Source: Prochlorococcus sp. AG-679-M23
GTDB lineage: Bacteria; Cyanobacteriota; Cyanobacteriia; PCC-6307; Cyanobiaceae
Assembly: GCA_003208875.1 (NCBI GenBank)
Contig: QCUR01000004.1
Coordinates: forward strand, 131,121 to 195,120
DNA: 64,000 nucleotides
Direction: 5' to 3'
Part shown: positions 1 through 64,000 of the stretch, piece by piece
Layout of the letters: every line of letters starts with the position of its first letter
Numbering within the stretch: position 1 is the first letter of the stretch
Notes under the pieces: generated by a model
What the model saw: only the letters and a program-made list of their open reading frames with translations
Database searches by the model: none
What the model was told of the DNA's origin: nothing
Translations under genes and position numbers: made by a program

Positions 1-1095
1 GAAAAAATTGACATTCCGAAATTCAATTTTCCCTTTAAATTTATAATCCTTATTTAAAATTCCTCCTGAAAGTTGTTGAGTAGAACTAGAGTCTTTAATC
101 TCAATTTCTTCATCTAACAATTCATTTATTCTCTCTACAGCAGTAAGTCCCCCTTGAATCTGTGTAAATCTCTCTGCTAACTGTCTTAAAGGCTCGAAGA
201 GTCTTTGAGAGTAAAGAATAAAAGTTGTTAATGTTCCTAAACCAATATTTCCCGAAGTTACTAGATACCCTCCCACAGCCAATACTAATGAGACCGCTGC
301 AAGGGATATCCATTCAATAAAAGCAGATATACTACTATCATAAAAAATGGTCCCATTAACTGCTTTCTGGTACGCAATACCCGTATTAGAAAATTTCCTA
401 CTGTTGAAAAACTCTCTCCTAAACATTTGAACGACCTCTAAACCTTGAAGATTCTCTTGGAAGTCAGAGTTAAGTTGAGACAATTCCTCTCTTACTTGAT
501 AATTTGCTTTTCTATAGCGTTTTTGAAGCCAAATAATAAAATATGAAACCGGTATTTGAGTTAAAAGAAGCAAAGTTGCCAATCCTTTGTCTATAGAAAG
601 CATCGTTAATGAAATGACTATAAGACTAACAAAATCAGCTATAACTCCGACGGCTCCACTGCCAAAAACCTCAGCCAAGGCATCCACATCATTGGTAAGT
701 CTTGTTAGCAATTTACCGACAGGCATTTTATCGTGATACTTAAGAGAAAGGGAAATAGAATGTTCGAAAAGTTCTCTTCTAATCCTTGCTGTTAATCTTT
801 GTCCAACAGATTGAATATTATATGATTGATATCCTTGTAAAATTAATCTAAATAGAACAGTTATAAACAAAGTGATAATAATTATATTTACAGATTGCCC
901 AAAGAAGGTTTTACTTAACCAGACATCTGTGCTCTCATTTTTTAAGATTGTTATCGCTTGACCAACTAATAATGGTTGAACTGCTCCTGCAAATGAAACG
1001 GGTAATAAGACTATTAAAATAAGATAAATAGTTTTTTTATCTTTAGTTAAATATCTACCTAATTTTTTTATTCTATCAAAATCATTCAAAAACAT
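1..1095 (-). CDS. ABC transporter permease/ATP-binding protein (MsbA/MdlB-like), 5' part; runs off the window start
   Basis: Not in the ORF track. ATG at 1095-1093 reads MFLNDFDRIKKLGRYLTKDKKTIYLILIVLLPVSFAGAVQPLLVGQAI..., with TM helices and an exporter-type 'PVGKLLTRLTNDVDAL' segment. Confidence 0.85.
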   Translation of the reverse strand, partial: MFLNDFDRIKKLGRYLTKDKKTIYLILIVLLPVSFAGAVQPLLVGQAITILKNESTDVWLSKTFFGQSVNIIIITLFITVLFRLILQGYQSYNIQSVGQRLTARIRRELFEHSISLSLKYHDKMPVGKLLTRLTNDVDALAEVFGSGAVGVIADFVSLIVISLTMLSIDKGLATLLLLTQIPVSYFIIWLQKRYRKANYQVREELSQLNSDFQENLQGLEVVQMFRREFFNSRKFSNTGIAYQKAVNGTIFYDSSISAFIEWISLAAVSLVLAVGGYLVTSGNIGLGTLTTFILYSQRLFEPLRQLAERFTQIQGGLTAVERINELLDEEIEIKDSSSTQQLSGGILNKDYKFKGKIEFRNVNFF

Positions 1096-1108
1096 TACTT
1101 TAAATATT

Positions 1109-1747
1109 TTATGTATCCATATAAGATTCTATTGATAAAATCACATCTCGGAGAGGGTTGCTATCTAATCTAAGTGAGAGAGGATTAGCTATTAATCTTG
1201 CAGTTGAATAAAAAAGATCATCAATTTTACTTAAACCGTTTTCTTTAAGAGTCTTGCCTGTAGCGACCAAATCTATTATGGCTTCTGCCATCCCAGTAAT
1301 AGGACCAAGCTCTACTGATCCCGTTAGATGAACTATCTCAACTGGTATATTTAAATCATCAAAATAGGCTCTTGCAGTTTTTGTGAATTTACTTGCCACT
1401 TTACAATTAGCCGGAAGATCCGTAGGTTTTGAATAATTACTATTATTTTTTACAGCAAGTGACATATGACATCCACCAAACTCTAAATCAAGCAATTTAG
1501 CAACTTTCAATTCAGATTCCTGCAATACGTCGTATCCTACAATTCCTAAATCTGCTTGCCCGTAACTTACATAAACTGGAACGTCTCCATTTCTTACCAA
1601 TAAGGCTTTGGCTCGTTTACATTTAGATTCAATAGTTAATGATCTATTATTTTCTAGCAGTGCATCAGAAAAGTTCAATCCTGCTTTTTTAAATATTGAA
1701 ATTGAATCTTTTAACAGAGCTCCTTTAGGTAAAGCTATAGTAATCAT
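1109..1747 (-). CDS. hisG: ATP phosphoribosyltransferase, short form
   Basis: MITIALPKG start (ATG 1747 preferred over 1765), [25 protein letters not shown] motifs. Confidence 0.95.
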
Positions 1748-1791
1748 ATAACAATTTATTTTCAAACAATTTTTTTAATTCTAAGGTAATA

Positions 1792-2532
1792 ATGGAATTT
1801 AATAAAGAGCAAAAAATAATTGGGATTAGAGTTCTAAGTGATAATGTAATTTGGCTCTGGAAAAAAAATAAATCAGCAGTAGTTATTGATCCTGCTCTTT
1901 CTCAACCTGTAATAGAATACTTGAAAACCAATAATCTTTATTTAGAGGCTATATTACAAACTCATCATCATTCTGATCATATTGGAGGGACCAGAGAACT
2001 CATAAAGGAATGGCCAAATGTTAAGGTTATAGCTTCTTATAAAGAAAAAGATCGTATACCATTTCAAAATTTGTCAGTTAAGGACGGAGACACATTATTG
2101 TTATTAGATGAAGAGGTAAAAGTAATCGAAGTAATAGGACATACAAGATCACATATAGCTTTCTACTTTAATAACAAAGTCCCTATCCTTTTTGTTGGTG
2201 ATACTTTATTTTCAGCTGGTTGTGGAAGAATCTTTGAAGGCACTTATAAACAAATGTATAATTCTCTAAAAAAAATTAAGTCATTACCTAAAAACACTCT
2301 CATTTACTGTGCTCATGAATATACGAAGTCAAATCTTTTGTGGGCTTTGGATCTTGAACCCGATAATCAAATTATTAAAAATAAACTCGTTGAAGTTGAA
2401 AAGAAAATTGCTTTAAAAGAACTTACAATTCCATGCCTGCTTGAAGAAGAGATGAAAGTTAATCTGTTTCTAAGGGCAGATGATTTAAAAAGATTTTCTT
2501 TTTTAAGAGCAAATAAAGATTCATGGGTTTAA
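1792..2532 (+). CDS. gloB: Hydroxyacylglutathione hydrolase (glyoxalase II)
   Basis: [30 protein letters not shown] motifs. Confidence 0.93.
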
Positions 2533-2556
2533 ATTTATATAAATATCCTTAATCAA

Positions 2557-2949
2557 ATGTCTTCAACAAAAGTAATTAAGACTTCTAATGCACCAGACCC
2601 TGTTGGTCCTTATAACCAAGCTATCAAAGCAGGAAATTTTATTTATTGTTCAGGTCAAATTGCCATCGATCCAGTTTCAAATGAAATAAATTGCCTAGGA
2701 AATATAGAGAAAGAAACTACTCAAGTTTTAAAAAATCTTTTTGCTGTTCTTAATGCCGGAGGAGCAAAAGCAGAAGATGTAATTAAAACAACTATATATT
2801 TAACTGATTTAAAAAATTTTAAAACTGTTAATGATATATACAGTGATTTTTTTAATGTCGAGAACCCACCGGCAAGAGCATGTATAGAAGTGTCTTCTTT
2901 GCCAAAAGGCGTTCTGATTGAAATAGAGTGTGTTGCTTTTTTAGATTAA
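2557..2949 (+). CDS. RidA/YjgF family imine deaminase
   Basis: APDPVGPYNQA, SGQI, PARACIEV, IEIECVA motifs. Confidence 0.92.
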   Translation: MSSTKVIKTSNAPDPVGPYNQAIKAGNFIYCSGQIAIDPVSNEINCLGNIEKETTQVLKNLFAVLNAGGAKAEDVIKTTIYLTDLKNFKTVNDIYSDFFNVENPPARACIEVSSLPKGVLIEIECVAFLD

Positions 2950-3034
2950 TTTAACATTATTTAGAAATTTGAAATAAGAGCCAATTTTGCACCATATTTG
3001 TATAGATTAATAATTAACAAAACTTCTTTGATCT

Positions 3035-3262
3035 ATGACAGCAGCAAAGCTAAATATAGACGAACTAGAAGCAGGTTACCCTTTATTTTGTAAAGCGCTA
3101 AGATTATTAATTTTAAAAGGGAATTCACTTAAAGAAATTGAAAGGACAGTTTGTTGGGGTCATCTTGAAACATTAAACAGATGCCTTCCTGGGAGATATA
3201 AAGCCCCTACTTATTTGATGGCTCTAATAAAAAGAGATATAGATAAACCAAATCATTATTAG
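3035..3262 (+). CDS. Conserved picocyanobacterial small protein (DUF3136-like)
   Basis: 'LEAGYPLFCKALR...RTVCWGHLETL' recalled as this family; 75-aa ORF. Confidence 0.75.
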   Translation: MTAAKLNIDELEAGYPLFCKALRLLILKGNSLKEIERTVCWGHLETLNRCLPGRYKAPTYLMALIKRDIDKPNHY

Positions 3263-3267
3263 GTACA

Positions 3268-3507
3268 TTATTTTTCTAAAAAGTAATTATCTAATCTCAT
3301 AGAAAATTCTTTTTCATTACTTGGTATTTTCTCAGAATCTAAAAAGATGGATACACTTACAAAATTCTTACCGAAACTAATATTGGGATAGATATTTTTT
3401 TCTTTACATAATTCATCTATTTTTTTCAAAAATATACTAATTTTTTGATACTCTTCAAACTCAAATCTTTTTTCAATTCTTGAAGGCGACTCCCTTTGGT
3501 TCCACAT
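3268..3507 (-). CDS. Pterin-4a-carbinolamine dehydratase-like protein (alpha-carboxysome Rubisco assembly factor, acRAF/Raf2 type)
   Basis: PCD-like fold sequence (IEKRFEF...YPNISFG) lacking the HHP motif; lies at the end of the cso operon. Confidence 0.8.
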   Translation of the reverse strand: MWNQRESPSRIEKRFEFEEYQKISIFLKKIDELCKEKNIYPNISFGKNFVSVSIFLDSEKIPSNEKEFSMRLDNYFLEK

Positions 3508-3606
3508 TAACGCGTGATTTATAACGGCAATTAATACTATACATTTATTTGATGTTTTTCGTAATTTTCTGACAAATAAATCAGGACAATCAAAAGCTAT
3601 AAAAGT

Positions 3607-3855
3607 CTAATTAGATTCCCAGTAATCGATAATTCCGCCAATAGTTAAATCAGTCTGAACTTCTGGATTAGGGCAAGCAAACCTTGCTGCTGAACCGCTA
3701 GCGGTAAAAACCCAATTACCCTCTCTAGCTCCAACAGGATCAACCGCAACAACTTTTTTACCTTTATTATTTACTAAAATCCTCAAATTCATGTGTCCAA
3801 GGCCAGCTACTCTTTGCGTGCAAACCATTCTTCCACATACCTTCATTATTTCCAA
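3607..3855 (-). CDS. csoS4B: Carboxysome pentamer (vertex) protein B
   Basis: EutN/CcmL family: VAVDPVGAREGNWV, DLTIGGIIDYW; TTG start. Confidence 0.93.
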   Translation of the reverse strand: MEIMKVCGRMVCTQRVAGLGHMNLRILVNNKGKKVVAVDPVGAREGNWVFTASGSAARFACPNPEVQTDLTIGGIIDYWESN

Positions 3856-3860
3856 AAGTT

Positions 3861-4127
3861 TTATACCTCAATTTGTTTTGGACTATCGGGATCCCAATGA
3901 TCAATAATTCCAACAATCGTTAAATCACTTGGATATGACTTACTTCCTGCAGCTTCTCTAGCTGCAGAACTACCAACACAAATAACCCAATCACCAGGCT
4001 TACAACCAACAGCATCAACTGCTACTTTATTTGAGGATCCATCTAAAACTACTTGTAAATGTTTATGTTCAAAACCAGGAATTCTATTGGTTGATACAAG
4101 TGGTTTTAAAACCTTGCAAATTAACAT
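3861..4127 (-). CDS. csoS4A: Carboxysome pentamer (vertex) protein A
   Basis: LVSTNRI, VAVDAVGCKPGDWV, DLTIVGIIDHW. Confidence 0.95.
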   Translation of the reverse strand: MLICKVLKPLVSTNRIPGFEHKHLQVVLDGSSNKVAVDAVGCKPGDWVICVGSSAAREAAGSKSYPSDLTIVGIIDHWDPDSPKQIEV

Positions 4128-4129
4128 AA

Positions 4130-5659
4130 CTAGTGAGCCTCCTCTGTTTTTTTATCTAAAGACATTCCAATAATTTGAGCGGAATGAATGTTGTCCCTAT
4201 CTCTAATAGTAAGACAAGTGTGCAACAAACCTTTATCAACTAAATTTTTATATCTAATTGATATCGCATTATTGACTCTATAACAATCTTTTGCAGCCCT
4301 ATCTTTTGCTCCGGGTACTTTACCAGAATAATCAAATCTTATTACTACGGGAATAGGTAGATCTTGAGAAACATTTAATCCTGTAAAAATCTTTACTCCT
4401 ACATCCAAATCAGGAGCCCCTTCTTCAACTGTATCAAGATGAGCAAAATAAGTTAAATTTCTTAGATGAACTTCTTTAAAACCAATCCCAACTCCAATAA
4501 ATCTTTCAGCATGACCAATATCTTCATAAGATCCTTTATGAAATTTCTTAACATAATCAATCTGAGAAATATTATTGACTATTAATTTAAAGACAAACTT
4601 GTCCAATCCCTTTAGTTGACCCTTATTAGAATTTCCTGAAATAATCTGACAAATTTCTTTTTCTGCTTCGTCTTTTGAAAAATTTATTGTGGAATTGTAA
4701 ATATCTAAACTAGAAATAGTATTTTCTAAATCAATCTTTCCGTCACTTGAAGATAAATGAATCTTTAACGAATCAGTATCAGTATCAAGACCAATTAACA
4801 TAAGATCTACTGAAGCGCCGCAGCAGAAGCTATTTTCAACAGCCTCCTTAAAAGCTAGTAATTTTTCACGACCCTCTTTAGCTGCTAATTTATCATCACT
4901 ACCATGAGCCGCACATCCCTGATGCAAAGGGTCAACAGAACTAAAATGGTATGTGACGATTTTTAAATACCTTGTATCTTCATGGGCTTCATTTGGATTA
5001 TTTTCTCTATATCTTTTATGTTCAGTTTTTACCCATCTATTCACAGTATTTTCAATATCAAAGAGTGCGCCTGCATGTGATCTTCTTCTAACTGCACTAA
5101 ATGGAATTCTCATTACATAAGCAACTGAATGAGCTAATCTTCCGTCAGAGCACGGTGTTATGTCTAACAAGTGAATTCCACAATCTAGCAGTGCTTTCTC
5201 AAAATTATTTGCGTTAGGACTACCAGAAGAGCCCTCTAACGGGTCATTTTCGAAAAAATTATCGCTTAATTTCTCATGCTGCTTAAAAGCGCACCATGCA
5301 TACAAGGCCCTCATATCTAATGGTTTAACCCAAGATTTATCTAAAATATGCGTTGGTAAATTTATTCCTAAATTTTTATTAGATATAGATTGAGCTGTAT
5401 TTATGAAATCCTCATGATGTTGTATACGAGCAATTTCTTTCAAAGTAGGAACAATTCTGTCAAAACTACTTTTTATTTGACTTTCATATTTATAAAGTTT
5501 TTCATTCTGAGAATTATTAGTTAAGTTATGAGTCTTTTCAATATTTCTTAAATTATTTATTTCATTATTCTGTGAATGAACATTTTCTGTAAAGGTTTTC
5601 ATTGGAGCGGTTGGCCCCAATGTGAAGTTCTTGGCTTTAGCCAGTCCTCTCAAAGGCAT
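4130..5659 (-). CDS. csoSCA: Carboxysomal beta-carbonic anhydrase
   Basis: PCSDGRL, HFSS...GCAAH zinc ligands; GHAERFIGVG; operon position. Confidence 0.95.
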   Translation of the reverse strand: MPLRGLAKAKNFTLGPTAPMKTFTENVHSQNNEINNLRNIEKTHNLTNNSQNEKLYKYESQIKSSFDRIVPTLKEIARIQHHEDFINTAQSISNKNLGINLPTHILDKSWVKPLDMRALYAWCAFKQHEKLSDNFFENDPLEGSSGSPNANNFEKALLDCGIHLLDITPCSDGRLAHSVAYVMRIPFSAVRRRSHAGALFDIENTVNRWVKTEHKRYRENNPNEAHEDTRYLKIVTYHFSSVDPLHQGCAAHGSDDKLAAKEGREKLLAFKEAVENSFCCGASVDLMLIGLDTDTDSLKIHLSSSDGKIDLENTISSLDIYNSTINFSKDEAEKEICQIISGNSNKGQLKGLDKFVFKLIVNNISQIDYVKKFHKGSYEDIGHAERFIGVGIGFKEVHLRNLTYFAHLDTVEEGAPDLDVGVKIFTGLNVSQDLPIPVVIRFDYSGKVPGAKDRAAKDCYRVNNAISIRYKNLVDKGLLHTCLTIRDRDNIHSAQIIGMSLDKKTEEAH

Positions 5660-5666
5660 TATTTAA

Positions 5667-7964
5667 TTAACCTCTTGCACCACCTGAAAAGGTAACCAGT
5701 TGTCCATCACGAGTGTTACCACTAGATCCAGTTATAAGAAAATCAGGTTTTTCTTTCTCATCATTTCTCTTATTATCAACAGGTGGCATTGCTCCCATAA
5801 ATCCCGCTCTTGATGGATTCCTCTTCCTAGCAGAAACTCCTTCTGTTCCCGTGACTTTATCTCCTCTATCCCAGTCATCTCCGGTTATATTCCCAGCAGA
5901 CTGACCCTCACCTGTTATCCTTGAATGCTCTTTTATATTTGTAGGAATATCAATATTTTGACTTTCTTCTTGTTTCATTTTTTGTTTATAAGTCATATTT
6001 TTATTAGGTTCAAATCTAAATTGCTCAGTACCCGTAACTTTATCTTCTGCCATATCAAAAGGTCCTGTGATCTTTGAACTATCTTCATACCTATTACCTG
6101 TTACTCCTTCTGTATTTTTAGCTGAATATTTTTCTCTTGATGGTGAATTAACAGAAAATTCCTTCCAAGAATTTGAAGCTGACTTCTCTTGATTTGCATA
6201 AGAAACATCATTTGGTGGTGTTTCGCAATTTGATAAAAACTGATCTCCCCCAATATAAGGAGTTCCAGTTAAATTTTTACAAGCACCTTTTCTTGCTCCA
6301 GTCATTACTCCACCAATGCCTGGCTGCAGTCCAGTTAATCTAGCATTTGAATTATTTCCAGAATTAACTGTCGCTCGAGATTTCATATCATCAGCAATTT
6401 CAGGATTGCAATTATCATTAATCTGATCTAATCCTGCATAAGGAGTTCCTGTTAATACCTTGCATGACCCAGGCTCATCTCCTGTTACGATTTTTGATCT
6501 ACCTGTCATTGTTCCACTTATCAAATTTGATTTTGAAGAGAGACTCAAACCAACTTTCCTAGCCTCAGGCTGTGGAGTAGATCCGCAAAATCTTTCATAT
6601 TGCTGGGAACCAATATATTCATCTCCTGTCACATTTTTACAGCTCCCATGTTCATTACCTGTTACATAATCAGATCTTCCAACACCAGTTCCTGTAACGT
6701 TATTTCCATTTAAAGTGTCATAACTTCCAACTTTTTCAAATGATTTTCCTTTTGGGCTTGGCTCTGATCCCAGATATTGATCCCCAGTCAACTGCTTCCC
6801 AGATCCTGATTCATCTCCAGTTACTAAGGACGATCTTCCTGGCAAGGAACCAGATACTTTTAATCCATCAATTGTTATGCTTTGCTTTACCTTTGCTGGT
6901 TTTTTTATTACTTCCCCACAATATTTCTTTGACTGATTAGCAGAAATATATTCTGTTCCAGTCAAGTTTTTACAAGTCCCAGGTTCGTCCCCAGTAACTT
7001 TTTCAGATCTGCCGACTTCATTACCAGTAACCTTATTCCCGGATGTTGTGGATGTAACGGAGGCTCTTATAGGTTGTTTATATTTTGGTTTATCTTGACA
7101 GAATTGATCAGTTACCTCAGCTCCCATATATTGCGTCCCAGTTACTGTTCTACAGGTACTAGCTTCATTACCTGTTGTTTTCAAAGATCTGTTAGCTTGT
7201 GTTCCTGTAACGGTTTGCCCAGAATCTGTTTCACTTTTTCCAACTTTCCAACTTGCATCAGCGATATTTAATTTAGAACCATTTTTGTTTGGACCACATG
7301 GCCTACACTTACCATTCCCTTGTTTTGATGTAGATCCTGTTTTACTTCTAAGTTCTCTTACCCTTTGAGAAATTTCCCTACTAGACAAATCCGGGTCTCC
7401 TCTTCTCGCTAAAGAAGCAGCACTTGTATTTTGTTTTGATGCTGATTTTCCATGTTTAGATTGAGCCTCTCTTCTTGCTAAAACAATATCTCTGCTTGTA
7501 TTTGTTATAGGTTTTCTCTTTTGATTAATTCTTCTTTTGATATTTTGTTTAACTACTTGATTATCTTGAATAGTATTATTTTGATCTTTTAAGGTCTGAG
7601 GTTTTTCGGTTAAAATAACTTTATTAACTTTATTATCACTTTTAACATCAGTACGTGTTCTATCTAAAGAATTAATAGCTGATTTACCATGTGTAGACAT
7701 TGCTTTTCTTCTTTCTATGCCAAGTTCTTTACTAGATAATTTTGATGAAGTAGATTTTCTAGCAATTTTATTAGCAGGTATATTAGATTTATTTGGGGGT
7801 GTTAAAACTTTTTTATTCGAAGAAATTGCTCCAGTTGAATGTATATCTTGAGATGATCTAACCCTATCTTTAGTAGAAGAAGAATGTAAGGCAGCTTTTT
7901 TCCCGCCATCACTCATAGCCTTTCTTCTTTCTAGTGCAATCTCTCTACTGGTTTTTGTTGACAT
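5667..7964 (-). CDS. csoS2: Carboxysome scaffold protein CsoS2
   Basis: Four N-terminal Rubisco-binding-type repeats (e.g. SREIALERRKAMSDGGK), repeated (V/I/L)TG triads, C-terminal VTFSGGARG. ATG at 7964 preferred over TTG at 7973. Confidence 0.96.
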   Translation of the reverse strand: MSTKTSREIALERRKAMSDGGKKAALHSSSTKDRVRSSQDIHSTGAISSNKKVLTPPNKSNIPANKIARKSTSSKLSSKELGIERRKAMSTHGKSAINSLDRTRTDVKSDNKVNKVILTEKPQTLKDQNNTIQDNQVVKQNIKRRINQKRKPITNTSRDIVLARREAQSKHGKSASKQNTSAASLARRGDPDLSSREISQRVRELRSKTGSTSKQGNGKCRPCGPNKNGSKLNIADASWKVGKSETDSGQTVTGTQANRSLKTTGNEASTCRTVTGTQYMGAEVTDQFCQDKPKYKQPIRASVTSTTSGNKVTGNEVGRSEKVTGDEPGTCKNLTGTEYISANQSKKYCGEVIKKPAKVKQSITIDGLKVSGSLPGRSSLVTGDESGSGKQLTGDQYLGSEPSPKGKSFEKVGSYDTLNGNNVTGTGVGRSDYVTGNEHGSCKNVTGDEYIGSQQYERFCGSTPQPEARKVGLSLSSKSNLISGTMTGRSKIVTGDEPGSCKVLTGTPYAGLDQINDNCNPEIADDMKSRATVNSGNNSNARLTGLQPGIGGVMTGARKGACKNLTGTPYIGGDQFLSNCETPPNDVSYANQEKSASNSWKEFSVNSPSREKYSAKNTEGVTGNRYEDSSKITGPFDMAEDKVTGTEQFRFEPNKNMTYKQKMKQEESQNIDIPTNIKEHSRITGEGQSAGNITGDDWDRGDKVTGTEGVSARKRNPSRAGFMGAMPPVDNKRNDEKEKPDFLITGSSGNTRDGQLVTFSGGARG

Positions 7965-7987
7965 AATCTTCAAATTAGTAACTCTTT

Positions 7988-8031
7988 AAAAAAACTTTCT
8001 CCAGTAAAATTTTAGTTTTAAAAGGAGAAAG
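7988..8031 (-). terminator. Intrinsic-terminator-like hairpin between cbbS and csoS2
   Basis: CTTTCTCC (7995-8002) and GGAGAAAG (8024-8031) inverted repeat, followed on the minus strand by 7 T (7994-7988). Confidence 0.65.
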
Positions 8032-8053
8032 ATATTGACTGTTAAATAAAAAT

Positions 8054-8395
8054 TTAGCGTCCTTGGAAAACTGCAAAAGCTGTACCTTGGCTTTGTGTAT
8101 AAGCGTCATAACCAATGATTCTTACGTGATGATCAGGGTATGCTCTATGGCAAGCCTCTAACTCACTTACAACCAAGTTAAGATCTTTTTCCCCAAAGAA
8201 AGGGAGCTTCCAATAAGACCAATAAGTTTGCATACTTCCACTCGGATGTACATGCTCAATAACAGGACTCCATCCTTGAGCAATAATGTAAGCAATTTGA
8301 TCGTATATTTCTTCCTGGGTCATCGGTGGTAAAAAACCGAATGTTTCCAGGGTAGCAACTGTTTGATAGTCACCAACTGAGCTCTGGAAAGGCAT
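8054..8395 (-). CDS. cbbS: Rubisco small subunit, form IA
   Basis: ETFGFLPPM, YWSYWKLPFF, RIIGYD. Confidence 0.98.
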   Translation of the reverse strand: MPFQSSVGDYQTVATLETFGFLPPMTQEEIYDQIAYIIAQGWSPVIEHVHPSGSMQTYWSYWKLPFFGEKDLNLVVSELEACHRAYPDHHVRIIGYDAYTQSQGTAFAVFQGR

Positions 8396-8419
8396 AATTA
8401 AATGATTTGTGAATGATAT

Positions 8420-8469
8420 TCTCGTAAAAACGAGATTTGAAAAATTGAGGAGAAATAATTATTCTCCTC
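8420..8469. repeat. Two small hairpins in the cbbL-cbbS spacer
   Basis: TCTCGT-aaaa-ACGAGA (8420-8435) and GAGGAGAA-ataatta-TTCTCCTC (8447-8469). Confidence 0.6.
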
Positions 8470-8485
8470 TTGTTTGAAATCTGAG

Positions 8486-9901
8486 TTAGCCTTGAACGTC
8501 GAGCTTATCAACGGTATCAAACTCAAACTTGATTTCTTTCCAAGTTTCGAGTGCAATAGCTAATTCAGGACTATGCTTAGCAGCTTCCATTAGAATGTCT
8601 CTACTCTCTTTTTCGATTTCGCGACCTGCATTACGTGCTTTCACACAAGCTTCTAATGCAACACGGTTTGCAGCAGCTCCGGCAGCTGAACCCCATGGAT
8701 GACCATGAGTTCCTCCTCCGAATTGAAGACAAGAATCATCTCCAAATATTGCAAGAAGTGCTGGCATATGCCAAACGTGGATACCACCAGATGCAACAGC
8801 AAAAACTCCAGGCATTGATCCCCAATCTTGATCAAAGAAGTTACCTCTTGATCTATCTTCGGGAACAAATGATTCTCTTAAGTTATCAATGTAACCAAGA
8901 GTAGTTTGACGGTCACCTTCTAGTTTTCCAACAACGGTTCCAGTGTGTAACTGATCTCCTCCAGAGAGTCTTAAACATTTCGCTAAAACTCTGAAATGGA
9001 TACCATGCTTTGGATGTCTATCAATAACAGCATGCATAGCTCTGTGTATATGCAAAAGCATGCCATTTTTACGACACCAGTTTGCAAGGCCAGTATTTGC
9101 GGTAAATCCACCAGTTATGTAATCATGCATGATGATTGGCATATCAAGCTCTTTAGCAAACTCTGCACGTTCGTATAATTCTTCAGGAGTATTAGCGGTG
9201 CAATTTAAATAATGACCTTTTACTTCTCCAGTTTCTTGCTGAGCGAGTTTAACGGCCTCAGCAACGAACTCAAATCTTTCTCTCCAACGTTGGAATGGCT
9301 GAGAATTGATATTCTCATCATCTTTAGTTAGATCAAGACCACCTCTTAGGCATTCATAGACAACCCTTCCGTAGTTCTTACCAGATAATCCTAATTTAGG
9401 TTTAATGGTACAACCAAGAAGCGGTCTTCCATACTTATTAAGTCGGTCTCTTTCAACAACTATTCCGTTAGGTGGTCCACCACAGGTCTTAATAAAAGCA
9501 ATTGGGAATCTAATATCCTCAAGACGGAGATGTCTTAAAGCTTTAAATCCAAATACGTTACCTACTAAAGAGGTTAATACGTTTGTAATTGAACCTTCTT
9601 CGAAAAGATCTAGAGGGTACGCAATAAATGCATAAAATGCTTCTGGATCACCAGGAACGTCTTCGATTCGATAACAACGGCCTTTGTAAAATTCAAGGTC
9701 GGTAAGTAACTCGGACCAAACAGTTGACCAAGTACCAGTAGAAGATTCAGCCGCTACCGCTGCTGCAACTTCTTCTCTTGGGACACCTTCTTGGCCTGTG
9801 CATTTGAAACAGGCTAACAAATCAGTGTCGAGGGGGACATATTCAGGAGTCCAGTAGGTATCTCTGTACTCCTTTACCCCAGCGTCATACTTCTTACTCA
9901 T
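8486..9901 (-). CDS. cbbL: Rubisco large subunit, form IA
   Basis: [11 protein letters not shown] active-site motif, [18 protein letters not shown]. Confidence 0.99.
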
Positions 9902-9939
9902 AAGGATAAATTTAGGTCTATTAAGGGAAATTATTTATT

Positions 9940-9958
9940 AGCAAAATTAGATTTTGCT
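9940..9958 (-). repeat. Hairpin just downstream of the csoS1 stop codon
   Basis: AGCAAAAT-tag-ATTTTGCT, a perfect 8-bp inverted repeat. Confidence 0.5.
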
Positions 9959-9966
9959 TTATTTAA

Positions 9967-10278
9967 TTAGTCCTTTTGACCAAGGAAATCGCCATTACCA
10001 AGTGCTGGCTCAACTTCTCTATGAGGGCGAGCAATGATGTGAGCTGCGACAAGACCGTCACCAACTCTCTCACAAGCATCAGCTCCAGCTCTTACTGCTG
10101 CGTTAACAGCTCCCGTTTCTCCTCTAACTAAAACTGTGACATAACCGCCACCTACGAATTCACGACCAATAAGACGAACTTCTGCTGCCTTGGTCATTGC
10201 GTCTGCTGCTTCGATTGCAGGTACAAGTCCGCGTGTCTCGATCATGCCGAGTGCGATACCCATTGTTTCTGTAGCCAT
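9967..10278 (-). CDS. csoS1: Major carboxysome shell hexamer (BMC-H)
   Basis: ALGMIETRGLVPAIEAADAMTKAA...HIIARPH. Confidence 0.98.
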   Translation of the reverse strand: MATETMGIALGMIETRGLVPAIEAADAMTKAAEVRLIGREFVGGGYVTVLVRGETGAVNAAVRAGADACERVGDGLVAAHIIARPHREVEPALGNGDFLGQKD

Positions 10279-10315
10279 TGCCTACTAATTACTAAATGTG
10301 GAATGTTCAATCCGA

Positions 10316-10345
10316 AGAATGGTCCATAACGTACTGATAAGTCAA
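10316..10345 (-). promoter_or_regulatory. Candidate sigma70-type promoter of the cso operon
   Basis: Minus strand TTGACT (10345-10340), 18-nt spacer, CATTCT (10321-10316); implies a TSS near 10311-10308. Confidence 0.5.
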
Positions 10346-10438
10346 GCATTTTTAACTAAATACTCTATTAATGTTTTTTCTATCATTGATAAGTTAAACT
10401 TATCACCCTTGCTATTATTGATATGTCAATACTTATCA
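10335..10438. promoter_or_regulatory. Array of TGATAAGT half-sites and palindromes, LysR (CbbR/RbcR)-type operator
   Basis: TGATAAGT-taa-ACTTATCA (10387-10405, contains TAA-N7-TTA), TGATATGT-caat-ACTTATCA (10419-10438), half-site TGATAAGT at 10335-10342. Confidence 0.6.
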
Positions 10439-10495
10439 AAATTAGTTAGTGCATCAAAACATACGGTTGTGTTAATAAAAAATTTACATTAAGTT

Positions 10496-10568
10496 ATGCG
10501 CGTACGAGACAGGCCCTGTCTACACAGGTGTGGAATGTTCAACCTCTCCTGTCTCTGTATCAAGTTTT
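10496..10568 (+). ncRNA. Candidate structured small RNA complementary to the csoS1 5' leader
   Basis: 34 of 65 nt are G/C at 10496-10560; nested stems; 14-nt exact repeat of 10297-10310; TACATT -10-like box at 10485-10490. Confidence 0.5.
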
Positions 10569-10603
10569 AAAGTAAGATAATATTCAGAAATTTTTATATT
10601 ATT

Positions 10604-11191
10604 TTGGATTCTCCTTCTGTTCTTACTATTGCAAGCGGAAATCAGAAGAAGGTATCTGAAATATTAGAGATGTTAGATGTCCTATCTTTAAAAGTAAAAA
10701 AACAACCCGAATATTTAAATGTTGAAGAGACAGGCAAAACCTATTTTGACAACGCTTTTTTAAAAGCAAAAGCAGCTTCTTTAGAGACTAAGACTTGGGC
10801 CTTAGCTGATGACTCAGGGCTTGAGGTTGATTATTTAGATGGGAGACCGGGCATATATTCGGCAAGATATGCCAACAATAATGATGAAAAGCTTATTAAG
10901 TTATTAAGAGAGCTAAGTGATATCCCTTACAGAAGCGCAAAATTCATTAGTTGTATGGTTCTATGTGATCCAAAAGGAAATTTGGTAAAAGATGCAACGG
11001 GTATTTGCTGGGGGGAAATTCTTAAAGAACCAAAATATCCTAACGGAGAATTTGAATCTATTTTTTGGGTTAAAGAGGCTAATTGTGTTTATGGAGAATT
11101 AAGTCATTCTCAATTAATTAAATTAGGCAGTAGAGGAAAAGCCGCAAAAAATATAGCTCCTTTTTTAAAAAAAGAATTTGGAATAGATTAA
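10604..11191 (+). CDS. Non-canonical purine NTP pyrophosphatase (Ham1/RdgB family)
   Basis: ASGNQKK, EETGKTY..NA..KA, ADDSGLEV, PGIYSARY; TTG start. Confidence 0.92.
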   Translation: MDSPSVLTIASGNQKKVSEILEMLDVLSLKVKKQPEYLNVEETGKTYFDNAFLKAKAASLETKTWALADDSGLEVDYLDGRPGIYSARYANNNDEKLIKLLRELSDIPYRSAKFISCMVLCDPKGNLVKDATGICWGEILKEPKYPNGEFESIFWVKEANCVYGELSHSQLIKLGSRGKAAKNIAPFLKKEFGID

Positions 11192-11199
11192 AAATCTAT

Positions 11200-11970
11200 T
11201 TAATAGTTTGATATTTGATCAATTGCTCTTATCGCAGCTGCTGCGGCCTCTTCAACATCTCCCTCTTTCCCTGCGAGAGTAAGCCTTCCAAAGGCTCCAA
11301 CGGCTTTTACATCAATGATGGTTATATTAGCGGATTTTTCAGCTTCATTAGCTGCCTTAAGTACATATCCCGCTGGTTCAGTCTCCAAAATAAACATGCT
11401 CATTCCAGATTGAATCATAGATCCACTTCTATTTTGCCTGTTGATTAAAACTGCATGATCTGGAGTAATTGCACGAATAACTTCTGTCCAACTTGTTGAT
11501 GGCTTGGTTCTTTTCCTCACTTCACTCCCAATAGCATCTAAAACCACATCTCCTGAATGCAAAACTGTACTTTGGTCCTTATGGTAAAGAGCTAAAGAGC
11601 CAAAGGCTCTTTCCACAATCATCTGACCTAGCCTTACATTACTTGCCTTTAAAGCTATATCAGTAACCCTATGAACTGCCATTCCGGGAGAAACTTCCAT
11701 CCATAGGCAAGAATCACCAGGTATTGGTAAAAAACCTCTACTAACAGTTCCCATATATGCAGCTAACTGAGGTTGTAAAGAGTCTAAAAAAACATATGTC
11801 CTTAATTCTATTTGCTCAACTTGACTTGCTTGTCTTGAAACTAATGACTTTTCAGAGTCAGTTGTTATAAAACAGCTAGCTCCATTGGACTGAGATTGAA
11901 CTTCAGATCCAGTAATAAGAGAACTTCCTTTTCTTCGATCTCCTCTATTTAAGCTAGAAGTTGGTTCCAT
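11200..11970 (-). CDS. csoS1D: Tandem-domain carboxysome shell protein (BMC-T)
   Basis: [36 protein letters not shown]. Confidence 0.94.
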
Positions 11971-12068
11971 TCAGGAGACTATAACGGATTAGGGTTCTTT
12001 TTTTTCTATTAAATTAACTTGCATGCTTCGTACGAACCGATAACTTCAAATTAAAGATATGAAATTTT

Positions 12069-12437
12069 ATGGTAACTTCTCAAAAAAAAGCACCAGATCC
12101 TTCTGCCTCTGAAAATGAATTAAGTCCTGATCAAACCCTTGGTTTAGTGAGCTTAAGTTTAATGCAAAAGTTATCTCAGAAAGATCCTTCATTTAGTTGG
12201 TTGGGAGAGATAAAACCAGATCAATTAAATCTTAGAAATCTTAGAGATAGACTAGAGTTAACCGAATTAGCTATTAAGACAGGAGCACCTCTAACAACTT
12301 CCGAAGTTTCAATTTTGATGGGAGCAAAGCCTGGTAAATCTAAGATAGAAAGAGGTGGATTATTAGCCGTAAAAGTTGCCAGAAATGTCTGGAAATTATC
12401 TAAACTTGGCCAAGGAAGTTCATATTACAGAAATTAA
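12069..12437 (+). CDS. Conserved hypothetical protein
   Basis: 122-aa ORF filling the csoS1D-chlN gap. Confidence 0.75.
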   Translation: MVTSQKKAPDPSASENELSPDQTLGLVSLSLMQKLSQKDPSFSWLGEIKPDQLNLRNLRDRLELTELAIKTGAPLTTSEVSILMGAKPGKSKIERGGLLAVKVARNVWKLSKLGQGSSYYRN

Positions 12438-12578
12438 ATTTCAGAGTAAATAAATTAGTTTAATTATTCTTATTAAAGTTTTTAAACTTTCATATAAGTT
12501 TTTTAAATGTATACATTTTGTAAGAGAACTTATCAATTAGTGCTTAAATTCAAAAGTTTATGCAAGCTTGAAGAATAA

Positions 12579-13850
<1,272 letters not shown>

Positions 13851-13853
13851 ATT

Positions 13854-15434
13854 ATGGAATTAACTCTTTGGACATATGAAGGCCCTCCTCATGTAGGTGC
13901 AATGAGAGTTGCATCATCAATGAAAGATATTCATTATGTTCTCCATGCTCCCCAAGGAGATACTTATGCAGATCTTCTTTTCACAATGATTGAGAGAAGA
14001 GGCCAAAGACCACCTGTAACTTATACAACATTTCAGGCTAGAGACTTAGGAGGAGATACAGCAGAACTAGTTAAAAGGAATATTACTGAGGCAGTTGAAA
14101 GATTTAAACCAAAAACTCTTTTAGTAGGTGAAAGTTGTACTGCTGAACTAATACAAGATCAGCCAGGAGCTCTTGCTAAGGGTATGGGTTTTGATATCCC
14201 AATAGTGAACCTTGAACTTCCTGCCTATAGCAAAAAAGAAAACTGGGGTGCTTCAGAAACCTTTTATCAAATAATAAGAACTCTTTTGAAAGATAAGGTG
14301 AACGAAATTGAAAAAATTAATCCTAAAAGATGGATTACTTTAGGTCGAAGACCTAAAGTAAATATATTAGGTCCTACTTTATTAGGTTTTAGATGCAGAG
14401 ATGATGTAATCGAGATTCAACGTATACTTTCAGAGCAAGGTATTGATACTAATGTTGTTGCGCCGCTCGGTTCAAGTCCCGATGATATTACAAGATTAAC
14501 TGATGCTGATATTAATATTTGCCTTTATCACGAGATTGCTGAGACTTCTTGTGAATGGCTTAAGCGTAATTGCGGAATGGAATATACAACTACCATCCCA
14601 ATTGGTATAAAAAATACAATTAATTTTATTAAAGAAGTTCATGAAAAACTTGCTCTCCCATTAACAAATCAAGAGGAATTAGAGCACAAGTCAAAACTTC
14701 CATGGTACTCAAAGTCTGTTGACTCAAATTACTTGACGGGGAAAAGGGTTTTTATTTTTGGTGACGGTACTCATGCTATAGCAGCTGCCAAAATTGCCAA
14801 AGATGAATTAGGTTTTGAGGTGGTAGGATTAGGAACTTACAGCAGAGAAATGGCAAGGCAAGTAAGAGCCGCAGCTAAGGATTTAAATATAGAAGCACTA
14901 ATTACTAATAGCTACCTAGAAGTAGAAGATGCCATGAAAAAAGCATCCCCCGAATTAGTTTTAGGGACCCAAATGGAAAGGCACAGCGCAAAAAGACTTG
15001 GTATCCCATGCTCAGTAATTAGTACTCCAATGCATGTTCAAGATGTTCCTGCAAGATATAGCCCTCAAATGGGATGGGAAGGTGCAAATGTGATTTTTGA
15101 CGACTGGGTTCACCCTCTAATGATGGGTCTTGAAGAACATCTTATTGATATGTTCAAACATGACTTTGAATTTGTTGATGGCCATCAAAGTCATCTTGGT
15201 CATACTGCCACAAAGGATACTGAGAATAAAGAGGATCAGAATGCTAGAAGTAATATAAATATTCAAAAGAAGGGAAATGTTATTTGGACAGACTCTGGAA
15301 GAGCAGAACTTACAAAAGTTCCTTTTTTTGTAAGAGGTAAAGTTAAATCAAATACTGAGAAATATGCTCTTTCAAAAGGCCTTCCTGAAATTAGCGACGA
15401 GACCCTCTATGACGCAAAAGCCTATTTCGGCTAA
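13854..15434 (+). CDS. chlB: DPOR subunit B
   Basis: [20 protein letters not shown]-terminal PFFVRGKV domain. Confidence 0.97.
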
Positions 15435-15446
15435 TCCTTATAAATA

Positions 15447-15495
15447 AATTATTATTCTAGCATGAGTATTTTCACCCATAATGCTAATAATAATT
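15447..15495 (+). terminator. Long AT-rich hairpin after chlB
   Basis: AATTATTAT(tc)TAGCAT ... ATGCTAATAATAATT, 15 bp with a 2-nt bulge. Confidence 0.4.
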
Positions 15496-15625
15496 CCGGA
15501 ATATCTAGTTATTAACATATATCTTGTATCTTTAATCTTAATAAATAACTATTTGTTGAGAAATGCATTTCTAGAAGCATATTCCTGCAAGAATGTATTT
15601 ATTAACGTGTTAATTTTAGTTTTAA

Positions 15626-16513
<888 letters not shown>

Positions 16514-16517
16514 CTAC

Positions 16518-17522
16518 CTAAGCTAATCCAACCAATTTTCTAGTTAATTCATAAGTTTGTCTTGAAATATTTTTCTCAATAATTCTCTGAGACAATTTTT
16601 GAGAAAAAGCTTTTCTACCTAACTTTTGGCGATTTCCCCAACTCCAATGAACTGCCGGCTTAGCATATTCTTTAAGCGTAGCTACTTGAGCGACTCTTTC
16701 TCCTGCTAATCTTTGAGATACATATCCTTTTGTGATGAATTTTTGAAAGATTGGGAATAAAAATCTAAAAAGCCAAGGGGTATCCCTAAAGAGTTTTGTA
16801 TCTGCCACACATCCAGGGTAAAGGGAATTAATAATTATTCTTTCTTTAGGATATTTTTTTGATAATTCTTGTACAGTTACCATATTGCACAGTTTGCTAT
16901 CTTTATAGGCTTTCCCGGGTTTAAATTTTTTTCCATTTGCCATGCTAATTGGAGATAAAAATCCATTTTTAAATCCAGATAAATTACCAAGATCAGCTGG
17001 AGCAGGTATAGGAATTCTCCCGCCTAGTTCTGAATAATTTGCCGTAACAGTTCCTAGTACGGTTATTCTTGGTTTAAATTTAATTGTTCTACCATTTAAA
17101 TCAATTTCTTTCTCAGATGACAAAATATTATCAAGAAGAAGATTAATCAAGAGAAAATGACCAAAATGATTAACTGCCATAGAATTTTCAAATCCTTGGG
17201 GAGATCTTTCAGGTTTCCGTAATCTTGGCTTATAAACTGCAGCATTACAAATAATAGAATTTATGGGTTTTTGAAATTTTTTCAATATTTCATAACAACC
17301 ATTTCTTACATCATCCAAATCAGACAAATCAATTTCTATAAAATGAATATTTTTCATTTCGGAATCTGTTAACGATTTCTGAGCTATTTCTACTGCCCTT
17401 TTATTTGAGCGATTTACCGCTATAACCTCCCATCCAAATCTCAACAAAGGTTTTAAGGTATTTAATCCTACTCCTGATGTTGTCCCTGTTATTAGAACTA
17501 AACCTTTAATACTCTTGACCAC
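16518..17522 (-). CDS. por: Light-dependent protochlorophyllide reductase
   Basis: ITGTTSGVG, AYKDSKLCN, LYPGCVA, FQKFITKGYVS. Confidence 0.95.
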   Translation of the reverse strand: MVKSIKGLVLITGTTSGVGLNTLKPLLRFGWEVIAVNRSNKRAVEIAQKSLTDSEMKNIHFIEIDLSDLDDVRNGCYEILKKFQKPINSIICNAAVYKPRLRKPERSPQGFENSMAVNHFGHFLLINLLLDNILSSEKEIDLNGRTIKFKPRITVLGTVTANYSELGGRIPIPAPADLGNLSGFKNGFLSPISMANGKKFKPGKAYKDSKLCNMVTVQELSKKYPKERIIINSLYPGCVADTKLFRDTPWLFRFLFPIFQKFITKGYVSQRLAGERVAQVATLKEYAKPAVHWSWGNRQKLGRKAFSQKLSQRIIEKNISRQTYELTRKLVGLA

Positions 17523-17580
17523 TAGCTATAAAAATTAAAATGAAAAATTCGATAATTAAATGACTTTATAGTCACACTTA

Positions 17581-17928
17581 TCAACGCCATATTACTCTGA
17601 TTATGTCTCTGGAAATTATTTGATCTTGATCCTTCATAAATCTTTGCTCGCCTTCAAAAGAGATTAAATCATCAAATCTACGACTTAAACGGTCAAACCT
17701 TGATTTTTCATATAAATAAGAATCTTTAATCTCCCTCAATCTAGTTAATCTAATTTTTGAGCTATATCCAATTTTTACTAAACTAACTATTGCTAAAAGA
17801 GAAAAACAAACTTTTAACCCTAGAAAAACAGAGCTTACAAATTCTTCTTGATCTTTATGGTTTAACTCAATAGCAGACGCTAAAGATCTTTTGTCTGTAG
17901 AAGTCCTTTTACGATAATGTTTAGGCAA
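17581..17928 (-). CDS. Conserved bitopic protein with coiled coil (possibly FtsB/DivIC-like)
   Basis: One hydrophobic segment followed by a charged heptad-like region; exact start uncertain. Confidence 0.6.
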   Translation of the reverse strand: MPKHYRKRTSTDKRSLASAIELNHKDQEEFVSSVFLGLKVCFSLLAIVSLVKIGYSSKIRLTRLREIKDSYLYEKSRFDRLSRRFDDLISFEGEQRFMKDQDQIISRDIIRVIWR

Positions 17929-18015
17929 ATTATTTTTCAGAATTATATAAAAGACTCAAGTATAAAAGTCTTCTTTAATTATTAACATAAAGTTCTTGAT
18001 TATCAAATTAGTTTT

Positions 18016-18120
18016 TTATGTTCTAGCTAAACTTATGCCAAGCCTTAAAGCCAATACTCCTGCATGCATTACAACAATAAGTCCAAGTATTATTAAATTG
18101 ATTGATTGAGTTGGCTCCAT
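18016..18120 (-). CDS. psaM: Photosystem I subunit XII
   Basis: Below the ORF-track cutoff; translates as [34 protein letters not shown] with the PsaM-type 'LALRLG' motif. Confidence 0.88.
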
Positions 18121-18217
18121 AATAAATTCATATTTATTTTCTATATTCTCTACCCAAAAGTGAAAAATTGATAGAATATTACAAAATGCTGTTACGTAAT
18201 TAAATCAAAAAATAATT

Positions 18218-18925
18218 TTGAAATCAGATAATCAAGCTTTAATTATTTCAACAATGAAATTAACTGGAGTTGAACAAATGGCTCTAGATTTGCATTTTTT
18301 AGAAAAAACTATTTCCAAAGTTGAAATTCTTTTTACATTAAGGTTCTATCATTGGGAGGGAAATTGGATTTCTCTTGGTTATCATCAAAAAGTGATTCCG
18401 CCTTATTGGGAAAAGCTATTAGAGGATGGCATTATTAAGGTCGTTAGAAGACCCTCGGGAGGTGGAGCAGTACTTCATTCTGGAGGTATAACATACGCTT
18501 TAACATTTAAAAAACCTTCTTATAAGATCTTTAGTTATGAGCTTGTAAATAATTGGTTAATTAAAAGTTTTAATGAATTAGGTTTAGGTTTAAAAAGAGG
18601 AACCATTAGAAAATCAATAATTAAAGAAAACTGTTTTGGATCATCCTATATATCTGATTTAGTTGATCAATATGGATTTAAACGAATAGGAAGCGCCCAA
18701 TACAGAAAGAAAGGGGCATTTCTTCAGCATGGGGAGATTCAACTTAATCCTCCAAGAGAATTGTGGTTCAGATTATTTGGAGAAGAGCCTCCCAATAAAA
18801 TTAATTTAAATCTTACAAATGACGAAATAATTAAATATTTGATTAATTCATTTTTAGAATCCAAGTCAAATATAAAATTTGAAAAAATCTACTATAAAAA
18901 AGATGAGATTAAAGAATTTTTGTGA
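18218..18925 (+). CDS. Lipoate-protein ligase family (LplA/LipM-like)
   Basis: MALD, VVRRPSGGGAVLH, KRIGSAQ, LQHGEI. Confidence 0.88.
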   Translation: MKSDNQALIISTMKLTGVEQMALDLHFLEKTISKVEILFTLRFYHWEGNWISLGYHQKVIPPYWEKLLEDGIIKVVRRPSGGGAVLHSGGITYALTFKKPSYKIFSYELVNNWLIKSFNELGLGLKRGTIRKSIIKENCFGSSYISDLVDQYGFKRIGSAQYRKKGAFLQHGEIQLNPPRELWFRLFGEEPPNKINLNLTNDEIIKYLINSFLESKSNIKFEKIYYKKDEIKEFL

Positions 18926-18932
18926 CTTGAAT

Positions 18933-20159
18933 TTATTCAATTTCTCCTTTTTTTCTCATTAATTTTATAATCTTGGGTAATTGAATACCCAGTGGATACT
19001 GATCCTTATTATTAAATTTACTGATTAGATTGGAGGGTAAATTTAAACCTAGTTTATTAAACACAAAATAACCAATTTTATTTCTGTCAATGATTCCTAA
19101 TGGTATATCAGCAGAATTGAGTACGAGTATTATACCTTCATTAGATTTCTCTATCTTTTCAATAGCTCTCCATAACTCAGTATTAAAATTGACACCCTCA
19201 AATTTCTTAATAGACTTTTTAAAATCCCCAACAAAAGTACGTTCCCATTTTTTTACTGAAACAGATTTTAAAATTTTTTCCTCAATAAATCCGTCCCATC
19301 TTCCACTATTAGTCAAAAATAAATATTTATCTTGTTTATCTTTTTTACTTTTAACCACATTATTTAACTGTACAAAATTTGAATTGAATTCTATTTTTCT
19401 TAATGGCTTAAATTTAAGTTCAGAAACTTTACTTGATTTTAAAATATTTTCAATTTTAAAAAATTGATTTTCAGACTTTGAAGAATTAATACCAAATAAT
19501 CCCAAAAAAGTAAGTAATAAACCATAGTAAAAATTGAAACTAAATAAACATATAATTCCTAAAAGAAAAACTAAAATTGATAATATTAAAGTTAATTTAT
19601 TTAAAAAATTTCTTCCTTTATTTTTACTTCCTGAAAAATACCAAATAGTACTCTTTAACAAATTACCTCCATCTAAAGATCCAATAGGAATTAAGTTTAA
19701 AAAGCCTAGAAAAAGATTTAATATTGCTACTCTATTCAATATATTTGTGAATATTTGTTCGTTGGATTCAGTAGGATTACATATGAAAATAAGAATTAAT
19801 GCCGTTGAGAAACATAATAAAGGTCTAACTAGCGAGATTTTTATATTACCCAAAGCTGTTTGACAATCCTTTTCTATTTGCAAAACTGCTCCTAAGAAGT
19901 AAAAGGTAATATTTTTTATTTTTACTCCTTGATTTAACGAAACAAAAGTATGGAAGACCTCATGGAATATGATCGTGCTTAATAAAAAAAAAGAAGTTAA
20001 GAAACCAATTAACCAAGCTTCCTTAATATTATAAATTTCACCAGAAGTTAAATTAACTTGATTAGAAATACTCCATGAAAACAAAAAAAGGATTGCAAAC
20101 CAGTACGGATGTAATTTAAAGGGAATTCCCCTTATTTTAAAAATTTGCAAACTCCTCAA
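18933..20159 (-). CDS. Site-2 protease (M50) family membrane protein with CBS-like C-terminus
   Basis: HEVFH and NLIPIGSLDGG motifs, multiple TM helices; TTG start. Confidence 0.88.
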   Translation of the reverse strand: MRSLQIFKIRGIPFKLHPYWFAILFLFSWSISNQVNLTSGEIYNIKEAWLIGFLTSFFLLSTIIFHEVFHTFVSLNQGVKIKNITFYFLGAVLQIEKDCQTALGNIKISLVRPLLCFSTALILIFICNPTESNEQIFTNILNRVAILNLFLGFLNLIPIGSLDGGNLLKSTIWYFSGSKNKGRNFLNKLTLILSILVFLLGIICLFSFNFYYGLLLTFLGLFGINSSKSENQFFKIENILKSSKVSELKFKPLRKIEFNSNFVQLNNVVKSKKDKQDKYLFLTNSGRWDGFIEEKILKSVSVKKWERTFVGDFKKSIKKFEGVNFNTELWRAIEKIEKSNEGIILVLNSADIPLGIIDRNKIGYFVFNKLGLNLPSNLISKFNNKDQYPLGIQLPKIIKLMRKKGEIE

Positions 20160-20214
20160 AAATAATCTCCGTTATATTTACAAATAATATTAATTCTACC
20201 TATAAGATAAAGAT

Positions 20215-20871
20215 ATGCTTGAGACCAAAACTTTAGTTAAAATTTGCGGAATAACTACCATTGAACAAGCTGTTCAAGTAGCCGAATTAGGAACTAATGC
20301 AATAGGTATCATTTCAGTGGATGAATCTCCAAGATATATTTCTCCAGAAAAGAAAAAAGTAATCTTCAAAACTCTAAAAGATTTATATCCAAATATTGAG
20401 AGGGTTTCAGTTGTAAAAAATAGTCCTATTGATTCAATTATTAAAGGGTTTTTAGGAAAACCAAACGAAACTATAATTCAACTCCATGGAGATGAGGATA
20501 TTGATTATTGTCAAAAACTAAAAAAACGGATTCCAGAGGTTGGCTTATGGAAAGCTTTTAGAATAAAAAATAAAAAAGATATTGAAAAGATTAAACCTTA
20601 TGAAAAATTTATAGATGCAATACTTTTAGATTCATGGAATAAAGAAACGTATGGAGGTTCTGGGAAAAAAATAAAACAAAAATATTTAGAAGATTTAAGT
20701 TTCAGCAAACCTTGGTGGATTGCAGGAGGCGTTTCCACAGAGTGGATAGGTGAGACTATAAAAAATATAAAGCCAAATGGTGTTGATATTTCGAGTAGTG
20801 TGGAAATCTCCCCAGGAATAAAAGATATTCATAAAGTTGATTTAATTATTAAAGAAGTAAAAAAATACTAA
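20215..20871 (+). CDS. trpF: Phosphoribosylanthranilate isomerase
   Basis: VKICGIT, QLHGDE, GGSG, IAGG, GVDISSSVE. Confidence 0.95.
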   Translation: MLETKTLVKICGITTIEQAVQVAELGTNAIGIISVDESPRYISPEKKKVIFKTLKDLYPNIERVSVVKNSPIDSIIKGFLGKPNETIIQLHGDEDIDYCQKLKKRIPEVGLWKAFRIKNKKDIEKIKPYEKFIDAILLDSWNKETYGGSGKKIKQKYLEDLSFSKPWWIAGGVSTEWIGETIKNIKPNGVDISSSVEISPGIKDIHKVDLIIKEVKKY

Positions 20872-20874
20872 TTT

Positions 20875-21615
20875 TTAGTAATTATTTTGAGAAGATTGTT
20901 GTTTTACTAGTTCAAAAAATTCTTGTTTTAGGCTTATATCATGCCTAAAATCTCCCCTTACTACTGAATTTATCATACTAGTATTCGGCTCTTTAACTCC
21001 TCTCCATTTCATACAGTAGTGTTGAGCTTTGACTATTATGCCGAGACCTTTAGGCTCACAAAGTTTTTCTATTTCATCTGCAAGAATCATTACTGCTTCT
21101 TCTTGTATATGTGGTCTAGAGAATACCCAATCTGCAACTCTAGCAAATTTAGAGAGTCCTATAACTTTGCTACCGGGTTTAATTCCTATCCAACATTCTC
21201 CTAAAATTGGAACTAAATGATGGGAGCAAGCAGATCTTACTGTTATTGGTCCGACAGTATAAATTTCATCAAGGTTTTTATCATTTGGAAAACTTGTAAC
21301 CTTTGGTTGTTCATGATATCTACCTTTGAAAACCTCGTTAAGGTACATTTTTGATACTCTTTCTGCTGTCTCCTGAGTATTATGATCATTATCCACATCA
21401 ATAATTAGAGACTTAAGTAAATCTTTAATTCTGGAAGCTACCTCTTTTTCTAGAACTTTTAGCTCACCAGGATTAATGAAGTCAGCGATATTATCATTTG
21501 CACTGAATCTTGTACCTTTGCTTTTGATACGATCTCTTATTATTTCGGAGATTAATTTATTAGTAATCTGTTCGTCAAAATTTTTAATATTATCGTTGGG
21601 TAATGTAGAGGTCAT
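20875..21615 (-). CDS. folE: GTP cyclohydrolase I
   Basis: CSHH, GLSKFAR, IQE, HYCMKWRGV. Confidence 0.96.
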   Translation of the reverse strand: MTSTLPNDNIKNFDEQITNKLISEIIRDRIKSKGTRFSANDNIADFINPGELKVLEKEVASRIKDLLKSLIIDVDNDHNTQETAERVSKMYLNEVFKGRYHEQPKVTSFPNDKNLDEIYTVGPITVRSACSHHLVPILGECWIGIKPGSKVIGLSKFARVADWVFSRPHIQEEAVMILADEIEKLCEPKGLGIIVKAQHYCMKWRGVKEPNTSMINSVVRGDFRHDISLKQEFFELVKQQSSQNNY

Positions 21616-21769
21616 AAAATTCTAAACAGGAAATAGTATGCAAACTAGATTAACTGTATCTTTCTTTAGCTTATTTGCTTATACACTATATCACATTCTT
21701 ATGTTTAATCGGGTCTGTCAATACCTAAAAAAAATCACTTTATCGTTATTGCAAATTAATAAACTAGGG

Positions 21770-22477
21770 TCAAAAAGCGCCTCCTGAAGGCATAAGAGTT
21801 AGGTCTTCAATTAATTGCGATTCTGGTTGTTCAGCAATATATAAAATTGTATTTGAGACATTAGTAGAAGAAAGCATAGATGATCTATCGAAATCTGATT
21901 TTATTGATTCCGTCTCCCAAAGAGGTGTATTAACTGAACCTAAAGTAATTGTGCAGGCTCTTATCAAGTTAGATCTCTCTTCTTCTCTAAGACACTTTGT
22001 AAACATCGCTAAAGCAGATTTTGATACGCAATAAGCACCCCACTGAGGGAAAGCATTATAAGATGCATGACTGCTGACATTAATAATCAAACCTCCATTT
22101 TTTCTCATTTTGGGGACAATTAAACTACATATTTGAAATATACTTGTGAGGTTAATCTGAATTATTTCTTGCCATTGTGTCAAAGACATTTCAACTAAAT
22201 TTCCATTAAAAGCACATCCAGCATTATTTATTAAAACGGAAGGACAGCCATATTTTTTTATTGATTCATTAATTGAATTATCTATTTCATTTGCATTAGA
22301 TAAATTGCACTTTACAAGATTAATTGTTGACCCTGTATCTGATAGTTCATCTCTTAGCATTTCCAACATCTCTAAATCTCTTGCGAGTAAAATTAAGTCC
22401 CAACCAGCATTTGCGAAAGTTACTGCTGTAGCTCTCCCAATACCTTTAGTGGCTCCTGTAATGTATGCTAGTTTCAA
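21770..22477 (-). CDS. Short-chain dehydrogenase/reductase
   Basis: TGATKGIG, NNAG, YCVSK. Confidence 0.92.
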   Translation of the reverse strand: MKLAYITGATKGIGRATAVTFANAGWDLILLARDLEMLEMLRDELSDTGSTINLVKCNLSNANEIDNSINESIKKYGCPSVLINNAGCAFNGNLVEMSLTQWQEIIQINLTSIFQICSLIVPKMRKNGGLIINVSSHASYNAFPQWGAYCVSKSALAMFTKCLREEERSNLIRACTITLGSVNTPLWETESIKSDFDRSSMLSSTNVSNTILYIAEQPESQLIEDLTLMPSGGAF

Positions 22478-22478
22478 T

Positions 22479-23486
22479 TTATTCTGTTATTTGAGGTAAT
22501 TCTTCCTGAATTTCTTCAAAATTATTTGATTCAATAAATTTTCCCAAAACCCTGAATTTTGAATATCTTTGTTCTAAAAGTTCCTCTTTATTCAACCCCA
22601 ATAACTCATTAAGGTGCTTCTCAATGGCACCTTTTAGAGTATTCCCAGCCTCTATAGGAGCCCAGTTATTACCACCTGCTGGTTCTGATAAAACTTCATC
22701 TATTACACCTAATTCAAGGAGATCTTTTCCAGTTATTTTTAACGCAGTCGCAGCTTCAGAAGCTTTTGCAGCATCTCTCCAAAGAATTGAGGCACATGCT
22801 TCTGGACTAGCAACAGTATAAACACTATGTTCAAACATCAATAGCCTATCAGCTACCCCAATTCCGAGAGCCCCACCAGACCCCCCTTCGCCGATAATAG
22901 TAGCAATTATTGGGACTTTAAAACCAAACATTTCTCTTAGGTTTCTAGCGATAGCTTCTCCTTGACCTTGTTCTTCTGCAGAGAGACCAGCATATGCCCC
23001 AGGGGTATCAATAAAAGTAAGAATAGGCAATGAGAATCTATCAGCATGCTGCATTAACCTTAAAGCTTTTCTATAACCTCCTGGCTTTGCCATTCCAAAG
23101 TTTCTAACTACATTTTCCTTCGTATCTCTTCCCTTCTGATGACCTAATAAAAGAACAGGTTGATTATTTACTGAACCTAAACCTCCAATTAAAGCCATAT
23201 CATCTCCTCCATTTCTGTCTCCATGTAACTCAATCCAATCATCACAAAACATTTGAATAAAATCCAAAGTACTTGGTCTTTGTGGATGTCTAGCTACTTG
23301 TATTTTCTGAGCAGGTGTTAGAGATCTAAAAATTTCCTCCCTTCTTCTTGTGGCAAGTGTTTCTAGTTGTAGTAATTGTTGACTAACATCTACCTCTGAA
23401 TCTCTTGCTAATTCTCTTATTTGCTCTATTTGCTTTTCTAGCTCTACTAGAGGTTTTTCAAAATCAAGAAGATAACGTCTTGGCAT
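22479..23486 (-). CDS. accA: Acetyl-CoA carboxylase carboxyltransferase alpha
   Basis: [28 protein letters not shown]. Confidence 0.98.
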
Positions 23487-23489
23487 AAT

Positions 23490-24530
23490 TCAAACTGCTA
23501 GTACTTTTGGATACTTATCTAGGCCAATTGCAGAGAAGCCGTGCTTTACAGAAGCAGCTCCAATAAACTCCATTTTCTCGAGAGATATATTATTTCTTCC
23601 CCAGCTAAAGTTTGTATGACATTTTTCAAATTCTAAAATCATTGCTTCTGCAAAGCATGCAAACATTTCTCTCTGTGGATTTTGCATTTCAGCTAATTCC
23701 ATCATATTCCAACCAATATCATTGAAGAATCTTACTATACCTCCTTTTACAACATGTATATTATTTCCTTGAAATTTTTCATCTAGATTCTTTGGATAAC
23801 CTCCATCAATCATTAAACATGGTTGTTTAAGATTATTAGAATCTATTTCCATGGTCTTTGGCATACTTGCTACCCATACAACAATATCGGCTATAGGCAA
23901 TGCTTCATCTAGATTTTTAATAGTTCCACCATCTAATTCTTTTTGCAAAGAATCCAAAGGTTCCTTTTGCCTAGCTACCAAAAGAAGCTCCCTAATACCT
24001 GTTTTATTAATTAACCATCGACAAACTGCACTACCTATATCTCCAGTAGCACCAACTACAGCAACTGTTGCACTTTTAAGATCAATACCTATTTTAGGAG
24101 CATTCATCTCTAATTGCCTGCAAATAACCCATGCAGTATGAGTATTACCAGTTGTAAACCTTTCCCACTCTAGTGAAGTGTTTCTAATCTGCTTATGTTG
24201 AAGGAGATTAAAATTTTCAAAGATGATAGAAGTGAACCCTCCCAAAGCGGTAATATTAATACCTTTTTTTTGAGCTAATTCCATTGCATTTAATACTTTT
24301 CTTCTTGCCGTTTTAAATCTTGAAAGCATTTCAGGAACGAAACATGAATCAATATAAGAACCTTCAATTGATATACCTGTAGCACTTTTAACCTCTACAT
24401 TTTCAACTAGTTGGGGTGGAGCTGTGCACCAAACATCTAAATCACCATCAGCAATATGATCAAAGCCCAATAATGAAGCCTTTCTTTTTGCATCTTCAAA
24501 ACTAGTTGAATGACCTATAAGCCCAAACAT
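23490..24530 (-). CDS. aar: Acyl-ACP reductase (alkane biosynthesis)
   Basis: MFGLIGH start, [22 protein letters not shown]; next to ado. Confidence 0.95.
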
Positions 24531-24638
24531 TGAATAACTTATTAATGGAATCTTTATATTGATATGAACAATAGCACAGAGCTATTAATAAATAGATAAA
24601 ATTATTTTTTTGAATAGACTAATTAAATTTATAAAAAA

Positions 24639-25355
24639 TTAAACAATAGCAGCCATTGCCATTCTTGCAATTTCTCTATTATCTAAACCTATTTCAAGTA
24701 GCGTATCCTGATAGGCAATCATGAATTCTTCCATTAATTCTTCCCTATCCATAGCTAGTACTGAGGCATCTTCAGCGACTTGATCTAACATTTTCTTAAT
24801 TAGTGGAAGATTAGCCTTATTGGCATCCATTAGCTCTTCTTTGCAAGTCGCTAAATTTTCTTTTAGCCATTCTTGTCCATAATTTAAATGAAGATATTCA
24901 TCTTTAACAACACCTTGGGTAATTTTTTTCGCAAAAGGATCAGCAACTCTTATGTAGACATGGTATGCAGATATAGCAAATGCTTCAATTAAAATTGCCT
25001 GTATCAATAAACAAGTAGTTGTCTTGCCATTCGATAACGCAACTTGAAAATTACCATGTAATTTGGAAAAGAATTCTTTAGCAAAAATCATGTCAGCTTG
25101 AACACCTAGATTTCTTCCGCATGCAGTAAAGCCTCTTTTGTGCTTAAGCTCCATTTTTGCTAGTTTCGTTAATTCTTCTAATTCGTTAGGAATTAATGTT
25201 GCTAATGAAATGTAATTATCATGAGCCTCTTGTTCACCTTCAATAACTATTGCATTTATCCTGCTATAAGCGTCTTTGTAAGAATCAGTAGTAAAGTCAG
25301 GTAAATCAATAGAATTTTCTAGACTAGTTTTTTTATTAGATTCGAGTGTTTGCAT
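24639..25355 (-). CDS. ado: Aldehyde-deformylating oxygenase
   Basis: YKDAYSRINAIVIEGEQEA and two ExxH di-iron motifs. Confidence 0.96.
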   Translation of the reverse strand: MQTLESNKKTSLENSIDLPDFTTDSYKDAYSRINAIVIEGEQEAHDNYISLATLIPNELEELTKLAKMELKHKRGFTACGRNLGVQADMIFAKEFFSKLHGNFQVALSNGKTTTCLLIQAILIEAFAISAYHVYIRVADPFAKKITQGVVKDEYLHLNYGQEWLKENLATCKEELMDANKANLPLIKKMLDQVAEDASVLAMDREELMEEFMIAYQDTLLEIGLDNREIARMAMAAIV

Positions 25356-25477
25356 GTCAGTAATCTTTAGCTCATTATGCCTAAGTTTTACACAATTATA
25401 GTGAGTTTATTTAAATATGATGAAAATAGTTTCAATTGTTAAACGATATTATTGAATAAATAATGATTATTTACATT

Positions 25478-26266
25478 TTAATTTGGCCAATCTGATTTCA
25501 TAAGATTCATAATTAATTTAAACCAGTGATTGATTAATAAGCTCTTTAAACTATTTCCTAGCTCTTTATTTGACCCTTTACTATCCCCTATTACTCCAGA
25601 TTTACTTAAATCTTCTGTAAACCAAGCAGTTGGAGCATTTCCCTCCAAACTCCAACCCTCTGGAATTTGCATTTCAATACCTTCGCAAGGTCTTTCATCT
25701 CCCACAAGTTTAGATTTTAAAGCCATCATCAAACTAGTTTCGGCTAAGGATGCATGTAATCCATTTTCAATTTCATTTTTTGTTAACAGTTCACTTAATC
25801 CATCAACTCCTTTCCATAAAAAGCAAGGGAAGATTGAAAGTTTAGGAGCAACACTTCTTAATTCTCTTGCTGCGGTGTTAAGTAAAGAAATTTGACCTCC
25901 GTGCGCATTTATTAATATCAATCTTTTAAACCCCATATCCGCTAATTGGACTCCAACTTCTTTTATTAATAAAGTTATTAAATTTGAAGAAAGAGATATA
26001 GTCCCATCAAATCCCTTATGTTCTGGAGAAAAACCTATATATTGAGTTGGAAGTTTTTTTATAGGTGTCTCAGACGGAATTAATTTAAAAACTTCGGAAA
26101 TTATCTCATCAACAAAAATACTATCTGTAGCTAAAGGCAAATGAGGGCCATGTTGTTCTACCGCTCCAAATGGCCAGATAATTGTTGATCTTATATCTTT
26201 TGAAATATTTTTTACTTCAGGCCATGATAAATACTCAAATTCGCTAGGTATTGATTTAAAGTTCAT
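25478..26266 (-). CDS. Creatininase family amidohydrolase
   Basis: GAVEQHGPHLPLATD, NAHGGQ, HASLAETS. Confidence 0.92.
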   Translation of the reverse strand: MNFKSIPSEFEYLSWPEVKNISKDIRSTIIWPFGAVEQHGPHLPLATDSIFVDEIISEVFKLIPSETPIKKLPTQYIGFSPEHKGFDGTISLSSNLITLLIKEVGVQLADMGFKRLILINAHGGQISLLNTAARELRSVAPKLSIFPCFLWKGVDGLSELLTKNEIENGLHASLAETSLMMALKSKLVGDERPCEGIEMQIPEGWSLEGNAPTAWFTEDLSKSGVIGDSKGSNKELGNSLKSLLINHWFKLIMNLMKSDWPN

Positions 26267-26329
26267 TATTTTTAATTGTGAGTACTAACATTTAGAATAA
26301 GTTAATATTAAATTACTCTTATTTTACCT

Positions 26330-27547
26330 ATGAAGGGAGTTAGTGATAAAGGTGCCCAAAATAATAAGAAAATTAAGGGCGACAAAAACAATGTTAAGAA
26401 GCCACTTCAGGTTCTTCACCTAAGCAAAAAGGATACTATTAATAAAAAGGAAGAGGTAGTTGATAGTCATCAAAATTCTACAAAAGAAGTCAAAACTGAC
26501 ATCAGTGCTCTAAAGCCTAAAATTATTGAAGTCCCAATAAATGAAGTAAAAGAAAGTTATTCCAATAATATTAACTTTGAAAATATAAGTTACAAGGAGT
26601 TAGAAAAACCTTTTACTTTACAAGATGACGTTGAAGATTTCATCATAGAGAGAAAAGTTGATGAATTTGATTTTGACGAAAGTGCCTTTTTAGAAGCGTT
26701 AAACGAGAATGAGCCAATAGGTGCAACAGGAGAGACAATTAAGGGAAAAGTAATAGCATTAGAAAGTGATGGTTTGTATATAGATATTGGTGGTAAAGCA
26801 CCTGGTTTCATGCCTAAAAAAGAATGTGGATTAGGAGTAATTACAAATTTCAAAGAAAAATTTACCATTGGTTTAGAAATGGAAGTTTTAGTAATAAAAG
26901 AACAGAATGCCGATGGTATGGTCACAGTAAGTGCACGAGCATTAATTCTTAGACAAAGTTGGGAAAAAGTTTCAAGTTCTGCGAAAAATGGAGAATTAAT
27001 ACAAGTTACAATTAATGGTTTTAATAGAGGAGGACTTACTTGCGATGTTGATGGATTAAGAGGATTTATTCCACGTTCACAACTTGAAAATGGTCAAGAT
27101 TATCAATCTTTAGTTAGTAAAAATTTAAAAGTTGCATTTTTAGAAGTAAATCCAGAGACAAGGAAACTTGTTTTATCAGAAAAAAAAGCACTATTAGTTT
27201 CTAAATTTGCAGATCTAAAATTAGGACAATTAATTGAGGGTGAAGTTTTAGCAATAAAACCATATGGCTTCTTTATTGATTTAGGAGGGGCAAGCGGGCT
27301 TCTTCATCAATCCTCCATAACAAATGGATCGATCCGAAGTTTAAGAGAGATTTTCGTGGAGGGTGAGGTTATAAAGGCACTAATAACAGAAATTGACTTG
27401 GAAAGAGGAAGAATTGGTTTAAATACAGCCTTATTAGAAAATACTCCTGGAGAATTAATCATTGACAAAGAAAAAGTTATGATTGAAGCCTCTGAAAGGT
27501 CTATAAAAACTAAGTCACTTTTTGATAAAAAAGATTTAGAAAAATGA
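26330..27547 (+). CDS. 30S ribosomal protein S1 homolog (three S1 domains, long N-terminal extension)
   Basis: DIGGKAPGF, NRGGL...LRGFIPRS, KPYGFFIDLGG..GLLH. Confidence 0.88.
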   Translation: MKGVSDKGAQNNKKIKGDKNNVKKPLQVLHLSKKDTINKKEEVVDSHQNSTKEVKTDISALKPKIIEVPINEVKESYSNNINFENISYKELEKPFTLQDDVEDFIIERKVDEFDFDESAFLEALNENEPIGATGETIKGKVIALESDGLYIDIGGKAPGFMPKKECGLGVITNFKEKFTIGLEMEVLVIKEQNADGMVTVSARALILRQSWEKVSSSAKNGELIQVTINGFNRGGLTCDVDGLRGFIPRSQLENGQDYQSLVSKNLKVAFLEVNPETRKLVLSEKKALLVSKFADLKLGQLIEGEVLAIKPYGFFIDLGGASGLLHQSSITNGSIRSLREIFVEGEVIKALITEIDLERGRIGLNTALLENTPGELIIDKEKVMIEASERSIKTKSLFDKKDLEK

Positions 27548-28449
27548 CCATCAATGAAAAAATAATTTCGAATAAAGAACTTAAAATATCAGATTGGGAG
27601 TTGGACTTTTATTCGAGGCCAATTATCGAAAAAAATGGTAAAAAAAGATGGGAATTAATTATTTCATCTTCAAAAAGCTTTAAAACAGAGAAAATATTTT
27701 TGTGGAATAAAGTATGTCCCGCAAACGAAGTTAATTCAATATGGCTTACAAAAGCTTTAAATGAAGCTCTGAATGACGCAGAAACAGAAGGTTGGGCAAA
27801 GCCATTAAAAATAAGATTTTGGAGAGCATCAATGAAATCAATAATTAAAAAATCTATTGAGAATATAGGGATTGAGGCTCTTGTTAGCAGAAGGACTTAT
27901 GAATTATTTGACAGAATCGAATTCCTCGAACAAGAGATATATCCTTTAGAGAAAGGATATGTAAGAGGAGTATTAGCTCCAACCTTTACATCTAATATTC
28001 TTAATGAGCCTAAACCTTTGCCTGAGGCTGTGAGAGGTGATGCATTAACAATCTCGGAAATATCTATAGAGGAATTAAAATTAGCTAAAAATTGGCCTAT
28101 TGAATTTGGAGATATTTTCCCAATCCAGAGTTCCATAAAAAATGAAAATCTAGTACCTGGCCTTAGACTTTTTAGTAAAGACAGATCACTTGCTCTTGCC
28201 GCTTGGTTTAGTAGTTTAGAGCCGGTCAAACTGCTAATAAAACAGAACCAACTTATACTTGAAGCCTCAGAAGATGATAAATGGTTAGTAACAGATTTAC
28301 AAGAAAAAGATGCCAAGGTATTAAATGATAAATTCACTCAAACAAAAAAAGATTCTTATGGTTATCAGTTTATATCCATACAATCAACTCCATTTATTGA
28401 AAAATTCGCTGGTTTTTGGATTTTAAAAGATATTGAACTAATTTCATAA
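27544..28449 (+). CDS. Tab2/Atab2 family RNA-binding protein
   Basis: WELDFYSRP...GKKRWEL, VNSIWL, PLPEAVRGD. Confidence 0.88.
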   Translation: MTINEKIISNKELKISDWELDFYSRPIIEKNGKKRWELIISSSKSFKTEKIFLWNKVCPANEVNSIWLTKALNEALNDAETEGWAKPLKIRFWRASMKSIIKKSIENIGIEALVSRRTYELFDRIEFLEQEIYPLEKGYVRGVLAPTFTSNILNEPKPLPEAVRGDALTISEISIEELKLAKNWPIEFGDIFPIQSSIKNENLVPGLRLFSKDRSLALAAWFSSLEPVKLLIKQNQLILEASEDDKWLVTDLQEKDAKVLNDKFTQTKKDSYGYQFISIQSTPFIEKFAGFWILKDIELIS

Positions 28450-28459
28450 GGCTAATATA

Positions 28460-29242
28460 ATGTCCTTTAGCGAAAAATATTTTCAAGAAAATGAGTTTGC
28501 GATAAAAGACAAAAAATTAAAATATTATTTATCTCCTACTCTTCTTGAAAATAAATTTAAACATGGTTTTTTTACCAAAACGAGTTCTGAAATCAATCTT
28601 TCACTTTTATCAAATCATCTTAAGTTAAATAAAAAGAATTGCGTTTTAAATCAAATACACAGCAATAAAATAGTTTTCGGATCAAAGACTCCAGAGAAGG
28701 AAAGAGTAGAGGCTGATGGAATAGTTTCTGATAAACAAAATCAAAATTTATGGATATACACCGCAGATTGTATGCCTATTTTATTTGCTGACAAGAAGAA
28801 AAGACTTGTTGCTGCAATACATTGCGGAAGAAAGGGGTTAGAAAACAAAATAATAACAAAACTCATCCAAATTTTTTACGATAAAGGGTGTTCAAAAGAA
28901 GATATGCTTGTCGCAATAGGTCCATCAATATCAAAAAAAAATTATCTAATAGATAATAAAACTCTTCAAAATTTTCATAAAAAAGCTGCTTCTGAAGAAT
29001 CAATTTCATTTTCAGATTCTATGGAGATATCACTAAAATCAAAAGAATCAGTAAAATTACAAAAAAACGATTTAATTCCTTTAAATCTTAAAAAGTATGC
29101 TCATATTGAACTTTTAAAAGAAAATATATCCGATACAAATATTGATATCTCTAACTTATGCACATATGAATCAAATCATAACTTTCATTCTTGGAGAAGA
29201 ACTAAAACATATTTGCGGCAATGGAATTTTATAAGTTCTTAG
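28460..29242 (+). CDS. PgeF/YfiH family protein
   Basis: QIHS, TADCMPI, AIHCG, IGPSI. Confidence 0.88.
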   Translation: MSFSEKYFQENEFAIKDKKLKYYLSPTLLENKFKHGFFTKTSSEINLSLLSNHLKLNKKNCVLNQIHSNKIVFGSKTPEKERVEADGIVSDKQNQNLWIYTADCMPILFADKKKRLVAAIHCGRKGLENKIITKLIQIFYDKGCSKEDMLVAIGPSISKKNYLIDNKTLQNFHKKAASEESISFSDSMEISLKSKESVKLQKNDLIPLNLKKYAHIELLKENISDTNIDISNLCTYESNHNFHSWRRTKTYLRQWNFISS

Positions 29243-29248
29243 CAAATT

Positions 29249-29602
29249 TTAATTTTGACAGGACTCCTTTGATAAATTTTTTGCAATTAATAAATCTGAC
29301 ATTTCTTTAGTTTCATTAATATCAAAAACCTTTGCTATTAATATATTTTCTTTGAAACCAATAGGTTTTATTTTGACTTTACTTCCTCTAGGAAATTCTT
29401 TCTTAAGTAGGTTTAAAGCAATTTTTTCATCATCTTCGTTGTTAATTTCTACACAAAATAATTTGATTGGAAGATCTCTATTTTGATCTCCTACTAAAAT
29501 ACTACTTGAGTTATTTATCTGAAGAATTTCGGCACAATAAGTTCTAATTGGATAGAAAACAAACAGAAAGAAAATGATTAAAAAAGGAGTTATTTTTTTC
29601 AA
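29249..29602 (-). CDS. Secreted hypothetical protein, possibly a degenerate SNase-like OB fold
   Basis: Signal-peptide-like N-terminus; spacing resembles the thermonuclease family. Confidence 0.55.
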   Translation of the reverse strand: MKKITPFLIIFFLFVFYPIRTYCAEILQINNSSSILVGDQNRDLPIKLFCVEINNEDDEKIALNLLKKEFPRGSKVKIKPIGFKENILIAKVFDINETKEMSDLLIAKNLSKESCQN

Positions 29603-29659
29603 TTAAGGTATCTATATTAATTCAGTTAATGATTTTAATTTTGTATATTTATACAAAAA

Positions 29660-31423
29660 TCAGTTTTCACTGTTCACGTAACCTACCATTTGAGCATTAC
29701 TTTTACCTGGAGGAACCATTGGATAGCAATTTTCACCTCTCCTCACTCGTATATTTATTAAGGCTGGCCCATCAAAATCTAAAGCAGATTTAAACTCATT
29801 TAATAATTGTTTCCTCTCTGAAATTAAGAACCCTTTTACGCCAAACGATTCCGCGAGTTTAACGAAATCAGGCTCTCCACAACTCATATCAGAGGAGGAG
29901 TACCTTTCGTCATAAAAGCTTTCTTGCCACTGTCTTACCATCCCCTGCCAGCGATTATTTATGATCACTAATTTAATATTTAAACCATATTGAGATAAAG
30001 TACCCAATTCTTGTATATTCATCAAAACACTTGCATCTCCAGCGATGCAGATAACATCCTCGTTAGGCAGAGCAGCCTTTACTCCCATGGCTGCAGGCAA
30101 TCCAAAGCCCATTGTTCCTAAACCGGCACTACTTATCCATCTTCTCGGAGCATTTCTTAGATACTGAGCAGCCCACATTTGATGTTGACCTACATCAGTT
30201 GTGATGAAGGCTTCAGGAGAAAAATCCCTTACTTTCAAAAGAACTTCTTGAGGGTAAATTTCACCTTCTTCTGGAGGAACAAACAAAGGATGCTTATTTT
30301 TCCAAAAATTAATTTTTTCTAGCCAATTTTTTGTATTGCAGGATGTTTTATTAATAAAAGATTTTTCATTAATTTTGGAAAGAGCTTTAGCTACATCCGA
30401 AACAATAGCAACATCAACACGTCTATTTTTATTAACTTCTGCAGGATCGATATCAATATGAATAACCTTTGCAGATGGGGCGAATGTATCTAATTTCCCC
30501 GTAACCCTATCATCAAATCTCGCACCTACCGCAATCAAAAGATCGCATTCCGTGACTGCAAAGTTTGCATATGCGGTTCCATGCATTCCCAACATTCCAA
30601 CTGATAAGTCATCCCTTTCGTCAAAGACCCCTTTCCCCATTAACGTAGTAGTTACTGGAATTTGATAATTATTAGCTAAGGTTTCCACTTCCTCATGAGC
30701 ACCTGAAGATATTGCTCCACCTCCTACATATAACAATGGTCTTGAGGATTCTTGAATCAATTGAATAGCCTGGTTGATATCAGAGTCGTTAATTTCTCCG
30801 TTTCTTTTAAAGCCCTTAGGAATAATCTCACCAGGTAAAATTCTTTCATAATTAAAGAATTCTTGACCCACATCTTTTGGTATATCAATTAAAACTGGGC
30901 CAGGTCTTCCAGAAGAAGCAATAAAAAACGCCTCTGAAACTACTTTTGCTATATCAGACGGATCTCTTACAACCCATGAATGTTTAACGATAGGGAGTGT
31001 AATTCCAAAAATATCAGTCTCCTGAAAAGCATCCGTTCCTATAGCAGGTCTTGGAACTTGACCAGTAACCACTACCAATGGAACTGAATCCATTTGAGCT
31101 GTTGCAATACCAGTTACTAAATTCGTAGCCCCTGGACCTGAAGTTCCAAAACAAACCCCCACCTCACCAGTTGACCTAGCATATCCATCTGCAGCATGGG
31201 ATCCTCCCTGCTCATGTCTTACCATGTAATGTTTTAACCATCCATCATTTTCTGCTTTATGTACCGCATCATAAATAGGAAGTATGGCGCCGCCTGGATA
31301 TCCAAATATCACTTTTACATCATGAACTTTTAGTGAATCCATTAGTGCTTCAGCACCTGTAATCCATATAGGGTAATTTTTTTCTGAATCATCTTTTGTT
31401 AAAGATGTCGAAGTAAGCGTCAC
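29660..31423 (-). CDS. ilvB: Acetolactate synthase large subunit
   Basis: [31 protein letters not shown] ThDP motif. Confidence 0.97.
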
Positions 31424-31555
31424 TAAAGAAAATAAATCTATTTAAATAATAAACTTAATTAAAAAATATTGCCCATTTTGGAAATGTAATGTCAAAAATT
31501 ACTTAGAAATTTAATTGCTCTTGATGAAGTTTTAGATATTTTTTAATAATATAAT

Positions 31556-32731
31556 TTATAAAATCCCTAATCTATGAAGAGGCCCAGAACCTGAGATGAG
31601 TTCAATAAAAAGTATAAGAAAAACTATCATAGCAACCCTTCCATTCCAAACTTCTGAACTATTATTCCAACCCCATTGCCATTTTTCCTGAGGGTAAAGT
31701 TTAACTTTCTCAGGCAACTCAGAAGCTTTCTCTATATTAACTATCGGTCCTTCTAGGCAAGAAACAACTAGATCACTTAGACCATCAATAAAGGTAGGAT
31801 GTGTATTTAAGGCTTTTACCCTTCTAAAATTAACAATACCTGCTTTTTCAGCAATTTCTTTGTATTCAATATCAATTTCCTGTAAAGTTTCAATATGTTC
31901 TCCTACGAAACTTATAGGGACAACAATTAAATCATTTACCTTAGCTTTACCAAGGTCTGTCAAAACTTCTTCTGTGTATGGTTTTAACCATTCAACTGGA
32001 CCTACCCTACTTTGATAAGACAGAGTGTAAGAGTTGGAATGACCTAAATATTTTTCAAGTTCATCGATAATTAGTAGTGAACAATCTTCTATTTGTTCTT
32101 TATATGGATCTCCTGCTTCTTCCACATAACTTTTAGGAACTCCATGAGCTGTAAAAAAGATATGTGCATTATCAGGCGATTCACATAGTGAAATTTGTTC
32201 CGATATGAGCTCAACCATAGATTTTAAGTAACCTGATTGACTAAACCAACTTCTTACGCACCTCATTGGTATTTTTTTAAACTCAGAATCAGAGTCTCTT
32301 AATTTTTTTAATTCTCTAAAGCTAGAGCCACTTGTGCTTATAGAAAAGTGCGGGTAAAGAGGTAATACCACGATTTGATCTACCCCATCTGCTTTCATAT
32401 CAGCTATGGCTGATTCTGTGAAAGGATGCCAATATCTCATAGCTATATAAGTTGTGACATTTAAACCTTTATCTCTTAATTTGCTTTGTAATTCTCTAGC
32501 TTGTTGTTCCGTAATTCTTCTAATAGGAGAACCTCCACCTATTGAAAGGTAAGCCTGTTGTGAAGTAGTACTTCTAAGTGTACTTATTAACCATGCTAAA
32601 GGTTTCTGAAATGCTGGGATAGGAAGCCTAATTATTTCAGGATCAGAAAATAAATTATATAAAAATGGGCCTACATCTGTGATCCTTTCAGGGCCTCCAA
32701 GATTCATTAATAAGACGCCAATTTTTTCCAT
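31556..32731 (-). CDS. hemH: Ferrochelatase with C-terminal CAB domain
   Basis: [32 protein letters not shown]; ExxNGRxAM tail. Confidence 0.97.
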
Positions 32732-32796
32732 TTAATTTTTATGGAGATTGAAAAAAAACAAAGGAAACGTCATCATAAATGTAATTATATAAGTTA

Positions 32797-33957
32797 ATGA
32801 ACGTAATTCAGGAAATTAATAATATCAATGATAAATTTGCTACTCAAGGAAGCAAACTTAGAATTGAAAAAAGAGGGGATAAATTAAACATTAGAGGTTC
32901 ACTTCCTTCAAAAAATAATAATAAAAACTTTTCTTTTCAAAGAATATCTCTTGGCCTCAAAGCCGATTTTAATGGCTTAGAAGAAGCTAAGAAAAAATTA
33001 CAATTGATAACTTTACAATTAGAGTTAAATCAATTTGATTGGATCAATTGGGTAAATTTTTCCAAAAAGAAGGAAAAGAAAGAAGAATTTAAATTTTTAA
33101 CTAGGATTAATGATTTTGAGAATTATTTTTTTAGTGAAAATAAAAACGAATATTTAACAAGCACTAGAAAAACAACTTGGAGAAGCTCTTATAAGCCCTA
33201 CCTTAAGAGATTGATATCCATCCAAAATGATACTAATAATGAAAATTTAGATAATATTTTCATAACCACATTAAAAACTTATAAAGAAGGGAGCAGAAGC
33301 AGAAAACAATGCGCGACCTCTCTGAGCGTTTTGGCAAAATTTTTAGAACATAAACTTCCTGAAGATTGGAAATTAATGTCTAAAGGTTATGGACTAAATA
33401 AAGCAAGCTTCAGGGATCTTCCTACTGACGAGATAATTGAAAATCTATGGGACAAAATACCAAATAAGTCCTGGAAATATGTTTTCGGGCTTATGGCTAC
33501 ATATGGTTTAAGAAATCATGAAGTATTTTTTTGTGACTTAAGCTCCTTAACCAATAATGGAGACAAAATCATTAGAGTTTTGCCTACTACTAAAACAGGA
33601 GAACATCAGGTTTGGCCCTTTCATCCCAAATGGATAGATAGATTTAAACTTTACAAATTAGGCAACGATCCAGAATTGCTCCCAAAAATCAATAGAGATC
33701 TTAGAGTTACAACTTTGCAAAATATTGGAAAAAAAATAACTGATCAATTTAAACGTTATTCCCTTAAAATAAAACCTTATGACCTAAGACATGCTTGGGC
33801 TGTTAGAACAATTTTCTATGATCTACCTGATACAGTTGCCGCAAGAATGATGGGACATTCCGTTAGCCTACATACTCAAACATACCATCACTGGATAACA
33901 AAACGAGATCAACAACAAGCTGTTAACAATGCACTTTCAAAATATAAAAAAACGTGA
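32797..33957 (+). CDS. Tyrosine recombinase/integrase family protein
   Basis: YGLRNHE, TKTG, YDLRH, MGHS...Y catalytic pattern. Confidence 0.88.
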   Translation: MNVIQEINNINDKFATQGSKLRIEKRGDKLNIRGSLPSKNNNKNFSFQRISLGLKADFNGLEEAKKKLQLITLQLELNQFDWINWVNFSKKKEKKEEFKFLTRINDFENYFFSENKNEYLTSTRKTTWRSSYKPYLKRLISIQNDTNNENLDNIFITTLKTYKEGSRSRKQCATSLSVLAKFLEHKLPEDWKLMSKGYGLNKASFRDLPTDEIIENLWDKIPNKSWKYVFGLMATYGLRNHEVFFCDLSSLTNNGDKIIRVLPTTKTGEHQVWPFHPKWIDRFKLYKLGNDPELLPKINRDLRVTTLQNIGKKITDQFKRYSLKIKPYDLRHAWAVRTIFYDLPDTVAARMMGHSVSLHTQTYHHWITKRDQQQAVNNALSKYKKT

Positions 33958-33996
33958 AGTTTTTAAATAAGTATAATCAAAGTTAAAAGTTATTTT

Positions 33997-34692
33997 ATGG
34001 CTGATGAGAAACAACCCTCTTCAAGAAATGTAACCAGTCTTGATATTCAGGCTAAAGAACTTGGGATAGGAGGTAAGTTATCCCCTGAATCAGATGAGAG
34101 TCTCTATAAAAAAAGAATGCAAAAAAGAAAAGAAGTTCAAACAAAGAGATTACAAGCAAGGAAAACAAAAAAAGGTTTAATAATCGTTTTTACTGGAAAT
34201 GGGAAAGGGAAAACAACTGCCTCTTTAGGAATGGCGTTAAGAACTATTGGGCATGGTCATAAAGTGGCAATTATTCAATTTATTAAAGGTGGTTGGACTA
34301 CTGGTGAAGAAAAAGCACTTAAAAATTTATCATCAAATATTTCATGGCATGCATTAGGAGAGGGATTTACTTGGGAAACACAAGATAGAGTGAGGGATGA
34401 AGAATTAGTTAAAGAAGCTTGGCAAATTGCTAAGAAATTCATCACAGATGAATCATATAAACTTATAATCCTTGATGAAATAAATATTGCAACTAAACTT
34501 GGATATCTTTCTCCAGAAGAAATAATTAAGTTTATAAAAAGTATTAAAAATAGAAAAAATCACATAGTTTTAACTGGAAGAGGAGCTTCCGAATCAATCA
34601 TTAATCAAGCTGATCTGGTAACAGAAATGAAATTAATTAGGCATCCTTTTAAAGAACAGGGCATAAAAGCTCAAGAGTGTGTAGAGTATTAA
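33997..34692 (+). CDS. cobO: Cob(I)yrinic acid a,c-diamide adenosyltransferase
   Basis: TGNGKGKTTA, QFIKG, LDE, VLTGR. Confidence 0.95.
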   Translation: MADEKQPSSRNVTSLDIQAKELGIGGKLSPESDESLYKKRMQKRKEVQTKRLQARKTKKGLIIVFTGNGKGKTTASLGMALRTIGHGHKVAIIQFIKGGWTTGEEKALKNLSSNISWHALGEGFTWETQDRVRDEELVKEAWQIAKKFITDESYKLIILDEINIATKLGYLSPEEIIKFIKSIKNRKNHIVLTGRGASESIINQADLVTEMKLIRHPFKEQGIKAQECVEY

Positions 34693-34820
34693 ATTTTAAT
34701 GGAATATTAATTTGTTTTTTTGTTTTTCGATTGAGAATTGTTTAAAGACGCAAGCATTATTATCCTAAAAAAGAAATTCTGTATATTTACTTGCTAAGGT
34801 CATAAAAGTATGATTATTGA

Positions 34821-35525
34821 ATGACTTACAAAAGAGTACTTTTAAAGCTTAGTGGTGAAGCACTAATGGGAGATAAACCGTACGGTATAGACCCTGCGAT
34901 AGTTCAATCAATAGCTGAAGATGTTGAGAAAGTAATCGCAAATAAAGTTCAACTTGCAATAGTTGTTGGGGGCGGCAACATATTTAGAGGACTAAAAGGT
35001 TCTGCTGATGGTATGGACAGAGCTACAGCTGACTATGTAGGGATGTTAGCAACAGTGATGAATGCTATTTCCCTTCAAGATGGATTAGAAAGAGTTGGGG
35101 TTGAAACTAGAGTACAAACAGCGATAGAGATGCAAGAAATTGCCGAACCTTATATTAGAAGAAGAGCAATGAGACATTTAGAGAAAGGAAGAGTTGTAGT
35201 TTTTGGAGGTGGTTGTGGAAATCCATTTTTTACTACAGACACTACTGCTGCTTTGAGAGCCGCCGAAATAAATGCTGAAGTTGTTATGAAGGCGACAAAA
35301 GTTGACGGGGTTTATGATCGTGATCCTAATAAATTTAAAGAAGCAAAAAAGTATTCTTCTCTAACTTATCAACAGGTTCTGAGTGATGAAATCGCTGTGA
35401 TGGACAGTACTGCTATTGCTCTATGCAAAGATAATAATATTCCAATTATGGTTTTTGATATTTTTAAAAAAGGTAATATCTCCAGAGCTGTTGCCGGAGA
35501 GTCTATAGGCTCTTTAATAAGTTAA
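34821..35525 (+). CDS. pyrH: UMP kinase
   Basis: [22 protein letters not shown]. Confidence 0.98.
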
Positions 35526-35553
35526 AACTTATTTAAGTTAATTATTTCTAATT

Positions 35554-36102
35554 ATGAAAGAACAAGAAATTCAATCTAGTATGAACAAAAGTGTTGAAGC
35601 CACTCAAAGAAACTTTAATACCATTAGGACGGGGAGGGCTAACGCATCATTATTAGACAGAATAAGTGTTGAATATTATGGAGCGGAAACCCCCATCAAA
35701 TCACTTGCCTCAATATCGACTATCGATTCACAAACTATTTCAATACAACCATTTGATATTTCTTCCCTACAAACTATTGAAAAAGCAATCTCAGTTAGTG
35801 ATTTAGGTATCACCCCCAACAATGATGGGAAGGTGATAAGAATAAATGTCCCACCATTAACTGAAGAAAGAAGAAAAGAGTTTTGCAAGTTAGCTTCTAA
35901 ATATGCAGAGGAAGGTAAAGTAGCGCTAAGAAATATTAGAAGGGATGCTGTTGACAAAGAGAAAAAAGATGAGAAAGAAGGTTTAATATCAAAAGATTTA
36001 TCAAGAGATAATCAATTAGAGATACAAAAATTTACTGACAAATATATTTCTTTAATAGAAACTAAATTATCTGAAAAGGAGAAAGAAATTCTAAAAGTTT
36101 GA
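35554..36102 (+). CDS. frr: Ribosome recycling factor
   Basis: [21 protein letters not shown]. Confidence 0.98.
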
Positions 36103-37232
36103 AGGAATTCGATATTATAATTATTGGAGGAGGTCTCTCGGGATCTTCTACAGCACTTAACTTATCAAAAAAAGGCTATTCAGTTTTAATTATAGAGAAG
36201 GAGGCATCTGGAAGTATAAAGCCCTGCGCAGGAGGGATGGCATCCTCAATGAAAAAATATCTCCCATTAGATATAGATGAATCAATAGAATCTAAAATCA
36301 GGACTGTTGAATTCAGATGGGAATCATCTGATAATGTTGTTGCTGACCTTAGCGGTGAATCACCTTTTTGGATAATTAGAAGAGAAAAATTAGATAAATT
36401 ATTACTTGATGAAGCTATAAAATATGGTGGTGAGATATTAAGACCAGTACAGGTCGAAAAAATAACGCAGCAAAATAAGAATTGGATAATAAAATGCAGC
36501 AATAAAGTTACATATAAATCTAAATTTCTTGTTATTGCCGACGGTTCACAATCTAAATGGGCTGGATATTTCAACTTAGGTCCAAGAAAGCCAAAATTTG
36601 CCAATACTATCGCCTTGAGGTTAAAAGGATTAGGGAATATTCCTAAAGATTCAGTTAGATTTGAGTTTGGATTTGTTAAGTATGGATTTGCTTGGGCATT
36701 TCCATTAAAAGACAGTGTCAATATTGGCTTAGGCACTTTTATAAATAATAAACTTCTTGAAAATAAATACCTCAATAATAAAGTAATAAAAAGTTTTGGA
36801 TTTGAAGATTTATCTTTTAAGGTGGTTCATAAAAAACTAAGAATTTGGAATGGTCTAAACAAGCTCAATGGAGACAGGGTAATTGCGGTGGGGGATGCAG
36901 CCTCACTTTGCGATCCGTTTTTGGCCGAAGGTATTAGACCTTCTCTAATTAGTAGTTATTTTGCTGCAGAAAGTATTGACGAGTGTTTGTCCAGAAATAA
37001 TAATGATTTAAATAATTATTCAACAAACATTAATAATGAATGGGGAAAATCCATGGCATGGGGAAAGAGAATTGCTCAAATATTTTATAGATTCCCAAGA
37101 ACTGGCTATCAATTAGGTGTCAAAAGGAAAACAGCCCCTCAACGTATTGCTCAAATATTATCTGGTCAAATGAATTATGAAGACATCGCTATGAGGGTTA
37201 TCAAGAGACTTCTAACCAAAAGCAAAGATTAA
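36099..37232 (+). CDS. Geranylgeranyl reductase-family FAD oxidoreductase
   Basis: GGGLSG, KPCAGG, IADG, WAFP, GDAA...AEGI. Confidence 0.88.
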
Positions 37233-37251
37233 TTTAAAGTTTTAATAAAAA

Positions 37252-38259
37252 TTAAATCTGAGTTGTCGAAATTAATTTTTGATTATTAATTTCTGAAAGT
37301 CTTTTTAATAACAACTCTTCTAATTCTTCTATTGCTTTGCTGAAGCCTGTTATTCCTTCACTAAGCTTTTCACTTGCCATTTGATCCTCTAACATACTTA
37401 ATCTAAAGTCTCTCTCATCAAATTTATAATCAATAGAGCTATGGGATTGAGTATCTTCATCTAATTTTTTAATTAATTCCCCTTCCTCTCTATTAAGTTC
37501 GTCTAAAAATTTTGGAGCAATAGTTAGAAGGTCACATCCTGCTAATTCTTTTATTTCATCTATATTTCTAAAGCTTGCACCCATGACTTCAGTTTTAAAT
37601 CCTTTTTCTTTAAAATAATTGTAGATTTTGGTTACTGATATAACACCTGGATCTTCACACCCTGCAAAGTTATCTTTACCAGTTTTTGCTTTATGCCAAT
37701 CCAATATTCGCCCTACGAAAGGCGAGATTAAGGTTATTTTTGCATTAGCACAGGCTACAGCTTGGCAGAAGTTAAAAAGTAAAGTTAAATTGCATTTAAT
37801 ACCTTCTTTTTCTAAAATTTCAGCTGCCTTAATTCCTTCCCAAGTTGAAGCGATCTTAATCAATATTCTTTCTTTATCTATTCCAAAACTTTTATAGTGA
37901 TTTATTAACTTTCTCGCTTTTGTAACTGTTGCTTCAGTATCAAAACTTAGTCTTGCATCAACTTCTGTAGATACTCTTCCAGAAATAAGATTAAGAATTT
38001 CCTTGCCAAAAAATACTGAAACCTGATCTATAGTCTCTTTAATTAATTCACTTTCAGAGAAGCCAACAGGTAGGGATTTTCTTGAGCTTTCCAAAGCTTG
38101 ATCGATTAATTTTATGTAATCAGGATTCTTAGCCGCCGCCAATATTAGTGATGGATTAGTAGTGGCATCTCTAGGTTGAAACTTTTTAATCGCATCTAAA
38201 TCTCCAGTATCAGCAACAACAACAGTAATAGAAGATAATTGTTCTAAAATTGATTTCAT
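37252..38259 (-). CDS. tal: Transaldolase
   Basis: [32 protein letters not shown]. Confidence 0.97.
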
Positions 38260-38349
38260 TTTTAGATAACCATATATTTTTATACGATAGCTTCAATTTC
38301 AAATGAAATCATTAAATAATGAACTAATTAACTAAAAACCAGAATAATT

Positions 38350-40101
38350 TCATGGTTTTTTAACAAATTTCCTGTTTTCTTCAATTTGTGGCGGTATTTT
38401 TTCAATAACAATTAAACTTTCGATAATTTCTTTTGCAATTGGAACTGCAACGGTTGAACCATAAGCGTATGCCTTTGAAGGTTCGTCAATAACAACAAGG
38501 ACAACATACTTTGGATTATTAACAGGGAAAGAAGCTACAAAACTACATACTTTTTTACTAGTATACCTTCCATTAACTGCCTTTTGAGAAGTTCCAGTTT
38601 TCCCTCCAATTCTGTATCCATCAATTTTCGCTCCTTTTCCACTGCCATTTTCAACAACACTTTCCATCCATTTAAGAACGGTTTTTGATACCTCGTTAGA
38701 AAAGATTTCTTTAGGAGAATAGTTTTTAAGGTGAGCTTTAAAATTTAAAGTAACATGAGGTATTATTTCACTTCCCCCATTAGCTAGAACAGCGTGAAGT
38801 TGAGCTAATTTTAAAGGAGAAATAGAAAAACCCTTTCCAAAAGATGCTACTGCTGGCTCAATTGACTGAGTAACAAATATATTTTTTGACTTTAATTGAC
38901 CAGCTGTAGATTCAAATAAATCCGTCTCCAAACGTTTATTAATACCTAATTTATTTAGCCAATTCCAATAAGTCTTAGACGGCAAATTTTGCATTATTTT
39001 TACCATCCCCACATTACTTGAAACTTGTAAAACTTTTGGATAATCAATATAGCCATTTCCTTTTTTATCCCAATTTGAAAGGCTCCATCCTCCAACATTA
39101 ACCTCCCCACTATCTTCAACTAAACCATCTTTTTGGATTGCTTTTTCTTCTAATGCTAAGGCTAGATTTATTGGTTTAAAAGTTGAACCAGGCTCGAATA
39201 AATCTTGAGAATACCAACCTCTAAAGACTTCGGTATCATAATCCCAATATTTATTCGGATCATAAGATGGAATTGATGCTAGTGATAAGATCTCTCCATT
39301 ATTTACATTCATTACTATTGCGAAGCCTTTCTTTGCGTTCCACTTCACTACATGTTTACTTAAAGCTTTAAAAGTTGCTTTCTGTAATCTTGAATCTATT
39401 GTCAAACCTAAACTCTTGTAGTCACCAATAAAATCTCTTGGCCCCGAATTATCTGGGAGAGGTGTTCCATCTCCTCCTTTCTTAATCAAATTACTTTTGT
39501 TAAGTACTTTGATTTGATTATCTAAATGCAGCTCTAAACCAGCTGAACCTTTATTCTCATAATTAACAAAACCAATAAGATTTGAATACAAATTACGTTG
39601 AGGATAATATCTTTGAGAATATTTAACGAGATCCAAACCACTAATATGAAGGTTTCTGATCTTTTTTGCTTGATTCTCTGTTATTTCATCCAGCAATTCA
39701 ATTCCTAACATTTTATTTCCAAACTTTGATAGAAGCAATTCATCTTTTACATTTAAAATTGGCGTCAATTTATTAACCACTTCATCAATAGTTCTTACTC
39801 TATTAGTTGAATCTCCAGGGAAGTTAAAGTACTTAGGATGAGCCCATAATCTGTAGAGAGGTTTATCATAAGCAATTAGTCTATTATTTCTATCTACTAT
39901 TGATCTTCTCTTATTTAAAGAACTAATCTTGGTGAATTGTATTAATCTCGCTTTTTTTTGTAAGTCAGAGGCACTAAAAACTTGTAAATTTACAAGCCTT
40001 CCAAATAGTCCAAAAATCAATAATAAACAAAATATATAAGCGCCCTTAAACCTTCGAGGTTTGAGAGGTACTAAATGAACAATTTTCTTACTTCTTTTCA
40101 T
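38350..40101 (-). CDS. ftsI: Class B penicillin-binding protein (FtsI/PBP3)
   Basis: DRN, RYYP, GLE; STFK, SSN and KTG transpeptidase motifs. Confidence 0.88.
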   Translation of the reverse strand: MKRSKKIVHLVPLKPRRFKGAYIFCLLLIFGLFGRLVNLQVFSASDLQKKARLIQFTKISSLNKRRSIVDRNNRLIAYDKPLYRLWAHPKYFNFPGDSTNRVRTIDEVVNKLTPILNVKDELLLSKFGNKMLGIELLDEITENQAKKIRNLHISGLDLVKYSQRYYPQRNLYSNLIGFVNYENKGSAGLELHLDNQIKVLNKSNLIKKGGDGTPLPDNSGPRDFIGDYKSLGLTIDSRLQKATFKALSKHVVKWNAKKGFAIVMNVNNGEILSLASIPSYDPNKYWDYDTEVFRGWYSQDLFEPGSTFKPINLALALEEKAIQKDGLVEDSGEVNVGGWSLSNWDKKGNGYIDYPKVLQVSSNVGMVKIMQNLPSKTYWNWLNKLGINKRLETDLFESTAGQLKSKNIFVTQSIEPAVASFGKGFSISPLKLAQLHAVLANGGSEIIPHVTLNFKAHLKNYSPKEIFSNEVSKTVLKWMESVVENGSGKGAKIDGYRIGGKTGTSQKAVNGRYTSKKVCSFVASFPVNNPKYVVLVVIDEPSKAYAYGSTVAVPIAKEIIESLIVIEKIPPQIEENRKFVKKP

Positions 40102-40532
40102 TAATATCCTTTTTGATATTTACTATCTTTTAATCCATCTTTAATAAATTTAATTTTTTTATTTAAATAATTATTTTTATTCTGTGTAATTTGCTTATCA
40201 AGATAAATTAAATCTTTTGGAGTTGCTTTTTTAAAAGTATTAAGGGACTCAGTTTCATTAATATAAAATTCTTCAGTCTTAGAAATATAGTCAATAAGAT
40301 TATTATTATTTGCTCTTGTTTTTAATAAATTTTTATAAATACTTGTCCATTTTCTTTGACTATTAAAAGAAAGAAAAGATAAAATAAAAATCAAAATTAA
40401 TAAAGATATATTTACGCTATCAAATATTCTATGAATAAATTTTAAATTAAATAATTTTATTTTTTTAGAAGTTATTTTATTAGCATCGTAAAGGTTATTT
40501 TTTAAAGAATTTTCATTCTTATTTATATTCAT
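40101..40532 (-). CDS. Bitopic membrane protein, possible FtsL
   Basis: One TM segment plus helical region; 1-nt overlap with the ftsI start. Confidence 0.55.
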   Translation of the reverse strand: MNINKNENSLKNNLYDANKITSKKIKLFNLKFIHRIFDSVNISLLILIFILSFLSFNSQRKWTSIYKNLLKTRANNNNLIDYISKTEEFYINETESLNTFKKATPKDLIYLDKQITQNKNNYLNKKIKFIKDGLKDSKYQKGY

Positions 40533-40617
40533 CTCTTAGAATTAATAGAAATATATAAAGTGTTATAAATCAAATAAACATTTTTTTAATTTAATCGCAA
40601 GCAATATAGCTAAATCT

Positions 40618-41976
40618 TTATGTTCTCAACAGAAACAAATTCAAAAAGGTCATCCCATTCCATAAAGAGTGCATAATCACAGAAGAGGATAATCTTCCTG
40701 ATATGAGTCTAGTAGTTCCTAGTCCTATACCCAAGGTAAACAATGGGATCATTTCACCGATACTCAAATGTGCCAGAGCAAAAATAAAAGCAGAAATTGC
40801 GATACCTAAAATTATTCCAAATTCTCTTGATAAAATTGGTAGTAAAACGCCTCTAAAAATAACCTCCTCGAATATTGGAGCTAAAAATGTAGTTGTTAAA
40901 AATAAAAGTAAAAATGAAAAATAATTATTACTATTTAAAACGATCTCAAGTAAAGGATTACTCCCATTTTGATTATCAACTAAAAGATTCATAATTAATG
41001 ACACCAGCAAAACAAAAGGAATTATCATTAAAAACCCCTTAAATCCCTGAATAAAAGAATCTTTTATTGGTAAGAAATTGAATTGAAAATAATCTTTTTT
41101 TAAAATAATTTTTTTTTCAAAAGATTTAATTTGATAATAAATTATCCCTAGTGGGGGTATTGCCATAAATAGATAGCCAAAAAATATTTTTAATGATTGT
41201 GTCAATTCGATTGATAAATTAGAGGCCACTAATTGAACTAAGGTGATTGAAAATAATGGCGAAATAACTTCTCCTAAAACGACAAATCCTCCTGATATCA
41301 ACAAAACCATATCTAATAAATCTAAATCTAAGGGTTTAAATTCTTTCCATTCAATTTTTCTTGAAGCAAAAACACTCCATAATGTCCTTAGAACTAGTAA
41401 AGAGCCAAGGACTATTGTTAAAAGAGGTAATAATCTAATAGCTATTATTTTTAAAAACATTTTTTTTGAAAGTGTATCTGTTATTAATTGACTCTCATCA
41501 AAAGAAAATCTTTTGCTCAACAAATGGTACAGAAATCTATCATCTTTAAATAACTCTAGTAAATTATCATTAGGCTTATATGAATTATCTAGATTACTTT
41601 TACTTAAATTTTCTACTACCAATTTATAATTTTTATTATCAAAGTTATTAGGGTACTCTTTTTTAATATTTATCTCATTATTCTTGTAAGAAATTAGCCG
41701 AATCAATTGATTCCTTTCTGTTAATTGATCAAAAGAAATCTCAGAAAGAGAATTATTAATATCCTCAATTGGATCATTAATAATAAGAAGGTTTCTTAAT
41801 TTAATTGGTATTGCAGGTAAAGCTAATTCTGCAATTTCTTTTTCTTTTTGACTAATATCAAAATTTACCGATGGTCGACTGAGACTATCTCGAAGCCCTT
41901 GTTGCCACACAAAAAAAGTTATGATGAGAGAAATAAAAGCTATAAATAGTTTTGTCTTAGAAATATTCTTATTCAT
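40618..41976 (-). CDS. CPBP/Abi (CAAX) family intramembrane protease
   Basis: FEEVIFRG, FALAH, HSLWN. Confidence 0.92.
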   Translation of the reverse strand: MNKNISKTKLFIAFISLIITFFVWQQGLRDSLSRPSVNFDISQKEKEIAELALPAIPIKLRNLLIINDPIEDINNSLSEISFDQLTERNQLIRLISYKNNEINIKKEYPNNFDNKNYKLVVENLSKSNLDNSYKPNDNLLELFKDDRFLYHLLSKRFSFDESQLITDTLSKKMFLKIIAIRLLPLLTIVLGSLLVLRTLWSVFASRKIEWKEFKPLDLDLLDMVLLISGGFVVLGEVISPLFSITLVQLVASNLSIELTQSLKIFFGYLFMAIPPLGIIYYQIKSFEKKIILKKDYFQFNFLPIKDSFIQGFKGFLMIIPFVLLVSLIMNLLVDNQNGSNPLLEIVLNSNNYFSFLLLFLTTTFLAPIFEEVIFRGVLLPILSREFGIILGIAISAFIFALAHLSIGEMIPLFTLGIGLGTTRLISGRLSSSVIMHSLWNGMTFLNLFLLRT

Positions 41977-42092
41977 GTAATTAATAATAAAATATAAAAC
42001 CTAATTTAGTTTTCATTGAAATTTCTAATAATCATATACCTATTTTTATCACGCCATGAGATGATAAAAATACTATAATTTAAAATTATATT

Positions 42093-43421
42093 ATGAGCAT
42101 TAGATTAGTTTTAGTAAGGCATGGGCTTAGCAGTTTTAATGAAAAAGGTTTAGTTCAAGGTAGGACAGATGATTCATATTTAACCGATAAAGGCTACGAA
42201 CAGGCACTTAAATCGGGAGAGGCATTATCAGGGATTAATTTCGACAAGATATATTCTTCCCCACTTGTAAGAGCAGCAGAGACTGCAAAGACAATTCAGA
42301 AAAACTTAAAAGGAGAAAATAATATTATTTACGATAAAAATTTATTAGAGGTTGATCTTGGTTCATGGTCTGGTTTAACTATTAATGAAATAAAAAACAA
42401 GTATCCAGAAGACTATCTTCTTTGGAAAAATGATCCTGAAAATTTAACTTTAGAGAGTATTCATAATTCAACGTATCAACCAATTAAAGAATTATATGAG
42501 CAGGCAAATGAATTTATTAAAAGTATTTTTAAAATCTATTTAGAAAAACAAGAAGCAAATATTTTAATAATTGGTCATAATGCAATCCTAAGATGTTTAA
42601 TTTTATTATTGATTGGAAAACCTAAAAAAGGTTTTAGAAAAATAAAATTAGATAATGCCTCTTTTTCAATCCTTAATATTGTGAACCAAAGACATTCATA
42701 TAAAACACAAATTGAATGTTTAAACCAAACTTCTCATCTAGATAAGAGAATTCCTGATCAGATTGGAGACTCAAGAATATTTTTAGTTAGGCATGGTGAA
42801 ACCAACTGGAATAAAGAGGGTCGATTCCAAGGACAAATAAATATTCCTTTAAATAATAATGGGAAAGATCAGGCGGGAAAGGCCTCTAAATATTTAGAAG
42901 AAATTAACTTCAACAAAGCTTTTTCAAGTTCAATGGATAGACCATATGAAACAGCACAAATAATTCTTCAAAACAAGTCAGATTTAGAAATAAAAAAGAT
43001 TGAAAATTTAGTAGAAATAAGCCATGGTTTATGGGAAGGCAAATTAGAACATCAAATTAAGCAAGAATGGCCAGAATTACTTAAAAATTGGCATGAAAAA
43101 CCTGAAGAAGTGCTTATGCCCGAGGGTGAGAGTATTAAAGAAGTATCTGAAAGATCAGTTAAGGCTTGGGAAGAAATATGTTTAGCTCAAAAGAATAAAG
43201 ATTTGACCTTGTTAGTCGCACATGATGCAGTAAATAAAACTCTTATTTGTAATTTATTAGGAATTAATTTTTCTAATATCTGGATGATAAAGCAAGGTAA
43301 TGGAGGTATAACTATTATTGATCTATTTGAGGATCCTCAAAAAGATAATGTAATTAGTGCTTTGAATATTACGACACATCTTGGAGGGATACTAGACTCA
43401 ACGGTATCCGGGGCTCTTTAA
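42093..43421 (+). CDS. Tandem-domain histidine phosphatase (probable phosphoserine phosphatase)
   Basis: Two RHG motifs (LVRHGLS, LVRHGET) with matching second His (GH, AH). Confidence 0.85.
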   Translation: MSIRLVLVRHGLSSFNEKGLVQGRTDDSYLTDKGYEQALKSGEALSGINFDKIYSSPLVRAAETAKTIQKNLKGENNIIYDKNLLEVDLGSWSGLTINEIKNKYPEDYLLWKNDPENLTLESIHNSTYQPIKELYEQANEFIKSIFKIYLEKQEANILIIGHNAILRCLILLLIGKPKKGFRKIKLDNASFSILNIVNQRHSYKTQIECLNQTSHLDKRIPDQIGDSRIFLVRHGETNWNKEGRFQGQINIPLNNNGKDQAGKASKYLEEINFNKAFSSSMDRPYETAQIILQNKSDLEIKKIENLVEISHGLWEGKLEHQIKQEWPELLKNWHEKPEEVLMPEGESIKEVSERSVKAWEEICLAQKNKDLTLLVAHDAVNKTLICNLLGINFSNIWMIKQGNGGITIIDLFEDPQKDNVISALNITTHLGGILDSTVSGAL

Positions 43422-43423
43422 AA

Positions 43424-44677
43424 ATGGGAAAAAGCTTTTTTTTTGAAAATATAAATATTTTGATGGGATCCAATGCGACAGTTATCAAAGATAATTTATT
43501 AATTATCGATAGCAAAATAGAAGCATTTGGTAAAAAGGCTAAAGAGGAGGCGTTAAAGAAGAATATAAAAATTTCTAAATCTGGTAATAAAATATTGGCT
43601 CCAATGCTTGTAGATAGTCACTCATTTTTAGAAGATCCCTTAACAGGGATTGATGATAACCTAGAAAATTTAAAGTTTAGAGCAAAGAAATCAGGTTTTG
43701 GTACAATCGCCTTTCTTCCAAATAGTAACAACTGGAGAGATAATCCTGAAAAAATACCCTTTCAGAAAAATTATGATTTTGATTTAAATATTTATTTTTG
43801 GGGAAGTTTAAGTTTGGAAGATGAAGGCAAAAAACTATCTCCCCATAGTGAACTTTTGAAATCAGGTTCAATAGGTCTCTCTACTAGAAACTTTTTTGAC
43901 AACTCAATCATTTTAAAAGGTCTTTCTTTAGGCGCAGTCAAGACATCACCTATATTATTTTCTTTAACAAAAAATAATTCACTAAAGAAAGGAATTATAA
44001 ATAAGGACATAAAATCACTACAATCAGGTTTTTATATTATTGACAATAATAATGAGATTGCAGAAGTTAAAAATATTTTAGGTATCAAGAATATTTTTCC
44101 AGATAAAAATATAATAATTAAAAATATATCAGATTCAAATTCCCTTAAAGAAATAGAAAATAACACTATTCCAATTTCAGCGACAATAAGTTGGTGGAGC
44201 TTAATAGCCGATACAAATAATCTCGAGTTTGATGATCTTGGCTGGAAAGTAGACCCCCCTTTGGGCTCTCAGGAAAATAGAGAATTTTTAATAAAAGGTT
44301 TAGAAAATGATTTAATTCAAGCAATTGCAGTCAACTCCAAGGCATTAAGCGATGAAAATACATTTATCCCCATAAATGATAGACCCGCAGGGATAAGCTC
44401 TTTTGAATTAGTTTTACCGTTATTGTGGAAAGAATTTGTAGTCAAAAGAGATTGGTCAATTCCAATGCTCTGGAAATATTTAAGTTTTAATCCCTCTAAT
44501 TTATTAGGAATAATGCAAGAAAAATTATCTATCGGCAGTAAAAGATGGCTTCTATTTGACCCTGATACAAAATGGCTAAATAATCAAATCAATTTAGGTT
44601 ATGATTCCCCTTCAAATTTTCCCAAGAAAAATCAATTAATTAAAGGGAAAGTGATTCATGTAGGGCTTGATTTTTAA
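43424..44677 (+). CDS. Dihydroorotase-like protein, probably catalytically inactive
   Basis: Amidohydrolase layout (LVDSHSF, KVDPPL, GISSFE, NPS, FDP) with metal ligands missing. Confidence 0.8.
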   Translation: MGKSFFFENINILMGSNATVIKDNLLIIDSKIEAFGKKAKEEALKKNIKISKSGNKILAPMLVDSHSFLEDPLTGIDDNLENLKFRAKKSGFGTIAFLPNSNNWRDNPEKIPFQKNYDFDLNIYFWGSLSLEDEGKKLSPHSELLKSGSIGLSTRNFFDNSIILKGLSLGAVKTSPILFSLTKNNSLKKGIINKDIKSLQSGFYIIDNNNEIAEVKNILGIKNIFPDKNIIIKNISDSNSLKEIENNTIPISATISWWSLIADTNNLEFDDLGWKVDPPLGSQENREFLIKGLENDLIQAIAVNSKALSDENTFIPINDRPAGISSFELVLPLLWKEFVVKRDWSIPMLWKYLSFNPSNLLGIMQEKLSIGSKRWLLFDPDTKWLNNQINLGYDSPSNFPKKNQLIKGKVIHVGLDF

Positions 44678-45326
44678 AAAGTCCAAAATTCTTTAGAGGC
44701 CAAAACCTAAAATAAGCTTTTCCAATTATTTCTTTTTTATGAAGAAATTTACCTCCAGGCCAATATCTTCCATCCCAGCTATTTGATCTATTATCACCTA
44801 AAACCAAAAAATGATCCTTTGGTACTTTCAAACTTTTAAATTCTCCGCAATTATTAAAAAAGGATTCTGAACAGAAATTAGTAACATATGGCTCAAATAT
44901 CTTTTTATTATTGACTATCACTTCGCCTTTAATATTGACACTAACTAATTCTCCAGGCAATGCTACTACTCTTTTTATATAAGCATCACAAGCCTGATCT
45001 CTTAATCCAGGGATGAATGACATTGGAGGAAAACCCATAAAAAAACAATAACTTTTATTTGGTAATGGGTTAGATCTTGATGCAACAAGTTTTTCATCAA
45101 AAGAAAAAGGGGATTTAAAAACAACAATATCTCCTCTTTGAGGAGATGAGTTTTTTAAGGAAATTTTTTCAATAATTAATCTATCGTTTATTTGTAATTC
45201 AGGAAGCATTGAACCAGAGGGAATGTAACGAGGTTCTGCTAAAAAAGATCTGCAAGAAGAGACAAAAAAAGCTAATAGAATTAATGGACCCCACTCAAGA
45301 AGTAAATTTTTAAAAGAGAAATTCAT
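44640..45326 (-). CDS. lepB: Signal peptidase I
   Basis: IPSGSMLP, YIKRVVALPG, GDNRSNSWDGR. Confidence 0.96.
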   Translation of the reverse strand: MNFSFKNLLLEWGPLILLAFFVSSCRSFLAEPRYIPSGSMLPELQINDRLIIEKISLKNSSPQRGDIVVFKSPFSFDEKLVASRSNPLPNKSYCFFMGFPPMSFIPGLRDQACDAYIKRVVALPGELVSVNIKGEVIVNNKKIFEPYVTNFCSESFFNNCGEFKSLKVPKDHFLVLGDNRSNSWDGRYWPGGKFLHKKEIIGKAYFRFWPLKNFGLFKNQALHESLSL

Positions 45327-45347
45327 AAAATTTACAAAATCAAATAT

Positions 45348-45704
45348 CTATTTGAGGTTTGCGATATATTCAGACTCATTGAATCCAAGTATTAATTTAC
45401 TTTCATTAATAATTAAAAATGGTCTTTTGATTAATTTTCCATCATTTGACAATAGTTCAATAATTTTTTTTTGGGTTAAGTTAAGAATATCAATACCGAT
45501 TGACTTATAACTTTTACCTCTTGTATTAAATATCTTCTTAATGTCTAGAGAAAATTGTATTAAAGCCAGTTCCAAAAATTTTTTTGAAGGTGGTTGCTTA
45601 ACAATATCTATTAATTGATAATTAATATTATTTTGATCAAGCCACTTGGATGCCTTTCTACACGTAGAGCATTTTGGATAGCTATAAAAAATTACTCTTT
45701 TCAA
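45348..45704 (-). CDS. ArsC/Spx-MgsR family protein
   Basis: CSTCRKA, FNTRG, LIKRP. Confidence 0.88.
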   Translation of the reverse strand: MKRVIFYSYPKCSTCRKASKWLDQNNINYQLIDIVKQPPSKKFLELALIQFSLDIKKIFNTRGKSYKSIGIDILNLTQKKIIELLSNDGKLIKRPFLIINESKLILGFNESEYIANLK

Positions 45705-45705
45705 T

Positions 45706-46254
45706 TTATTTAACTATTGAAGATTTTTTTAAAACTTTAAAGGATTTCTTTTTTTTTGGTGTACATTTTCTTAAAAGTTCTTCAACTACTTCAAAATCTC
45801 TCCAACCATCTATTTGAACTGTCCTTCCATCTAAACCTTTGCTTGTTCTAAAGAATTCTGCAACATCTTCTAATTGATTAGGTGCTATTTGATTAATGCT
45901 AATTATATTTTCTTGCCTAGGATTAGATATAGGAACGCACAAAAGTTTCCCATCATATTGCCCACAGTCATGCATATCTAAGACACCTATAGGTCTTGCT
46001 TTTATTAGACAACCTGCGAATGTTGGCTCATCCATAATTACCATTGCATCTAGTGGAGCTCCATCATCAGCGAGGGTGTTTGGGACAAAGCCATAGTCAA
46101 ATGGGTAGCGTACTGAAGAATGCAAAATCCTATCAAGTGCCATAATTCCAGCTTGAGAACAATATTCATATTTATTCCTGCTACCAGCTGGTATTTCAAC
46201 AACTAAATTAACTATGCCCTTCATTGGAGATGGAGGTATCAAACTAAGATCCAT
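45706..46254 (-). CDS. ppa: Family I inorganic pyrophosphatase paralog with active-site substitutions
   Basis: EIP, KYE, LDR, YPFDYG; DDGAPLD in place of DGDPxD. Confidence 0.85.
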   Translation of the reverse strand: MDLSLIPPSPMKGIVNLVVEIPAGSRNKYEYCSQAGIMALDRILHSSVRYPFDYGFVPNTLADDGAPLDAMVIMDEPTFAGCLIKARPIGVLDMHDCGQYDGKLLCVPISNPRQENIISINQIAPNQLEDVAEFFRTSKGLDGRTVQIDGWRDFEVVEELLRKCTPKKKKSFKVLKKSSIVK

Positions 46255-46498
46255 CTTTTTTAATTAAGTGAAAAGAAGTGATCTCATTTCCTTGAGATAA
46301 AGGTCTACCAAGCAAAATACAAATTGAGGGTAATATAATTGTTAAGGATGCAATTATAATTCCAAGAAACGAAATTGATAAACTCCTTATACTTAAGGGG
46401 TCATCATCATCTCTTTCCAATTCACTTGAAATAGTAATAAGAGAAGATTTTTCGCTTAAATTACTTTTGACAAACCGCTTTGAATTTGTGTATCTCAA
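46244..46498 (-). CDS. Small membrane protein of unknown function
   Basis: Single hydrophobic segment; overlaps the ppa start. Confidence 0.6.
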   Translation of the reverse strand: MRYTNSKRFVKSNLSEKSSLITISSELERDDDDPLSIRSLSISFLGIIIASLTIILPSICILLGRPLSQGNEITSFHLIKKDGS

Positions 46499-46584
46499 GA
46501 GATTTACTTGTTAAAAGTTGAGTAATAAACTTAACAAAATTATCTTACAATCAAAAAGTACATAAATCAAAATAAAGTTTAAAA

Positions 46585-46935
46585 TTAATTTTTTTCTAGC
46601 AAAGATCTAATACTTTTTAATTCCTCAAGAATTTGAGAAAGAGTATTTTGTGCAGCTGAAGATGGAGAATTAAAAACTTCGACAGTAACTTCTTTAATTC
46701 TTAAAATATCCTTAGCAAATCTTGCAATTTCATTAGGGTGGAAACGTAATGGCTCTTTCTGATCAGTTCTATATTCAGGATTTAATTTTCTCGGGTTGAA
46801 GCTAGGATTTAAATTTCTTAGATCTGTATTTGTGTACCTGTAAACAGAAGCTCTTGATCGGTTAAGGAATTTCTGAACTTCATCAATACCAACTAATTCT
46901 TCTGAACTAGAAATATTAGAATCTATATTTTCCAT
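46585..46935 (-). CDS. Conserved excisionase-like HTH DNA-binding protein
   Basis: 'LVGIDEVQKFLNRSRASVYRY' fits the HTH_17/AlpA/Xis pattern. Confidence 0.7.
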   Translation of the reverse strand: MENIDSNISSSEELVGIDEVQKFLNRSRASVYRYTNTDLRNLNPSFNPRKLNPEYRTDQKEPLRFHPNEIARFAKDILRIKEVTVEVFNSPSSAAQNTLSQILEELKSIRSLLEKN

Positions 46936-47110
46936 AACTTTGTAAAAATTTCATCCAGGTTAATGAATTTACTTAAAAATTTTAAGTTTTATTATTGCAG
47001 AAACTAGCAGAAAGCATAAATCTAAACTACCTGCCTTCAGGGACTCAAGACACTTTAAATTTTTTTTTCACCTGAATTGATAAAATTGATTAAATTTATA
47101 AGTTTCTTTT

Positions 47111-48913
47111 ATGCGCGTCACTACCTCATTTCCTCTGGGGACCCTTCGCGACACTCCTTCTGAAGCAGAAATTACTTCTCATCAATTACTCTTAAAAGGG
47201 GGTTATATTCGCAGAGTTAATAGTGGCATTTATGCATACATGCCAATAATGCTTAGGGTAATCGAAAAAATATCTACCATAATTGAAAAAGAACTTAATA
47301 ATATTTATTGTTCAAAATTACTTTTACCCCAACTCCACCCAGCAGAATTATGGAAAAAAAGTGAAAGATGGGAAGGTTACACCGCGGGAGAAGGCATAAT
47401 GTTTAATTTAAAGGATAGACAAGGAAAAGAATTTGGCTTGGCACCTACACATGAAGAAGTCATTACAAGTATTGCATCAGAAATGATAAATTCATATAAA
47501 CAGCTGCCTTTATGTTTTTACCAAATACAAACAAAATTTAGAGATGAGATAAGACCTAGATTTGGATTAATGAGAAGTAGGGAATTTATAATGAAGGATG
47601 CTTATTCTTTTCACTCTTCAAAAGAAGATTTAGCTTCTTTTTACGAAAAAATGGAAAAAGCTTATGAAAATATTTTTAAAAATTGTGGATTAGATACAGT
47701 GGGCGTGGATGCCGATAGTGGAGCAATTGGTGGAGCAGCATCTAAAGAGTTTATGGTAACAGCAGATGCAGGGGAAGATTCTATTTTATTTACTGAGAGT
47801 GGTTCATATGCGGCCAATATTGAAAAAGCCGTTTCTTTACCATCCAAAGAGATTCCTTTAATAAGGTCCCATGAAGAATGGATAGAAACCCCTAATCAAA
47901 AATCGATTGTTGATATTTGTCAAAATAATAATTTAGATGCAAGTCAAATAATTAAAGTCGTTATATTCCTTGCAAAATTTGAAGATAAATCTGAAGTCCC
48001 AATTCTCGCATGTATTAGAGGAGATCAGAATATTAATGAAGTCAAGCTTTTTAATTTGATCAACAAAAAATATATTTCAAACTTGATTCACCTAAAAATA
48101 GTCGATGACAATACCATTATTAATAAAAATCTAACTAATTTTCCATTAGGTTTTATTGGGCCAGACATAAATGATGAAACAATAAAAATTAATTCCAGTT
48201 GGGATAAAAGTTGGATAAGAATCGCTGACTACTCTGCCAGTAGTCTTTCAAGTTTTGTGAGTGGTGGTAATAAAGTTGATTTTCACAAAGTATTCCATGC
48301 GTTTTCATTTATTGAGAAAAAGTTTTTAATATCAGATATAAGGAATGCAAAAAAAGGAGATTGCATCAGCCAGGAAAGTAATGAAGAGTTAAAAGAAAAA
48401 AGAGGTATTGAAATTGGACATATTTTTCAATTAGGCCAAAAATATAGTGAGAAATTAAATGCAAAGTTTTCTGATAAGGATGGCCAATTGAAAAATTTAT
48501 GGATGGGTTGTTATGGAATAGGCGTAACAAGAATAGCCCAAGCAGCAATTGAACAGAATCATTATGAAAATGGTATTTCTTGGCCAATTCAAATTTCTCC
48601 GTTTGAGATTTTAATTATTCCAACTAATTTGAAAGATCCCATTCAAAAAGAACTCACTCAAGAGATTTATGAAGAGTTTAGAAGTAACCAAATCGATGTT
48701 CTTCTTGACGACCGAGATGATAGAGCAGGAGTGAAATTTAAAGATGCAGATTTAATTGGAATTCCTTTTCAAATAATTATTGGCAGAGACTCAATGAATA
48801 AAGAAGTAGAATTCATATCCAGATCAAGAAAAAGTAAAATTAAAATTGCATCTAAAAATTTATTAGAGAAATTTATTTCGGAATCAAAAGTAATGTACAA
48901 TAAAAATTCTTAA
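47111..48913 (+). CDS. proS: Proline-tRNA ligase
   Basis: LAPTHEE, FRDEIRPRFGLMR, GIEIGHIF, GCYGIG. Confidence 0.98.
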   Translation: MRVTTSFPLGTLRDTPSEAEITSHQLLLKGGYIRRVNSGIYAYMPIMLRVIEKISTIIEKELNNIYCSKLLLPQLHPAELWKKSERWEGYTAGEGIMFNLKDRQGKEFGLAPTHEEVITSIASEMINSYKQLPLCFYQIQTKFRDEIRPRFGLMRSREFIMKDAYSFHSSKEDLASFYEKMEKAYENIFKNCGLDTVGVDADSGAIGGAASKEFMVTADAGEDSILFTESGSYAANIEKAVSLPSKEIPLIRSHEEWIETPNQKSIVDICQNNNLDASQIIKVVIFLAKFEDKSEVPILACIRGDQNINEVKLFNLINKKYISNLIHLKIVDDNTIINKNLTNFPLGFIGPDINDETIKINSSWDKSWIRIADYSASSLSSFVSGGNKVDFHKVFHAFSFIEKKFLISDIRNAKKGDCISQESNEELKEKRGIEIGHIFQLGQKYSEKLNAKFSDKDGQLKNLWMGCYGIGVTRIAQAAIEQNHYENGISWPIQISPFEILIIPTNLKDPIQKELTQEIYEEFRSNQIDVLLDDRDDRAGVKFKDADLIGIPFQIIIGRDSMNKEVEFISRSRKSKIKIASKNLLEKFISESKVMYNKNS

Positions 48914-48939
48914 AGCTAAAATTTATTCGGAGTTAAGTT

Positions 48940-49377
48940 ATGTTAGTTAAAAAGATGGCTGAATTATTTTCTAGATTTTTTGTAAAAGCAATATCTTTTG
49001 CTATTTGTATATCTGTTTTTTTTACAGTATTTAATTCTCCATCATATGCAGCAAAGACTTCTATGACCGGTGATTATGCAAAAGACACAATATCAGTTGT
49101 TAAAACCCTACAAATTGCTGTTGAAACTGCAAAAGATTCTCCTGATAAGGATAAGGTTAGAGATGAATCACTTGCTCTAATAACTGATTATATTTCTAGA
49201 TACAGAAACAGAGGAATGGTTAATAAAACTCAATCATTTACAACAATGCAGACAGCATTAAATGCTATGGCAGGTCATTACAAAAACTTTGCAACTAGGC
49301 CTCTACCAGATAAGCTTAAAGAGCGTTTAACAAAAGAATTCACCCTTGCAGAAAAGATGGTTCTCAGAGAAAGTTAA
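48940..49377 (+). CDS. psb27: Photosystem II assembly factor Psb27
   Basis: TGDYAKDT, YISRYR, SFTTMQTALNAMAGHY. Confidence 0.92.
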   Translation: MLVKKMAELFSRFFVKAISFAICISVFFTVFNSPSYAAKTSMTGDYAKDTISVVKTLQIAVETAKDSPDKDKVRDESLALITDYISRYRNRGMVNKTQSFTTMQTALNAMAGHYKNFATRPLPDKLKERLTKEFTLAEKMVLRES

Positions 49378-49419
49378 TACAAATGATTTACTTTTTTGAA
49401 GTTATTCAATAATTTTTAA

Positions 49420-50769
<1,350 letters not shown>

Positions 50770-50778
50770 ATAAGAAAT

Positions 50779-51804
50779 TTGATCTCAATGATAGATAAAA
50801 AAAACCATTTTGATCTAAAAAAAGATATCGACCTTATTGGATTAGGTAATGCAATAGTCGACATTATTGTTAATGTGGATGATAAATTTTTAGAGATAAA
50901 TACCCTTAAAAAGGGATCTATGAATCTTATCAATTCGAATGAATCTAAAGCTTTATTAAAAAATTGCACAGTAATAAAAAAATTATCAGGGGGTTCGTCT
51001 GCTAACACTGTTGTATGCTTGGCTGAATTAGATAATAATGTTCAATTTATTGGAAGAGTAAAGAATGACGATTTTGGAAATTTCTTCTCTACTGATATTA
51101 AAAGAAGTAATACTATTTTTAACACCCCGCCAATAGATAAAGGGCCCTCAAGTGCACATTCCATAATTTTTATTACTCCAGATGCTCAAAGAACAATGTG
51201 CACATATTTGGGGGCTTCAATTGAATTTGAGCCTAAAAATGTTAATTATAATTTAATAGCAAATAGCAAATATTTATACTTGGAAGGATACTTATGGGAT
51301 AGTGATTTAGCCAAAAATGCCTTTCTTCAAGCTGCAAAGCTTGCCAAAGAATCAGATACAAAAATAATACTTTCATTATCAGACTCTTTTTGTGTAGATA
51401 GGCATCGAGAAAGTTTCTTAAAATTAATTGAAGACTATATAGATATAGTATTTTGTAATGAATCAGAAGTCTTAAGTCTATTTCAAGAAAATGATTTACA
51501 AAGATGTCAAGAATCTATTTCTTCAATATGTGAATTAGTAATAATCACTTTAGGAAGTAAAGGTTCTTTAATTGTCAATAAAGGCAACTCTGAAGAAATA
51601 AAACCAAAACTATTAGGAAATATTATTGATACAACGGGAGCAGGAGATCTTTATGCTGGTGGATTTATTCATGGACTAATTAATAATTATTCTTTAAAAA
51701 AGTGCGGAGAAATAGGTTCAATATGCGCTGGTCATATAATTACTCAGCTAGGTTCTAGATCTAATATTAATCTTCAAAACTTATTACGAGCAAACTTGAT
51801 TTGA
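50779..51804 (+). CDS. PfkB family kinase (adenosine/inosine kinase-like)
   Basis: GGSSANT, LEGYL, DTTGAGD. Confidence 0.92.
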   Translation: MISMIDKKNHFDLKKDIDLIGLGNAIVDIIVNVDDKFLEINTLKKGSMNLINSNESKALLKNCTVIKKLSGGSSANTVVCLAELDNNVQFIGRVKNDDFGNFFSTDIKRSNTIFNTPPIDKGPSSAHSIIFITPDAQRTMCTYLGASIEFEPKNVNYNLIANSKYLYLEGYLWDSDLAKNAFLQAAKLAKESDTKIILSLSDSFCVDRHRESFLKLIEDYIDIVFCNESEVLSLFQENDLQRCQESISSICELVIITLGSKGSLIVNKGNSEEIKPKLLGNIIDTTGAGDLYAGGFIHGLINNYSLKKCGEIGSICAGHIITQLGSRSNINLQNLLRANLI

Positions 51805-52110
51805 ACAAGATCTATTTACCCAATTAAAATATTTTTTTTCAGAATTAAACTTTTTATAAATAATTTGAGGAACATCATAAGATATCTGCTTTTGTAAGAA
51901 AACTACCAAAGCATTTTTCAATTCTGGTTTACTTTTAATTATAGTCTCCCACTCATTAACCTCCTCAATTTTTCCTTTCCACTCATAAATGGAATTAATC
52001 TCTTTAAATGAGACACACGCTGCAAGTTTTTTTTTTAGTAATAATTTAGCTATTTTTTTGGCTGCTTTTTTATTACATTCAGTTGCTACCAAAAGTAAAA
52101 CTTTCTTCAT
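51784..52110 (-). CDS. cutA: Divalent-cation tolerance protein CutA
   Basis: LAACV, SIYEWKG, YDVPQI. Confidence 0.9.
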   Translation of the reverse strand: MKKVLLLVATECNKKAAKKIAKLLLKKKLAACVSFKEINSIYEWKGKIEEVNEWETIIKSKPELKNALVVFLQKQISYDVPQIIYKKFNSEKKYFNWVNRSCSNQVCS

Positions 52111-52916
52111 CCTATAGTGTTCTTTTTATCAGTTAATTGACTTATCAACTTATCATAATCAAAAAATATAAGCGAGTTTTTAAATTTTAGTTTTGGCCTT
52201 TTTACTAAAAATAACTTCATATCACTTTTATAAACAATTTCCTCCCAATTCATTTGTGCATAACTTCCAGAATCTCTGCAAAGTATATAATCTATATTCC
52301 AATGATCACATAGTTTTTTTTCTAAAATATTTGCTTTGTTTTTACTAGGTTCAAGTATTGCTATGTTTGAATTTTTTATACCTGAGGCAAAAGCTTTGGA
52401 TATGCTTTCATATGTTGGAATTACTCTTGTAAATACATTTGCCCCACATTTTAAATAATAACTTGCCGTCTCATTTAGTAATCTAGATCCAATTGCTAAA
52501 AGAATATTTTTATTTACTAAAACGTCCTTGTCTATATTTTTTAAACCCTTTATGTAGTTAAAGTTTTTAAATGTTTTTATTTCCGATTTCCTCTCAAAAG
52601 CAAAAAGAGGCTTTTTGATTTTTTTACATGCTTCATCTAGGTTTTGAGAAATAATTAAAGCAAATGGATGAGTTGCATCTATTACATAATTAATTTTATT
52701 TTTTTTAATAAAGTTGATTATTTCACTTGAATCATTTAATTTTCCTGTAATGATGTGTAACTTTGAATTTTCAACGTAAGATTTACTTGCTTTATGCGTG
52801 ACAACACTTACAAATACTACATAATTTAGTTTTAATAGTTTGTTAACTATGACTGGTCCATCTGAAGTTCCTGAAAGGATCCAAACATTTTCGTGGCAAT
52901 TTTCTGAATTGTGCAT
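52107..52916 (-). CDS. cobK: Precorrin-6A/cobalt-precorrin-6A reductase
   Basis: ILSGTSDG, VIDATHPFA, FER, RDSG, VKRP. Start set at ATG 52916 to avoid overlap with ssb. Confidence 0.88.
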   Translation of the reverse strand: MHNSENCHENVWILSGTSDGPVIVNKLLKLNYVVFVSVVTHKASKSYVENSKLHIITGKLNDSSEIINFIKKNKINYVIDATHPFALIISQNLDEACKKIKKPLFAFERKSEIKTFKNFNYIKGLKNIDKDVLVNKNILLAIGSRLLNETASYYLKCGANVFTRVIPTYESISKAFASGIKNSNIAILEPSKNKANILEKKLCDHWNIDYILCRDSGSYAQMNWEEIVYKSDMKLFLVKRPKLKFKNSLIFFDYDKLISQLTDKKNTIG

Positions 52917-52945
52917 CAATATATCTGTAATTAAATAGAAAGTTA

Positions 52946-53395
52946 ATGAATCATTGTTTAATTCAAGCCGTAATAAATAGCGCTCCTCAGATGAGATATA
53001 CCAAAGAGAATAAAACACCCATTGCTGAAATGACCGTTAATTTCAAAGGACTACGCGATGAAGATCCATTTAGAGAATTAAAAGTTTTAGGTTGGGGTAC
53101 TATTGCACAAGAAATGGTGGGAGAATTAAAAGAAGGTCAAAACATAGTTATTGAGGGACGTTTAAGAATGAACTCAGTAACCAGAAAAGATGGAACCAAG
53201 GAAAAGCAGCCTGAACTGACAGCTTCTAGAATTCATAATATAAGTCCAGGAGTACAAATAACCTCAGAGAAAAAAGAAACTAACATTTCTCGTAGCAACG
53301 GTAGCAATTCTTCTGAAGAAAAATCGGGAAATACCGAAAATTCACAATGGAATACATCTCCTTTAGTCCCTGAAGTTGACGAAATACCCTTTTAA
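52946..53395 (+). CDS. ssb: Single-stranded DNA-binding protein family
   Basis: OB-fold pattern (MRYT, WG, IEGRL) and acidic DEIPF tail. Confidence 0.85.
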   Translation: MNHCLIQAVINSAPQMRYTKENKTPIAEMTVNFKGLRDEDPFRELKVLGWGTIAQEMVGELKEGQNIVIEGRLRMNSVTRKDGTKEKQPELTASRIHNISPGVQITSEKKETNISRSNGSNSSEEKSGNTENSQWNTSPLVPEVDEIPF

Positions 53396-53397
53396 AA

Positions 53398-53589
53398 TCA
53401 AGTCTCAATATTTGATTCTTGAACACGTATAATAAGTTTGCTTATTTTTCTTTCAAGATCAGCCAGTTCACTCCTAATCTCTGACCATTTACCTTTATCA
53501 AGATTCTCTAACAACCAAGCTCTATCTTGATCAAGTTTTAAAATTAAATCTTCTTGATTTGTAGAATTATGATCTTGCATAATATTCAA
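53398..53589 (-). CDS. Small conserved hypothetical protein
   Basis: 63-aa helical ORF that exactly fills the gap between genes. Confidence 0.65.
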   Translation of the reverse strand: MNIMQDHNSTNQEDLILKLDQDRAWLLENLDKGKWSEIRSELADLERKISKLIIRVQESNIET

Positions 53590-53610
53590 TAACTTTTCTA
53601 ATAAAACAAA

Positions 53611-54141
53611 ATGAAGAAATACCTATCTCCTGCAAACATAATAACAGTCGCAGGAGGTGTTTTGGCTTTTATTGGGATGACAGCTTATTTTACTGAGTCA
53701 GTAAATCTAAGCGTGCCTACGTTCTTTTATGGAGTCCCTATTTTACTAATTGGACTTGGTTTGAAAACTTCCGAAATACCTCCAGTTAAATTAGTAAATA
53801 GAAATGATTTTAAGACCAATAAATTTAACAGGCCCAAAGAATTAACCGAATTAGTTAGAGATGTAACCAGATGGAGGTATGGAATAAAAGCGCATCTTGA
53901 ATCTTCATTAGAGGCCTTAAATTTATGGAATGAAGATAATCCTCCCCAACTTAAAGAGATTGAAGAAATTACAAAAGAAGAAAAGAATGGTTTTAAGATG
54001 CATTTTGAAATTAATGATGTCCCCTTTGAACAATGGATTGAGAAACAAGAGAGATTAAACAGGTTTTTCGTCAAAGGTCTTGAATCAGAATTTATTATCA
54101 ACGATAATAAAAAGGAATTCGATTTAATTTTCTTTTATTAA
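53611..54141 (+). CDS. Conserved cyanobacterial membrane protein (DUF2854-like)
   Basis: [26 protein letters not shown]. Confidence 0.8.
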
Positions 54142-54152
54142 ATATTCTTTTC

Positions 54153-55007
54153 ATGATGGATGATTCCCTAAGAGTATCAATATTAAGCGAAGCACTTCCA
54201 TACATACAAAGTTTTTCAGGTAGAAAAATTGTTGTTAAGTATGGCGGTTCTATTATGGAAGATGAAAAATTAAAAAAAGCTTTCTTCAGAGATATTGCTC
54301 TTTTATCAAGTGTTGGTGTTTGCCCAGTCGTTATACATGGGGGTGGTCCCGAAATTAATCGGTGGCTAAACAAATTAGAAATATTGCCAAAATTTGATAG
54401 TGGGTTAAGGGTTACCGATGAGAAAACAATGGAAATAGTTGAGATGGTGCTTATGGGAAGAGTAAATAAAGAGATTGTTAGGGGGATCAATAAAACAGGC
54501 TCATTAGCTGTAGGGATTTCAGGACTCGATGGCAACTTAATTCAGTCAAGAGAATTAGGAGATGGAAGTCATGGACTAGTTGGAGAGGTCACACAAATCA
54601 ACCCTGAGTTATTAGACCCTCTTATTGAGAAAGGATATATTCCTGTTATATCTAGTATTGGTTCTACAGCAGATGGCATTTCTCATAACATCAATGCTGA
54701 TTTCGTAGCGGGCGAAGTTGCTGCTGCAATAAATGCAGAAAAACTTATTCTTTTAACTGATACTCCAGGAATACTAAAAGAAAGAGATAAACCAAATAGT
54801 CTCGTAAAACAAATCAATCTAAAAGAGGCCAGAAAATATATTGAAAAAAATATTGTTTCTAATGGCATGCTCCCAAAAACGGAATGTTGTATTAGAGCCT
54901 TGGCTCAAGGAGTAAAAGCTGCCCATATAATTGATGGAAGGATTGAACATTCATTACTTCTAGAAATTTTCACAAATTTAGGTATTGGAACAATGATTAA
55001 TGCTTGA
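54153..55007 (+). CDS. argB: Acetylglutamate kinase
   Basis: VVKYGG, HGGGP, GLRVT, NINAD. Confidence 0.97.
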
Positions 55008-56119
55008 GAATGGATTCATACAAGCAAATTGTTGAAAAGGCAGAGTTAGCTCTTATTAAAGGTGAATATAATTTCTGCATTAAATACTTATACCCAATAA
55101 TCGAATCTTACCCTCCCTCCAGTAAAGAAGGAGTTAATTTACGAACTATAATAATTACAGCCCTATCAGGCATCAATAAAAAGGAAGAAGCAAAAATATT
55201 TTGCAAAGAACTTTTAAAATCTCATGATTATAAAGTGCGAGAAAATGCAAAATATTTAATGGAAATTATCGATTCTCCTGAAATTAAAAAACCTGAGAAT
55301 TGGAATATTACTATTGAAAGTAATCCTGCCTTAAAAAAAACATCTCTTTCCTCTCTAAAACCTAATAATCGGAAGAAGAAGGGGAAAAAGTTCATAGATA
55401 CATCAAATATTCCAACTGGTCAAACAAAGCCATTTCAGAAAGGATTTATATTTATCATTTCTCTATTATTATTATTACTAATTCCACTATTAAGCGGGTG
55501 CGTTAAAGTTGAAGACACTCTTGATATTAGTGAGATTGACTCAATTAATAATAATTTCAAAATTGAAAGCAAATATATTAAAAAATTTCCTTGGCAAATA
55601 AATTTTGAACAAAAAATTAAAGAATTTTTTCCTGATGGAGAAATATCAACAGGAGAATTAGATTTTTCATTTAAAAATAAAAATCTAAGTATGGAAACTG
55701 CTCAAGAAACTCTTTTTAAAATACAAAAGATAGCAGCTGAATTGTTAGGAGAGTCAACTGATCTAAAAATTAACAGTAATGAAAATAATTTTTTCTTTTT
55801 AAAAAAATATAACTTCAGGATTGATTTTGATCTTCAAAATCTTTTATATGTAGAAGATTTAGAAATAACTCTCAATATTGTTAACCCAAATAAAGTTACA
55901 GTGAGAGACTTAGAAAATTCTTATGTAGAGGTATCTAAGAATTTTATAAAGTGGCAATTAATCCCTGGAGATTTAAATAGCCTGGAGTTCTCATTTTGGA
56001 ATTGGAACAAATTATTATTAGGATTTTTACTTATTCTATTGTTAATATCTATTGCTTATTTTTTAAGGTTTTATAGATACAAAATAGGATCTAACTTTCC
56101 AGAACTTCCATCTAATTAG
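55004..56119 (+). CDS. Membrane protein, DUF3153-like C-terminal part with helical N-terminal domain
   Basis: Internal LLSGCV after a TM helix, WQLIPG motif, C-terminal TM. Confidence 0.7.
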
Positions 56120-58396
56120 CTATAACTCTACAGGATTCAGATCAATTGATAAAAACACATTTTTGGGAATTTTTTGCCAAAGATTAGACCTATCAGGCAA
56201 AGGGAATTCCGAATTTTCTGGGCCATGTATTAATATTTGCCACCTAAATTTATTACCAACCTTTGCAATTAAACTTGGAGCAGGACCAATTACCTTCCAC
56301 TTATTATCTTTACAAAAAGATATCATATATTTCGCTAGCTTAGCCGCAGTTATTTCAGTAAGTTCGAAGTTCTCCCCAGAAACTTTTAAAAGGCATACCT
56401 TACAAAAAGGAAATAGTTTTGCGTCTTTTCTTAATTTAGAGCTTTCAGATAAAAATCCCTCATAATTTCTATTTTTGAGATATGAAAGCACAGGATGACT
56501 TGGTTTATAAGTTTGAAAGATAACCTGTCCTGATTTTTTAGCTCTACCTGCTCTGCCCGCTAATTGTAGAAATAATTGTAATGATTTTTCTTCTGCTGAA
56601 ATATCTGGGCGGTGAAGTAATCCATCTGCGGCGATAACCACTGAAAGAGTAACATTGGGAATATCAATACCTTTTGCTAACATTTGAGTCCCTACAAGAA
56701 TATCTGCATTCCCATTAGAAAACTTTGAAAGAATATTTCTATGACCATCTTTACCTGAGGTCGTGTCTCTATCAAAACGAAGTACCCTCAGTTCAGGAAA
56801 TTCATTATTCAAGAACTCAATAACCCTCTGAGTCCCAATACCAAAAGGCTTAAAGGCATTTGATTCACAATCTGGACAAGTGTTGATAAGTTTTGCTTTA
56901 TGATCACACCAGTGACAGCTAAGCCACTTTTTACCTTTTGAACCTACATGAACAGATAAAGGTACATCACAATTAGGACAATTTATTATAAATCCACAAT
57001 TCCTACAACTTAGAAAACCGTTATAACCTCTTCTAGGAATCAAAACTATTGCTTGTTCCTGATTCTCTTTAAGCTGAGAAATTAATTCTAATAATTCGCC
57101 ACAAAAGATTTTTGTATTTCCCTTTTTAAATTCACAACGCATATCAACAACTTTAATTTCCGGTATTTCAGTACGAGATATTCTTTCTTTCATTCTCAGC
57201 ATCTTTAACTTTTTTTCAAAAACAACTCTTTTCCAAGTTCTCATTGATGGAGTTGCACTTCCAAAAATTAGCTTTGCTGGATTTCTTTTTACTCTTTCAA
57301 GTGCGACATCCCTCGCATCGTAACAAGGCATTGGGCTGTCTTGCTTATATGAAACGTCATGTTCTTCATCCATAATTATTAAGCCTAAATTCTTTATAGG
57401 AAGGAATACTGCGGACCTTGTCCCAATAACTATAAGAGGTTCATCTTCATCTATTATCTTTTTCCAAACTAAAGTTCTATGCCTCGAAGAACAATTACTG
57501 TGATATTCAAAAACCTCATTTTGAAATCTTTTACTGAATCTATCAATAAGTTGAGGAATTAAGCCAATTTCTGGAGCCAGTATTAAACAGCTCTTTTTAT
57601 TAAGTAGTTGATCTTCAGCCATTCTCATATAAATTTCTGTTTTTCCTGAACCTGTTTCTCCCCACAGCAAACAGACATCTCCGGGTTGCATCTCTTGCAT
57701 TTGCCCATATATTTTTTTTTGTTCCTGAGTAAGATTTGGTCTTTTTAATTTAATACAATCATCTTTAAAAGAACTTAATTTGGTACTAACTATTTTTTTT
57801 CTTTTAGTCTTTATTAGTAGTTTTTTATTCACCATTGAATTTATAATTGTGGAATTAAAGCCAAACCTTAATAATTCGCTTTGCCATTTTCCTTTAAGAC
57901 TCAAAATATTTATTAATGAAAGTTCTCTCTTTGTTAAGTCATCATTATTGAATTCCAAACCTATTTGAGATTCGATCCATATTTGATATTTAAAATTTTG
58001 AGATAATTTTTTATATTTACCAATCCATCCAGGGGGGAAAGCTGTTTTAAACATTTTCAAACTAGTTACCCGATAAAATAAAGCTAGATCCTCTAACCAT
58101 TCTCTCCACCAATCTTGAATCACTTTTTTTTGGACAATACTTTGTATAGATAAATATTCAAAATTAGATTCTTCATCAAAATCTTTTTTATTTTTATCTA
58201 TCTTTAAAAAAGGACTTTTAGAAATCGTTAGTCCATTCAAGAGTCTTCCCTTAAGTCTTACTGAAACAATATCTCCAATTTCTACTCCGAGATTATCACC
58301 ATCTAAATAAGAAAAAGTATTGGTATGACTACCTATATCAAGCAAGACGCCAAACTTATAAAAGGTATTTGATAAATTATTACTTGCCGGCATCAA
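56120..58396 (-). CDS. priA: Primosomal protein N'
   Basis: GETGSGKT, DEEH, SATP, four CxxC pairs, QLAGRAGR. Confidence 0.97.
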   Translation of the reverse strand: MMPASNNLSNTFYKFGVLLDIGSHTNTFSYLDGDNLGVEIGDIVSVRLKGRLLNGLTISKSPFLKIDKNKKDFDEESNFEYLSIQSIVQKKVIQDWWREWLEDLALFYRVTSLKMFKTAFPPGWIGKYKKLSQNFKYQIWIESQIGLEFNNDDLTKRELSLINILSLKGKWQSELLRFGFNSTIINSMVNKKLLIKTKRKKIVSTKLSSFKDDCIKLKRPNLTQEQKKIYGQMQEMQPGDVCLLWGETGSGKTEIYMRMAEDQLLNKKSCLILAPEIGLIPQLIDRFSKRFQNEVFEYHSNCSSRHRTLVWKKIIDEDEPLIVIGTRSAVFLPIKNLGLIIMDEEHDVSYKQDSPMPCYDARDVALERVKRNPAKLIFGSATPSMRTWKRVVFEKKLKMLRMKERISRTEIPEIKVVDMRCEFKKGNTKIFCGELLELISQLKENQEQAIVLIPRRGYNGFLSCRNCGFIINCPNCDVPLSVHVGSKGKKWLSCHWCDHKAKLINTCPDCESNAFKPFGIGTQRVIEFLNNEFPELRVLRFDRDTTSGKDGHRNILSKFSNGNADILVGTQMLAKGIDIPNVTLSVVIAADGLLHRPDISAEEKSLQLFLQLAGRAGRAKKSGQVIFQTYKPSHPVLSYLKNRNYEGFLSESSKLRKDAKLFPFCKVCLLKVSGENFELTEITAAKLAKYMISFCKDNKWKVIGPAPSLIAKVGNKFRWQILIHGPENSEFPLPDRSNLWQKIPKNVFLSIDLNPVEL

Positions 58397-58723
58397 AACT
58401 TTTTCTTAGTATTGGATTGTTGAACATTACACAAAGTGCTTTTGCATATTTTAAGTATTCTGTTTTTAAGGGAGACATGAAGCTTTGATCATTGAATTAA
58501 AATTCAAAAATTGATCTGCCAGTCTGAGAAATCCTAAGACTTTTTACTTTAGGTAATCTATAACACTATTTAAATTTTTCAACAATAAAAAAAAAATTTA
58601 TCTAAACACAATTTTTGTGAGTTAGTTCTTCTAATCTTTAAGGCAAACTTTTACTACTAAGTGTATAAATTCGTCTTAATTAAATTTTTACCTAGTTAAA
58701 TTCATCGTAGAAAGGAGTCCACT

Positions 58724-59914
58724 ATGTGTCCAGCAGCAACAGAATCAAAAAGTTCTAATCCTAGTTCCAAGAAAAAAATTAATAAAAATATTGATTCAAA
58801 TTTTAAAAACGATCGAGAAGAAGAAAGTATCAAGAATCAAGATCCTATTCAAAACTCGAAACAAAAGCCACTTAATCATGAAGGGAGTATTGACAATAAT
58901 GATGAATTTAATGGTTCTGATGAAGAGGTCAAAGCTATTGGTAACGTAAAGCTTGGACCAAAGGGAATATACACAGAAGATTCTATAAGAGTTTATCTTC
59001 AGGAAATTGGAAGAATTAGATTATTAAGACCGGATGAAGAAATTGAACTTGCTAGAAAAATAGCTGATCTACTCCAACTTGAAGAGTTAGCTACACAATA
59101 CGAGTCTGAGAAAGGACATTTCCCTTCAGTTAGAGAATGGGCTGAATTAACCGACATGCCTCTCTCTAAATTCAGAAGAAGACTTCTCTTAGGGAGAAGA
59201 GCTAAAGAGAAGATGGTTCAATCTAATTTAAGATTAGTTGTCTCTATTGCTAAAAAATATATGAATAGAGGGCTATCTTTTCAAGATTTAATACAAGAAG
59301 GAAGCTTAGGTTTAATCAGAGCTGCCGAAAAATTTGACCATGAAAAAGGTTATAAATTTTCTACTTATGCTACTTGGTGGATTCGTCAAGCGATAACACG
59401 AGCGATAGCAGATCAAAGTAGAACGATTAGATTGCCTGTTCACTTGTATGAAACAATTTCTAGAATAAAAAAAACAACAAAAGTTCTTAGTCAAGAGTTT
59501 GGAAGAAAGCCTAGCGAAGAAGAAATAGCTGAGAGTATGGAAATGACAATTGAAAAATTAAGGTTTATAGCAAAAAGTGCTCAGCTTCCAATCTCATTAG
59601 AGACACCAATAGGTAAAGAAGAGGATTCAAGGCTTGGAGACTTCATAGAGGCTGATATTGAAAATCCTGAACAAGATGTATCTAAGACTTTATTGAGAGA
59701 AGATTTAGAAGGGGTTTTAGCTACTCTAAGCCCAAGAGAAAGGGATGTTCTAAGACTGCGATATGGAATAGATGATGGGAGGATGAAGACTCTTGAAGAG
59801 ATAGGACAAATTTTTGATGTTACAAGAGAGAGAATTAGACAAATAGAAGCAAAAGCTCTGAGAAAGCTAAGACATCCAAACAGAAATGGTGTTCTAAAAG
59901 AATATATTAAATAA
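58724..59914 (+). CDS. sigA: Principal RNA polymerase sigma factor
   Basis: [47 protein letters not shown]. Confidence 0.96.
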
Positions 59915-60008
59915 AAAAGTTAAATATAATTTTTCGGCTTTGAAAAGTTAGCAACTATTATCTTAAAATAAATGCGACTTTATCTTAAACTAATCAAACC
60001 AATATTTA

Positions 60009-60959
60009 ATGACTAAATTTAAATTAAAGATAGCTAGTAGAAGAAGTAAATTAGCTATGGTTCAAACATTATGGGTTAAAGAGCAACTAGAAAAAATTAT
60101 TCCTGACTTGGAAGTATCAATAGAGGCCATGGCAACTCAAGGTGACAAAATTCTTGATGTCGCCTTAGCCAAAATAGGAGATAAAGGACTTTTCACAAAA
60201 GAACTAGAAGCTCAAATGCTTGTGGGACATGCAGATATTGCAGTGCATTCCTTGAAAGATTTGCCTACTAATTTACCTGATGGACTTACATTAGGATGTA
60301 TTACAAAAAGAGAAGACCCTTCAGATGCTTTAGTAGTTAATAAAAAAAATAAAATTTATCAATTAGAAAGTTTACCTCAAGGTTCAATCGTTGGAACAAG
60401 TTCCTTAAGGAGACTTGCTCAATTAAGATATAAATTTCCGCATCTTGACTTCAAAGATATTAGGGGGAACGTTATTACAAGAATAGAAAAACTAGATTCA
60501 GGAGAATTTGACTGTATTATTCTAGCTGCAGCGGGTTTAAAAAGATTAGGATTTGAATCAAGAATTCACCAAATTATTCCTAATGAGATTTCCCTTCATG
60601 CCGTTGGCCAAGGTGCTTTAGGAATTGAATGTAAATCTGATGATAAAGAAGTTCTTAAAATTATAAGTGTCCTAGAAGATAAGGTCTCGAGCCAAAGATG
60701 TTTAGCAGAAAGATCTTTTTTAAGAGAACTTGAAGGCGGATGTCAAGTCCCTATAGGAGTTAATAGTAGTATTCAAAATGATGAATTAGCTCTTATAGGA
60801 ATGGTCGCATCTATTGATGGGAAAAGACTTATAAAAGATGAATCGATAGGAAATATTAAATATCCAGAGGAAGTTGGTAAGAAATTAGCAGAAAAGCTAA
60901 AACTTCAAGGGGCTGATAAAATTCTTTCGGAAATATTTGAACAATTTAGAGAGAAGTAA
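60009..60959 (+). CDS. hemC: Hydroxymethylbilane synthase
   Basis: SRRSKLA, VHSLKD, GTSSLRR, GGCQVP. Confidence 0.98.
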
Positions 60960-60965
60960 TTTTTG

Positions 60966-61553
60966 TTAATCAACTAATTTAGGTTCAATTTCTTTTTGGT
61001 ATCTAGATTCACAATCTTGAATTACTTTTACAGCTTCTTCAATTCCATAAAAGCCATTAACAGTACATGTTCCTGGTTTTTTTAGATCTTTATAATGTTC
61101 CCAATAATACTTGGTCTCATTAAGCCAATGTTCCCCAAGATCCTCAAAAGTATGAATATGATCCATTCTCTTATCATCTGATAGGACAGCAATTACTTTG
61201 TCATCAACTTCTCCTCCATCATCAAATTTCATTACTCCAATTATCCTTGACTCTACGATTGAACCTGGTACTAGTGGTTCTGTAACACCAACTATTTCAA
61301 TATCAAGAGGATCACCATCCTCATCCCAAGTTCTTGGAATACATCCATAAGCAAAAGGGTATGCAAGTGATGAATAACCAACTCTATCAAGTTTCAAATG
61401 TCCCGTTTCAGTAATTAACTCATACTTATTTATAGTATTAGAATTTAACTCAACAATTGTATTAACGATTGATTTTGTATTGTCTGTAAAAGCATCTAAA
61501 ATATGCAATAAATTTGGGGTAACTCTACTTGGGGGTTGATTAAGGTTTGCCAT
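60966..61553 (-). CDS. ppa: Family I inorganic pyrophosphatase, intact active site
   Basis: KYE, LDR, DGDPLD, DDK, HYKDL; ATG at 61553. Confidence 0.93.
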   Translation of the reverse strand: MANLNQPPSRVTPNLLHILDAFTDNTKSIVNTIVELNSNTINKYELITETGHLKLDRVGYSSLAYPFAYGCIPRTWDEDGDPLDIEIVGVTEPLVPGSIVESRIIGVMKFDDGGEVDDKVIAVLSDDKRMDHIHTFEDLGEHWLNETKYYWEHYKDLKKPGTCTVNGFYGIEEAVKVIQDCESRYQKEIEPKLVD

Positions 61554-61615
61554 CAAAAAATTATTTTTATTTATCCTACATCCTCACACTCAATCAAATT
61601 CTAAAACGTAAATTT

Positions 61616-63121
61616 TTAGCAGAAATCTTTTATTTTCGATCTCAAATGATTAACAAAGTACTTTGATGTTAGTTCTTCTCCAGTTACATTTTTCACTAGT
61701 TTCATAGAGTTAACAGATCTTCCATAGTTGTGAATATTATTTTTTAACCATAAAATTATTTTTTCATATTCTCCATCTTCAACTAAATTATCAATTAATC
61801 CTATTTCCTTTTCCATTTGCGAAGAGATTTGTGCACTTATAAGATGACCTAATAAGTACGAAGGGAAATATCCAAATGCTCCTTCACTCCAATGAACATC
61901 TTGCAAACAACCCTCAGCATCATTTGATGGTCTAATCCCTAAAAGTTCCTCATATCTTTTGTTCCATTCTGATGGTACATCTTTCGCTTCTAGACCTCCT
62001 TCAATTAAATCTATTTCAAGTTCAGTTCTAATTAAAATATGCAACCCATAGCTTAATTCATCTGCCTCAACTCTATTTAAACCTGGTTTCAAATGGTTAA
62101 TAGATTTCCATAGTTCTAAATGATTATTTAAAGAACAACCCTCAGAAACAAAATGTTTGAAAAACCTTTTAGAAAAAGATTTTGATTTAACTATCCTATT
62201 TTCCCAAAATAAAGATTGGCTTTCATGAATACCCATTGATGTTGCTTGACCCAAAGGCCACGCAAACCATTGATGACTCTGAGATGGCAAACCCTGCTCA
62301 TAAATCGAATGTCCCCACTCATGCGCAGTAGCTAGAAAACTTGATAAGGGTTCCCCTTCTACAACTCTAGTAGTAATCCTATAGTCATCTGGGCCTAAAG
62401 TAATAGAAAAAGGATGGGGAGATTTTGCAACAACTACTAGATCTTCATCTCTCCCAAACTCATCAAGTAATTTAGAACATAAATTTTGCTGAGATTTAGG
62501 ACTTAAATCCCAGTGGTACTTTTCTGATTTATTGAGATCACTTATTAGAGATGGGATAGCTTCTTTAAGTGGCTGGAAAATTTTATTTAACCACTTCAGA
62601 GTTAAATCCGGCTCAAAAGGCTGAGCTAAAGTTTCCCAAGGTGTGTATTTATCTGATATTTGTTTTGTCTCTTCAATACGTAATTCGATCAAATTTTTAA
62701 AAATTGGTAAGAAAATCTCAAAATCGGATTTTCTTTTGGCTTCTTGCCAACTTTCATAACCTTTTGATTTAGCTTTAGCAAGTGCTTCAACTAGTTTAGG
62801 ATCTAAATTTTTTTGCCTATTAAATTCCTTGATTAATAATTCAAGGTTTCTTTTTTTACTTCGAATAATTTCTTGATTTAATGATTTCTCTAAGCCATCT
62901 CTAAACTCATCCTGAGCAGCTTTAATTAAATCTGAAAACTCTTCAGAGGAATTTCTCTTATGTAGTATTTTTGCGATATACGTAAGTTGTTCAGATCTCC
63001 ATGACGCTCCTTTATTGGGCATACCTGTATTTTGATCCCAATAAAGAGTACTCTGTATTGAGCCTAATATTTGAGTTTCTTTTAAATAAGCTCCAAGCTT
63101 ATTCCATTCTTTTTCAGACAA
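61616..63121 (-). CDS. Carboxypeptidase Taq (M32)
   Basis: HPF, HEWGH, HESQ, RVEAD, QDVHW, YFPSY. Confidence 0.95.
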   Translation of the reverse strand: MSEKEWNKLGAYLKETQILGSIQSTLYWDQNTGMPNKGASWRSEQLTYIAKILHKRNSSEEFSDLIKAAQDEFRDGLEKSLNQEIIRSKKRNLELLIKEFNRQKNLDPKLVEALAKAKSKGYESWQEAKRKSDFEIFLPIFKNLIELRIEETKQISDKYTPWETLAQPFEPDLTLKWLNKIFQPLKEAIPSLISDLNKSEKYHWDLSPKSQQNLCSKLLDEFGRDEDLVVVAKSPHPFSITLGPDDYRITTRVVEGEPLSSFLATAHEWGHSIYEQGLPSQSHQWFAWPLGQATSMGIHESQSLFWENRIVKSKSFSKRFFKHFVSEGCSLNNHLELWKSINHLKPGLNRVEADELSYGLHILIRTELEIDLIEGGLEAKDVPSEWNKRYEELLGIRPSNDAEGCLQDVHWSEGAFGYFPSYLLGHLISAQISSQMEKEIGLIDNLVEDGEYEKIILWLKNNIHNYGRSVNSMKLVKNVTGEELTSKYFVNHLRSKIKDFC

Positions 63122-63231
63122 AAATATTTAACTTAATTATCTATTATTTTAAGACAAAAATATTTTTCTAAGTATAAAAATTTAAAACTATTTTCATAAT
63201 AGGATATTACTTATTAGGGCCTTAAATATTT

Positions 63232-63717
63232 ATGGAACAAATTTTCTCAAAATTAAACTTTATAACCAACGGGGAGGGTTTCACTGATATTACTGATGAT
63301 TTAAATTTATTCATACAAAAAAGTAATTTTGATTCAGGAATTTTTTGCTTAACCTCACTACACACAAGTTGTAGTTTGACTATTAATGAAAATGCAGATC
63401 CAAATGTTCTTAAAGATCTAGAAAAGTTCATTAAATCTATAGTTCCGTACAACTGTTATAACTCGTTATCAAAAGAAAGAGAGGAGATATATTATGAACA
63501 TTTTGAAGAGGGAGAGGACGATATGCCAGCTCACATTAAAACTGCTTTAACAAATACTAATTTATCTTTAAGCTTTCAAAAAGGGAGACTCATACTTGGC
63601 ACTTGGCAAGCAATTTATTTATGGGAACATCGATTTAGTACAAAAAAAAGAAGTATAAGTGTTCATATTATTGGGGAAAAAAAATCAAGTCTCTATAATA
63701 GTAAACAGTCACAATAA
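63232..63717 (+). CDS. YjbQ/UPF0047 family protein
   Basis: HTSCSLTINENADP, AHIK, LGTWQ. Confidence 0.92.
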   Translation: MEQIFSKLNFITNGEGFTDITDDLNLFIQKSNFDSGIFCLTSLHTSCSLTINENADPNVLKDLEKFIKSIVPYNCYNSLSKEREEIYYEHFEEGEDDMPAHIKTALTNTNLSLSFQKGRLILGTWQAIYLWEHRFSTKKRSISVHIIGEKKSSLYNSKQSQ

Positions 63718-63723
63718 ATAGTT

Positions 63724-64000
63724 ATGAAGCCATACCTTTTAGAAAATGAGGAATTAAAAGAACTATCTGCAAAAATAGGAGGATGGAGAATTATGACAAC
63801 TCATATTGAAAGAGAATTTAATTTTAGTAATTTTATAGAAGCCTTCTCCTTTATGACAAAGATTGCTTTAATTTGCGAGAAACATAACCATCATCCAAAT
63901 TGGGAAAATGTCTATTCAAAAGTAATAATTAAACTAAGTACTCATGATTTAGGCGGAATTACTAATTTAGATCAAACAATCGCTTCAGAAATTAATGATA
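63724..64000 (+). CDS. Pterin-4a-carbinolamine dehydratase (canonical), truncated by the window end
   Basis: ATG 63724: MKPYLL...FSNFIEAFSFM...EKHNHHPNW...LSTHDLGGITNLD. Confidence 0.9.
   Translation, partial: MKPYLLENEELKELSAKIGGWRIMTTHIEREFNFSNFIEAFSFMTKIALICEKHNHHPNWENVYSKVIIKLSTHDLGGITNLDQTIASEIND

Follow-up and report, generated by a model that had tools for sequence, protein, structure and literature searches.

Among the described RNA regulators, the closest counterparts of the element reported here are the base-pairing small RNAs (sRNAs) of cyanobacteria, such as Yfr1 and Yfr10 of Prochlorococcus and PsrR1, short structured RNAs that present a conserved single-stranded motif complementary to an mRNA. 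One of them, Yfr10, has been reported to pull down the csoS1 and csoS2 mRNAs in strain MED4 (PMC6778093). The hairpin that we describe, located between the carboxysome-Rubisco (cso) operon and the divergent ham1 gene, shares this general design. Unlike the Yfr RNAs and PsrR1, it shows no Rfam match, terminator or mapped 3′ end, it sits at the 5′ end of a protein-coding transcript, and it would target the outermost 5′ bases of the divergent operon next door.

Three other kinds of systems offer partial parallels. The so-called actuatons are units where one promoter yields an sRNA plus, by read-through, the mRNA of the next gene. Our locus resembles them in having a dedicated start site for a structured RNA just upstream of a same-strand gene, which has a proximal start too, a likeness in the layout of start sites. 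As in small riboswitch aptamers and cis-regulatory leaders, we find a 5′ leader with two covarying helices and an invariant loop, present once per genome before one gene family; unlike them, the hairpin has no visible expression platform or suggested ligand, and its loop is complementary to another conserved RNA. Finally, a cis-antisense case in the same group of organisms also involves an RNA-RNA duplex on an mRNA, and suggests a possible route by which 5′-end pairing could alter decay. In contrast to that fully overlapping antisense RNA, the complementarity here is limited to a motif of 9-15 nt, encoded from 196 nt to 1.9 kb away.

The window, by which we mean the whole 64,000-nt stretch of Prochlorococcus sp. 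AG-679-M23 DNA that was analysed, contains csoS1 followed downstream by rbcL, rbcS and csoS2, all of them on the − strand according to its list of open reading frames (ORFs). A 325-nt spacer separates csoS1 from ham1. The features of interest are:

9967-10278, − strand: csoS1, first gene of the carboxysome-Rubisco operon and source of the proposed partner mRNA (Pfam BMC domain, E 1.5e-26)
10297-10310, − strand: copy 1 of a repeated 14-mer, start of the csoS1-rbcLS mRNA (5′-AACAUUCCACA...), 19-32 nt upstream of the csoS1 ATG
10307, − strand: cso start site, inside copy 1, by alignment transfer of MED4 518681 (+)
10316-10345, − strand: cso core promoter as inferred from sequence reading, with −35 TTGACT (10345-10340) and −10 CATTCT (10321-10316; CATTGT in relatives)
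10490-10495, + strand: −10 box TAAGTT (TATGTT in most of the genus) of P2, the distal promoter in the ham1 direction
10503, + strand: P2 start site, at the base of the outer helix, by alignment transfer of MED4 518485 (−)
10504-10557, + strand: GC-rich island forming a conserved structured element matched by covariance model R1 (own-genome match G000:C4:141624-141677, 69 bits), made of an outer helix, an inner hairpin and an invariant loop
10506-10513, + strand: 5′ strand of the outer helix, GAGACAGG, which pairs with 10548-10555 (RNAfold, RNAalifold)
10515-10528, + strand: inner hairpin CCUGU-CUAC-ACAGG (RNAfold), longer in relatives (e.g. CCCUAGG..CCAAGGG), with an internal mismatch there
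10526-10547, + strand: loop AGGUGUGGAAUGUUCAACCUCU, single-stranded and near-invariant, containing copy 2 of the 14-mer (10529-10542)
10548-10555, + strand: 3′ strand of the outer helix, CCTGTCTC (RNAfold, covariation, RNAalifold)
10576-10586, + strand: proximal ham1 promoter P1, with −10 GATAAT at 10576-10581 and a start near 10586 (MED4 518401, −)
10604-11191, + strand: ham1, non-canonical purine NTP pyrophosphatase family (Pfam PF01725, E 7.5e-44)
11200-11970, − strand: tandem-BMC gene for a 256-aa BMC-domain protein, which we take to be CsoS1D-like, convergent with ham1 (inter-ORF gap of 8 nt)

A transcript of the csoS1D-like gene, if unterminated, would run antisense through ham1 toward the hairpin. 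As for csoS1 itself, the 44 nt that separate PMM0549 from its start site in MED4 imply that the gene is annotated there from a codon 15 nt inside the ORF used here (10264-10278), its second Met; the longer ORF, beginning MATETM, is kept in all relatives.

A first-pass annotation of this DNA had pointed out a 14-mer present exactly twice, once 19-32 nt before the csoS1 ATG and once within a potential two-stem structure. A window search bears this out: TGTGGAATGTTCAA (+ strand reading) occurs at 10297-10310 and 10529-10542. A third near-copy with one mismatch (TGTGTAATGTTCAA) lies at 58420-58433 on the − strand. Several exact 14-mer repeats would be expected by chance anywhere in 64 kb (~2e9 position pairs x 4^-14), and a repeat per se is not rare; the pair is notable because both copies fall in one 325-nt spacer, where the chance expectation is about 2e-4. 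Four more copies of TGGAATGTTC elsewhere in the genome all lie within long ORFs and were taken as chance occurrences.

Both 14-mers are invariant in the 30/30 loci aligned within the genus, where the whole spacer finds a match in 31/36 other genomes at 86-98% identity; among 25 genomes from other families it finds none. In the 30 genus loci, the spacer up to about position 10580 (10279-10580) is more conserved than the first codons of ham1, which indicates a constraint on more than the hairpin alone. When the same spacer was used for a family-wide DNA search, only two segments matched outside the genus, namely 10526-10555 (the loop and the 3′ stem) and 10338-10425. GGAATGTTC occurs twice in 18 of the 20 retrieved loci, at 20-30 nt before the csoS1 ATG and then 231-235 nt further on, within the hairpin. 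The distance between copies is 230-238 nt in most relatives (231-235 in 70 loci), with outliers of 257 (n=2) and 306. Two other conserved features of the spacer can be mentioned. Positions 10387-10405 form a perfect 19-nt palindrome, TGATAAGTTAAACTTATCA, with a T-N11-A core, and related GATAAG...CTGATCA words occupy the same place in relatives; it may be a site for the LysR-type regulator RbcR. A near-palindrome at 10416-10431, TATTGATATGTCAATA, with 7/8 arm positions, is invariant in the 30 genus loci.

Published start sites of MED4 were transferred to the window via genome G015, in whose coordinates csoS1 starts at 518710, the hairpin spans 518431-518484 and window position 10603 equals 518384. 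The ham1 start is thus 518383, which agrees with both ham1 rows of the MED4 tables. The distal row, 518485 (−), lies 102 nt upstream of PMM0548, with differences of 216, 462 and 595 and a p of 0 (Read et al. 2017, PMC5607370, Tables S9-S11), and corresponds to one base before the start of the R1 model. It is present in three of the four TSSAR tables, the N-replete 12 h table being the one that lacks it, and is classed by those authors simply as the primary start of PMM0548 (PMC5607370). The proximal row, 518401 (−), is 18 nt upstream of the same gene (differences 240, 148 and 159; PMC5607370), and the P1 sequence AAGTAAGATAAT is nearly invariant within the genus. On the other strand, 518681 (+) maps 44 nt upstream of PMM0549, with differences of 90415 in N-replete and 1859 in N-starved cells at 12 h (PMC5607370, Tables S8 and S9). 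This cso site is called at 12 h in both treatments and is absent from both 24-h tables, which call only internal csoS1 sites (PMC5607370); its loss may reflect how the caller behaves at very high cover, or else the time of day.

A + strand start had been anticipated near 10496, and the mapped one falls at 10503. The box originally assigned to it, TACATT at 10485-10490, is too far from this start, and the conserved −10 is instead TAAGTT at 10490-10495: in 74/76 distinct upstream regions a TANNNT hexamer begins 14-10 nt ahead of the first position of the model, and it is conspicuous in GC-rich genomes. From the P2 start to the divergent cso start (10307) there are 196 nt. A similar layout can be seen in Synechococcus CC9605, for which in situ mdRNA-seq reports a ccmk1 start at +716414 and ham1 starts at −716220 and −716107 (PMC5069720). 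With the ham1 ORF of CC9605 revised to end at 716089, the proximal start is 18 nt upstream of the revised ham1 start (PMC5069720), and the distal one and the cso start are separated by 194 nt, compared with 196 in MED4; by this spacing, the distal start would lie at the hairpin base. The cso core promoter has its counterparts as well, with GTCAAG and ACAATG at the same distance in relatives. A simple consensus scan for promoters and terminators over 10230-10660 called 0 sites, the cso core promoter included. The consensus of the scan is too strict for these promoters, because published start sites exist where it calls none.

Folding of the window sequence with RNAfold returns the architecture already proposed in the first-pass annotation: an outer stem of 10502-10513 with 10548-10560 (bulge at 10556), an inner hairpin at 10515-10528, and the motif left unpaired in the centroid, with a mean unpaired probability of 0.64 over 10529-10542. 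The energy of this single-sequence fold is ordinary (z −1.1 on the + strand, 24/200 shuffles being as good; z −1.6 on the − strand), so the structure cannot be argued from the window alone and the case rests on comparison. Among 45 distinct sequences aligned with MAFFT, 357/360 cells of the outer helix pair when read on the + strand, 19 of them G-U, and 341/360 when read on the − strand; there are 19 G-U pairs versus 3 A-C mismatches on the + strand, and 19 A-C mismatches on the − strand. In a second alignment, 81 matches were fitted to model R1. There, all 8/8 outer pairs change on both sides with 96.7% of cells paired, none of 500 shuffles (0/500) reaches the observed scores, and RNAalifold recovers the same 8 pairs. 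Variants with pairing kept include GAGACAGG/CCTGTCTC, GGAACCGG/CCGGTTCC and GCAACACG/CGTGTTGC, and in larger genomes the sequence of the helix is rewritten with its pairing retained. In the genus of the window the outer helix is extended by pairing of 10503-10505 with 10557-10559 (bulge at 10556), and A10509 is replaced by G in about a third of the loci; this G faces T10552, so that the + strand forms a G-U pair where the − strand has a C-A mismatch.

The inner hairpin shows changes on both sides in 5/6 modelled pairs, with 81% of cells paired, in a part where the alignment is uncertain. For both helices together, the model alignment gives 65 G-U versus 22 A-C, whereas the mean minimum free energy (MFE) does not separate the strands (−22.56 for +, −22.54 for −). 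Within the loop, GGAATGTTC is invariant and its flanks almost so, both among the 45 sequences and in the 81-row alignment; the consensus G(G/U)GUGGAAUGUUCAACC is almost invariant and GGGGUGGAAUGUUCAACCC barely varies. A variant locus was found in genome G081, about 230 nt upstream of csoS1, where the outer stem is kept (CGAGAGAGG/CCTGTCTC), the loop differs (UGGUCUUUUCAUCCC) and the cso 5′ motif is intact.

The covariance model search was performed on 151 genomes of the family with a completeness of at least 90%, and R1 gave one match per genome in 78/151 of them, in 24/36 genera and with genomes of 2-3.9 Mb among them, a breadth that also sets the hairpin apart from the Yfr RNAs and PsrR1. 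In a class-wide sample, strong matches occur in 8/12 genomes of the family, and four weak ones (E 6e-4 to 8e-3) in 139 genomes of other families. Conservation of both copies and of the stems thus reaches well beyond the genus, as the original proposal called for. The best explanation is a conserved structured RNA of about 55-60 nt that is confined to this picocyanobacterial family of sea and fresh water (Prochlorococcus, marine Synechococcus and their kin).

Regarding its neighbours, ham1 lies downstream on the strand of the hairpin in 79/80 loci; the exception, a weak match in genome G123 (L137) away from ham1, was discarded as false. The gene csoS1 is absent from the retrieved piece in 27/80 loci (26 without the false match). 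In the five such genomes checked (L144-L148, 2.4-3.7 Mb), csoS1 was found in 5/5 at 1.6-1.9 kb from the hairpin, with copy 1 still 23-25 nt before its ATG; the hairpin thus goes with ham1, and its distance from csoS1 need not be constant. The first-pass annotation had tied its candidate to the carboxysome operon, which holds for the target motif but not for the gene linkage, kept to ham1 and not to csoS1. In L146, the locus for which ORFs were listed, a 331-aa membrane protein and a 93-aa PII-like protein are encoded between csoS1 and the hairpin on the cso strand (L146:2017-3298), and the hairpin faces the first of these two sbtA-/sbtB-like genes, names that follow from resemblance and from the locus legend in PMC4499774.

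The hairpin loop and the first 9-15 nt of the csoS1-rbcLS mRNA are Watson-Crick complements of each other: transcription from 10307 begins with AACAUUCCACA, and the loop holds UGUGGAAUGUU. As the early proposal had placed its target at the very 5′ end of the mRNA, it is worth noting that with a start at 10307, as transferred from the MED4 tables, the transcript opens with 11/14 nt of the motif plus the 3′ extension. With G-U pairs allowed, the complementarity counted from mRNA +1 spans at least 9 contiguous nt in 70/76 genomes (median 14). The run that is identical between the copies measures 9-17 nt in 53/54 distinct copy pairs, and usually ends one base past the cso start site. Differences between copies beyond the 9-10 nt core show no clear bias, 17 being compatible with G-U versus 11. 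When the leader and the mRNA are folded together, the energy is −37.5 kcal/mol versus −27.5 for the two alone, a gain of ~10 kcal/mol that opens the inner hairpin, while the duplexfold energy, which ignores intramolecular structure, is no better than for shuffled targets (106/1000 shuffles).

On the cso side, 104 of 146 family genomes carry GGAATGTTC at 18-26 nt ahead of the csoS1 ATG. Hairpin and cso motif occur together in 77 of these 146 genomes, the hairpin alone in 1 (a single substitution in the motif), the motif alone in 27, and neither in 41. In other words, 77/78 genomes with the hairpin have kept the motif, against 27/68 without it, a co-conservation that had been put forward as a check on the idea. 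Nine genera wholly lack both, and in three mixed genera (g46, g53 and g65) the hairpin is confined to motif-bearing genomes. For these counts, hairpins were scored with R1 genome-wide under strict filters, in 71 genomes also with filters off over as much as 3 kb of DNA before csoS1 (1.5 kb in three cases), and with an added loop-motif pattern that contributed three loci by itself. Matches of this pattern to GAACTGTTCGCC in 12 genomes were coding sequence and were left out by a tighter pattern, and one in genome G201 was a false positive, removed from the counts. The genomes are related and not independent, so that the counts overstate the support and describe a pattern rather than a statistical test. 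The pattern fits a regulator that needs its target, and the 27 genomes with the motif and without a detectable hairpin indicate that the motif at the cso start has its own reason to exist.

The scan over 10230-10660 found no terminator-like site, and no U run follows the stem in the relatives examined, nor on the − strand. In the window, a + strand UUUU begins 5 nt past the stem, and most of the genus has CUUUG there; the hairpin does not have the form of an intrinsic terminator, that is, a GC-rich stem directly before a U run. Unstranded contigs from four RNA-library runs span the whole spacer, one of them at a depth of 502 from 10243 to beyond 10700, and were counted neither for nor against transcription. 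The discrete sRNA of 65-75 nt initially suggested is not borne out by the data, with no terminator after the hairpin. A divergently transcribed RNA stands as far as its own + strand promoter is concerned, but it may be the 5′ leader of the distal ham1 transcript and not a free sRNA.

Measured against what defines a base-pairing sRNA, the element has its own promoter and a start site mapped in MED4 and CC9605 and transferred by alignment, and its accessible seed and the target site that the seed can pair with are both conserved; nothing in 10230-10660, where no terminator-like site is called, points to a separate short product with an end of its own. Measured against a cis-regulatory leader, it stands before a single gene family on the strand of that gene (79/80 loci), and its structure covaries. 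We put at roughly 0.5 the probability that this new conserved RNA, either the leader of the distal ham1 transcript or a short RNA cut from it, pairs through its loop with the cso mRNA 5′ end. Among the mechanisms considered, this one has the best support, and its chief rivals are a leader serving ham1 only and a DNA operator shared by the two sites.

In this reading, P2 transcribes the hairpin on the + strand from the base of the outer helix at 10503, and the hairpin forms the 5′ end of a distal ham1 transcript, with P1 just downstream giving the proximal one. The two covarying helices present the loop G(G/U)GUGGAAUGUUCAACC, which would pair with the first 9-15 nt of the csoS1-rbcLS mRNA and so couple the two divergent transcription units at the post-transcriptional level; we infer that such RNA-RNA pairing would change stability or translation. 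The hairpin RNA, possibly as a short RNA released from the ham1 leader, could act on cso by masking the 5′ terminus of its mRNA along with the upstream margin of the ribosome site, 29 nt ahead of the AUG. Alternatively, the far more abundant cso mRNA could act on the ham1 leader. In the MED4 tables, the start-site signal of the hairpin (216-595) is 3 to 400 times weaker than that of cso (1859-90415) (PMC5607370), which makes a titration of cso mRNA by the hairpin RNA look unlikely and suggests that control may run from cso mRNA to ham1.

Among the alternatives, a purely cis-acting ham1 leader, either a small riboswitch or a protein-binding RNA whose loop is bound by a ligand or a protein, seems possible, if rather doubtful. 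The element begins the transcript, it stays with ham1 in 79/80 loci even where csoS1 is 1.6-1.9 kb off, and two covarying helices around an invariant internal loop are the usual look of a small aptamer; the resemblance to cso would then have to arise otherwise, for instance because the two sites descend from one ancestor or are bound by one DNA-binding regulator, and the 27 genomes that have the cso motif without a hairpin are in line with this. Nonetheless, no expression platform is seen, with no terminator in 10230-10660, and in MED4 and CC9605 a separate ham1 promoter, according to the published start sites, lies between the hairpin and the start codon. Furthermore, R1 matches once per genome and never before other genes, and such a leader leaves unexplained both why the hairpin is present in only 1/42 genomes whose cso 5′ end lacks the motif and why the shared run ends about at the cso start site.

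A more specific form of the pairing hypothesis, which we hold to be unlikely, would make the ham1-leader hairpin a sensor of the amount of carboxysome-Rubisco mRNA, where the first 9-15 nt of cso would act in trans and set ham1, or where both would limit each other. If true, CO2 fixation and a nucleotide-cleansing enzyme would be tied together by a conserved mRNA-to-mRNA link in the dominant phototrophs of the ocean, and the hairpin would represent a new RNA family.

It is quite improbable that the two copies are DNA operators of one transcription factor, one over the cso start and the other 27-40 nt inside the distal ham1 transcript, with the stems around copy 2 being incidental or serving only RNA stability. 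The stems covary for pairing and not for sequence, with G-U favoured on the + strand, which a site in duplex DNA does not need; and the tight spacing of 230-238 bp between these direct repeats in most genomes with adjacent genes, which would suit operators, is not required, as the copies are 1.6-1.9 kb apart in 5/5 genomes checked. The position of copy 1 at +1 to +11 is the classic one for a repressor, and the persistence of the motif at cso in 27 genomes without the hairpin also agrees with an operator; the invariance of copy 2, however, continues into CAACC, missing from copy 1 in most genomes. We know of no regulator with a site like this 14-mer. The other palindromes of the spacer suggest dense protein binding. 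Also on the side of operators, and of the pairing proposal too, the MED4 rows of cso and ham1 appear to move oppositely at 24 h of N starvation, reading 2.96 for ham1 and −3.04 for csoS1 (PMC5607370).

An action of the hairpin on the − strand, whether as an insulator or terminator against csoS1D transcripts antisense to ham1 or as part of a longer cso transcript, is very improbable: csoS1D (11200-11970, −) is convergent with ham1 and transcripts reading through from it would extend to the hairpin, the two strands fold equally well (mean MFE −22.54 for −, −22.56 for +) and the unstranded RNA-library contigs cover the whole spacer, yet the outer helix has 19 A-C mismatches on that strand versus 3 on the other, no T run follows, no − strand start upstream of 10307 appears among the MED4 table rows matched (PMC5607370), and it is the + strand that carries both the conserved −10 and the mapped start sites.

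Returning to the hairpin as an RNA that would pair with cso mRNA, the first-pass annotation had not recognised it as a described RNA, and Rfam 15 gives no match on the element: none reaches the gathering score in the 64-kb window, and at E values up to 10 the segment 10200-10700 yields only three chance-level matches to eukaryotic miRNAs or snoRNAs, none of them on 10496-10570. No description of the hairpin was found in the literature searched, a scope that stopped short of the start-site and ncRNA lists of Voigt et al. 2014. The main text of Steglich 2008 makes no mention of csoS1, ham1, PMM0548/9 or coordinates 5183-5186, and Lott 2020 names PMM0548 and PMM0549 only as low-ranked predicted targets of another sRNA. 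The hairpin is a real, conserved and previously uncatalogued RNA structure on the ham1 strand. The early interpretation is partly supported, and the observation behind it is real and larger than first seen.

Rubisco and the carboxysome shell, both products of the cso operon, belong here to organisms that account for a major part of the carbon fixed in the ocean and whose genomes contain very few protein regulators. A family-wide element with mapped starts and a precise target at the very beginning of the cso mRNA would open a way into the post-transcriptional control of carbon fixation. It would also add a new well-supported motif for Rfam-style annotation, with 8/8 covarying pairs in its outer helix, and might explain the retention of ham1 inside the carboxysome gene cluster.
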